DNA from: a virus
Taxonomy: Duplodnaviria > Caudoviricetes
Virus record (IMG/VR): IMGVR_UViG_3300027811_000013
Coordinates: 1 to 38,518 of that record
DNA length: 38,518 bases
Strand: one strand, 5' to 3'
Under the pieces are notes generated by a model that did not search any database, had not been told where the DNA came from, and saw nothing but the letters and a program-made list of their open reading frames with translations. Below are positions 1 through 38,518 of this stretch, piece by piece; the first letter of the stretch is position 1, and every line of letters begins with the position of its first letter. Position numbers and translations under genes: made by a program.

Positions 1-10
1 GCACGACTTC

Positions 11-442
11 TCACCCATCGCGGTCAGCCTCCTTCTTGGCCTTCATGGCCGTGAGCCGCGCCTCAAACAGTTTTACGACGAACTCGTTTGAGATCGCCAG
101 GCCATCAGCCAACGGGCCTTGCGCCTTGCCTTGGCATTCCTTGGCGACCGCCACGGCGCGTTCTGTTAATTCTACGCGCATGGCATCCGCATCCACATGT
201 GCCTGGTCGGCCATGTACCGCACCAAGACTTCCGCAAAAATGCCGTGTGCGTTGATGGCGATACTAGCCAGATTGTAGTACTGCACCAGGCCATCCACTT
301 CCCTGTCCTCAGCGCTGCTCTGCTTGATTATGTCGCCTATCATCTCCCAGCATGCTGTTACTTGCTGGCGTAGGCGTTCAAATTCCTCGCGCGTTGGCAC
401 TTCTTTGAACTCAGATTCCACCTTACTATCTTTCTCGTCCAT
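11..442 (-). CDS. Hypothetical helical early protein
   Basis: ORF track 11..502; likely start MDEKDSK at 442 after a GAAGGA-like SD; no recognisable motif. Confidence 0.7.
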   Translation of the reverse strand: MDEKDSKVESEFKEVPTREEFERLRQQVTACWEMIGDIIKQSSAEDREVDGLVQYYNLASIAINAHGIFAEVLVRYMADQAHVDADAMRVELTERAVAVAKECQGKAQGPLADGLAISNEFVVKLFEARLTAMKAKKEADRDG

Positions 443-520
443 GTTGCATTTCCTTCGGCCTCTCTGGACTTTCACCAGATCGGCCCATAATGGCCGCGCC
501 ACAAGGGCGCGGAAAAGGTT

Positions 521-697
521 TCACTTCTCAATCTCCCAGGCGAATGTGTCTCCAGGCTCCATGTTCTGGGACAGCCAGCCGCGTACTTGCTCACGGGTCT
601 GGTACTCAAGGAACAGGAGACCGTCCTTTTCAAAGTTCCAGAGTCGCGGGCCTTTCTTCATGCCTACATCGTAGGCTACATAGTCGGTCATGTTCAT
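521..697 (-). CDS. Small hypothetical protein
   Basis: Start (MNMTDY) overlaps the upstream stop as ATGA; GGAGA upstream. Confidence 0.6.
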   Translation of the reverse strand: MNMTDYVAYDVGMKKGPRLWNFEKDGLLFLEYQTREQVRGWLSQNMEPGDTFAWEIEK

Positions 698-864
698 TTC
701 TCCAAGCGTGCTGCCGCATCTATTACCTGTTTGCAGACCAGCAACAGCGCCTTCATGGCGCGCTGTTCGTCGTCGCTCAATTCTTCTTCCTCGATTAGTG
801 CATCCCTGCACGCCCGCAAGTCGATGAGCGTGTTCTGGAATCTGCAGTAACTCATGCTAGCCAT
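694..864 (-). CDS. Small viral protein with MSYCRFxNT motif (56 aa, not in ORF track)
   Basis: Manual translation MASMSYCRFQNTLIDLRACRDALIEEEELSDDEQRAMKALLLVCKQVIDAAARLEK; GGAGGT SD; the N-terminal motif resembles small phage proteins as I recall them. Confidence 0.75.
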   Translation of the reverse strand: MASMSYCRFQNTLIDLRACRDALIEEEELSDDEQRAMKALLLVCKQVIDAAARLEK

Positions 865-870
865 GTTACT

Positions 871-1032
871 TCAGACCTCCAGGCTGGTGAAGAACGCGGT
901 CATTTGCTGCGCCCGTCTCGACTCGCGCCTCGCGAATCGGCGGGCACGCCTGCGCCCGTATCCGTATGCTTCCCAGCGTTGCATCGCAAGCCGCCTGAAT
1001 CCGGCCCAATGTATCTTGTCGCTGTGCTTCAT
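871..1032 (-). CDS. Small Arg-rich basic protein (53 aa, not in ORF track)
   Basis: Manual translation MKHSDKIHWAGFRRLAMQRWEAYGYGRRRARRFARRESRRAQQMTAFFTSLEV; ATGA overlap with upstream gene. Confidence 0.6.
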   Translation of the reverse strand: MKHSDKIHWAGFRRLAMQRWEAYGYGRRRARRFARRESRRAQQMTAFFTSLEV

Positions 1033-1265
1033 GGTCTCTGCTCTCCTCTGAGCGTCTTGAGGGCCTTACCATGCACAAGCGTGTAGCTGTGGATGACATG
1101 CGCCATCCCAAAGTTCAGGGCCTCAAGCGCCTCGTCGCTCCAGGGCATCTGCCCGAAGTCGTCGATGTACTTCTCAATCGCCGCCCTCAGCTCGTTCTGC
1201 TGCTCCAGCAAGGTGTTCCAGCGAAAGATGATTTCCTCGCGCTCGTCCTTGAACACGCTGGTCAT
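1029..1265 (-). CDS. Hypothetical coiled-coil protein
   Basis: MTSVFKDERE start with GAGG SD; ATGA coupling at both ends. Confidence 0.65.
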   Translation of the reverse strand: MTSVFKDEREEIIFRWNTLLEQQNELRAAIEKYIDDFGQMPWSDEALEALNFGMAHVIHSYTLVHGKALKTLRGEQRP

Positions 1266-1354
1266 GCAATCGCCTCGTCGGCCCATATCTCATTCACAAG
1301 CTCTGCCCACACTATCTCGTCCTCACTCATGTCGTCGCCTATCTCGTACTTCAT
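1262..1354 (-). CDS. Acidic 30-aa peptide, first gene of early operon (not in ORF track)
   Basis: MKYEIGDDMSEDEIVWAELVNEIWADEAIA; strong AAAGGAG SD; stop overlaps next ATG. Confidence 0.55.
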   Translation of the reverse strand: MKYEIGDDMSEDEIVWAELVNEIWADEAIA

Positions 1355-1370
1355 TCTCGCATCTCCTTTG

Positions 1371-1401
1371 GCAAGATCGCGGACTTGAACCGCGTTCTTG
1401 C
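1371..1401 (-). other. tRNA minihelix-like hairpin
   Basis: Minus strand GCAAGAA-CGCGG-TTCAAGT-CCGCG-ATCTTGC: 7+5 bp stem (one mismatch) with a 7-nt T-loop-like loop. Confidence 0.5.
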
Positions 1402-1404
1402 ATG

Positions 1405-1451
1405 TTGGAAAAAAGATTGGCGCGGCCTGGGAGAGAACCCAGGGCCGCGCC
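1405..1451 (-). terminator. GC-rich hairpin followed by T tract
   Basis: GGCGCGGCC (1419-1427) / GGCCGCGCC (1443-1451) stem, followed on the minus strand by AATCTTTTTT. Confidence 0.55.
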
Positions 1452-1870
1452 TAGAGATAGGAGATGTTTCTAGGTGGACCTTTCGTTGCAGGATATTTCT
1501 GCTGTCACAGCCGGCTGCTACTCTACTGGAAGTCCTCTGCCACGGTGTTGATGCCGCCCGAGCAAAAAACCTTGCGCGCCCAGGCACGGTTCGCGTGCGT
1601 GTTCCTTCCATCTACCATACTTGCCGGCTCAGCTCGCGGAACGCCACGGTCATTCCTCGCGCCTCCCTTGGCGCGATCGCTTGTCACGCAGCACGCTGTT
1701 CGCGGCGCGCCGCTCGTGGTGATGCCGCCCGCTAATCTCATTGCAACCCGTCTCGGTCCGCCCGTCATGCCGCGCGACATCTACACCCAAATTGGTGGGT
1801 GGGGACTTGAATACTTCCTCATAAGTGATTGTCATTGACAACTAGGCCACGCTCAGTCAGCTTCAGATTC

Positions 1871-1939
1871 TGGTCAATTGACCAAAAACAGCGATTTTCC
1901 AAGTCCCTCGACGGCGCGCCCTGGTCTCCAAGATCTTGG
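1871..1939. promoter_or_regulatory. Cluster of perfect palindromes
   Basis: TGGTCAATTGACCA (1871-1884), GGCGCGCC (1913-1920), CCAAGATCTTGG (1928-1939). Confidence 0.5.
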
Positions 1940-1946
1940 CCGCCGC

Positions 1947-2005
1947 TGTGTGTGTGTGTGTGTGTGTGTGTTGTGTTGTATATGTATATGTATGTATATG
2001 TATAT
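1947..2005. repeat. (TG)12 microsatellite followed by TATATG-type repeats
   Basis: TG x12 at 1947-1970, then TTGTGTTG, then TATATG TATATG TATG TATATG TATA. Confidence 0.95.
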
Positions 2006-2036
2006 TTACATCGAGACAGTTCACCTACGCTTTTTC

Positions 2037-3191
2037 TCAGGTCGTGTGTTCAGTGATGATTTCCTCCAGTGATGCCACGGTCACGGTCGCCGCCCGCGGC
2101 GCTGTCCCGATCGGCAGCTTAACCTGAGTAACCGCCTGTCTGCCTTCAAAGCCGAAAGGCCCGTTCCTCACATCGAGAACCGTGAGCGGCTGCAAGTCGA
2201 TACCGTAGAAAGCATCCATGTCAATCACGCGGATGACATGCCGATGCGCCTGCACATAGCAGTAGGCCGCCCTGAGTAGCTCGTCCGTGTTTGTCGTCTT
2301 GACTTGCAGGATCTGTTCAAGCGTGCCGAACCTGTCCTTGCTCGATTGGGCTTCGTAAAGTGCGTACAGCTTGGCGTCAAGCGTTGATTGCCCGATTGCC
2401 CGCGTACACTGTTCTGTGCGGCTTGTGTCGCTCGATGCCGCTAGATCGGCGTTCCATTGCACTGTCCGCGAGACGACGTTTGCATCTGCCAAGTTAGGGA
2501 ACTTGCGAACACAGAACAGCGGCGTGTCGCTTGACCGCGCCGGCGTTTCGTACCAGTAGTAGGGCCTGGTCGTGCCGTCCATGATGTCGGTGTCCATCAT
2601 TTCCTCTACCAGCATGTTCACCCAGTCGCCCTTGGTTCGCCATCCCTCTTTCAGCTCGAAGTCCTGGCCGGCCACGCGGATAGGATTGCTTGAAACCACG
2701 CCAGTTGCATCGAGCAGCCCGCCCTGCATCGAGGACACAAGCTCGCGCACAGCCGCGCCACATTCCCAGCCGTCGAATGTCTGCCTCAGTGTGAGCGCAC
2801 CGCTGTAATAGTAGCCCTCGAGCCACTGTTCACGGAACAGCAGCGCCGAGTAGCCAACGGCTATCATCTTGATTGTGTACCCTTGGCGCGAGATGCCGCC
2901 GCCCGGTGTGATATATCCCACGAAAGCCGGCAGCGTGGAATCAATCTTGCCCCAGCCCATGTACAGCTTGAGCCGCCCGCCGATCTGGAAGTCCTCTGTG
3001 CGCTTGCCGCGTGGGTTCATGTAGCTCAGCGTGAGCATGGGCGCGGCGTTGAGGCGGCGCGTGAGGCTTCCGTCTATCTCGCCTTGCATCCTTGTCCAGC
3101 TTGTGGGCGACCAGGGCGGCGCGTAATAGAGCTCTACGGCCACGCCTTTGAACTCAGCGTTGGCATCTGTCTGCACGGTCTTTAGTGTCAT
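2037..3191 (-). CDS. Tail tip / baseplate hub-like protein
   Basis: 384 aa, last gene of the tail module; beta-rich N-terminus (GGRLKLYMGWG..FVGYI) and C-terminal 'RFGTLEQILQV' typical of hub/Tal proteins. Confidence 0.6.
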   Translation of the reverse strand: MTLKTVQTDANAEFKGVAVELYYAPPWSPTSWTRMQGEIDGSLTRRLNAAPMLTLSYMNPRGKRTEDFQIGGRLKLYMGWGKIDSTLPAFVGYITPGGGISRQGYTIKMIAVGYSALLFREQWLEGYYYSGALTLRQTFDGWECGAAVRELVSSMQGGLLDATGVVSSNPIRVAGQDFELKEGWRTKGDWVNMLVEEMMDTDIMDGTTRPYYWYETPARSSDTPLFCVRKFPNLADANVVSRTVQWNADLAASSDTSRTEQCTRAIGQSTLDAKLYALYEAQSSKDRFGTLEQILQVKTTNTDELLRAAYCYVQAHRHVIRVIDMDAFYGIDLQPLTVLDVRNGPFGFEGRQAVTQVKLPIGTAPRAATVTVASLEEIITEHTT

Positions 3192-3197
3192 GCCGCC

Positions 3198-5033
3198 TCA
3201 CTCTAGCAAGATCGCGCACGACCAGGCGACCTTGTCCACATAACCGCCTTCCTTGTGCTTCTGAATAGGCCCGTTGATGATTCCTGTGCGGGACACGCCA
3301 TCAAGCGTGAGTGAAACCTTCTTGCCATTCAGGATGATGTCGTTCAGCGTCTCGATGTCGTCCGGGATGCCATCTACATCAATGTCTGTGTACGCGAGTC
3401 CGCCGATCTTGACTTCACGCGGCATCTGTGTGCCGCTGGTTATCTCCCAGGCCTCTGGGCCTTCTAGCAAGGATGCGCGCCGGCCATCGGTGTAGTCCTC
3501 CGAATCGAAGCCATCGACCAAGGCCGAGTCCAGGTTCACCGTCGTTTGCGCGGCCACGGTTACTTGCATGCTCACCGTCGCGCTCGAATTCGTGCCGTCG
3601 CTTACTTGCAGCGCAGCTGTTTTCGTGCCAGCTGTTCCCCATGAATGTGTCACTACCGGCAAGGTCGTGTATTCGTCTGCTACGAATGAACCAGTGTAAT
3701 CCCAGTCCCAGGCATAACCGTTCGGTGTCGTAATCGACTTGTCTCCAGCCGGACAGTAGCTTTCGTCTCCGTAGAATGTGATTGTCTCGCTGGTCGCGGC
3801 CAACATGTTTGACGCGCGAATCTTGGCGATCGGCAAAGCTGCGGCCACGACTGGATTGCTCCCTGATGCCGTCAAGTCGGATTCCAAGCCCAGGCTGTTC
3901 TGAATCTTCCCATACGGATGATAAGTGGTCGAGTAAGGATACCGATGTGTCCTTGCCGAGACGAGCGTTCCTGTAGGCGGCTGCCAAGCATACGATTGCT
4001 CGGGGTCGCTGCCGCTGCCCCACTGGAAATAGAACAGGTCATCGGTTATCGGGACGGGCGTACTAGCATGGGCCGCACTCGTGATTGTGCCAGTCACCTT
4101 CTGGAACAGCTCAGGCGTATAATCATCAAAAGTGAATGAGCTGACATCGGGCCTAATGGCAAAGACCTCGTTCGACTTGGTGCTGTTCGCGCCCGTGTTA
4201 TTGGCATCCTCCACGAAGACTGCGTAGTACTGCACAGTGTTCTCTGTGTTCGCGCTGGCTTCCGTGTATTCGGTCTGAGCTTGGTTCGTCACCGTAGCCA
4301 CAAGTGTACTTGTATAGGTCACTGGGCTGCTCGCCGACTTCCGAATCTTGTAGCTGACAAAGTCGCTGTTTTTGTTTGCCGACCAGGTAAGCTTCACCTT
4401 GGTTCTGTCTGTGGTGTCGCCCTGGACTTTCAGATCTGTGATGCCTGTCGGATTCTCATCTTCATAAGTGATTCTGATTGTAGGCCGGTAACCAGCATTG
4501 CCTTCGCACGATTCGAACTGCATAAGGGCATCAAGACCTAGACTCTCGTTTGTACTTTTCAGACATACCCACGCGTTTTCCTCCCAGTCCAGGCCCATTA
4601 CACTGATGTCCCACTCGTACCAGCTATGCCAAGCTGCGCCATTGGGGATATATACATTCGGACTCAGCACATCGGTAAGGTCGCCGCCGGCTGTTGTCCA
4701 ACTATTCGTGCCGTCGTATTTGTTCCAGGTCACGCCGCTTTCCAAGACCTGGCTTGCACTCTTGTCGACACGCCGCGCATGTGTTGTCAAGCCGTTGGTC
4801 GTATGTGCTTGATAGATAGCTAGGCGTATCTTCACAGCAATCGGCTTGCGATTGGAGGCTATAGCCGGCCTTATCGGCATGGCGATTTTGAGGTAGGTCC
4901 TACAAATGTCACTTCCTGGAAGACCATCTATGGCGACAATTACCGCCGTTCCGTAGTTGCTGTCGGCATAAGTCCCGCTGCGCACATAGGCATCATCTGT
5001 CAGCTCCACATCCATGGTCACATTTGCGCCCAT
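3198..5033 (-). CDS. Tail protein with DNRLRE-like, FN3-like and PKD-like domains; probable Dit-like C-terminus
   Basis: DDAYVRSG..NYG..RTYLK..TWNKYDGTNSWTTAGGD (DNRLRE-like); VKLTWS..YKIRK..YYAVF (FN3-like); YAWDWD..THSWGTAGTKTAALQVSDG (PKD-like); follows tape measure gene. Confidence 0.7.
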   Translation of the reverse strand: MGANVTMDVELTDDAYVRSGTYADSNYGTAVIVAIDGLPGSDICRTYLKIAMPIRPAIASNRKPIAVKIRLAIYQAHTTNGLTTHARRVDKSASQVLESGVTWNKYDGTNSWTTAGGDLTDVLSPNVYIPNGAAWHSWYEWDISVMGLDWEENAWVCLKSTNESLGLDALMQFESCEGNAGYRPTIRITYEDENPTGITDLKVQGDTTDRTKVKLTWSANKNSDFVSYKIRKSASSPVTYTSTLVATVTNQAQTEYTEASANTENTVQYYAVFVEDANNTGANSTKSNEVFAIRPDVSSFTFDDYTPELFQKVTGTITSAAHASTPVPITDDLFYFQWGSGSDPEQSYAWQPPTGTLVSARTHRYPYSTTYHPYGKIQNSLGLESDLTASGSNPVVAAALPIAKIRASNMLAATSETITFYGDESYCPAGDKSITTPNGYAWDWDYTGSFVADEYTTLPVVTHSWGTAGTKTAALQVSDGTNSSATVSMQVTVAAQTTVNLDSALVDGFDSEDYTDGRRASLLEGPEAWEITSGTQMPREVKIGGLAYTDIDVDGIPDDIETLNDIILNGKKVSLTLDGVSRTGIINGPIQKHKEGGYVDKVAWSCAILLE

Positions 5034-5710
5034 TACAAACCAATCTCCTTCAGTCGCCTGATGTTCTCGGTCACGGCGCGGCCCGCGGCATCCGGGTCGC
5101 TTGTCGAGATATAGATGTTCACTTCGTTGATGGCCGTCCCGCTTGCGCCGATCGGTGCGCCCGCCAACGGCGTGAATCTGTATGCCTCAGGGCCGGCCTC
5201 TCCGGCCAGGAACAGCGTGGGCTTGCTCACTATGCCGCTGCCGCCGTATGCCATGTGCATCGACTTGTCCTTCTGTGAATGGATGATGATGAGGGCCGCG
5301 CTGATTATGGCGGCCACGACGGGCGCGAGCCACAAGTTGGCAGCGACCTCGGCGGCGACACGCGCCCATACGGCTCGCGCTGCGTTCATCTCTAAGATCG
5401 CCTTGATAGTAAGCATGGTGTTTGCCACAGCCAGAACCGCGTTCACGCCCATGAGAACCTTCTTCAAGGATTCGTTTTTTACACCGGCCAACTCCATTAC
5501 CATGCTCATGTTGGCCATGGCCATGCTGGCGGCCATGATGCCCATACGGTACTGGAAGATCTCTTGCCGCGCCTCCCTGAATGATGCGATGTTGGCTCTG
5601 GCCGCTGAATTCACCTTGTGCATGCCGGCGGCATGTACATCATAGGCTTCCTCGCCTTGAGATTCTGTCTCCACGCGCACTCTAACGGATTGTTCGGCCA
5701 AGTTCGTCAA
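5033..5710 (-). CDS. Tape measure protein (very short)
   Basis: Directly after tail chaperone; Ala/Met-rich hydrophobic helices; motif GGSGIVSKPTLFLAGEAGPE typical of TMP C-termini. Confidence 0.8.
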   Translation of the reverse strand: MTNLAEQSVRVRVETESQGEEAYDVHAAGMHKVNSAARANIASFREARQEIFQYRMGIMAASMAMANMSMVMELAGVKNESLKKVLMGVNAVLAVANTMLTIKAILEMNAARAVWARVAAEVAANLWLAPVVAAIISAALIIIHSQKDKSMHMAYGGSGIVSKPTLFLAGEAGPEAYRFTPLAGAPIGASGTAINEVNIYISTSDPDAAGRAVTENIRRLKEIGL

Positions 5711-5915
5711 GCCTCCGCTTTTCCTCTGCTGCTTTTTCGCGCGCCATCTCAGCGCGTTCGGACCAGGCTAAGACGAACATATCCACGAAAGGCGCTGCCT
5801 GGTCATTTAGTCCGCCCGCATCTGGCATGATTCCGTAGTCCAGCGCCATCAAGACCTCTGTGAGGTACGGCGGATTCGGGGACGCATCGAACTTACCTCG
5901 TATCCGCCGTCTCAG
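5682..5915 (-). CDS. Tail assembly chaperone C-terminal extension (gpT-like) reached by -1 frameshift
   Basis: 77-codon -1 frame LRRRIRGKFDASPNPPYLTEVLMALDYGIMPDAGGLNDQAAPFVDMF...GRTIR*; not in ORF track. Confidence 0.8.
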   Translation of the reverse strand: MRRRIRGKFDASPNPPYLTEVLMALDYGIMPDAGGLNDQAAPFVDMFVLAWSERAEMAREKAAEEKRRLDELGRTIR

Positions 5916-5921
5916 TTTTTT
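5867..5921 (-). promoter_or_regulatory. -1 programmed ribosomal frameshift signal
   Basis: Slippery A AAA AAC (5921-5915) just before TGA; ACGGCGGAT/ATCCGCCGT stem starts 4 nt downstream. Confidence 0.8.
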
Positions 5922-6373
5922 TCGTCACTCTCGCCCAGCATCACGCTGTCCACTAGCTTGAGAGCTGCTTCGCGCTCATGCGGCGCGAGTAGCTCGGCCA
6001 AGCTCGCCTTGAGCAGCGTAACCCTGTCATCTCGCCGGCTGAGGAAGGCAATCACGGCATCCTGCAGCTTGTCGAACTCGTCATCAGGCAAGTTCCATAC
6101 ATCATCCACGGTCAATCCCGTAACCGCGGCGACCTTCTCCACCTCGAAGCCTGCGCCCGCTTTGTTCATCTTCTCAATCTCCTGCTGAAATAGATTCCGC
6201 AGGAGGTCGATGTTCGGGCCTTTGGCCGTCGAGATCGCGCCCAACATGCCGCCAGCATACTGTTGCCCAGGGATACCGTACTTGCGCTCGAGCTGGTCCC
6301 TTGTCCGCTTCGACCACATTCTCAGGTTCACAAGCCTGTCCTCACCATTCAGCCGCACTGGCACCGATTTCAA
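5912..6373 (-). CDS. Tail assembly chaperone (gpG-like)
   Basis: 153 aa between tail tube and tape measure genes; ends in slippery site. Confidence 0.8.
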   Translation of the reverse strand: MKSVPVRLNGEDRLVNLRMWSKRTRDQLERKYGIPGQQYAGGMLGAISTAKGPNIDLLRNLFQQEIEKMNKAGAGFEVEKVAAVTGLTVDDVWNLPDDEFDKLQDAVIAFLSRRDDRVTLLKASLAELLAPHEREAALKLVDSVMLGESDEKN

Positions 6374-6383
6374 GATTTCCCTC

Positions 6384-7328
6384 CTAGTACTTCACATCAA
6401 CGGCGATCGTCTTTGCGGTCAACTTCCATGTCTGCGGAACATCGGCGTCCGCATCGCTTTCCTTCTCGTCATAGCCGCCAAGAATCTGACAGCCGCCAAG
6501 TGTGAACTTGATGTACTCTGCGTTGCTGTTCTTCGACAGCACCAGGTCTATGCTCGTGATTTCTCCGTTGCCTTCGTGCATGGCTAGCAGGCCCGTGTAC
6601 AGCACATCCTTGAGCGTAGTTAGCTCCAGGCTTACATCCCGGCCCACGATCGCGCACTTGCCAAGAACGCCCGCCGAACCCACAGTAGGGCCGGCCACTA
6701 GCTTGTTCGCTATCGACAGCTTGGCGCGCTGAATGTGGTCCGACGGCACGGTGACGCCCGTGAACACGAAAGACAGATCTGTTGCCGGATTGAACAGGGA
6801 GGTCGTCGGCTCGCTCGGCAAGGCCGTCGCCCTGCTCCCTGCTCGCGCATAGTTCTTGACCTGCCACTTGGCCTCTGTACTCACCTTCTGTTCGTCTAGC
6901 GTCAAGTCTAGGGCCTCCATGACGCAGCCCTTGGCTATCCACCACTCAATCTCGCCGCCGCCACGGTCAAGGCCGAACTCGCAGGACATCGACCTCAGAT
7001 TGGGGTAGCCGCTGGCCGGATAGGGCGTTATGACACCAGCCACGGACGGCGCGCTGCCCAGGGCCAAGGCAATCAGGGAGTTGTCTGGATTGTCATCTAT
7101 GAGGTCCATGCTTACGCTCAGGCCGCACTTCTTCCACTTCTTGGCGTAGCCCTTGGGCATCACGCCGCTGCCCACAGATCGGCGCGCCTCGCGCTGTGGG
7201 TCAAAGCTAAAGGTCAGGTCTTTCACATCTCCGAGGAACGCGAGCCGGCTTGCAGCAGGATCTGTTCCCCACTCGCTTTCAACCGAATAGCTGGGATTCT
7301 TGAAGTCCCGCATGGTTACGATTCCCAT
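6384..7328 (-). CDS. Major tail tube protein
   Basis: 314 aa; N-terminal ESEWGTDP and internal 'KGCVMEALDLTL' / 'AKLSIANKL' / 'GRDVSLELT' patterns of siphovirus tube proteins; synteny. Confidence 0.8.
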   Translation of the reverse strand: MGIVTMRDFKNPSYSVESEWGTDPAASRLAFLGDVKDLTFSFDPQREARRSVGSGVMPKGYAKKWKKCGLSVSMDLIDDNPDNSLIALALGSAPSVAGVITPYPASGYPNLRSMSCEFGLDRGGGEIEWWIAKGCVMEALDLTLDEQKVSTEAKWQVKNYARAGSRATALPSEPTTSLFNPATDLSFVFTGVTVPSDHIQRAKLSIANKLVAGPTVGSAGVLGKCAIVGRDVSLELTTLKDVLYTGLLAMHEGNGEITSIDLVLSKNSNAEYIKFTLGGCQILGGYDEKESDADADVPQTWKLTAKTIAVDVKY

Positions 7329-7329
7329 T

Positions 7330-7824
7330 TCACAGCCTCCTTTTGTGCAGCTTGACCATGACCTTGATTGTCGTCACGGTCTGGAAATACGCCGCGCCCT
7401 CGGCCATGTTCACCTTGGCGTTCTTCAGGTCCACCAAGGTCACATCCGTCAGCTCGTTCAGGCGCGGGTACAGGTCGATTAGCTGCCTCAACCTTTCCAC
7501 ATCCTCATAGGCGGTTCTCGTATCTGTCTTTTGCGCGCTCGTGCGCACGATGAACACCGTCATGGTCGCCTCGATGCGCTCGCCGCCTACAAAGGTCTCC
7601 ATGTCCATGTTGTCCACGACAATCAGAACATAGGGCGGCATCATGCTCGCCCGCTGGTCGAAATGAAAATTGGCCTGCGGAATCTGCTTGAACCAGTCGC
7701 TTTGCTTCATCAGTTGCATGAGGCGCTCCGCGATCGTCCACGCTGTCCCGCCTAGCGGTTTCTGTCCCTCGACCACATGATAGCCAACTGGCGTTTCTCC
7801 GACAGTCGGTATTGGCAGACTCAT
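7330..7824 (-). CDS. Tail terminator/completion protein
   Basis: 164 aa directly upstream of tube gene; PYVLIV strand typical of the fold. Confidence 0.6.
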   Translation of the reverse strand: MSLPIPTVGETPVGYHVVEGQKPLGGTAWTIAERLMQLMKQSDWFKQIPQANFHFDQRASMMPPYVLIVVDNMDMETFVGGERIEATMTVFIVRTSAQKTDTRTAYEDVERLRQLIDLYPRLNELTDVTLVDLKNAKVNMAEGAAYFQTVTTIKVMVKLHKRRL

Positions 7825-7833
7825 ATCATCCCT

Positions 7834-9603
7834 CTACACCACTTGCAGATTGTGTTCGTTCACAGTATTCGTTCCCGTCTTATTCCATGAACCTTTGTAC
7901 GCATTGCCGAGAAGGATGTTGTAATTTGCTCCCAAGACCTCATCCAGTGCCTTCGCGCTTCCTCCAGTGCACATAATGCGGTTGCCCGTGATGACGACAC
8001 CCTGTGCAGTCGATTGCAACTCAATCCCGACAGCACTAGCTAGCGAAGACTCTATTAAATTCCCATGGACTGCCGCAGCCGTTTTCACCGATAGGCCCAG
8101 GCCAACATCGAAGATGGCGTTGTCGGAGATGATGTCAAACTGACTCACTTCGACAAAATACAGTCCCGTCTGGCCGGATTGCGAGTTCCCGCGAAGAATG
8201 TTGCCGTGAATTGTTCCTGTGCATTCGAGATTCATCGCGGGTGTTGCCGATGGCCATCCTTCGATGAGGTTGTGCATTATATTGATGTCGATGCACGAGA
8301 TCGCGCTTATATCAAGGGGAGCGGTGACCGTCACATTGCCGACGCGGTTGCCTACGATGTTGCCATTGACCACATTGATGCTCAAGTACATCCATTGACC
8401 GGCATCCATGGAGACGCAATTCATGACCTCGAACCCCGTGAGATTTCGGAGATAGATGTCTCGCACGGTCGACCCTGAAAATACACAATCGCGGATGGAC
8501 AGATTCGAGCCAGTGCCATCATACTGTATCGCCGTACCCTTGATATCCTTGAACTTCACGCGCTCGATAGTCACTCCACTTCCATTCATGAGAGTCAAAC
8601 CATAGGCATTCCCTGTTTGCACCGCCTTCTTGCCGTCGATTGTGAAATCTGCGAAATGATGTTTCCCTATCCCGCCTGGTTCCGACAGAAGTGTGAGGCC
8701 TGCCGAGCAGCCTGCTGGGTACTCGAATATCGTCGCATCCATGCCACTACCACGAAGAGTTACCGGCGCATTTGCGTCGGCATAAAGGTCATCCAATACA
8801 AAGGTTCCTGGCGCTACCGCGATACTCCCACCCTCGGCTGGAAACTGACCAATCATGTTCTGAAGTACGGTGAACAAACTAGTGGTGGAAGAAAACTGGA
8901 TTGCTCCCGTCTTTGTGTTTTTCGCCTTGTAATTCTTGGGCGCTCCTTCGTAGAACAGAATGTAATCCGCTGGACCTGGCGCAGCTGGCAGGAAACTCTG
9001 GCCATCCTTGTCGATTCTGGCCAGTACCGTGCCGTCATATTTCTTCCACTGAGCGATATCGACGGTCTGTCCATTCGCTGCAATGATTGTCTGCGTGACA
9101 ACACTTGGCTGCCCACTATCTATCAGATGTTTGTCCCCTATGCCCGATCTCCTGTCAGTTACATCATTGGTGAGAATGTACTGTCCTGTTTGTCTCAACC
9201 ATATCTCGGCCAGCACGACATCACCAGCGGCGAGTGCGTAAGATCCGCCAAAGTCTGGCGGCAAAGGCTTTCGTGTGTACCGTCCGATCTTGTTCATAGG
9301 CACAACGGCCTCTGTCGTGCCGACGACGGCTTTGACAGTGTTATCCGACGCATCCACGAATATGACGACCTTTTTCGGATAGATGGCGTGTTGTAGCGCT
9401 GACAGATTGAGAGAACTCGCGCCGATGATGATCTCCGCGCTACTATGCCGCACGACTCCAGCTGTCCAACTCACATCCGTGTCTGTCCCGTTGGCCGATA
9501 CGACACAGCCTTCAAGCACACCGATGCCTTCGGCGGCGAACCGGTCAATCTCATAGTCGAGCGCGAACTTCACATATCCGTCTTTGTCCCAACTTGTGGG
9601 CAT
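7834..9603 (-). CDS. Right-handed beta-helix (pectate-lyase-like) virion spike/fibre
   Basis: GGSIAVAPGTF..VTLRGSGMDATI..DFTIDG and repeated IxxNxI coils; N-terminal 'GVLEGCVVS' virion-attachment-like region. Confidence 0.8.
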   Translation of the reverse strand: MPTSWDKDGYVKFALDYEIDRFAAEGIGVLEGCVVSANGTDTDVSWTAGVVRHSSAEIIIGASSLNLSALQHAIYPKKVVIFVDASDNTVKAVVGTTEAVVPMNKIGRYTRKPLPPDFGGSYALAAGDVVLAEIWLRQTGQYILTNDVTDRRSGIGDKHLIDSGQPSVVTQTIIAANGQTVDIAQWKKYDGTVLARIDKDGQSFLPAAPGPADYILFYEGAPKNYKAKNTKTGAIQFSSTTSLFTVLQNMIGQFPAEGGSIAVAPGTFVLDDLYADANAPVTLRGSGMDATIFEYPAGCSAGLTLLSEPGGIGKHHFADFTIDGKKAVQTGNAYGLTLMNGSGVTIERVKFKDIKGTAIQYDGTGSNLSIRDCVFSGSTVRDIYLRNLTGFEVMNCVSMDAGQWMYLSINVVNGNIVGNRVGNVTVTAPLDISAISCIDINIMHNLIEGWPSATPAMNLECTGTIHGNILRGNSQSGQTGLYFVEVSQFDIISDNAIFDVGLGLSVKTAAAVHGNLIESSLASAVGIELQSTAQGVVITGNRIMCTGGSAKALDEVLGANYNILLGNAYKGSWNKTGTNTVNEHNLQVV

Positions 9604-9604
9604 C

Positions 9605-10966
9605 CTAAATCACCTTCCAGTACACTTTCTTCTGCTGAGCCGCATCCTGGGCGGCTTTGAGATCGTTTATCAGGGCTTGGATTTTCGGGCTTGTCGTTTC
9701 CTCGCCGCCGATCTTGAGATACCGATGGTAGATTTCCACGGCGCACAGCTTAAGGATTGTGTCCTTGATGGCTTGTGGCGCATCATAGTAACCATGCGTG
9801 TAGGTCACGGCCACAGCATCATACTTGTAAGGCAAGAGCTGTGTGATGGCGAGAGCGCCCTTGCGCATCATCTCCGCGCTCGCATAGTAGCCGGACATCT
9901 CGCTCAGCGGCATGGCCTGGAATGCACCACCGGTCACGCGCTTTTCCACGGCGCTGATGGCATTGATTGGCCAGTAGATTGTTTGCACAAAGCGCTCGCC
10001 TCGGCTGAGATCGTGCTTCTCGCTGGTCTCTGTGTCATACGCGAACAGCTTTTTTGTCCGTGGCACTTCGCTGTACCAGTTGTCATATCGGCGCTCCATC
10101 TGCTCCCCGATCGTTTCCAGCTCGTCGTCGCTGATTCCCTGCGCGACCGGCGGGCTGTCAAGCAGCCTTGTGGCCGCCAGGCGTATCTCGTCTACCCCCG
10201 ACACATACCGCTTAAGTTGCGTCCAGGGCGCGATTGTAGGGGTAAAGCCCACCTGATAGGCAAGTGTGTCGCCCGTGCCCGTCGGATTCAGCGTGGCCTC
10301 ATACGGGCCGCTATCACTTCCCCAGAAGATGTTCGTGAGGTCCTTGATGACATCGGCGGTCACAAGCACGCCCAGTGTGTTGCTCCACAGCCGATGACCG
10401 TAGCCCGCCACTTTGCCAGGCGTGGCGATTGAAATGGCAAGGCTGTTCTTGGTCAGCCGCAAATTCTTGAAATATTGACCGGCATTGGCATGCGCGTCCG
10501 ATGCGAAGTACAACGCCCTGTCGTTCTGTTCGAACCGACAGTCCTCAGCGAAGATCTGGTCCGTGTTCGTACCGCCCGTGATTGAAAGGCCGTCTTGACA
10601 GTGCATGATGCGGCACTTCCTGAATGCGCCTGAGCCGGACACGAATGACACGGCATCTTCAGCGTCCTCGAGTACGACCTCCAGGAAGTTGAGCGTCATA
10701 GCGCCTTGTGTCTTGAACCCTTTCCAGTTGCCGCGCCCTGGGCTGGCCGCATGAATGTGAATCGGCGCACTTGGTTCTCCGCCGGCCACGATTTGTCCGT
10801 CCGTGGCTTCAAACAGGAAGTCACCATCACTGATTACTTCGCAGCCTGGTAGAATGTTGAGGACTTGGCCCAGGCCCATCACACAGTCCCCGATTAGATG
10901 CACAGGGCTGGGATTGGTGTCGTCTCCCCACGCCTCTGTGATGATTGTCCCGCTTTTCTCTGTCAT
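9605..10966 (-). CDS. Head-tail adaptor with N-terminal beta-helix-like domain
   Basis: C-terminal WPINAISAVE..VTYTHGYYDAPQAIKDTILKLCA matches gp6/gp15-type adaptors; N-terminal coils with NIFWGSDSGPY..NPTGTGD. Confidence 0.7.
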   Translation of the reverse strand: MTEKSGTIITEAWGDDTNPSPVHLIGDCVMGLGQVLNILPGCEVISDGDFLFEATDGQIVAGGEPSAPIHIHAASPGRGNWKGFKTQGAMTLNFLEVVLEDAEDAVSFVSGSGAFRKCRIMHCQDGLSITGGTNTDQIFAEDCRFEQNDRALYFASDAHANAGQYFKNLRLTKNSLAISIATPGKVAGYGHRLWSNTLGVLVTADVIKDLTNIFWGSDSGPYEATLNPTGTGDTLAYQVGFTPTIAPWTQLKRYVSGVDEIRLAATRLLDSPPVAQGISDDELETIGEQMERRYDNWYSEVPRTKKLFAYDTETSEKHDLSRGERFVQTIYWPINAISAVEKRVTGGAFQAMPLSEMSGYYASAEMMRKGALAITQLLPYKYDAVAVTYTHGYYDAPQAIKDTILKLCAVEIYHRYLKIGGEETTSPKIQALINDLKAAQDAAQQKKVYWKVI

Positions 10967-10967
10967 G

Positions 10968-11252
10968 TCATCTCACCAAGTCCCACACGATCGCTATGAC
11001 CGTTGGAACGACCACGACAAGGATGCCAATGATTACCTTCCAAGTTGTCTCCATTACGGTCACACGCTTTTCTAGGCCATCAATCTTCGTATTCTCAGCC
11101 GTGCAGCGACCAGCCACGGCCTCACGCTCATCCTTCATGTCTTGTAGGGCCTGGTCTACCTTTGTCTCCAAGCCTTCCAGCTTGGTCACTGTGATGACTA
11201 TCAGGTCGTGGTCTCGCATGTCCCCGTACTGGCTCTTGTCGTTTGCATCCAT
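10968..11252 (-). CDS. Coiled-coil protein with C-terminal TM helix (lysis-associated/holin-like)
   Basis: Heptad region followed by VIIGILVVVVPTVIAIVW; GGAGG SD. Confidence 0.55.
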   Translation of the reverse strand: MDANDKSQYGDMRDHDLIVITVTKLEGLETKVDQALQDMKDEREAVAGRCTAENTKIDGLEKRVTVMETTWKVIIGILVVVVPTVIAIVWDLVR

Positions 11253-11286
11253 GTTCGTGCCTCCGAAAAAGGTTTGGATGCCACGG

Positions 11287-11571
11287 TCAGCCCGTGGCCT
11301 TCTGGACTATCGCCTTCAGTAAGTCCATGCCCACATACGCCATACCAATGACGGTAGGCGCGAGGACGACGAACAACTCCAAAGGCTCCAGGTCTTTCAG
11401 CGCTACAGTTATCATGCCGTACCCGAACACAAGGGCTACGACTATGCCGGCGAACACCCTCGCGCCGATCTGCGACGGACTCGTCTCTTGTGGCGGCAAG
11501 ATCGCGTGTAGAAGTCCTCCGATGAAGCCGAGCACCAGCAAGACAGACAGTGTGACTATATCCATTCCCAT
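11287..11571 (-). CDS. Three-TM small membrane protein (holin-like)
   Basis: Three hydrophobic segments; GGAGGTG SD before MGMDIV. Confidence 0.6.
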   Translation of the reverse strand: MGMDIVTLSVLLVLGFIGGLLHAILPPQETSPSQIGARVFAGIVVALVFGYGMITVALKDLEPLELFVVLAPTVIGMAYVGMDLLKAIVQKATG

Positions 11572-11572
11572 T

Positions 11573-13657
11573 TCACCTCCTCCACCAAGAACCTGCTTCG
11601 CTTGGCGCTGTCGGCGGCGTTGACCAATCGACACAAGCCTGGATGGCTTTGTTTATGCTCACCGTGCCCTTGACACGGCTGTTAATCTGCTTTTGAATCT
11701 GGAAATTGCCCAGGACGCGGGCGGCGCTGTTCTTGGTGATTGTCACGCCTTGCGCCTTGACACGGGCCTGGATGTTTCTTGTCGTGCTCAATGTGGCCTT
11801 GATTCGCGCGCCGACCTGCTTCGTCACTTCAAGACCGAATGCCTTAATTCGCGCAGCGGCATCCTTATTGATTGAATAGGTCGTTGGGCCGCCAGGTGGG
11901 CCGACTCTGGCATTGCAGACCTTGTCTATTGTCAATGCCAATGCCTTAACTCTAGCACCAATGTCTTTCGTGACCGCGATACCGAACGCCTTCACACGGC
12001 TAGCCGCATCCTTGGTAAGCGATATGCCTTCTGCCTTCACTCGAGAACCTATGTTTTTCGTGATAGACTCGGTGGCAATATAGGTCACGCGCACGAAGAT
12101 GACATCCAAGTACATGGTGAACCCAGTTGCGTCGTTGCCCTGCTTACAGGCGATTCTCACTTGGTTATTCGTGTTGTTCAATTCATCCCAAGTCCACGAC
12201 CGCCCGTTGGTGACATCCGCCCAAATTGTTGCCGTCTCTACGAGTACCTCACAAGTCACTTCGTCCATCACGGACTCTGTCCCCCATGATGAACCGCCTG
12301 TCCATGAGATTTCCCTGCCCATCGTGGCGATGATGCTCGTGATTGTGCTGAGGTAGTGCTGTGTCCCGATCTCGACCTTGGTAATTCTTGTCACTTCCGG
12401 GCTAGGATTCACGACTCCGAAGGTCGTCCAGATGCCGTTCTTCTCCGTATTCTTCGCGGCAATCTCGCATGATGCCTTGTTCGCATCATCCGCATAGGCA
12501 TATGTCGGGTTTGTCCACTCTGTCGTGCTTGTACCCGTCGGAGCGTAAACGCTCAGTCCCCACTTGACTATCGTGCCAGTCCTCGTCCCGGATGTGTAAG
12601 TGTCTGAATCATAGAACAGCGCGTATCCAGATGCCACGGTGATTGTGCCCCCGTTCTGCGACAGCGCACCTACGCGCGCATTCACATTCACATTCCATGT
12701 CCCGTTGGTAACATCCGTTGCGCCAATGACTCTGAAATATCCCGCGTGTGTATGTGACGAGTTCGCTCCGCTTTGCATGTACGAGCCGAAGGTCCACTTC
12801 CCAGTCCCTTGCGAAAGTATCCCTCTGCTTCCGAGCGTCATAGTGCCCGCTACGGTCAGCGTGTAATTCGAGTTATGTGCGACTGTCATGTTATATGTCG
12901 CAGATGCCGAACCCACCCACAATGCGGAAGCGAACACCGTATCCTCCCCGAGGGTCAATATCTGATGTGATGCCGCGTAAGAACCCGCCTCAATCATGGT
13001 CGGGCAAGACACTGTCCCGAAAGTGACCGGATATGGTACATCATCCTTGTCCGGGATGATTTTGAGCATGCCTGCTCCAGTGATCGTTCCATCGTTGTCT
13101 ATGATGTCTCCTGTCGGTGAGCCCGTGTAGTGTACCTCAAATGTCTTGGTAGTCGGGATTTCCAAACTCTTCCCCGATTCCACCACGAGTCTGGCAGCGC
13201 CTGTTTGAGCAGTCCCCGTGGTGCTTATAGTACCGGCAACACGCAGCTTCCAGAGCAAAGTCCCTTTGGCGAACTGAAGGGATTTGCCACTTCCCGTCAT
13301 TCGCAAGTCCGTTACTTCGTCGGCCCATGTCTGAGCGATATTGTTCGTCCTGATGACATTTCCACCGACTACCCAGAATGAAGTGGTAGCAAAGTCGATG
13401 CGACCTTGTGTGAAAGTCATGTCTCCGTCTATGTAGACTGTTATCCCGGCAGTTGGCGTAATCCATGCGCCGCCTCCCCCATCTGCCAGCAAGAACGAAC
13501 CAAGGTGGGCAGTTGTGACATCAATCTGGCATCTTCCATCAACGCTGAGGTCGTCGAAGACTACATCCTCGCCGGCCTCCGGTTCGTGACCTAGCGACCA
13601 GGCTGCATCATTCGACCAGTTGGTGTTGCTCACAGCCCTCCAGTAGTTAGTCGCCAT
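11573..13657 (-). CDS. Large adhesin-like virion protein with C-terminal repeats
   Basis: 694 aa, Thr/Gly-rich; N-terminal YW..NWS..AWS..P..GEDVVFD adhesin-like start; about 10 C-terminal K-x-x-x-[AS]-R-[VI] repeats. Confidence 0.7.
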   Translation of the reverse strand: MATNYWRAVSNTNWSNDAAWSLGHEPEAGEDVVFDDLSVDGRCQIDVTTAHLGSFLLADGGGGAWITPTAGITVYIDGDMTFTQGRIDFATTSFWVVGGNVIRTNNIAQTWADEVTDLRMTGSGKSLQFAKGTLLWKLRVAGTISTTGTAQTGAARLVVESGKSLEIPTTKTFEVHYTGSPTGDIIDNDGTITGAGMLKIIPDKDDVPYPVTFGTVSCPTMIEAGSYAASHQILTLGEDTVFASALWVGSASATYNMTVAHNSNYTLTVAGTMTLGSRGILSQGTGKWTFGSYMQSGANSSHTHAGYFRVIGATDVTNGTWNVNVNARVGALSQNGGTITVASGYALFYDSDTYTSGTRTGTIVKWGLSVYAPTGTSTTEWTNPTYAYADDANKASCEIAAKNTEKNGIWTTFGVVNPSPEVTRITKVEIGTQHYLSTITSIIATMGREISWTGGSSWGTESVMDEVTCEVLVETATIWADVTNGRSWTWDELNNTNNQVRIACKQGNDATGFTMYLDVIFVRVTYIATESITKNIGSRVKAEGISLTKDAASRVKAFGIAVTKDIGARVKALALTIDKVCNARVGPPGGPTTYSINKDAAARIKAFGLEVTKQVGARIKATLSTTRNIQARVKAQGVTITKNSAARVLGNFQIQKQINSRVKGTVSINKAIQACVDWSTPPTAPSEAGSWWRR

Positions 13658-13874
13658 ACTTCACTCCTGTCCGTGCATCCTTGGCACAGGCCCACCACCA
13701 GGGCGGGTACTCTACCGAGCTGATATTCCCCAATGTGATAACAGTGAACGGCAGATGGATGTCGATGTAGTGCTTGCCTCCGAGTCTCACATCCACGTGA
13801 ACTCCGAAGTTGAGTGGGCCTGCCCATCTCGCACCGGTCTGAATCATCCAATGCTTGCCTTTCCAGATCTTCAT
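13647..13874 (-). CDS. Hypothetical protein
   Basis: MKIWKGKHW start with GGAGG SD; overlaps neighbours. Confidence 0.55.
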   Translation of the reverse strand: MKIWKGKHWMIQTGARWAGPLNFGVHVDVRLGGKHYIDIHLPFTVITLGNISSVEYPPWWWACAKDARTGVKYGD

Positions 13875-14263
13875 CAATCCAGACCTCCCCGCCCGTCGTC
13901 GGACAGCAGCGCGCTGAAGAACTGGCCCTTTTCGTTCAGCTCGAACATGTGAACACACTTCTTCCCGTCGTACCGGTCTTTCCAGCCGATGTAGTAGGCC
14001 CGCATGTGGCCCAGCACACGCCCGTCGTCCGTCCCGATCGTGATTCGCGGCTTGCAGAACCAGATGATTTGACAGTTGGGCGGTGGTTGTACGCGAAATC
14101 GCATGCCGTTTCTGAAGACGACGAGCAGACTGGTTGCCTTGGCCTTGTGCTCCAATTTGGGATAGTCATCGCTACCTCTCATGATTGTCCCGTCCGGCAT
14201 CTCCATGTGCCAGGACTCATGCAGCATAGGCTCTGCCTTGTCGCCCGCCTTGTCCGTTTTCAA
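13874..14263 (-). CDS. Hypothetical protein
   Basis: ORF with AGGAGG SD in structural operon. Confidence 0.65.
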   Translation of the reverse strand: MKTDKAGDKAEPMLHESWHMEMPDGTIMRGSDDYPKLEHKAKATSLLVVFRNGMRFRVQPPPNCQIIWFCKPRITIGTDDGRVLGHMRAYYIGWKDRYDGKKCVHMFELNEKGQFFSALLSDDGRGGLD

Positions 14264-14274
14264 GGTGCGCCTCC

Positions 14275-14787
14275 TTATTGCTCGTCGTACTGGAAGGTTA
14301 TCGTCTTCGTGTTCAGGTCGCCTTGCGGCGTGCTGCCCGTGGTCTGCAGCTGGAACTTAAGATAGTCGCTGTACCCAACGGCTACCAAGTTGCCTGTCAA
14401 GCTGCCGCCGATGCCCAGGTTCGCTGCGCCAGGATCGGCTTCAGGTATCGCGTAGGCCGTGTAGGTCGTCTTTGTCCCTTGCACATAGACCGTCACCTTC
14501 ACGGTATCGTAGTTGCCTTGTGTCGTGTGCAGACTGGCCTGGATGCCTTCGCCCGTCTTGTACGCGCCTGCCGATTTGTACACCTGGAAGTTATCCAGCT
14601 TGTTTGCTGTTCCAGCCGACCAGTGCATGCGCGCATTCTTCGCGTAGGCGTTCTCGCCTTGTGGAATCGGATAGGCCGTGTAGTCAAGGTTCGCGGCTTC
14701 CGTGTCGCCACAGTTCAGGTTGCTGACATTATGCGTGATGGTTTCCGATGAGCCGTTGCTCTCACAGATCTCAACTGTTGCGACCAT
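14275..14787 (-). CDS. Putative virion structural protein
   Basis: 170 aa, Thr/Gly/Asn-rich beta protein ending TITFQYDEQ; in head-neck region. Confidence 0.65.
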   Translation of the reverse strand: MVATVEICESNGSSETITHNVSNLNCGDTEAANLDYTAYPIPQGENAYAKNARMHWSAGTANKLDNFQVYKSAGAYKTGEGIQASLHTTQGNYDTVKVTVYVQGTKTTYTAYAIPEADPGAANLGIGGSLTGNLVAVGYSDYLKFQLQTTGSTPQGDLNTKTITFQYDEQ

Positions 14788-14788
14788 G

Positions 14789-14965
14789 TTAGCTCCTCAG
14801 CACGAAACCGACATCTCGCGGTGTCAGCCCGTTGGCTGCTTCACAGTGATGGTCCATGTAACCATCAATCGTCTGCCAGCCCTTCCCGCAGCGGCCACAC
14901 TTGTGCCCGACAAAGCCTGGCGGCGCTTCCTTTGGTTCCTGCTTCTTCTTGTGCCACCATTGCAT
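14789..14965 (-). CDS. Small zinc-finger protein (58 aa, not in ORF track)
   Basis: MQWWHKKKQEPKEAPPGFVGHKCGRCGKGWQTIDGYMDHHCEAANGLTPRDVGFVLRS; fills the gap between neighbours. Confidence 0.65.
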   Translation of the reverse strand: MQWWHKKKQEPKEAPPGFVGHKCGRCGKGWQTIDGYMDHHCEAANGLTPRDVGFVLRS

Positions 14966-14969
14966 GAGC

Positions 14970-15419
14970 TCACCCGATCGGTTCGCAAGTCACGACGATG
15001 ACGACTTCACCAGTCGCACCGGCGTTCTTGGCCGTTGCGTTCCTGTTCACCAAGGACACATGCAGTTTCGGCTCGACGGCTGGCGCATCATCATCCACAT
15101 AGATGATTGGCGCGGCCAGTTCCTTGCTCGCGTAGTATGTGCCAGTCACGCCTAGTTGTTTCTGGTCTGCTACGGCGATCGCCACACGGCTTATGAACGC
15201 GTCCAGGTCCATGTCCGCATCTTCAGCCGTTGCCTTGTTCCAGAACACCAACTCCCAGTCTAGAGCCTGGTCTGCCATCATTGTCCACTCTATGATGGCA
15301 AACTTCTTCGCGCCCGCGCCTGTCGGTATGTCCTCTTGCTCAGCTGCGTTCTGAACTATCGCTCCCGTGAAGTGCGTGTCCTTGTCCGAGCGTACTCTGA
15401 ATACATCGGTTCTAGCCAT
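14970..15419 (-). CDS. Putative structural protein
   Basis: 149 aa, GGAGGTGA SD, downstream of MCP. Confidence 0.65.
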   Translation of the reverse strand: MARTDVFRVRSDKDTHFTGAIVQNAAEQEDIPTGAGAKKFAIIEWTMMADQALDWELVFWNKATAEDADMDLDAFISRVAIAVADQKQLGVTGTYYASKELAAPIIYVDDDAPAVEPKLHVSLVNRNATAKNAGATGEVVIVVTCEPIG

Positions 15420-15435
15420 GGGCGTTCACCTCCGC

Positions 15436-15738
15436 CTATGGCGAACCGATGACGAACAGATACCACAGTCCCAGATCTGATGTCGCCGCTACTTCCGCTG
15501 CCAGCGTGGCATTGAACTTCAGCTTGCCGTTGGCCTTGTCCCAGTTCGGGATGGCCACGCCCGCCAATGTCCCACCACCAGCATGCGTCGCGAACACCGC
15601 ATCCATGGCCGTTAGGCCAAGTGATGCAGGGCTCAGCGTCTCGCCGCCCGTGGTATAGCTGGTCACATCCATGTACACCAGGCGTACCGCCATGTTGCCC
15701 GCCACGATCTTCCTGACATCCGTTACTGTCGAGGTCAT
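15436..15738 (-). CDS. Putative head decoration/cement protein
   Basis: 100 aa; SYTTGGE..LGL..WD..NGKLK..G pattern seen in small post-MCP proteins. Confidence 0.55.
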   Translation of the reverse strand: MTSTVTDVRKIVAGNMAVRLVYMDVTSYTTGGETLSPASLGLTAMDAVFATHAGGGTLAGVAIPNWDKANGKLKFNATLAAEVAATSDLGLWYLFVIGSP

Positions 15739-15750
15739 GTTTGTGCCTCC

Positions 15751-16008
15751 TTAGTTGCTCCCTTTCGTTTTCCGAACGACCTTGGCCACGGCCTCCGTAG
15801 CCTTGTCCACAGCGATCTTGACCATAGGTTCAACTACGGCCCAGTCCTGCGGATTGACTTCAGCCATCCGCCTGAACATGGCTATGTCTTGTTCGTCCTT
15901 CACTTCCACGGGCGCGCCAGGCACGAACATGTAAGCTTCTGGTCTCGTGCTATCTGCACCCTTGTGTTTCACATGCCCCAGCGCCCCTTTGTAGACTACT
16001 TGTACCAT
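15751..16008 (-). CDS. Hypothetical protein downstream of MCP
   Basis: MVQVVYKG..FVPGAPVEV; GGAGG SD. Confidence 0.65.
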   Translation of the reverse strand: MVQVVYKGALGHVKHKGADSTRPEAYMFVPGAPVEVKDEQDIAMFRRMAEVNPQDWAVVEPMVKIAVDKATEAVAKVVRKTKGSN

Positions 16009-16049
16009 GTTGCTTCCTCCGTTCAAGGAAATGGGAAAGGGTTTAGGGA

Positions 16050-17213
16050 CTACTTCAGGTCCCTCAATCTGGCACAGGTCTTCGGGAACATGTCGATGAG
16101 TTCACCGATGCCGTACCACACGCCTCTGATGAGGTGTCCGACAGCGAACATGTCGTCGCTTTCCTGGTATCCGATCGGCTGACCGAACTGGAACGCGAGA
16201 TAGTCGTTGTCCATCAGGTACACTGGCGAGATCGTGTCGTCCGTCTTGTCCACGGCGTCGCTCACGACGAACGGAAATCCGTCCCATGTGGCCATCTTGC
16301 CGCCGGTCATCTGGATGCCAGGCCCTACCTGGACTCCATCGCCAAGCGTGATCTTGAACGCCTCCATGCTGTACCTCACTTTCGCGGCCTCGAGTTCGCT
16401 TATTCGCATCAGAGAGTCAGGCCCAGTGGCATAGAACTTGTTCGCCAAGCTCGTCCAGTATGGCATGACGGCTTCCCACATGTCGTTGAGCAGCGCAACC
16501 TGCAGGTCTCTGTCCGTGCCAGAAGCAGCGTACAGTGGGTTGCTGTTGAACCATGTCTCCGTGCTCCTGTCCACGCCGTACAGATCCTCATCGCCGTCCG
16601 TGTAGCTCTCGGCGACTCTCTCAGCATCAGATGCCGTTATCCTGTGGATAGACTCGGCATTTGCGCCTGCCAGCGTGTTGAAGTTCTTGTTGATGTCGTT
16701 CTCCATCGCCCTCCAGAAGTCGGACTCCACCGTTCTCCTGTTCTGGTCAACGGCTACGCCATCTGCGATCTTCTGCAAGACTCGCAGCCTGGTCGTGTAG
16801 TCCGTCACGACCTCGAACTCCTTTGGTGTCGGGCCGATCTCGTAGTACACCGGCTCAACCGCTGTACCGAGCGCGCCGCCCTCTGCTACACCAAGCCCGC
16901 TGGTCTTGGATGCTGTCTTCACAGCCCTCCAGCCCTGTCTGCTCCAGCCCTTCTTGGGAATCGCTCCCGTGATGTTGTTCTTGGTGGCGTAGTTGGTGAT
17001 GACAGCCAGGTCGTATACGGCGTTTATCGCGCCTACATCCGCTGTCGTCAAGGCCGCCTTGGCCATCTCATCTACGGTCACCAGCTCCGTGCCGCGGCCA
17101 TCCTGCGTCGGAGACTTGAGCTCCAGCGCCTTGATGGCTCTCTCGCGGTAGTATGTTTCCAAGTCGATGCCGTCCTCATCGAAGAACGACATCAGCTCTT
17201 CCTTTCTACCCAT
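16050..17213 (-). CDS. Major capsid protein (HK97 fold)
   Basis: ~387 aa after protease/scaffold; GVAEGG E-loop-like segment, 'ATWDGFPFVVSDAV', C-terminal 'GELI..PKTCARLRDLK'. Confidence 0.85.
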   Translation of the reverse strand: MGRKEELMSFFDEDGIDLETYYRERAIKALELKSPTQDGRGTELVTVDEMAKAALTTADVGAINAVYDLAVITNYATKNNITGAIPKKGWSRQGWRAVKTASKTSGLGVAEGGALGTAVEPVYYEIGPTPKEFEVVTDYTTRLRVLQKIADGVAVDQNRRTVESDFWRAMENDINKNFNTLAGANAESIHRITASDAERVAESYTDGDEDLYGVDRSTETWFNSNPLYAASGTDRDLQVALLNDMWEAVMPYWTSLANKFYATGPDSLMRISELEAAKVRYSMEAFKITLGDGVQVGPGIQMTGGKMATWDGFPFVVSDAVDKTDDTISPVYLMDNDYLAFQFGQPIGYQESDDMFAVGHLIRGVWYGIGELIDMFPKTCARLRDLK

Positions 17214-17246
17214 GGGTTTCACCTTTTGGGTTCTCCGCTTTCTTGC

Positions 17247-18773
17247 TTAGCCCTTGGCCACATAGGCGAGCAATTCGTTCACGGACATCTTCCTGATGTC
17301 CGGCTTGCCGCCCGTGTCCGCTGGTGCTGTCGGTTCTCCGCGCTTGCTCACGGCAGGAACGCCGATCTTGCCCTCTATGGCAAGCACGCGCTCGCTTACA
17401 TCGGTGAACTTCTTCACCAACTCGTCGAGCGACTTCTTCAGGTCCTCATGGCTTTTCATGAAGTCCTCTCCGCCTTTGGCCTTGCCTTCAAGGGCTTCCA
17501 CGCGGGCAATCAGTGTCTTGATTGCTGCCTCGTAGTCCTCCTTCTTCGGCTCGGCTGCCTTGGCCGCCTCTGTCGGGGCGGCCTTCGTGTCCGGTTCTTT
17601 TGGCTTGTCCTTTGGCTCCTCTGCCATTGGAGTCACCCCTTTGTCAATGGCCGTCCCATGGGCGACCACTTGACTTGCATCCTTGCCCACGCTATCTGCT
17701 GCGGCGTGGGCGATCTTGCTGCACTTCTCCTTATCTGTCGTCCCTTCACTTTCCTGCTTGGCCCGACATGATGAATACGCATGGGCTAGAACTGTTTTCT
17801 GATGTTCGCTGTAATCTCCGCGGGGTTCAGGTGCTTCAAAGCCGGCATATCGTTCGCCGGCGATCTTGCCTTCCGCAGCCCGCATGACCGTGGCACAATA
17901 GGCTTCCGGGTCGTCCTTATCGCTATTGGACGCCACACATGCAGCGAAATCCTTGAAGCCCGCAAACGGCTTGCTGACGGCATCTAGCAGCCGCGCATTG
18001 ATGTCGGCTACGGCTACATTCGCCTCCACGCCCGCGGCCTCGAGCTTGGCTAGGTACTCGCGGCATTTCGGGCACTTCAGTATCAGCTCCGCAACGGGCA
18101 CGCCCTTCGCCATCGCGGCAACGGCCTTGTCCGTTATCTCAAGCCCGATCTTCCTGTCCGCTGTCATGGTGTCACGCGCCATTGCTTCGACATTAGGCCC
18201 TACCTTGGCCAGCCCTGCCTGTACAATCTGCGCCGTCAAATGACGCACATCATAGTCCGGCGAGTTCATGGCGGCCATGAGCCACGCGCCTTCAGGGCCT
18301 TCTGTCTTGGCCACATAGTTCACCGTCGCGCCTATGTTGGCCGGTGATGCGCCTACCCAGCCCACGGCCCACACGCCAATGTCGCTTATCTTCTTGAAAC
18401 AGCGATCGGCAATGCAGATGCGCTCTTTTGATAGAGGCAGCCCGCGGATGCTGGTCGCGCCTTTCGTTCCGTACTTCTGGATGATGCGCCAGACTTCATC
18501 GTGATATGGAATTTGAGACTCATCACTGTCGTAGATGCCGAACTTTGCTTCAGGACGATTGTCGCGCATGCGCCAGGCGACCGGCTCGCCAATGAACAGG
18601 TCGCTGTGATACCAAGTCATCATCCCATGCTTGACGAACCAGGGCATGACTTTCGGCCACGCATCGGCTGTGATGAACTCGTTTTGCTGGTCCACCATGG
18701 GCGCGTTGATGAAGGCTTCTATGACACGCCCATTAGGCCAGGGCCGTTCATCCTTCCATGCTTCTTCTGGCAT
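17247..18773 (-). CDS. Prohead protease-scaffold fusion
   Basis: N-terminal VDQQNEFI..HSDLFIG..TSIRG..VGSPAN (HK97-type protease); acidic coiled-coil C-terminus. Confidence 0.8.
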   Translation of the reverse strand: MPEEAWKDERPWPNGRVIEAFINAPMVDQQNEFITADAWPKVMPWFVKHGMMTWYHSDLFIGEPVAWRMRDNRPEAKFGIYDSDESQIPYHDEVWRIIQKYGTKGATSIRGLPLSKERICIADRCFKKISDIGVWAVGWVGASPANIGATVNYVAKTEGPEGAWLMAAMNSPDYDVRHLTAQIVQAGLAKVGPNVEAMARDTMTADRKIGLEITDKAVAAMAKGVPVAELILKCPKCREYLAKLEAAGVEANVAVADINARLLDAVSKPFAGFKDFAACVASNSDKDDPEAYCATVMRAAEGKIAGERYAGFEAPEPRGDYSEHQKTVLAHAYSSCRAKQESEGTTDKEKCSKIAHAAADSVGKDASQVVAHGTAIDKGVTPMAEEPKDKPKEPDTKAAPTEAAKAAEPKKEDYEAAIKTLIARVEALEGKAKGGEDFMKSHEDLKKSLDELVKKFTDVSERVLAIEGKIGVPAVSKRGEPTAPADTGGKPDIRKMSVNELLAYVAKG

Positions 18774-19297
18774 CAGCCCACCTCTAACGTACTTGCGCCG
18801 GTTTCGGCGGCGTACTTGGCTTTCGCATCCTCGATACGCGCCACGACCATGTCCTCGATTCTCGGCTCTACTTCCGCCACGGCATCAGCGAGATATGGAT
18901 TGCCTGCTCTCGGCTTGAATGTCGCAGTATGAGCGCGCACACGCACAATCCGCGGCGCGATCGGTTTCCCCCACGCCCACGCTTGCAGGCGCATGTGCGG
19001 CGGCACTTGCACAGTCATGGGCGCTTTCAGGCCGTCGTGAACAATCCTCGCGTAAGGCGTGTGATAGCCAACGACTTCATAATCGCCAAAACGGGCAATG
19101 TTCAAACTGTCCCGCAGGGTTCCGCCCGTGTAGCCCTTCCTGCTCTTGCCCACGGGCACAAGCCGCTGGGATTCCAACGCGATCGCGTCCGCAATGTCGC
19201 TGATGCTGGCCCGATATGCCTCGCGCATTCTGTCGGCCATACCAGCAAAAGCGTTTGCCGCGCCCTCGGCGTTGGTTGAGATCTTAACCGTAATCAT
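18773..19297 (-). CDS. Neck/tail completion protein (HK97 gp10-like)
   Basis: LVPV..TGGTLRDSL..PYARIVHDG..NPYLADAV. Confidence 0.75.
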   Translation of the reverse strand: MITVKISTNAEGAANAFAGMADRMREAYRASISDIADAIALESQRLVPVGKSRKGYTGGTLRDSLNIARFGDYEVVGYHTPYARIVHDGLKAPMTVQVPPHMRLQAWAWGKPIAPRIVRVRAHTATFKPRAGNPYLADAVAEVEPRIEDMVVARIEDAKAKYAAETGASTLEVG

Positions 19298-19298
19298 G

Positions 19299-21632
19299 TC
19301 AGCCTCCACCGGCCTTCATGTAAGAGGCCGGTTTCCGCGCCCAGGCGCATCGACAGTTAGGGCCGTGGATTGTCCCGTCACCGCCTATGTTGCGCATCTC
19401 GGAGAATGTGTACGGATTTCCATGGAACGCCTTGAGCAGCCCGTTCACTTCAATCGTTCCGCCCTCGGCCACGGCGCGGCAATGTTCGCACACGCGCTCG
19501 TCACGCGCTATCACCAGCTCATATCGGTCTTCCGGCGCACCCACCTTGGTCCACCGATTCATGCGGGCCAGGTTCGTTATCCTGGTCGTCTCTGTTCTGG
19601 CGATTCGGCTCAGCTCCCAGGGCGTCTTGTCCAGAAAGTCGGCCAGCTCTTTCTTCAGGTCGCCCAGGGCCAAGCCTTCCGGGCTTTTCTCTGCGCGCTG
19701 GAACACCTCGATTATCATGGCCCGCTGTTTCTTGCTGTAGTTGTCTAGGGCCACTATCATGCCGTGAGGATCGCGCGATAGATAATCAAGCGCGTCCTCG
19801 TCCACTTGCTGAAACGCTGGGTCCCAGCCTTCCTTGGACGCCTCGCGTTCAAGCACTTCCTGGTAGTAACTGCGCTCGAACGCCAGGGCTTCGCGGGCCA
19901 GCTTTGTCTCCAGGTCGGTCATGGCCTGGTTGATGGCTGTTTGCAGTTGCGCTTGTGTCGTGGCCGCGGCGATCTTGCGCGCCACGGTCGCCTGAATATC
20001 GGCCATCTTCGCGTCCAGTTCCCGTTCGGCCTTGCTTATGCCCGCAGGTACTTCGCCCTTGGGCAAGTCCCTTGGTGTCAAGTGCTTCTTGACACCTTTA
20101 TGAACACTGAGCCCGCCGAGTCCCGGCGCGACACCAGGGCCAAGGTCCTCAACCGTGACTTCCTCTGTCGGCTCTACCAACGGATTCGGCGGGCTGACCT
20201 CACCTGGGCGTACCGTGTCTGGTGCGGGGGGAGAAAATGGAACACCAGGCAACGGTCGTACCGGCTCGGCCTCCTTCCAACCAAGTATTTCGATTTCGCC
20301 GTCCTTGTCCAAGCGGGCGATCGCGCCACAGTCTTGGAGCTGCTTCAGCGTCTGGGCCTGCAAGCTCTCTATCTGTGCCTTGCGCAACAGGTCGTCCTTC
20401 TTGGGCGATTTCAGCACGAACTCAAAGCTCTTGATTTCCTTGAATAGGGACAGGATGCGTGTGTTGAAGAACTCCTCGATGTCGGCCTGGTCTTCCTCAA
20501 TCGTGTCGTAGCTGGCTTCCATGATTTCCGTCTCTTTGCCCAGCTTGCCTGGTGTCTGGATGCCCAGCATGGTCAGCGACACGCCGAAGTTTATTCCGAT
20601 CGCCTCCCGATAAAACTGAGCCAGATTCACGGCGTCCAGGTCAACCAGGGAATCAAGCAGGTCGATGACTTGTGGCGGCTCTGTCACGCCAATGACGAGG
20701 TTCTTGCGGATGTATGGCTTGTCCTGCTTCTGCGCCGTGATTTCGCCGAACATGGCGTTGACATCACCTTGGCTCATTTTGGGACAGGCGATAATCTTGT
20801 CCGCGCTGGTGTTATTCGCGTAGGCGCTGAACTGGTAGCGCTCCATCCACCGCAGGATCTGTGCGATGTACCACACGCGCTCCACCGTGCTGAACCCACG
20901 CTTGCGCCCGCCATAGGCCCGCGGCTGATGATGCACGATTTCGCCATGTGTCCAACGGGCCACTACCTTGTCGCCGTCGTCCACCATGGCCCACACGGTT
21001 TCCACGATCGGGCCGCCACATTCACGGCACGCCATCTCGCCCTCGCCGTAGATTGTGTCCGGCTTGTAACACTTGGGACAGAACAGTTGCTTTGGCTTGT
21101 CGGGCATACGCTCGCGCATGTACTCGCTCGGCAGCGGATACAGCTGTGTGGGCCGGCCAAGCACATCCGGCAAGACCTCAATGAACGCATCCGCCGTCAC
21201 GATATGATACCAGGCCACACTCTTGATGACATCCTTCATCGGGAAGGCAACCTGGTCATGCCCGTCATCGTTAGGCTTCTCGAACAACGCCTTGATGCCC
21301 TTGATGCCGGTGAGCTCGGCCTTCTCAAGCGCTTCGCGCTGTGTGTTATCTATGCCTTCCTTGAGCGCGAACTCATAGCCTTCCCGCGTTACTTCAGTCA
21401 CGCGTCTGTCGATGGCCGTTCCGACCATCCATTCCTTGGTGACAAGCGACACAAGTTCCTTCGGATTCCTCAGCGGGACAAGAAAGCCGTCCTTCTCCCG
21501 CGCGCCGATCGCGGTGGATGTCTTGGCTTCCCCTCGCTTGGCTTTGTCCAACCAATCTCGCGATTGGCCTACCGGCTGTGCAGTACTCTTGGCCACGCCG
21601 AGAGCCCGCCAAAATCCATCTAGAAGGCCCAT
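19299..21632 (-). CDS. Portal protein fused to MuF/gp7-like head morphogenesis domain
   Basis: Portal motifs DAFIEV..GRPTQLYPLPS..EIVH..GFS.VE..FGVS..LG; C-terminal RIARTET..DERVCEHC..HGPNCRC. Confidence 0.88.
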   Translation of the reverse strand: MGLLDGFWRALGVAKSTAQPVGQSRDWLDKAKRGEAKTSTAIGAREKDGFLVPLRNPKELVSLVTKEWMVGTAIDRRVTEVTREGYEFALKEGIDNTQREALEKAELTGIKGIKALFEKPNDDGHDQVAFPMKDVIKSVAWYHIVTADAFIEVLPDVLGRPTQLYPLPSEYMRERMPDKPKQLFCPKCYKPDTIYGEGEMACRECGGPIVETVWAMVDDGDKVVARWTHGEIVHHQPRAYGGRKRGFSTVERVWYIAQILRWMERYQFSAYANNTSADKIIACPKMSQGDVNAMFGEITAQKQDKPYIRKNLVIGVTEPPQVIDLLDSLVDLDAVNLAQFYREAIGINFGVSLTMLGIQTPGKLGKETEIMEASYDTIEEDQADIEEFFNTRILSLFKEIKSFEFVLKSPKKDDLLRKAQIESLQAQTLKQLQDCGAIARLDKDGEIEILGWKEAEPVRPLPGVPFSPPAPDTVRPGEVSPPNPLVEPTEEVTVEDLGPGVAPGLGGLSVHKGVKKHLTPRDLPKGEVPAGISKAERELDAKMADIQATVARKIAAATTQAQLQTAINQAMTDLETKLAREALAFERSYYQEVLEREASKEGWDPAFQQVDEDALDYLSRDPHGMIVALDNYSKKQRAMIIEVFQRAEKSPEGLALGDLKKELADFLDKTPWELSRIARTETTRITNLARMNRWTKVGAPEDRYELVIARDERVCEHCRAVAEGGTIEVNGLLKAFHGNPYTFSEMRNIGGDGTIHGPNCRCAWARKPASYMKAGGG

Positions 21633-21679
21633 TGGTTCTTCAACGGCGCTTGTCGTATTTCAAAACTACGGTACTGAGG

Positions 21680-21868
21680 TTACTTTTCGTCATTCAGCAA
21701 AAGAGTCCCGTGAAAGTCAATTCCCTTGGCCTTAGCGAGTTGATTGCATAGCTTGACAAGATGCTCCCGATTGACATAGGCCAAGTTGCCAATCTCGCCG
21801 CGAATGCCGGCCATGAGGGCCAGTTCACGGGCCAGTTCATCTCGATTCTTGTGCTTGACTCGCGCCAT
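21680..21868 (-). CDS. Small hypothetical protein
   Basis: 62 aa, GGAGG SD. Confidence 0.6.
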   Translation of the reverse strand: MARVKHKNRDELARELALMAGIRGEIGNLAYVNREHLVKLCNQLAKAKGIDFHGTLLLNDEK

Positions 21869-21919
21869 CGAATTCCTCCAATATCGCCACGACCTTGCGC
21901 GGACTTTGCTGTGGACCGG

Positions 21920-22087
21920 TCATAGACAGTTCCCCCACTTCTTCCCGCATCTAGGACAGTAACCTGGTTCGGCCGTCGTTGGGCTCACATATCCACAGCA
22001 GGCGCAAACCCACACCTCTCCGACAATGAATGACTGGGCCGCGCTGGCACAGTGTCCATTCGTGCATTGCTCTTTCTCGTCGCTCAT
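21920..22087 (-). CDS. Rubredoxin-like Zn-ribbon protein
   Basis: WVCACCGY..PGYCPRCG. Confidence 0.65.
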   Translation of the reverse strand: MSDEKEQCTNGHCASAAQSFIVGEVWVCACCGYVSPTTAEPGYCPRCGKKWGNCL

Positions 22088-22323
22088 GCTACCTTCCTCC
22101 CGTATTCGGGCCGGCGATAGGCTGGCCCGCCGCCCAGGCCGTCCATCCACTTCTTGCTAGACCTGAGATACCTGCCGCTTTGGCTGGTCTTGCCCTTGAA
22201 CCCAGGCGGGCACAGCCGCTTGCAGATCTTCTCACCGTCGTACTTCGCGAAGTCTGCAAAGCTCTTGAAGGTTCCGCATTCTACGGGCGTACCGTCCGGC
22301 ATTTTGTCGCGCCAACACTGCAT
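22084..22323 (-). CDS. Small Cys-containing protein
   Basis: MQCWRDK start after GGAGGTG; ATGA overlap downstream. Confidence 0.5.
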   Translation of the reverse strand: MQCWRDKMPDGTPVECGTFKSFADFAKYDGEKICKRLCPPGFKGKTSQSGRYLRSSKKWMDGLGGGPAYRRPEYGRKVA

Positions 22324-22451
22324 CGAAACACCTCCGTGTCCGGCTCCATCGGGTCTATGATGCAATCATCCTCGTCGTCGCTGAACAGACATTCACCTTC
22401 TTTATTGAAGGGGCACCAGGACTTGTCACAGCTTTTCGCGCACAGTGTCAT
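22281..22451 (-). CDS. Small Cys-rich protein
   Basis: MTLCAKSCDKSWCPFNKEGEC; AGGAGG SD. Confidence 0.45.
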   Translation of the reverse strand: MTLCAKSCDKSWCPFNKEGECLFSDDEDDCIIDPMEPDTEVFRCSVGATKCRTVRP

Positions 22452-22692
22452 GCTTTGCCTCCTTGTGCAATCCCAACTTGCAGACTTGGGTGTGCACTGC
22501 CCCAGCGCTGCGACCATAGTGCTGAAGGAAATAATCATTGACCGCTTTCGTGTCCGCGATTGGATAGTACTTCTTGAGAACGGCGACCTCTTCCTCGCTC
22601 CATGGCGGCGCGTTCCTGTCGGGCGCGTTCTCCAGTTCAGGCACGACTATGTCTTCCCATAATTGTTCCTTTGGCTTGTGTCCTTTGCCCAT
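22426..22692 (-). CDS. Myb/SANT-like HTH protein
   Basis: PWSEEEVAVLKKYY..GRSAGAVHTQVCKLGL. Confidence 0.7.
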   Translation of the reverse strand: MGKGHKPKEQLWEDIVVPELENAPDRNAPPWSEEEVAVLKKYYPIADTKAVNDYFLQHYGRSAGAVHTQVCKLGLHKEAKHDTVREKL

Positions 22693-22713
22693 GTGATACC
22701 TCCCGATCTTCCT

Positions 22714-23532
22714 TCAGTCCTTGAACACCTTGATGCTCGGCACACGCGGTTCGGCCTGGAAATCGGAATCGTATGTCCCGTCATCGTTGGTGTCAATAAC
22801 CAGCCAGCCGATCTCAGGCGGTGTGATGATGCCCTTCATCACCTCATACGGCGTCGGACCTTCCCAGGCCGGCAGCACGAAGCCGTGACTGTGGCTGTAT
22901 CCCACCTCCACATAGAAGTGAATGTGGCTTCGTATCACTATGTCCACATGCCCGTACTTCTTCCTGCTGTCGTTCAGCTTGAGCAGAACCATGTCTCGCG
23001 CCAAGGGCGTTGTCAAGTACTGCCATGTGGCCTTGCTCGGCGGTATGAAGTGCTGCACATGAAACCTGAGCCCGGACTTGGCATCTTCCTGGATGAACCG
23101 CGGCTCGTATTCGGCTTCTACGGGCCGGCCCAGCTTCGGGTTCATCATCTGGTCGGCCACATACTGGTCCAGGTTCAGGTTCTCCTCGACATGGTAGTTG
23201 CTCCCGCGGCTGATGCGGAACTTGTTGCATCTCAGTGTCTTGAGCAGCGCCACGGCGTTCATGGCTTGGGCGCGCTTGTCCGTCGTCCACTGGTTCAGGC
23301 CCTCGGCCTTACGCTGCGGGCCGTCACAACATTCGCCGTTCACTATGACCAGGTCGATTTTGCCCAGTGTGTCGCGCATCTCCCACCAGTCGTCCAAGAT
23401 CCTGCGCTGATTCCTGTTCGGCTTTACCTCGTTCTCGTCTCCGCTTTGAACATCCTTGATGATGCCCCTTTCCAGCATGACAGCGGACCAGCTGCCCATG
23501 TGGATGTCACCGATTCCTAGCACCCGTGTCAT
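22714..23532 (-). CDS. Calcineurin-like metallophosphoesterase
   Basis: GDIH, NGECCDG, GSNYH, H and SHIH metal-binding motifs. Confidence 0.85.
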   Translation of the reverse strand: MTRVLGIGDIHMGSWSAVMLERGIIKDVQSGDENEVKPNRNQRRILDDWWEMRDTLGKIDLVIVNGECCDGPQRKAEGLNQWTTDKRAQAMNAVALLKTLRCNKFRISRGSNYHVEENLNLDQYVADQMMNPKLGRPVEAEYEPRFIQEDAKSGLRFHVQHFIPPSKATWQYLTTPLARDMVLLKLNDSRKKYGHVDIVIRSHIHFYVEVGYSHSHGFVLPAWEGPTPYEVMKGIITPPEIGWLVIDTNDDGTYDSDFQAEPRVPSIKVFKD

Positions 23533-23571
23533 GTTCTCATGCCTCGCGTCTGTGCAATTTCTGATAGTCCA

Positions 23572-23592
23572 TATTTAAAACATTTACATTTC
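23572..23592 (-). promoter_or_regulatory. Putative archaeal-type TATA box
   Basis: TTTAAATA (23579-23572) preceded by an A-rich segment, ~40 nt upstream of the phosphoesterase start, in an otherwise GC-rich genome. Confidence 0.45.
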
Positions 23593-23599
23593 CTGCACA

Positions 23600-25015
23600 T
23601 CATACGCCCTCACCTCGCATCAACGCGCCAAAGTCTACCCACACACCGCCGAACTTCTGGCCGCCTGTAGCTATCCATTCATGCACGCTCAGCTCGAGCG
23701 CGTCCAAGATGTCGTCGTGCGCTCCCCTGGGAAATTGTAGGTATTCCTCCAGGAAATCGTGCTGGCCGCGGCTCACCATTATCTTGCCGTTCTGGAAGTG
23801 CGGCGACAGGGCCAACATGCGCGTCACCTTGTCCTTCACGGTCTTGACTCCAACGATCGGCATGTTGCTCACGGCCTTGGCCGCCTGCACTATGCTCGCC
23901 TGGTAAGCGTTCTCCTCCACGAAGATCTTCTGCGCTCCCCACACGCGCTGCCACTTGGCTATCTCCTGCAGCAGCTCGGGGAAATCGACATGGCCCTTCC
24001 AGGCTTGCAGGACATAGATGTTGCCCGTCGGCTTGTCCCGCCCGCTTACCACGATCGCGCTGAAGTCGGCTGTGTTGCTCTTGCTTATCGCTGGGTCAAC
24101 ACCGAACCGTATCTCAAGCGGCTCGGGATGGTCCTCGTAGAAGTGCAGCCATTCCTCCTTGAGCAGCTCGCCGGTCAAGGGCGTTGGGTCGTTCATGTAT
24201 TCCGCGCTCCAGTAGATTGGCCCAAGGGCCATGCGTATCCGTTGCAGCGCGTCCCAAGGATAGCGCTCAGGCCACAGAACCTTATGCTCCGCCTCGTTCA
24301 GGATGGCCTGGCGCTTGAGTACCTTGAAGTCGCCGCCCTTCTGCAAGTCCGCGTACAGGTCGGCGTAATGCTTGGTCGTGCCTTGTACCAAGATCTGTCC
24401 GTCCATGTCTAGACAGTTAATCAGCTCCTTGAAGAACCAGCGCTCTATGGTCTCTCGCGTGGTCTTGCTCATGGCGTCGTCTGTGTCAAACAGGTCGTCG
24501 GCCAAGATGAGGTCGTTCTTCCTGCCGGTCACAGATCCTCCCCAGCCTTCGGCGGCCACGGTCGGGTCCTTCAGGTTCTTGGAACGCTTGACTATGATGC
24601 TGTGGCCCGCCTCCTTCATCAAGGGCGCGAGATTGAAGTCCCGCTGCAGGCCCTCGTTCAGCATAATCTCCTGCTTGATGGGACTGATGAACTCGGCGGC
24701 CAAGCTGTCGCTCTGTGTGACCACCAGGATGCGTATGTTCGGGTTCTTGCAGATGCGCCACAGCCCATAGTCCACCACCATGGTCTCCGTCTTGCCGTGC
24801 GTTCTCGGCTCTAGGATGAGCGCCCAACGATTGGCCTCGGCAAAGTCTACCATCTCCTGCTGATGCCAAGGCGTGTCCCGGTCGCGGTAGTACTTCCTGA
24901 AGAAGGCGAACGACTTGAGGGCCTTCTTCTTGTTCAGTATGGTATCAGCATCACGCAGGCCCTGGGCGGTTGCGGCATAGTGTTCGGGCTTGGCTGTCGC
25001 CTTCTTGGATGTCAT
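23600..25015 (-). CDS. terL: Terminase large subunit
   Basis: Walker A EPRTHGKT, Walker B LILADD, GTT coupling motif, nuclease FGVDPA..DFSA..HDDILDA. Confidence 0.95.
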   Translation of the reverse strand: MTSKKATAKPEHYAATAQGLRDADTILNKKKALKSFAFFRKYYRDRDTPWHQQEMVDFAEANRWALILEPRTHGKTETMVVDYGLWRICKNPNIRILVVTQSDSLAAEFISPIKQEIMLNEGLQRDFNLAPLMKEAGHSIIVKRSKNLKDPTVAAEGWGGSVTGRKNDLILADDLFDTDDAMSKTTRETIERWFFKELINCLDMDGQILVQGTTKHYADLYADLQKGGDFKVLKRQAILNEAEHKVLWPERYPWDALQRIRMALGPIYWSAEYMNDPTPLTGELLKEEWLHFYEDHPEPLEIRFGVDPAISKSNTADFSAIVVSGRDKPTGNIYVLQAWKGHVDFPELLQEIAKWQRVWGAQKIFVEENAYQASIVQAAKAVSNMPIVGVKTVKDKVTRMLALSPHFQNGKIMVSRGQHDFLEEYLQFPRGAHDDILDALELSVHEWIATGGQKFGGVWVDFGALMRGEGV

Positions 25016-25818
25016 CGACCCACCACATCCTTGAGCCACACGCGCTCATGCTGCCACGCGGGCTTACCTATGTCATGCTCGGCTTCCAGCAGGTCATCAT
25101 AGATTCCGGGCAAGGCGCGGGCGATCTTGGCCACGGTGTGCGGCTTGTGAACCGGACACCACTTGCAGCCCGACACACCGAACAGCTTGTACCCTTCGTG
25201 CATCTCGATGCCGTTCCGCATGAGGTACAGCCAAATCTCAGGCGTGGTCCAGTCCAAGATCGGGTACACCAAGGTGCAGCCTATCATTTCGTTGTCCGGC
25301 CTCGAGTATCGCCCGCCATACTTGGCCGCGCCGCGTGGCCCATAGACCACGGCCCTGTGCGCGCTGTCGAACTGTCTCACGCCCACTAGCTTGTACAGCG
25401 GCTCTTTCCCCCAGACCTTGCGGATGTACACGCGCCCAGGGCGCTGCTTGCACCATATCGAACACCAACGGTTCGCCTTGCTTGGGAAGTAGCCGTAGTA
25501 TCTGATATAGTCCACCAGGTTCACCACTTGGTCAGGGATGGTCCTGTGCTTCACGCGGTCGCGCTCAGGATGGCTAACATGCAGCCTGAGCCCGAACTCC
25601 TTGCAGCGCTCGCGCACATACGGCAGCGTGCTTGGCAGCTCGAAGCCGGCGTCCATGTACATGCACTCCACATTGTCCGTCACCTTGAGCGCCAAGAGCA
25701 GGCACACAAGGCTGTCCTTGCCGCCGCTGAAGTTGACAATCAACGGCCTGTCTCCCTGGAGATACGCCTCGGGGATGCAGCCGCGCAAGATCTGTTCACC
25801 CCAACGGGCCTTGTCCAT
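25012..25818 (-). CDS. PAPS reductase-family (PP-loop, Fe-S) protein
   Basis: VNFSGGKDS, DAGFELP, RWCSIWCK, GVRQFDSAHR, PILDWT, GCKWCP. Confidence 0.9.
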   Translation of the reverse strand: MDKARWGEQILRGCIPEAYLQGDRPLIVNFSGGKDSLVCLLLALKVTDNVECMYMDAGFELPSTLPYVRERCKEFGLRLHVSHPERDRVKHRTIPDQVVNLVDYIRYYGYFPSKANRWCSIWCKQRPGRVYIRKVWGKEPLYKLVGVRQFDSAHRAVVYGPRGAAKYGGRYSRPDNEMIGCTLVYPILDWTTPEIWLYLMRNGIEMHEGYKLFGVSGCKWCPVHKPHTVAKIARALPGIYDDLLEAEHDIGKPAWQHERVWLKDVVGR

Positions 25819-26356
25819 TGGCCTCCACCTCCAGCGTCTTGGCCTTGTCCAGGATGAACCGCTGCCATTCTTCAGGCACGCCCTCAAGCAGGTCCACCAG
25901 CACGACAGCCAAGTCCTGGCGCGTCATGTTCACTTGCACCATGCTGCCAGGTTCGGCGATAATCCCTATGCCGCCTGGCTTGAGATAGTCTAGCTGCACC
26001 TTGGCCATGCGATACAGCTGAGCGCCAATGTGGCCTATCCCCTTGAGCCGCACAGTGGCCGGCTGGTCCTTGTCATCCGCGATCGCCCGCGCTCGGTCTA
26101 CCAGATCGCCCAAGGCCATCAGGATGCGTTGCAGGGCCTCTTGCGCCGCCGCTGCACCTAGCTTGAATGCGGGGTCAGCCTTCAGCTCTGCCAAGTCTCG
26201 CGCCGCTGTGCTGTGGCTGCATTTCATCCTTGCGGCTATCTCATCCACCGTGTAGCCGCGAACCCACAGCGCCTTGACATTGAGCCGCCTGGCTACGGCC
26301 TTGTAGCTCGGCGCTCGTATTCTTTGGATGGCGCGTGTTTCTGTTTCCGGTGTCAT
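25796..26356 (-). CDS. terS: Terminase small subunit (HTH)
   Basis: N-terminal HTH GYTVDEIAARMKCSHSTAARDL, helical oligomerisation region, position upstream of terL. Confidence 0.7.
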   Translation of the reverse strand: MTPETETRAIQRIRAPSYKAVARRLNVKALWVRGYTVDEIAARMKCSHSTAARDLAELKADPAFKLGAAAAQEALQRILMALGDLVDRARAIADDKDQPATVRLKGIGHIGAQLYRMAKVQLDYLKPGGIGIIAEPGSMVQVNMTRQDLAVVLVDLLEGVPEEWQRFILDKAKTLEVEANGQGPLG

Positions 26357-26367
26357 TTTGACTCAAA

Positions 26368-26553
26368 TCAATCGACAGTCGCCGTAACCGTTGTAGGTCC
26401 AACGCCGTTGATTCCTTCAAGGTCCGCCCATGCCTTGATGTACACGACTTCGCCCGCCGGGAAGCCCTCCATCTTGGCCATGGCGATCTTGTGCGGCCTT
26501 CGCTTCAGCGCGCCTCTGCACAGCTTGAACACAAGTGTTCTGGTACTCCACAT
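26368..26553 (-). CDS. Small hypothetical protein
   Basis: AGGAGG SD before MWSTRT. Confidence 0.45.
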   Translation of the reverse strand: MWSTRTLVFKLCRGALKRRPHKIAMAKMEGFPAGEVVYIKAWADLEGINGVGPTTVTATVD

Positions 26554-26714
26554 CTCAGGTTCCTCCTGTACTTGCACTTCTTCCGAAAGTCCGGGCCGCC
26601 TATGACCAGGACTTGCATCATCTTCTCTAGCCAGTACTTCCCCCGCTTCGGCTGCTGCTTTGTCATGCCTCGCCTCCTTCTCTCTTTGGTGTCACCTTTC
26701 TCTCTTACGGCGGC

Positions 26715-27140
26715 CTACTTCATCACTCGGACAGTCATGGTCACGGTCACTTCAGCGCCGCGATCTGTCAGCGTCTTGATGACACTACCTATCAAGGCCC
26801 ACGGTTCGACCTGGTGCTGTACCTTGATATTCGCCAAGCCTTTCGATTCAGTCTTATCGGCAATGGCTTCTTCGGCCTCTTGTTCCTCTCTGAGATTCTG
26901 CCGAGAACCACGACCAAGTTCGGATTCACTTCTAGCGCCGGCGTGCATGTGTCCCGCATGCGTATGCAGCCCACGCTCAGTCCGACATCCTTTGCCACAG
27001 ATCTTGCAGACGAACATCAAGTCTCCTTCTCTCAATGGCGACAAGACGCTATGGTTCTTCATCCAATGTTCCTCGAGCTCGGCTTTGCTCGCCATTATCG
27101 CTCCACACTGTTTACACGGCCATGTTACGGGTGCTGGCAT
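26715..27140 (-). CDS. Double C2H2 zinc-finger protein
   Basis: CKQC-x12-HWMKNH and CKIC-x12-HAGHMH. Confidence 0.85.
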   Translation of the reverse strand: MPAPVTWPCKQCGAIMASKAELEEHWMKNHSVLSPLREGDLMFVCKICGKGCRTERGLHTHAGHMHAGARSESELGRGSRQNLREEQEAEEAIADKTESKGLANIKVQHQVEPWALIGSVIKTLTDRGAEVTVTMTVRVMK

Positions 27141-27151
27141 CTTCTTCCTCC

Positions 27152-27835
27152 TTACGGTAGCTCCGCGATCGGGAACACGCCCTTGAGGCCGTTCTTCACG
27201 AACACCTTATGGCTTCGTGCATGCGCCCAGCCTATCAGGTCGCGCGCCCAATCGGTTACTTCTTGCAGTTGCGCGGGCGTGTACCGGCGGCCTGTCTGCT
27301 CACCGATAACCCACATGTCCACGCGGCTTGCATCTTCCTTGTACTCATCCACGATCGTCATAGGGTCGCCAAGCAACGGCTCGGCGCTTACCCAGTACAC
27401 GCCGTCCTGCTCGCATTGAGACAACATGAACAGGCGTTGGGCTTCCTTGTCGTGCAGCGCGGCATCGAATGTCAGCGTCGTGCCTAGCCACTTCTTGTCT
27501 CCGAACCACCAGCCATAGTAGTCTGGATTCTTGGACAGGAACTGGAATGTGTGCTGCGTGCAGCGGCGCGTCACATCGAGAATCTTGTCCACGACTTCTT
27601 CTTCCATCCACTCCCCGAACAGGTCTCCCATGTCGCACACGAAGATCTTGCTGGGCTTGGTCACTTCAAACGGCTCTTTCAAGCGCTCCGGTCTGAAGGT
27701 CGGCTCGAACCTCTCCTTGTAGATGCGGTTCGCGATCGGCCGAGCGTAACAGTAGGAACAGCCGTGCTTGCAGCCCGTACATGGATTCCAGGTGAAATCC
27801 GTGTACGGTATCTTGTCCGGGCCTTGTGGGTTCAT
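27152..27835 (-). CDS. DUF5131 (phage Gp37/Gp68)-family radical-SAM-like protein
   Basis: TWNPCTGCKHGCSYCYA, IFVCDMGDLF, HTFQFLSK, SAEPLLG. Confidence 0.9.
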   Translation of the reverse strand: MNPQGPDKIPYTDFTWNPCTGCKHGCSYCYARPIANRIYKERFEPTFRPERLKEPFEVTKPSKIFVCDMGDLFGEWMEEEVVDKILDVTRRCTQHTFQFLSKNPDYYGWWFGDKKWLGTTLTFDAALHDKEAQRLFMLSQCEQDGVYWVSAEPLLGDPMTIVDEYKEDASRVDMWVIGEQTGRRYTPAQLQEVTDWARDLIGWAHARSHKVFVKNGLKGVFPIAELP

Positions 27836-27987
27836 CGTTTCTTAACCTCCGGGCGCGGTTTCCCGTAACTGCACCACCAATCTTGGTCTGTCTGAACTTC
27901 AATCCTCGTGACGGCTTTTCGGATGACACAACCTTCATCAGCGTACGCACATCGGTCACACGATTCGGGATACGCCCTGTCGTTCAT
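27832..27987 (-). CDS. Small Cys4 protein (51 aa, not in ORF track)
   Basis: MNDRAYPESCDRCAYADEGCVIRK..WWCSYGKP; ATGA overlaps at both ends; GGAGG SD. Confidence 0.6.
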   Translation of the reverse strand: MNDRAYPESCDRCAYADEGCVIRKAVTRIEVQTDQDWWCSYGKPRPEVKKR

Positions 27988-28112
27988 TTATCCGCCTCCA
28001 CCACACGCTGAAAATGCGCCCATCCTTGAACGGAATACGCCCAGCGCGCTCCGCATTCCTGGCATTCGATTTTGTCCCCCTTATCCAATAATTGTGCATG
28101 CTCGCATGTCAC
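27984..28112 (-). CDS. Small Zn-ribbon protein (42 aa, not in ORF track)
   Basis: MTCEHAQLLDKGDKIECQECGARW..; GTGA overlap; GAGGAGG SD. Confidence 0.55.
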   Translation of the reverse strand: MTCEHAQLLDKGDKIECQECGARWAYSVQGWAHFQRVVEADK

Positions 28113-29362
28113 TTGTCTGCCTCCTCATTGTACTTGTAGATGATGTTCCCTTCAGCGTCCAGCCGATCGGGCACTAGAACATAACCGTACAGGCGTACCA
28201 GGCCGCGGCCCGTGTTCGGCTGATTCCAGTTGTACTCGAACCAGTCCGCTGCTGTCGCCCGCCGGTATCGCGCCCGCCAGAGACTTCTGTGGCTATTGTA
28301 GCCTTCGCCGCGCATCATCAGGAAGTGCGTGAAGAACCTGTCCACCTCGGGCTTGATGTCGGCATAGCATGTTTCGCCCTTGGCCTTGGCGCACAAGATC
28401 GCTTGGCCAAAGTGGCCCGTGTAGCTGTTCCACTCAGGCGGAACACCACAGCAGTTCACGCTGTCATTCATCTCACGGCAGAACGAGTCGCTCACATAAA
28501 AACGCATGCCCAGGTCGTGCGTGTAATCGCGCATGGCCTTGAACACGGGCAACTTGATTTCCCGGTTCAGCCGCTTGTACGCCGCCTGCTGGCTGTGCTT
28601 GTGGTAGAATGTCCACACATCGAACCCGACCAGCTTGCTGATTTCGTCATAGCGTTTTCTCAACGGCGCATCGGCGCGCTGGTCCATGCACCAGAACTCT
28701 GTGCTCACACTGTCCGCGCCCTGGCGCTTGGCTTCCTTGATTGTCTCGCGCCAATCTTCGCTGAGGCCAATCATGTACGGCCTCAGTCTCAAGGTAACAT
28801 GTAGACCGCGGGCCGTGAGCCGCCCGATCATGTCCATGCGTTCCTGCGGGCTAGCTACCCCGCGCTCCATCTTCTTGGCCATGTCAGCGTTCATGGTGAT
28901 GATGCTTACCTTGGTGTGCCAGTTGTGCTTATGGCGGGCCATCAGAGACATGTACCGAGGATCTTGTGTCCACCAGGTTCCCTTGGTGCTGAATGACAGC
29001 GGATAGTCGATGCCGTCGAAGAACCGCAACAGCTCAAGGCTCTTGCCAAATCGCTTTTCATAGTTGTCGAATGGGTCAGCCAACGCTCCCCATTGCATGA
29101 TTTTTCTGGCCTTCACATACGGCAGGAACTGGCTGTGGCTGCCGTGTGGCGCGCCCAGGAACAGGCTTTTCAGTTTCTCCACGCTCGAGCATTTCACCTT
29201 GAACCCGCCAGCCTTGAGCCCGCCCAGCGTGTGAATCTTCTGATAGAGCGCGAAGCAGTAGAGGCAGCCATAGGAACAGTAGTTGTAAGTGTCAAAGGAC
29301 ATGGGCATGCTGCAATCGAGGATCTCACTCGTCCACCTGGGCGACTGGTAGTTATCGCTCAT
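28109..29362 (-). CDS. Radical SAM protein, spore-photoproduct-lyase-like
   Basis: FDTYNYCSYGCLYCFA (CxxxCxxC), ADPFD..E, FSTKG, LRLRPY, late CCG. Confidence 0.88.
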   Translation of the reverse strand: MSDNYQSPRWTSEILDCSMPMSFDTYNYCSYGCLYCFALYQKIHTLGGLKAGGFKVKCSSVEKLKSLFLGAPHGSHSQFLPYVKARKIMQWGALADPFDNYEKRFGKSLELLRFFDGIDYPLSFSTKGTWWTQDPRYMSLMARHKHNWHTKVSIITMNADMAKKMERGVASPQERMDMIGRLTARGLHVTLRLRPYMIGLSEDWRETIKEAKRQGADSVSTEFWCMDQRADAPLRKRYDEISKLVGFDVWTFYHKHSQQAAYKRLNREIKLPVFKAMRDYTHDLGMRFYVSDSFCREMNDSVNCCGVPPEWNSYTGHFGQAILCAKAKGETCYADIKPEVDRFFTHFLMMRGEGYNSHRSLWRARYRRATAADWFEYNWNQPNTGRGLVRLYGYVLVPDRLDAEGNIIYKYNEEADK

Positions 29363-30263
29363 GGAATCGTTCCTCAGCAATCGCTCTCGTGGCTATCAAC
29401 TCAGTCCATGTCATGGCCGGATACCTGGGCAACAATCCCTTGCGCCCTCCACCGTTGAAATCACAGTATCGACACAGCCCGAAATCGCGCCGGCCTTCTG
29501 CGAGCATACGCCGTGCGGCATTCAGGACGGGATGGTTCTCCCAGAACATGGCCACATTGCCGCGCGAGATGTTCCACAGTTCTTGCTGAGCGTTGTAGTC
29601 CATGCAGCACAAGTGAATCGAGCCGTCCCAATGGATGACCAACTCTCTGAACGGGTTCACACATATCTTAGACAGCGGCTTGTCCAACGGCTTGATGCCG
29701 TACATCTTCGCGGCGGCCCAATCCACATTGCCCGCATGATTCTGAAGAGTCCTGTTCTTCTTCTCTCCCGATCGCCGGCCAATGTCATCGAGCAAGATAA
29801 GCGCCCTGGTCTTTGGCCCGTGTCGATGCCACGGATTGAAGTCGCTCGCATAGAAATCCATCGGCTTGAATCCAGCCTCTGTGAAAGTCCGCATGCGGCG
29901 TTCCAGCGTGCCCTTGCCATAGCAATCGACCAAGAGAACATTTCCACCGGCCCGCCAGAAGTAGTCCACATCCCAGGTACTCAGTTTAGTGCCGTTGGTC
30001 GTCATCATGATGCTGCTCTTTGGCAAATAGCTACGCAACACGCACAAGGATGTTGCCCATTCCCCGTGCAACATAGGTTCACCACGCAAAGCCAACTCGA
30101 TTCTGGTAGGATCGTATCCAGCGTGTTGTAGTTCGCGCCCAATCGCGATGACCGTGCGCAGCGACATGAAATCATAACCTGGCGGCATGGTCCTAGTGCC
30201 ACAGAATCCACATGCCAAGTTGCAGCCTCGCACTAGCTCGATTTGACATGACCAGGGCTTCAT
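29352..30263 (-). CDS. Radical SAM protein with SPASM/twitch domain
   Basis: GCNLACGFC, GEPMLH, TTNG; CVNPF..DGSIHLCCMD..CRYC. Confidence 0.9.
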   Translation of the reverse strand: MKPWSCQIELVRGCNLACGFCGTRTMPPGYDFMSLRTVIAIGRELQHAGYDPTRIELALRGEPMLHGEWATSLCVLRSYLPKSSIMMTTNGTKLSTWDVDYFWRAGGNVLLVDCYGKGTLERRMRTFTEAGFKPMDFYASDFNPWHRHGPKTRALILLDDIGRRSGEKKNRTLQNHAGNVDWAAAKMYGIKPLDKPLSKICVNPFRELVIHWDGSIHLCCMDYNAQQELWNISRGNVAMFWENHPVLNAARRMLAEGRRDFGLCRYCDFNGGGRKGLLPRYPAMTWTELIATRAIAEERFHER

Positions 30264-31018
30264 CTCTTGTCCACCAGCTTGATTTCAAAGTGCTTCTTAC
30301 GCGCCCTGTTCACCGTGCAAAACTGTGGGTACTTCTTGAGCAGGTACAGGGCCGAGCGCTTCACGCGGTCTTCCGTGCGCGTTTCTTGCATGCCGCCTGG
30401 TTCGGTGTAGTATGCCGTCTCCACGCAGATGTCCTCAAGCCGAACCAACTTGCCGAACCGTTGGTAGTACTTGATGCTCCGCTCGAAGTCCTCCTTGTCG
30501 TCAAGGGTCACATAGAGGCCGCGGTCATGTGTGTTTATCACGCCGAAGAACGCGCCGACTATGTAGGCGATCTTCGTCCGCACACCGCCGCGCATGAAAT
30601 ACGGGTTCTTCACCGGATAGACTCCCCACAGCCGCGTACCTGTCTGGACGCACAGTTCAAACCCATGTTCGATGACAGCCTTCAGTTCGTCCCCGATCGC
30701 CATAAGGCCGCCGTTATCCTTGGTTAGATTGTAGATGCCTTTCAGATCGTCGTCCATCTCTACCAGGAACTCGCCCTCGCGGTAGTAATCGCTGATGGCG
30801 TTCCTTACCGCGCCCATGCCATGAGCATCCACCATCTTGCAGCGGTTCGCCCAGTGATTGGGCAAGACCCTGTCGTATGCCGAGAGCTCGGCCTCCCCTG
30901 ACAGGAATATGCTCACGCTGCTCTTGAGAATGTTCGCATCCTCTAGCAGCGTTAGCGTGTGCGACAGCAGCGTGTTCGCCCGCTTGTAGCTCGGTATGGC
31001 TATCTTGAACGGTATCAT
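30260..31018 (-). CDS. GT-A glycosyltransferase of TET-associated/GREB1-like type
   Basis: IAIPSYKRA, G..RN.I, EMDDD (DxD), KEDFER, PGGMQ. Confidence 0.82.
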   Translation of the reverse strand: MIPFKIAIPSYKRANTLLSHTLTLLEDANILKSSVSIFLSGEAELSAYDRVLPNHWANRCKMVDAHGMGAVRNAISDYYREGEFLVEMDDDLKGIYNLTKDNGGLMAIGDELKAVIEHGFELCVQTGTRLWGVYPVKNPYFMRGGVRTKIAYIVGAFFGVINTHDRGLYVTLDDKEDFERSIKYYQRFGKLVRLEDICVETAYYTEPGGMQETRTEDRVKRSALYLLKKYPQFCTVNRARKKHFEIKLVDKR

Positions 31019-31152
31019 GATGCCACTTGTCCTTGCCTGACCTGGAACTGAGTGCCACAGACCTTGCATATAGCCATGAGACCTCCGATTGGCAGGATGG
31101 CTGGTATGTCTATCTTCGATTCTGTGCCGCATCCGGGACACTTGATTTGCAT
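31015..31152 (-). CDS. Zn-ribbon protein
   Basis: MQIKCPGCG..CKVCGTQFQV; ATGA overlap with glycosyltransferase. Confidence 0.7.
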   Translation of the reverse strand: MQIKCPGCGTESKIDIPAILPIGGLMAICKVCGTQFQVRQGQVAS

Positions 31153-31154
31153 GC

Positions 31155-31733
31155 TCAGCCCAGGTCCAGTATCATCGTCCGGGCCGTCTCCTTCATGCGC
31201 TCGGTCAAATCCAGCCTCTTGAGCCAATCGTTGGCCTTCTCGCGAGTGCTGAATGTGACATAGACGACATACGATTCCGCGCTGGCGGCTACATCTTCGT
31301 CCAGGGCCAAGTCGGCCAGGTCGGGCGGCTCTATGCTCGCGCCCTTGAGCAGCACGGCGATCTCGTCTGCGTCAAAGCCCGTCACCAGGCGGTCCTCGTC
31401 ATCAAGGGCCTCAAGCACGCTCGGCAACTTGGCATAGTCCCAGTCGCCCACGATCTTGTTCAGGGCCAGGTTCAGCGCCTTTTCCTTCTTCTCACTTAGG
31501 CGTACCACGCTGACCTCGACTTCCTTCTTCCCCTGAGCCTTGAGGATCTTCAGGCGCTGATGCCCGCCTATCACATGGCCGGTTTTCTCGTTCCACACGA
31601 TCGGCTCAACCATGTCGAACTCGTCTATGCTGCGTTTCAATTTCTCGTACTGCGGGTCGCCTTCCTTCAGGTCCAGCCTGGGATTCCAATCAGCTGGAAT
31701 CAGGTCCTTGATTTTCTTCTTCACTATCTCCAC
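31155..31733 (-). CDS. ParB/Srx N-terminal domain protein
   Basis: LIPADWNPR..LKRSIDEF..EPIVWN..IGGHQRL..LNLALNKI.GDWD. Confidence 0.92.
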   Translation of the reverse strand: MEIVKKKIKDLIPADWNPRLDLKEGDPQYEKLKRSIDEFDMVEPIVWNEKTGHVIGGHQRLKILKAQGKKEVEVSVVRLSEKKEKALNLALNKIVGDWDYAKLPSVLEALDDEDRLVTGFDADEIAVLLKGASIEPPDLADLALDEDVAASAESYVVYVTFSTREKANDWLKRLDLTERMKETARTMILDLG

Positions 31734-32148
31734 GGTTCGTCACCTCGAAACAGATCTTGGTCAGTTCGTCCATGGTGAACAGCACGCCTGGCTTGCCCGA
31801 AGCCAACGATATTGGCGCTGTCATGCGTTGTGTCACCAAGTCGCTCAGCCGCCAAAGTGCGGCGAAGTCCAAGAGATTTATCACGGCCAAGTCGCCCTCG
31901 TGCATGCCCTTCTTGCGAACCACAAGCAGCGGGAACTTGTGCGATCGGGCGGCCCGTTTCATGGTCTCCTTGTACCAAGCACCCACGGGCAGGCCCGCTC
32001 TCAGCTTGCACTCGATTTCTATATGGGGATGTAGGACGTCTCCTTCCTCTCCCTCGAACTGAGCGCTGCCACTTGATGGGATGCGTTTGCCCAGCAGGAT
32101 CTTGGCCACACGGGTTTCCTGCTTCTGCCATGTGCGCCGGTGCGTCAT
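31690..32148 (-). CDS. PD-(D/E)xK nuclease, Holliday-junction-resolvase-like
   Basis: E.RVA..SGS..GDV..IEIECK. Confidence 0.8.
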   Translation of the reverse strand: MTHRRTWQKQETRVAKILLGKRIPSSGSAQFEGEEGDVLHPHIEIECKLRAGLPVGAWYKETMKRAARSHKFPLLVVRKKGMHEGDLAVINLLDFAALWRLSDLVTQRMTAPISLASGKPGVLFTMDELTKICFEVTNRGDSEEENQGPDSS

Positions 32149-32372
32149 TTGCGCATCAACTCCTGCAAGACGCATCGAACACCTTCGTCAAAGCCAGCGG
32201 CCTGCGCGTTCTCCATCAGGCGCATCTTTTCCACAGCGGCGGTCTTCTCGCAGGCCTCTGTGAGCTGCTTCTCCAGAACAGCTATCTTCCAACGCGCCGC
32301 CTTGAAATCGCGCTCGGTCTGTTCGCGAGCCTCGTATTGCTGGCGCGTCATCGTGATGTACTGTCTGCCCAC
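32145..32372 (-). CDS. Small coiled-coil protein
   Basis: ORF coupled to downstream gene by ATGA. Confidence 0.55.
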   Translation of the reverse strand: MGRQYITMTRQQYEAREQTERDFKAARWKIAVLEKQLTEACEKTAAVEKMRLMENAQAAGFDEGVRCVLQELMRK

Positions 32373-32376
32373 GCCA

Positions 32377-32649
32377 TCACGCGCCCTTGATGAAGGCTCT
32401 GAGCTTCTTCACTTCCTTGTCCCAGTCGCCTTCCTCAAGCGCCGCGCCCTTGGCGATACGGGCATGTTGCTGCACCCAGGCGCGTTGGTCGCTCGGGTCC
32501 TTGCCCTGAAAACTATCCAAGCCCTCGTCAGTCGTGTTCACAACGAGCTTGCTCGTCTTGAACGAGATCTGCACTATGGGCTTGTCCTCTCGCTGAACTT
32601 CGGTCAGCTCCTCGTTCTCCAGATTTACCTGCTTGGCCTTCTTTGGCAT
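32377..32649 (-). CDS. Hypothetical protein
   Basis: MPKKAKQV start after GGAGG. Confidence 0.6.
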   Translation of the reverse strand: MPKKAKQVNLENEELTEVQREDKPIVQISFKTSKLVVNTTDEGLDSFQGKDPSDQRAWVQQHARIAKGAALEEGDWDKEVKKLRAFIKGA

Positions 32650-32878
32650 CTTGTGGTCCCTCCGATTTGTGGACAAGACGATAGCCGTGTTTGATGACGG
32701 CGCGCACTACGCATGGATTCCCGAACTGGTCGATGCCGCCGCGCTCACAGGCGACGGCCTTGTCGATGACCTTGTACGCATCATCATACGGCACTACCAG
32801 AGATTCCTCTGCGCCGCAACTATGTTCGAGAACCAGGCGGACACGCCGCCGTTTGACCGGCTTCTTCCGCTTGCCCAT
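32528..32878 (-). CDS. Hypothetical basic protein
   Basis: MGKRKKPVKRRR; overlaps next gene by ~120 nt, so uncertain. Confidence 0.4.
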   Translation of the reverse strand: MGKRKKPVKRRRVRLVLEHSCGAEESLVVPYDDAYKVIDKAVACERGGIDQFGNPCVVRAVIKHGYRLVHKSEGPQDAKEGQAGKSGERGADRSSARGQAHSADLVQDEQARCEHD

Positions 32879-32964
32879 CGGCCTGAGATAGTCCGGTCTA
32901 AGTATTTGAATCTCCCGTGAAAAAGAAGCATGCGAGCTGGCCGAAATATCCTGCAACCGCGCTC

Positions 32965-33270
32965 CTACCGCGGCCTGTCGTCAAAGCATGCCAAGATCGC
33001 TTGCTCCTTGGGCTTGTCCCGCTTGAGGTCGTCCAGCTTGTCGGCCTGCTTCTTCAGGCGTACCAGGGCTCTCATACATTCGTCGTGCATGGCCTTGGCG
33101 AACTTGGCTTCATGGCCCGCCTCTTTGGCGGCATCAATCGCCCGCTGACACGCCTTATCCATATCCATCACGGCCAAGCGCAGCTGATAAATCGTCTCCG
33201 CCTGCATGCGGATTATCTTGGCCGCCGTCACTTCTGGCACGGGCATGGTCACCACCTGATGATGTAACAT
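32965..33270 (-). CDS. Coiled-coil hypothetical protein
   Basis: ORF track; true start uncertain. Confidence 0.55.
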   Translation of the reverse strand: MLHHQVVTMPVPEVTAAKIIRMQAETIYQLRLAVMDMDKACQRAIDAAKEAGHEAKFAKAMHDECMRALVRLKKQADKLDDLKRDKPKEQAILACFDDRPR

Positions 33271-33587
33271 GGCATACCGTCGTCCATGTCATAGTGGCCG
33301 TCGAAGAACTGCCGCATCTGCGCGGCGTTCTCAAATCCGTCGGCTTTTGCCAGGGCCTCATCGTTCTTGATGAGCGACCATATTCTCATCTCCACACCGA
33401 TGCAGCGCACCTGTTTCAGCAGCGTGCAAAATTCGGTTCGCTGGCCAGTGTACAGATAAAGTGTGTCGCCTGGTTGAACGCGCCTCAGTCGTTCCGCCAA
33501 GGTAAGCCGCGGCCATACTCGTATCGTTTGCCGCTTTCGTCCGTCCAAGATCTTGTCCTGGAACACGGTGAAGTTAATCGCTGGCAT
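33249..33587 (-). CDS. ASCH (PUA-like) domain protein
   Basis: INF..KILDGRKRQTIR..PGDTLYLYTG..LAKADGF. Confidence 0.85.
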   Translation of the reverse strand: MPAINFTVFQDKILDGRKRQTIRVWPRLTLAERLRRVQPGDTLYLYTGQRTEFCTLLKQVRCIGVEMRIWSLIKNDEALAKADGFENAAQMRQFFDGHYDMDDGMPCYIIRW

Positions 33588-33692
33588 GATTACTCCCCGC
33601 GTGGCCGTGATACTTCTTCTCTGGATTGCCTGCCAGCGATCGGCGCGGATTCTTGGTCCGCTTGTACCGCCCGCACTCCCGACACCGTTTCC

Positions 33693-33866
33693 TCATTGGA
33701 CGACGGCGCGCCAGTAAGATTCCCCCAGTTCCGTACCCAGTCTGGCCTTCATCTGCTCCCGCATACGCTTGAGTTGCTGGGCTTGCAGATGCACCTTGTA
33801 GGTGCTTCCGGGAACCTGGAACAGGCACACCGGACACATGTTCGGGCGTTCAAAGACCTCGGGCAT
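33693..33866 (-). CDS. Small Zn-finger-like protein (57 aa, not in ORF track)
   Basis: MPEVFERPNMCPVCLFQVPGSTYKVHLQAQQLKRM.. Confidence 0.5.
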   Translation of the reverse strand: MPEVFERPNMCPVCLFQVPGSTYKVHLQAQQLKRMREQMKARLGTELGESYWRAVVQ

Positions 33867-33908
33867 ATCCCCGCCTTCGCAGACTGGACAGTACAGTTGG
33901 CCGCAGTC

Positions 33909-33938
33909 TATACATTTGTGTATTATACACTTGTGTAT
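33909..33938. promoter_or_regulatory. Tandem palindromic operator-like repeat
   Basis: TATACATTTGTGTAT / TATACACTTGTGTAT in an AT-rich intergenic gap. Confidence 0.6.
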
Positions 33939-33951
33939 TTCCTCCGTGTTC

Positions 33952-34122
33952 TCACCGTTCCTCTACCTTGACAATACGCCTCCGATTTAGCCAGATGGCT
34001 TTACCAGTCAAAAGCTGAAATTCGACGAAGGTATCATCCACCTTTTGGTCGCTATCTAAGACACATTCCAACGCTCTAACCTCCGTTCCTTCTTCCCACA
34101 CGACTTTGACTTTCCTTTTCAT
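33952..34122 (-). CDS. Small Sm/SH3-like beta-barrel protein (56 aa, not in ORF track)
   Basis: MKRKVKVVWEEGTEVRALECVLDSDQKVDDTFVEFQLLTGKAIWLNRRRIVKVEER; GAGGTGA SD; five-strand pattern. Confidence 0.65.
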   Translation of the reverse strand: MKRKVKVVWEEGTEVRALECVLDSDQKVDDTFVEFQLLTGKAIWLNRRRIVKVEER

Positions 34123-34128
34123 CGGTTC

Positions 34129-34611
34129 TCACCTCACTTTGACCAGGCGCTTAACGCGCTCGGCCTCCAAGATTTCTACTACTTCTTTTGGTGTTTTCCG
34201 TGGCCACAAGAGCTTGAGTTCCTTCTTCCAGGTCAATTGCCAATAGTATTCCTCCTGCCCGCGGAACTCATCAACCGCTAGCGGCGCGTCGCGCCCGATC
34301 TTGTTCTTGAAGAAGCCAGTGTACCGCTTGTCGTACACGCTTATCATCTTCTCCGTCAGGGCGTGTTTCAGACCGATCTGCGCGCCGGCCTGCTTACGCC
34401 GTTGCTTCAGATACACCAGCTCCTTTTCTTTCTGGTCTATCAGAATATCTAGCAGCTCGGCCAGATCTTGAATTTCCGCGAGCTTGTCAATCGCGTCCTT
34501 GAAAACCTTGGACTTGCTCTCGATGGCTTTGGCGGCTTCCAAGATCGCTAGCTCTTGCAGCGTGTTCTCACTGACATAGAGTGTAACGATTGGCAAGTGA
34601 TTCCCATCCAC
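34129..34611 (-). CDS. Ribbon-helix-helix/coiled-coil DNA-binding protein
   Basis: IVTLYVSE..L..SKSKVFKDAI (RHH pattern) followed by heptad repeats. Confidence 0.6.
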   Translation of the reverse strand: MDGNHLPIVTLYVSENTLQELAILEAAKAIESKSKVFKDAIDKLAEIQDLAELLDILIDQKEKELVYLKQRRKQAGAQIGLKHALTEKMISVYDKRYTGFFKNKIGRDAPLAVDEFRGQEEYYWQLTWKKELKLLWPRKTPKEVVEILEAERVKRLVKVR

Positions 34612-34706
34612 AAAATTCCAGGTGCGTCAGGGCGGCATAACCAAAGGAGATGCCGCGTGACATGACTTCAGTTCGCTCTGCCCTGGCGCACATTCAGGTA
34701 AGTGGT

Positions 34707-34725
34707 GGAGGCTGATTAAGCCTCC
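34707..34725 (-). terminator. Hairpin after annealing-protein gene
   Basis: GGAGGCT/AGCCTCC inverted repeat 8 nt after the stop. Confidence 0.35.
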
Positions 34726-34733
34726 GGTTGCAA

Positions 34734-35546
34734 TCATCTTGCCTTCTTGATTACCTCTAGGTCCTGGAGGACTTTGCTGGCTGAGCCCTTGTCCAGTTTG
34801 CTGAAGTCGTCCACGCCAAAATGGCCAAGGACATTCTTCACAATCTCCTCGTTCCCAGGCAGGCGCTGTACTTCTTTCGCCAATGTCTTGAAGTACTCCG
34901 CTTGCTTCGCCGTGGCCAGCTCTTGCGGCGGTAGCTGGTCCGCTGTCTCAAAGCCGCCTTTCCAGCCTTCATCGCTTGCGCCCGCATCTGCACCAGAATA
35001 GGTGTCGCTGGTGGTGCGCTTCCCGCCCTTCCGATCGGCAAGGCGCTTGGCTATCAGCGCCGCTGCGAACTTCTCAGGGATGATGGCCCTGATAGCGTTG
35101 CGCTGGGCCTTGCTCACGGCCTTCTGCAAGGCAAACGGGTCTGGGAACTCGCCGCCGCGTGCCTGCATCATCTTGTCTTGATTGCTCACGCCGTACATCT
35201 CTACGCCAGTCCCGCGGTTAGTCGCCTTGACCTGGGCCATGAACGCCCTGCCGTCGTCAACTATCTTCAGCTCGCTCAGTGAGATCGCTTGGCCCGACTC
35301 GGCCATCTGTCTCTGCACTTCTTTGACGCCAGCATACGAAAGGCCCACAGCTGTTTGCTTGCCCTTTTCGATGAAGTAGACGAAGTCCTCCAGATATTGG
35401 CCTTCCAACTCCTTTACGATCTGGCCTTCATCCCACTTTTCCATAGCCACGAAGTCCTCTTGGTCCTTCGGCTTGACTATGGCTTTCGTCTGCTCGGGCT
35501 CACCTTTGGCCGGCTGTGCCGGCTTCTTCTCCTTCTCATCTGTCAT
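34734..35546 (-). CDS. Single-strand annealing protein (Rad52/ERF-like superfamily)
   Basis: GLSYAG..AQVKAT..G.S..KAVSKAQRNAI core; C-terminal ATAKQ..ASKVLQDL helical domain. Confidence 0.65.
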   Translation of the reverse strand: MTDEKEKKPAQPAKGEPEQTKAIVKPKDQEDFVAMEKWDEGQIVKELEGQYLEDFVYFIEKGKQTAVGLSYAGVKEVQRQMAESGQAISLSELKIVDDGRAFMAQVKATNRGTGVEMYGVSNQDKMMQARGGEFPDPFALQKAVSKAQRNAIRAIIPEKFAAALIAKRLADRKGGKRTTSDTYSGADAGASDEGWKGGFETADQLPPQELATAKQAEYFKTLAKEVQRLPGNEEIVKNVLGHFGVDDFSKLDKGSASKVLQDLEVIKKAR

Positions 35547-35642
35547 GTCTATCTCCTGGCCGCCTGGCGTTGCAGCTCGGCGGCCCATGGTGGAAATAAT
35601 ATGCCTTGATGGGCCATTCGCCGTCAAGGCATACAAAAAGGT

Positions 35643-35909
35643 TTATTGTGTGTCGTCTGGAAGATCGCTTCCGCCAGATTCTATGATGCGCTGGGCACGG
35701 CTCTTGCCATCCGCGAACCGGATTTGGGCGTACATGAAGTGCTTGACCATGTTGTTGATGCGTGTCCTTGTTCCAGTGTTGTCATCAACATCCAGGCGGA
35801 ACTCCACTTGGCCCGTGCTTGGCGTACCGAGTGTTATCTTCACATCACGCCTTTCCGTCGCCATGATGGCCTGAGCTAACTCCCAGAGCATCTTATTGCC
35901 CTCGTCCAT
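35643..35909 (-). CDS. Hypothetical protein
   Basis: 88-aa ORF in operon. Confidence 0.6.
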   Translation of the reverse strand: MDEGNKMLWELAQAIMATERRDVKITLGTPSTGQVEFRLDVDDNTGTRTRINNMVKHFMYAQIRFADGKSRAQRIIESGGSDLPDDTQ

Positions 35910-36135
35910 GGTCCTTCACTTCCTTGTCGTACACGATTCGCCTGTACATTTTCTCATCTGGAGATTCTCGGATGTGAACCTCCAGGTCGTTGGCGCTCTT
36001 GCTCGCTGCTCGGATGAATTGGTCGGCATCCTTTTGGCATCCGAACGCGAGACAGATCCTACTCGACTCGGGCGGATAGGGCAGCGGTATGCCGCGGTGA
36101 ACGGCCCGCTGTACTAAGACCAGGTACACGACCAT
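35893..36135 (-). CDS. Hypothetical protein
   Basis: 80-aa ORF in operon. Confidence 0.55.
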   Translation of the reverse strand: MVVYLVLVQRAVHRGIPLPYPPESSRICLAFGCQKDADQFIRAASKSANDLEVHIRESPDEKMYRRIVYDKEVKDHGRGQ

Positions 36136-36136
36136 G

Positions 36137-36502
36137 CTAAATACCGTCCCGCATGCCGCGCATGATGCGCGCTGCTCTATCCATCAGACACAGAGCTTCC
36201 TGAATCTGTCTCTGCGCGCCTTTGCTCACGGTGCGCTTGTAGCCGTTCTTGAAATACACTTTGCGCCGGACTTGCCCGCCGTTTATCCGGCCCAGGCGCA
36301 TGGTCACTTCACCGGCGTAATACATCTTTTTCAGTTCGACAGCGGCATGGGCTCGATGGATGCCAACGCCTTCCGCGACACCGTCCTGCGTGTTCTCATG
36401 CTTGGCCAGGTATTTGTCTTTCTCCGGGTACTTGGCCAAGTGCACCAAGATGCGCTCCCGCACAGTCATTGGTTCAAGGCTTGTTGTCTGTTCTGGATTC
36501 AT
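36137..36502 (-). CDS. Winged-helix DNA-binding protein
   Basis: TVRERILVHL..TQDGVAEGVGIHRAHAAVELKKM..GEV..RRKVYF. Confidence 0.8.
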   Translation of the reverse strand: MNPEQTTSLEPMTVRERILVHLAKYPEKDKYLAKHENTQDGVAEGVGIHRAHAAVELKKMYYAGEVTMRLGRINGGQVRRKVYFKNGYKRTVSKGAQRQIQEALCLMDRAARIMRGMRDGI

Positions 36503-36725
36503 CGCCTGTCACCTCATGCCTGCTCACCAGGCCCAATGCGTCTCGCCCTACTCCTTTGACGAAGGCATCCACTTTCCAATAGTTGCCACACTTGCGGCAA
36601 CTAAAGACGAGTGTATCACCTACCGTCTTTGCCACGATCTTGCCAGCGCGGCCCAGGCCGCACCAGTGCGTCACCGAACCGTCCGCGTTGATTTGGAACG
36701 GTTTGTGCAGGTCTTCGGCCATCAC
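36474..36725 (-). CDS. Zn-ribbon protein
   Basis: HWCG..FSCRKCG. Confidence 0.6.
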   Translation of the reverse strand: MMAEDLHKPFQINADGSVTHWCGLGRAGKIVAKTVGDTLVFSCRKCGNYWKVDAFVKGVGRDALGLVSRHEVTGDESRTDNKP

Positions 36726-37822
36726 GCTACCGCCTCAGGCACGAGAATGTGGCTGGCGACATGGCGGATTGCTGGCGACACGGCATTCATCAGCTCTCCG
36801 CCGATCGTCTCCAGCTCCATCTGTCGGTCTGCCTGTTCCGTGTCCCTAGCCAAGCGCGTTACAGCGTTGGCCAGTCCCCACTGTGTCTTACCAGCGGGCG
36901 TGCCTACTTCCTCGGCGAACATGTCGAGTAGCTTGGCTTTCTCATGGTCGCTCAGGCCAATGGCCGGACTTATCAAGTCCACGACCTCCGCGATCGGCGC
37001 TTCTAGCTTCACGCCCGCAGCGACTGAGGCTTTCCGCACGACCTGTTCCCACAGCGCCGGCTCGAGGCCGGCCTTCACCGTGTCCTTGATTTGGCTGAAC
37101 AGGGCCTCATCGGTCTTCTTGAGCGTTCTCGCGCTCCAGTCAACTAGCCCTACTTCCAGCTTCTGACCAAGGTGGACATGCTTGATTATGTCCTCAGTCC
37201 ACGCGCCGTTGCTGCACCACTGTCGCCACATGCCCAGCGATACGGCCATCCGCGCCGCGCCTACTTCGCTGTTCACCAGCATCAGCATGGCCTGCACCTG
37301 GTCGTTCTTGATGACCTCGGCCATGGCCGGCAACTTCGCCTTGATGTACATCCTGGTCTCGCTGATGTCGCACTGGAAGATCTCGATTTCCTGGTTCTCT
37401 TCCCTCTGTTGCTTGAGGGCGTCCAGGAAAACCCAGACCAGGTCGTAGTTGTCTATCGGCCTGTATCTGTCGGACAAGATCGCCCGAACATTGCCGTCCA
37501 GTACGCGCAACAGTCGCTTTTCCTTGGTGTTCATCCAGGCGTTGATGTTGTCGGCTTGCAGCTCGTACTTCTTCTCCTGGGCCATCCTGTCGTAGTATTT
37601 CAACGGGATGCCCATCTTTTCGGCTAGCTGCTCGTGGGCGTATCTGTTCAAGGGCAGCTCGTGTGTCGCACCACCATCCTTGGGAACAGGCACGCTCAGG
37701 ACAACTCCTTCGCCTGTCGGCTTGGCCACGATCGCGTCACTTCGCACGACCAGGTCCATGCTGTTCTTCTTCTGTCTTTCCAGCTCGTCGCACAATTGCG
37801 TCAAGGTTCCTTTCCTTAACAT
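36722..37822 (-). CDS. DUF932-like protein
   Basis: QLAEKMGIP..LLRVLDGNVRAILSDRYRPIDN..NSEVG..CSNG..TQWGLANAVT. Confidence 0.8.
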   Translation of the reverse strand: MLRKGTLTQLCDELERQKKNSMDLVVRSDAIVAKPTGEGVVLSVPVPKDGGATHELPLNRYAHEQLAEKMGIPLKYYDRMAQEKKYELQADNINAWMNTKEKRLLRVLDGNVRAILSDRYRPIDNYDLVWVFLDALKQQREENQEIEIFQCDISETRMYIKAKLPAMAEVIKNDQVQAMLMLVNSEVGAARMAVSLGMWRQWCSNGAWTEDIIKHVHLGQKLEVGLVDWSARTLKKTDEALFSQIKDTVKAGLEPALWEQVVRKASVAAGVKLEAPIAEVVDLISPAIGLSDHEKAKLLDMFAEEVGTPAGKTQWGLANAVTRLARDTEQADRQMELETIGGELMNAVSPAIRHVASHILVPEAVA

Positions 37823-37845
37823 CTTCGCATCTCCTTTGCTTCTTC

Positions 37846-38082
37846 GGCCTGGGCGCGATCTTTCACGCGCTCAGGTCATGTTGGTAGAGGCCGGCGGGCT
37901 TGCTGGCGTCGGGATTGATTCCCCCTCCCCTTCGCTTGGTGGTCTCATGGCCGACTGTATCAAGTCGTTTAACCGCCGGTCTCCATTGGGTGCCATCGCG
38001 CTGGTGTAGGTGGTTCGAACTCTGGAGGAAAGGACGATTCCCGCGTTAGGGGGGAATCTATTTACAACACTCCAGCGCGATG
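37846..38082 (+). ncRNA. Candidate structured RNA/ssDNA element
   Basis: Nested inverted repeats with G-U pairs favouring the + strand; no credible ORF. Confidence 0.4.
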
Positions 38083-38115
38083 ACATGATGGAAAAAGGTT
38101 TTGAGGTTTATTAGA

Positions 38116-38379
38116 CTAGACTTTGCGGTAGAATCTGACCACGCGCTCCTTCTCGATGAGCACATTATATGTGCGGAATCCGCCTCTGTTGCCATAGCCG
38201 CCCGTGTATGGATTGCTCAGACCAATGACAAGCATGGCCCTCTTCTCGCCACGCACGAAGGTTCGTAGGATCTTGCCCAGACGCGTTCCACGCTCCGGGT
38301 GTACGAACTCGACCAGGCGGCCTTCTTCCCAGCGTTTTTCTTCGGTTAATCGCTCAGTCAAGTCATCCAATCCAATCAT
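38116..38379 (-). CDS. Small SH3-like beta protein
   Basis: GRLVEFVHPERGTRLGKILR..MLVIG..VLIEKERV. Confidence 0.55.
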   Translation of the reverse strand: MIGLDDLTERLTEEKRWEEGRLVEFVHPERGTRLGKILRTFVRGEKRAMLVIGLSNPYTGGYGNRGGFRTYNVLIEKERVVRFYRKV

Positions 38380-38518
38380 CTCCGCCAGACTTGGCCAACT
38401 CGCCACGCAACTGCTTGAGCAGGTTGATTTCATCCTGAGACAGAACGCCCTGGGAAACACATGTCTCCTCGAGCGTCTGCACCAGGCGGTCAAAGGTTCT
38501 TGGCATCATTTCTTCTCG
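38363..38518 (-). CDS. 3' part of a small ORF that appears to start at nt 18 and cross the window ends
   Basis: ATG at 18 with GGAGG SD gives MGEKSC, in frame with REEMMPRTFDRL..DDWIG* at 38518-38363. Confidence 0.55.
   Translation of the reverse strand, partial: REEMMPRTFDRLVQTLEETCVSQGVLSQDEINLLKQLRGELAKSGGDDWIG

Follow-up and report, generated by a model that had tools for sequence, protein, structure and literature searches.

Two routes to hydroxymethyl-pyrimidines in DNA are described in the literature consulted, one using enzymes of the thymidylate synthase (TS) family before replication and the other the O2-dependent TET/JBP dioxygenases after it. The T-dioxygenases of phages that depend on ParB are T-specific in vivo and have links to GATases, P-loop kinases and AADTs (O'Toole et al. 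2026, PMC13229309). Activation or priming by ParB was shown for these enzymes, and a stable complex of the ParB-dioxygenase pair was not seen (PMC13229309). A hydroxymethyl-pyrimidine is needed both where a glycosyltransferase (GT) and where a kinase and ADDT follow, and the kinase/ADDT branch was characterised on 5-hydroxymethyluracil (hmU) (PMC8989533, excerpt). Spore photoproduct lyase (SPL), a radical SAM (rSAM) enzyme, flips thymine bases and generates an allylic thymine radical, which is trapped as an adduct once the H-donor Cys is removed (PMC3467042, excerpt). A radical SAM entry enzyme into DNA hypermodification was not found described in the literature searched, which excluded Iyer 2013 and the supplements of the bioRxiv glycosyltransferase preprint; the word 'radical' had no match in the main text and 12 supplementary files of O'Toole 2026 (PMC13229309).

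Gene run and virus record

The stretch of DNA analysed (38,518 nt, hereafter the window) is the virus record IMGVR_UViG_3300027811_000013. An earlier note on this DNA had described a tightly coupled run of genes leading into the small terminase gene (terS). The genes are present (Table 1) and those from ParB to DUF5131 are coupled, with gaps, in order, of +2, -4, -4, -11, -4, -4 and -4 nt, but three further genes with gaps of 11-48 nt stand between DUF5131 and terS. The 45-aa Zn ribbon is not conserved, tblastn of the other loci retrieved having given no relative.

Table 1. Genes of the run from ParB to the large terminase gene; those named in the earlier note are all on the minus strand.
Feature	Position	Strand	Remarks
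ParB-like protein	31155..31733	-	PHROG 620 ParB-like, E 2e-42; predicted activator of the entry enzyme; core
Zn ribbon, 45 aa	31015..31152	-	Pfam Zn_ribbon_4
TAGT-family GT-A glycosyltransferase	30260..31018	-	PF20691, 43.4 bits (cut-off 27.5)
Twitch/SPASM radical SAM enzyme, BtrN-like fold	29352..30263	-	Above cut-off for Pfam Radical_SAM and for SPASM
SPL-fold radical SAM enzyme, 417 aa	28109..29362	-	CxxxCxxC; AF2 model; core
Cys peptide, 42 aa	27984..28112	-	Coupled at both ends; not conserved
Cys peptide, 51 aa	27832..27987	-	Coupled at both ends; not conserved
DUF5131, radical-SAM-like	27152..27835	-	CxxxCxxC; PF07505, E 5e-28; same coupled run
C2H2 zinc-finger protein	26715-27140		Between DUF5131 and terS, with two small ORFs
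HTH protein, probable small terminase (terS)	25796..26356	-	HTH matches and place before terL suggest terS
PAPS-reductase-family PP-loop protein	25012..25818	-	PF01507; between terS and terL
Large terminase (terL)	23600..25015	-	PHROG 38, E 5e-102

The record is classed as 'linear, 36% complete'. No terminal repeat was found in the window, and its direct closure into a circle was rejected, as the ends do not join. The right end was extended by 399 nt using another locus (L186), and this extension held short ORFs only. Unitigs of 298 nt (depth 19) and 325 nt (depth 27.4) from run X1 touch the left end, and unitigs equated with them by length and depth, not by letters, also touch the right end or its extension. 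Like unitigs at both ends imply a circle with about 230-600 nt missing, so that, very likely, no more than 0.6 kb of the genome is lacking. The apparently complete genome of the earlier note was confirmed to this extent, although the record itself is linear and does not self-close. The reported lack of TET/JBP, cytosine methylase and thymidylate-synthase-like genes was borne out: Tet_JBP, Thymidylat_synt, DNA_methylase, ADDT and HMUDK gave no match at E<=1 in the record. The search with PF12851 (TET/JBP; 0 matches at E<=1) was positive in 10/10 chosen control records, five of which were already known TET carriers.

ACGT is strongly avoided in the genome (4 sites vs about 108 expected), as are TGATC and several 6-bp palindromes, and restriction-type sites are avoided by most relatives too. 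Since these sites are still avoided, any DNA modification would not be a blanket protection. The holders of the virus sequence were soil metagenomes, with no RNA datasets among those listed. In a search for the host, neither the wHTH protein (251 genomes) nor the probable capsid protein (401 genomes) had a match around G095; that sample may not consist mainly of Thermoplasmatota, and these negatives carry no weight.

Enzymes of the cassette

The SPL-fold enzyme carries its CxxxCxxC motif at residues 29/33/36 and four more conserved Cys (17, 225, 304 and 305; in 89-95 of 95 sequences). Its AF2 model (pLDDT 91.7) had spore photoproduct lyase as the top PDB match, both in Foldseek (E 2e-7) and in VIA-align (Z 18.3 vs 15.3 for the next). 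At the sequence level no SPL match was obtained by phmmer/hmmsearch of PDB or among NCBIfam and Pfam models, and the best family model was that of the PA0069 family (62 bits vs a cut-off of 360). The family comprises 1,395 protein clusters at E<=1e-20, and tblastn against 50,697 GenBank phage records returned one weak 21% match.

The glycosyltransferase has an IPSYKR motif and a DDD motif, the latter being the acidic metal-binding motif expected of TAGT. Over 249 aa it shares 48% identity with the GT of a ParB-TET-PIG-L-GT locus (L013), and 30 of the 40 loci of its relatives carry TET/JBP and 1 carries an SPL-fold rSAM. From these TET-adjacent relatives, the enzyme is predicted to glycosylate a hydroxymethyl base in DNA.

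BtrN is a radical SAM dehydrogenase that oxidises a sugar or cyclitol. The SPASM enzyme shows an rSAM core, a Twitch/SPASM domain and a BtrN-like fold, with BtrN as its top PDB match (E 3e-13, 17% identity; model pLDDT 75). Single-sequence searches of viral contigs with the SPASM and PAPS queries recovered a near-identical copy only, and alignments were required to reach further relatives. The SPASM family adjoins TAGT in 41/57 family loci, whatever the entry enzyme, and was present in 7/33 GT-branch vs 0/33 ADDT-branch loci. It is predicted to be a sugar-tailoring dehydrogenase or epimerase. The suggestion in the earlier note that radical enzymes tailor the attached sugar fits this protein, but is not our reading for the SPL-like one.

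The ParB-like protein (192 aa) appears from its sequence to consist of a nucleotide-binding domain, an acidic linker and a short C-terminal domain, with no HTH seen; its Pfam ParB_N score was below the cut-off. It aligns end to end with the TET-adjacent ParBs of loci L013 (31%) and L292 (24%), and shares 23-54% identity with rSAM-adjacent ParBs.

Neighbourhood of the SPL-fold enzyme family

Co-occurrence in the absence of TET/JBP, a check proposed earlier, was surveyed in 83 related rSAM loci (85% clusters, own locus excluded), using neighbour HMMs built from the same loci with families anchored by Pfam. ParB was found in 70 of them, TAGT in 33 and ADDT in 33 (29 with a P-loop kinase), TAGT together with ADDT in none and TET in none. 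When only loci with at least 4 kb upstream were counted (n=53), ParB was present in all 53, TAGT in 24, ADDT with kinase in 23 and neither in 6. ParB and the SPL-fold rSAM make up the conserved core. TET was absent from all 223 raw rSAM loci; in 39 whole virus records, of which 16 were at least 90% complete and not all were independent, Tet_JBP and the TS family were each found in 0/39 and a C5 methylase in 3/39. ThyX was found in 2 of the 11 rSAM records tested, and a short TS-family gene (257-271 aa) accompanies a more distantly related rSAM in two records. Among the remaining conserved neighbour clusters there was no candidate for an entry enzyme.

On the tree of the SPL-fold enzyme (quick IQ-TREE, SH-aLRT only, 66 rows; 18 of 84 omitted, 4 short and 14 with neither partner), the GT/ADDT label changes 17 times, and 10 of these changes are forced by strongly supported branches. 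The sister of the window enzyme, 55% identical and from a related virus, carries ParB-kinase-ADDT instead (L059). Several loci have ParB and rSAM alone, or with a kinase only, for which a pure tailoring role of the rSAM fails to account. A prophage of Selenomonas ruminantium S137 (L136) carries two ParB genes, a kinase and the rSAM.

In 45 SPASM-anchored records, obtained from 47 of the 57 SPASM clusters, TS-family genes were present in 20/29 without nearby TET or rSAM vs 2/16 with rSAM; among those at least 90% complete the counts were 5/5 and 0/5. From the distributions of TET, TS-family and rSAM genes the three entry routes look complementary. TET and rSAM are not strictly exclusive, as the SPASM-anchored loci L292 and L293 carry ParB-TET-ParB-rSAM-GT-SPASM, which may be an aerobic/anaerobic pair, each enzyme with its own ParB, or may have the rSAM acting after TET. 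The record titles of 54 cellular loci were mostly of anaerobic gut or digester lineages, bin titles not being proven hosts.

This comparative genomics lends strong backing to the view of the earlier note that the dioxygenase is replaced by Fe-S radical chemistry, a role that can be assigned to the SPL-like rSAM; the same survey gave no support for including DUF5131 and the PAPS-reductase gene in the system. Near the rSAM, DUF5131 was found in 4/83 loci and the PAPS family in 2/83, and both are missing from a related virus (G004). None of 61 phage loci of PAPS relatives carried an SPL-fold rSAM, TAGT, ADDT or TET (0/61). The PAPS protein forms its own clade of 45 relatives (35-73% identity), and an alignment search of viral contigs gave one 35% relative, the rest being distant. 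The two genes are probably passengers, with PAPS a separate module.

Proposed route, alternatives and known systems

The locus combines ParB, a GT and radical enzymes and has no known acceptor-base enzyme, which makes it likely that a radical enzyme hydroxylates thymine in DNA independently of O2. In our preferred reading, which we consider probable, the SPL-fold rSAM makes hmU independently of O2, a sugar is attached to this base by the GT, and the sugar is tailored by the BtrN-like SPASM enzyme; the base, the sugar and the oxygen source are what we infer for this pathway. The substrate would be thymine in replicated DNA and the product hmU. ParB would activate or prime the entry enzyme, as for the phage T-dioxygenases, and the base would be flipped into the SPL-like barrel, where the 5'-deoxyadenosyl radical would abstract an H of the thymine methyl. 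The resulting allylic radical would lose one electron, which might pass to a second metal site held by the four additional conserved Cys, and the oxidised intermediate would be captured by water, with one SAM used per turn. Using a host NDP-sugar, the GT would produce a nucleotide resembling base J at some of the sites prior to packaging, and the Twitch/SPASM enzyme would oxidise or epimerise the attached sugar. The cassette genes lie just ahead of the terminase genes.

An SPL-fold entry enzyme with another chemistry is unlikely, in our judgement. It could use cytosine or host-made 5mC, SAM-derived one-carbon addition or ring hydroxylation, and so provide hmC or a hydroxy-pyrimidine acceptor. 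The gene context demands a hydroxyl acceptor and does not specify the base, a SAM synthetase is nearby in 8/83 loci (which we count for the preferred reading as well), three of the 39 records do hold a C5 methylase, and glycosylated 5-hydroxycytosine is known in phages (PMC13326640, excerpt); on the other hand, the kinase/ADDT branch was characterised on hmU (PMC8989533, excerpt), 36/39 records have no C5 methylase, the closest fold, SPL, handles thymine, and the ParB-linked dioxygenases are T-specific in vivo (PMC13229309). We give little credence to a downstream role, with the SPL-fold protein as a tailoring or rearranging enzyme and the hydroxymethyl base supplied either by an enzyme of the host or by a viral gene that escaped recognition. 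Through at least 10 switches of partner, a single enzyme would need to be able to remodel sugar adducts as well as amino-acid adducts; the loci with ParB alone or kinase only speak against it, as do the lack of another neighbour qualifying as entry enzyme and the one weak GenBank phage match. For such a role speak the SPL-like gp53 of phage M6, which isomerises N-glycinyl-thymine (PMC8989533, excerpt), and the presence of TET in L292/L293.

Proteins and small molecules are frequent substrates of GT-A and Twitch enzymes. This, and the automatic Atlas name 'putative DNA repair photolyase' on one cluster, would agree with a cassette directed at virion proteins or a small molecule, or with a repair photolyase-like gene; with DNA-specific partners (TAGT, ADDT, Ploopntkinase3/HMUDK) beside ParB and terminase, and an identity to SPL of just 13-16%, this is very improbable. 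We would also be surprised if the coupled genes as a whole, DUF5131 and the PAPS-reductase gene among them, formed one pathway to a sulfur-containing or multiply tailored nucleotide, in view of their rarity near the rSAM, their absence from G004 and the 0/61 PAPS loci. It is true that DUF5131 lies in the same coupled run, that PAPS is coupled to terS and terL and has a PP-loop, three invariant Cys and weak DndC/SspD/BrxP matches, and that its distant phage relatives are often by ParB (37/61); a lineage-specific link within the close PAPS clade (45 proteins) may exist.

Were the preferred route to hmU correct, DNA hypermodification would have an entry point not described before, with a chemistry new to enzymes that act on DNA. 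Such a route would account for hypermodified DNA in small phages whose hosts live in anaerobic gut, rumen and sediment, indicate many unseen modified bases and possibly offer a means to oxidise T or 5mC that needs neither O2 nor 2OG. The chances are about even for the wider proposal that this SPL-fold rSAM family of >1,000 clusters is a third, O2-free, water-using hmU route on DNA and thus the anaerobic equivalent of TET/JBP, that in this virus, possibly one of a Thermoplasmatota archaeon, the pathway leads to a thymine glycoside not described so far, its sugar oxidised by radical chemistry, and that some phages keep aerobic and anaerobic enzymes, each with its own ParB.

Of the described enzymes, spore photoproduct lyase (PDB 4fhc-4fhg; PMC3467042, excerpt) comes closest in structure (Z 18; about 255 residues superposed at an rmsd of 2.9 A), shares CxxxCxxC and the fold and is itself a radical SAM enzyme acting on thymines in DNA. 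Unlike it, the window enzyme has about 125 extra C-terminal residues and four extra conserved Cys at 13-16% identity, and its context is modification, not repair. The M6 gp53 glycinyl-thymine isomerase (Lee et al., PMC8989533, excerpt) is also an SPL-like rSAM in a phage thymine hypermodification cluster, acting downstream of a dUMP hydroxymethylase, a kinase and an AADT. That pathway set was not found in the window genome; the SPL-fold family occurs without a TS-family gene in 39/39 records, and GTs are as frequent beside it as AADTs. No gp53 match came up in the tblastn of GenBank phages, a collection from which M6 may be missing. YhcC/MnmL (PMC13228596, excerpt) likewise is a radical SAM enzyme that, under anoxic conditions, takes over a nucleic-acid base modification from an O2-dependent oxidase; it differs in its tRNA substrate and reaction, and is likened by description, not homology. 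In DndC/SspD phosphorothioation, the DndC model scored the PAPS protein at 37 bits against a cut-off of 290, and no Dnd/Ssp partner genes were seen in Pfam scans of the 57 window ORFs (PADLOC on 7 proteins only).

TET-associated GT-A glycosylation of hmC or hmU (Burke 2021, PMC8256090; Pyle, bioRxiv 10.1101/2023.12.21.572611; both excerpts) likewise uses TAGT-family enzymes, with base J (as described in PMC13229309) as a further GT-A comparison, whereas here a 5mYOX or ThyS acceptor source is missing and a BtrN-like rSAM is added. The ParB-dependent T-dioxygenases (5mYOX clade C1, TET/JBP family; PMC13229309) also have no adjacent C5 methylase and lie near terminase, and their ParB, with NBD and CTD and no DNA-binding domain, resembles the architecture predicted here. 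Their clusters and the rSAM loci share the same GT or kinase/AADT/GATase partners and a predicted post-replicative conversion of T to hmU, but the Fe(II)/2OG dioxygenase is absent here and an SPL-fold [4Fe-4S] radical SAM enzyme stands in its place.

Gene content and closure of the genome

All assigned genes of this tailed-virus genome lie on the minus strand, and every gene named in the earlier note was found. TAGT, Radical_SAM with SPASM, DUF5131 and PAPS_reduct scored above the Pfam cut-offs in a profile search of the window; ParB_N and the second Radical_SAM profile fell below theirs, yet were clear in PHROG and NCBIfam. The tight coupling claimed for the run holds from ParB to DUF5131 (gaps of +2 to -11 nt); between DUF5131 and terS there are three genes that the note does not mention. 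As previously read, TET/JBP, methylase and thymidylate-synthase-like genes are absent (no Tet_JBP, Thymidylat_synt or DNA_methylase match in the record), and profile searches of the whole record gave no match to ADDT (amino acid:DNA transferase) or HMUDK.

The apparent completeness of the genome needs qualification. CheckV rated the record 36% complete and 'linear', and a fetched locus overlapping the right end (L186) runs 399 nt past it, but in a single sequencing run both window ends were touched by unitigs that agree in length and depth, which implies a near-closed circle lacking about 230-600 nt. The circle closes by two alternative paths of ~230 and ~600 nt, which is population variation at the junction; small zinc-ribbon ORFs and a membrane peptide lie on one of them. 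Since the known part of the missing stretch holds short ORFs only, the genome is unlikely to conceal a dioxygenase or hydroxymethylase. The probable major capsid protein had no Pfam match and 32 relatives, none informatively named; the lineage therefore looks unclassified and the CheckV estimate may be unreliable.

Features and loci considered, with their coordinates
Feature	Position	Strand	Remark
Simple-repeat stretch	window 1938-2017		non-coding; skipped by read mapping
Probable major capsid protein	window 16050-17222	-	
PAPS-reductase protein	window 25012-25818	-	distant phage relatives, L367-L412
SPL-fold radical SAM enzyme	window 28109-29362	-	417 aa
SPASM radical SAM enzyme	window 29352-30263	-	
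TAGT-family glycosyltransferase	window 30260-31018	-	
wHTH protein	window 36137-36502	-	
Closure paths	window-end junction; L186 1-400		
Varied tailoring genes	L112 5232-9600		also L205, L220, L222, L265, L073, L089, L010
Tandem TET and SPL-fold rSAM	L292 1762-6981		also L293

Neighbours of the two radical SAM enzymes

At E<=1e-20 the spore photoproduct lyase (SPL)-fold radical SAM enzyme (rSAM) had 1,395 relatives; identity was 51-56% for the best 119. For the neighbourhood survey, 223 loci were fetched and clustered at 85% identity into 84 clusters, one being the window virus; counts refer to the other 83. Pfam supplied the names of the neighbour clusters, and the counts come from local HMMs that were themselves built on these loci. 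ParB was present in 70/83, TAGT in 33, ADDT in 33 (29 of these with a P-loop kinase), GNAT in 25, SPASM in 9, SAM synthetase in 8, GATase in 4 and PIG-L in 3. TET occurred in 0/83, and TAGT was never found together with ADDT or with the kinase (0/83 each). Where the upstream sequence reached 4 kb or more (53 clusters), ParB was always present, TAGT in 24, ADDT plus kinase in 23 and neither in 6. Some of the loci without either transferase held ParB and rSAM alone, kinase only, GNAT or GT-B; one locus (L258) has the rSAM amid four ParB-like genes and lacks a recognised transferase. Thirty-nine rSAM virus records were searched in full, of which 16 are at least 90% complete and some are near-duplicates of one another; a C5 methylase was present in 3, TET in 0 and the TS family in 0.

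Tailoring genes adjoining the same rSAM included a PLP enzyme plus second rSAM, sulfotransferase, epimerase, PIG-L, WbqC, UDP-glucose dehydrogenase, nucleotidyltransferases and APH kinases; this variety likely yields many distinct bases.

The second, SPASM rSAM (model pLDDT 75, best match BtrN) was surveyed over 79 loci in 57 clusters, adjoining TAGT in 41/57, the SPL-fold rSAM in 18, TET in 5 and ADDT in 2. TS-family genes were present in 20/29 SPASM records with neither TET nor SPL-fold rSAM nearby, versus 2/16 with the SPL-fold rSAM; TET was found in 2/45 records searched, both also carrying the SPL-fold rSAM. Because it goes with the sugar branch whichever of the three entry routes is present, the SPASM rSAM is best read, from gene context, as a predicted tailoring enzyme.

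DUF5131 and the PAPS-reductase protein, proposed as system members, do not track with the core (4/83 and 2/83 rSAM clusters), nor do the zinc ribbon and Cys peptides; neither of the former had a match in the related virus G004. The PAPS-reductase protein forms its own clade, far under the DndC cut-off and nearer the archaeal PRK13795/PRK08557 models. Its distant phage relatives had ParB nearby at 37/61 loci and GATase at 5/61, and SPL-fold rSAM, TAGT, ADDT and TET at 0/61. Such ParB-flanked genes suggest another ParB-linked modification cassette, and the window protein may be a second module.

The candidate entry enzyme and its alternatives

The kinase plus AADT acts on 5-hmdU in DNA (PMC8989533), TAGT-type glycosyltransferases need a hydroxymethyl acceptor from 5mYOX or ThyS (bioRxiv 2023.12.21.572611), and ParB-dependent T-dioxygenases making 5hmU are associated with GATases, P-loop kinases and AADTs (O'Toole et al. 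2026, PMC13229309). The window glycosyltransferase's own relatives had TET/JBP nearby in 30/40 loci, some ordered ParB-TET-GT-terminase, and the SPL-fold rSAM in 1/40. Across a 66-rSAM tree, switches of partner (GT or ADDT) numbered 17 (shuffled mean 22), 10 of these changes being forced by strongly supported branches. The window enzyme's sister sits in G004 (resolvase 53%, phosphoesterase 44%, ParB 52% and rSAM 55% relative to the window virus), with kinase and ADDT between ParB and rSAM. As the rSAM is common to two exclusive hmU-requiring branches, occurs in genomes with neither known hmU source and takes the position next to the same type of ParB, it would most simply be the hmU maker. Fe-S radical chemistry in place of the dioxygenase, as earlier proposed, is thus narrowed by context and tree to this one gene, without DUF5131 or the PAPS-reductase protein. 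We consider it rather probable that the system is a post-replicative thymine hypermodification variant with a probably new entry chemistry.

Several observations have to be weighed against this. Two phage records (L292, L293) are ordered ParB-TET-ParB-rSAM-GT-SPASM, and the rSAM of L292 looks intact; a possible aerobic/anaerobic pair would account for the tandem, and a downstream role fits too. M6 gp53, an SPL-like rSAM, isomerises an adduct (PMC8989533), and short TS-family genes occur in two virus records (G054, G058). The window avoids ACGT (4 sites versus ~108 expected) and nearly lacks TGATC, GGCGCC, ATCGAT, GGGCCC and CGGCCG; many relatives avoid their own sites, G004 having no GATC and avoiding ACGT. 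Because restriction-type sites are still avoided, any modification is probably incomplete or confined to particular sequences.

The window sequence is carried by soil metagenomes, and related cellular loci, which are bins, have titles mostly of anaerobes. Predicted-structure neighbours of the wHTH protein were Thermoplasmatota clusters in 9/10 rows (TM ~0.6), weakly pointing to an archaeal host; genome searches gave no confirmation of this sole lead.

Proposed chemistry and known systems

The SPL-fold rSAM would abstract hydrogen from the thymine methyl, followed by one-electron oxidation and water capture, with a putative auxiliary site and a putative role for ParB. Four cysteines beyond CxxxCxxC are kept in 89-95 of 95 sequences. 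Literature searches, which under-represented subscription papers, and passages or abstracts of PMC13229309, PMC8989533, PMC5889632, PMC13458397, PMC13326640, PMC10853773 and the Pyle preprint contained no earlier description of a radical SAM entry enzyme. There is a precedent in YhcC, an rSAM that stands in for an O2-dependent oxidase in modifying a base (PMC13228596). SPL itself flips thymines and passes via a thymine allylic radical, and without Cys140 this radical ends up in an adduct (PMC3467042). It was the best match of the window enzyme's model (pLDDT 91.7), the two being alike in fold but sharing 13-16% sequence identity.
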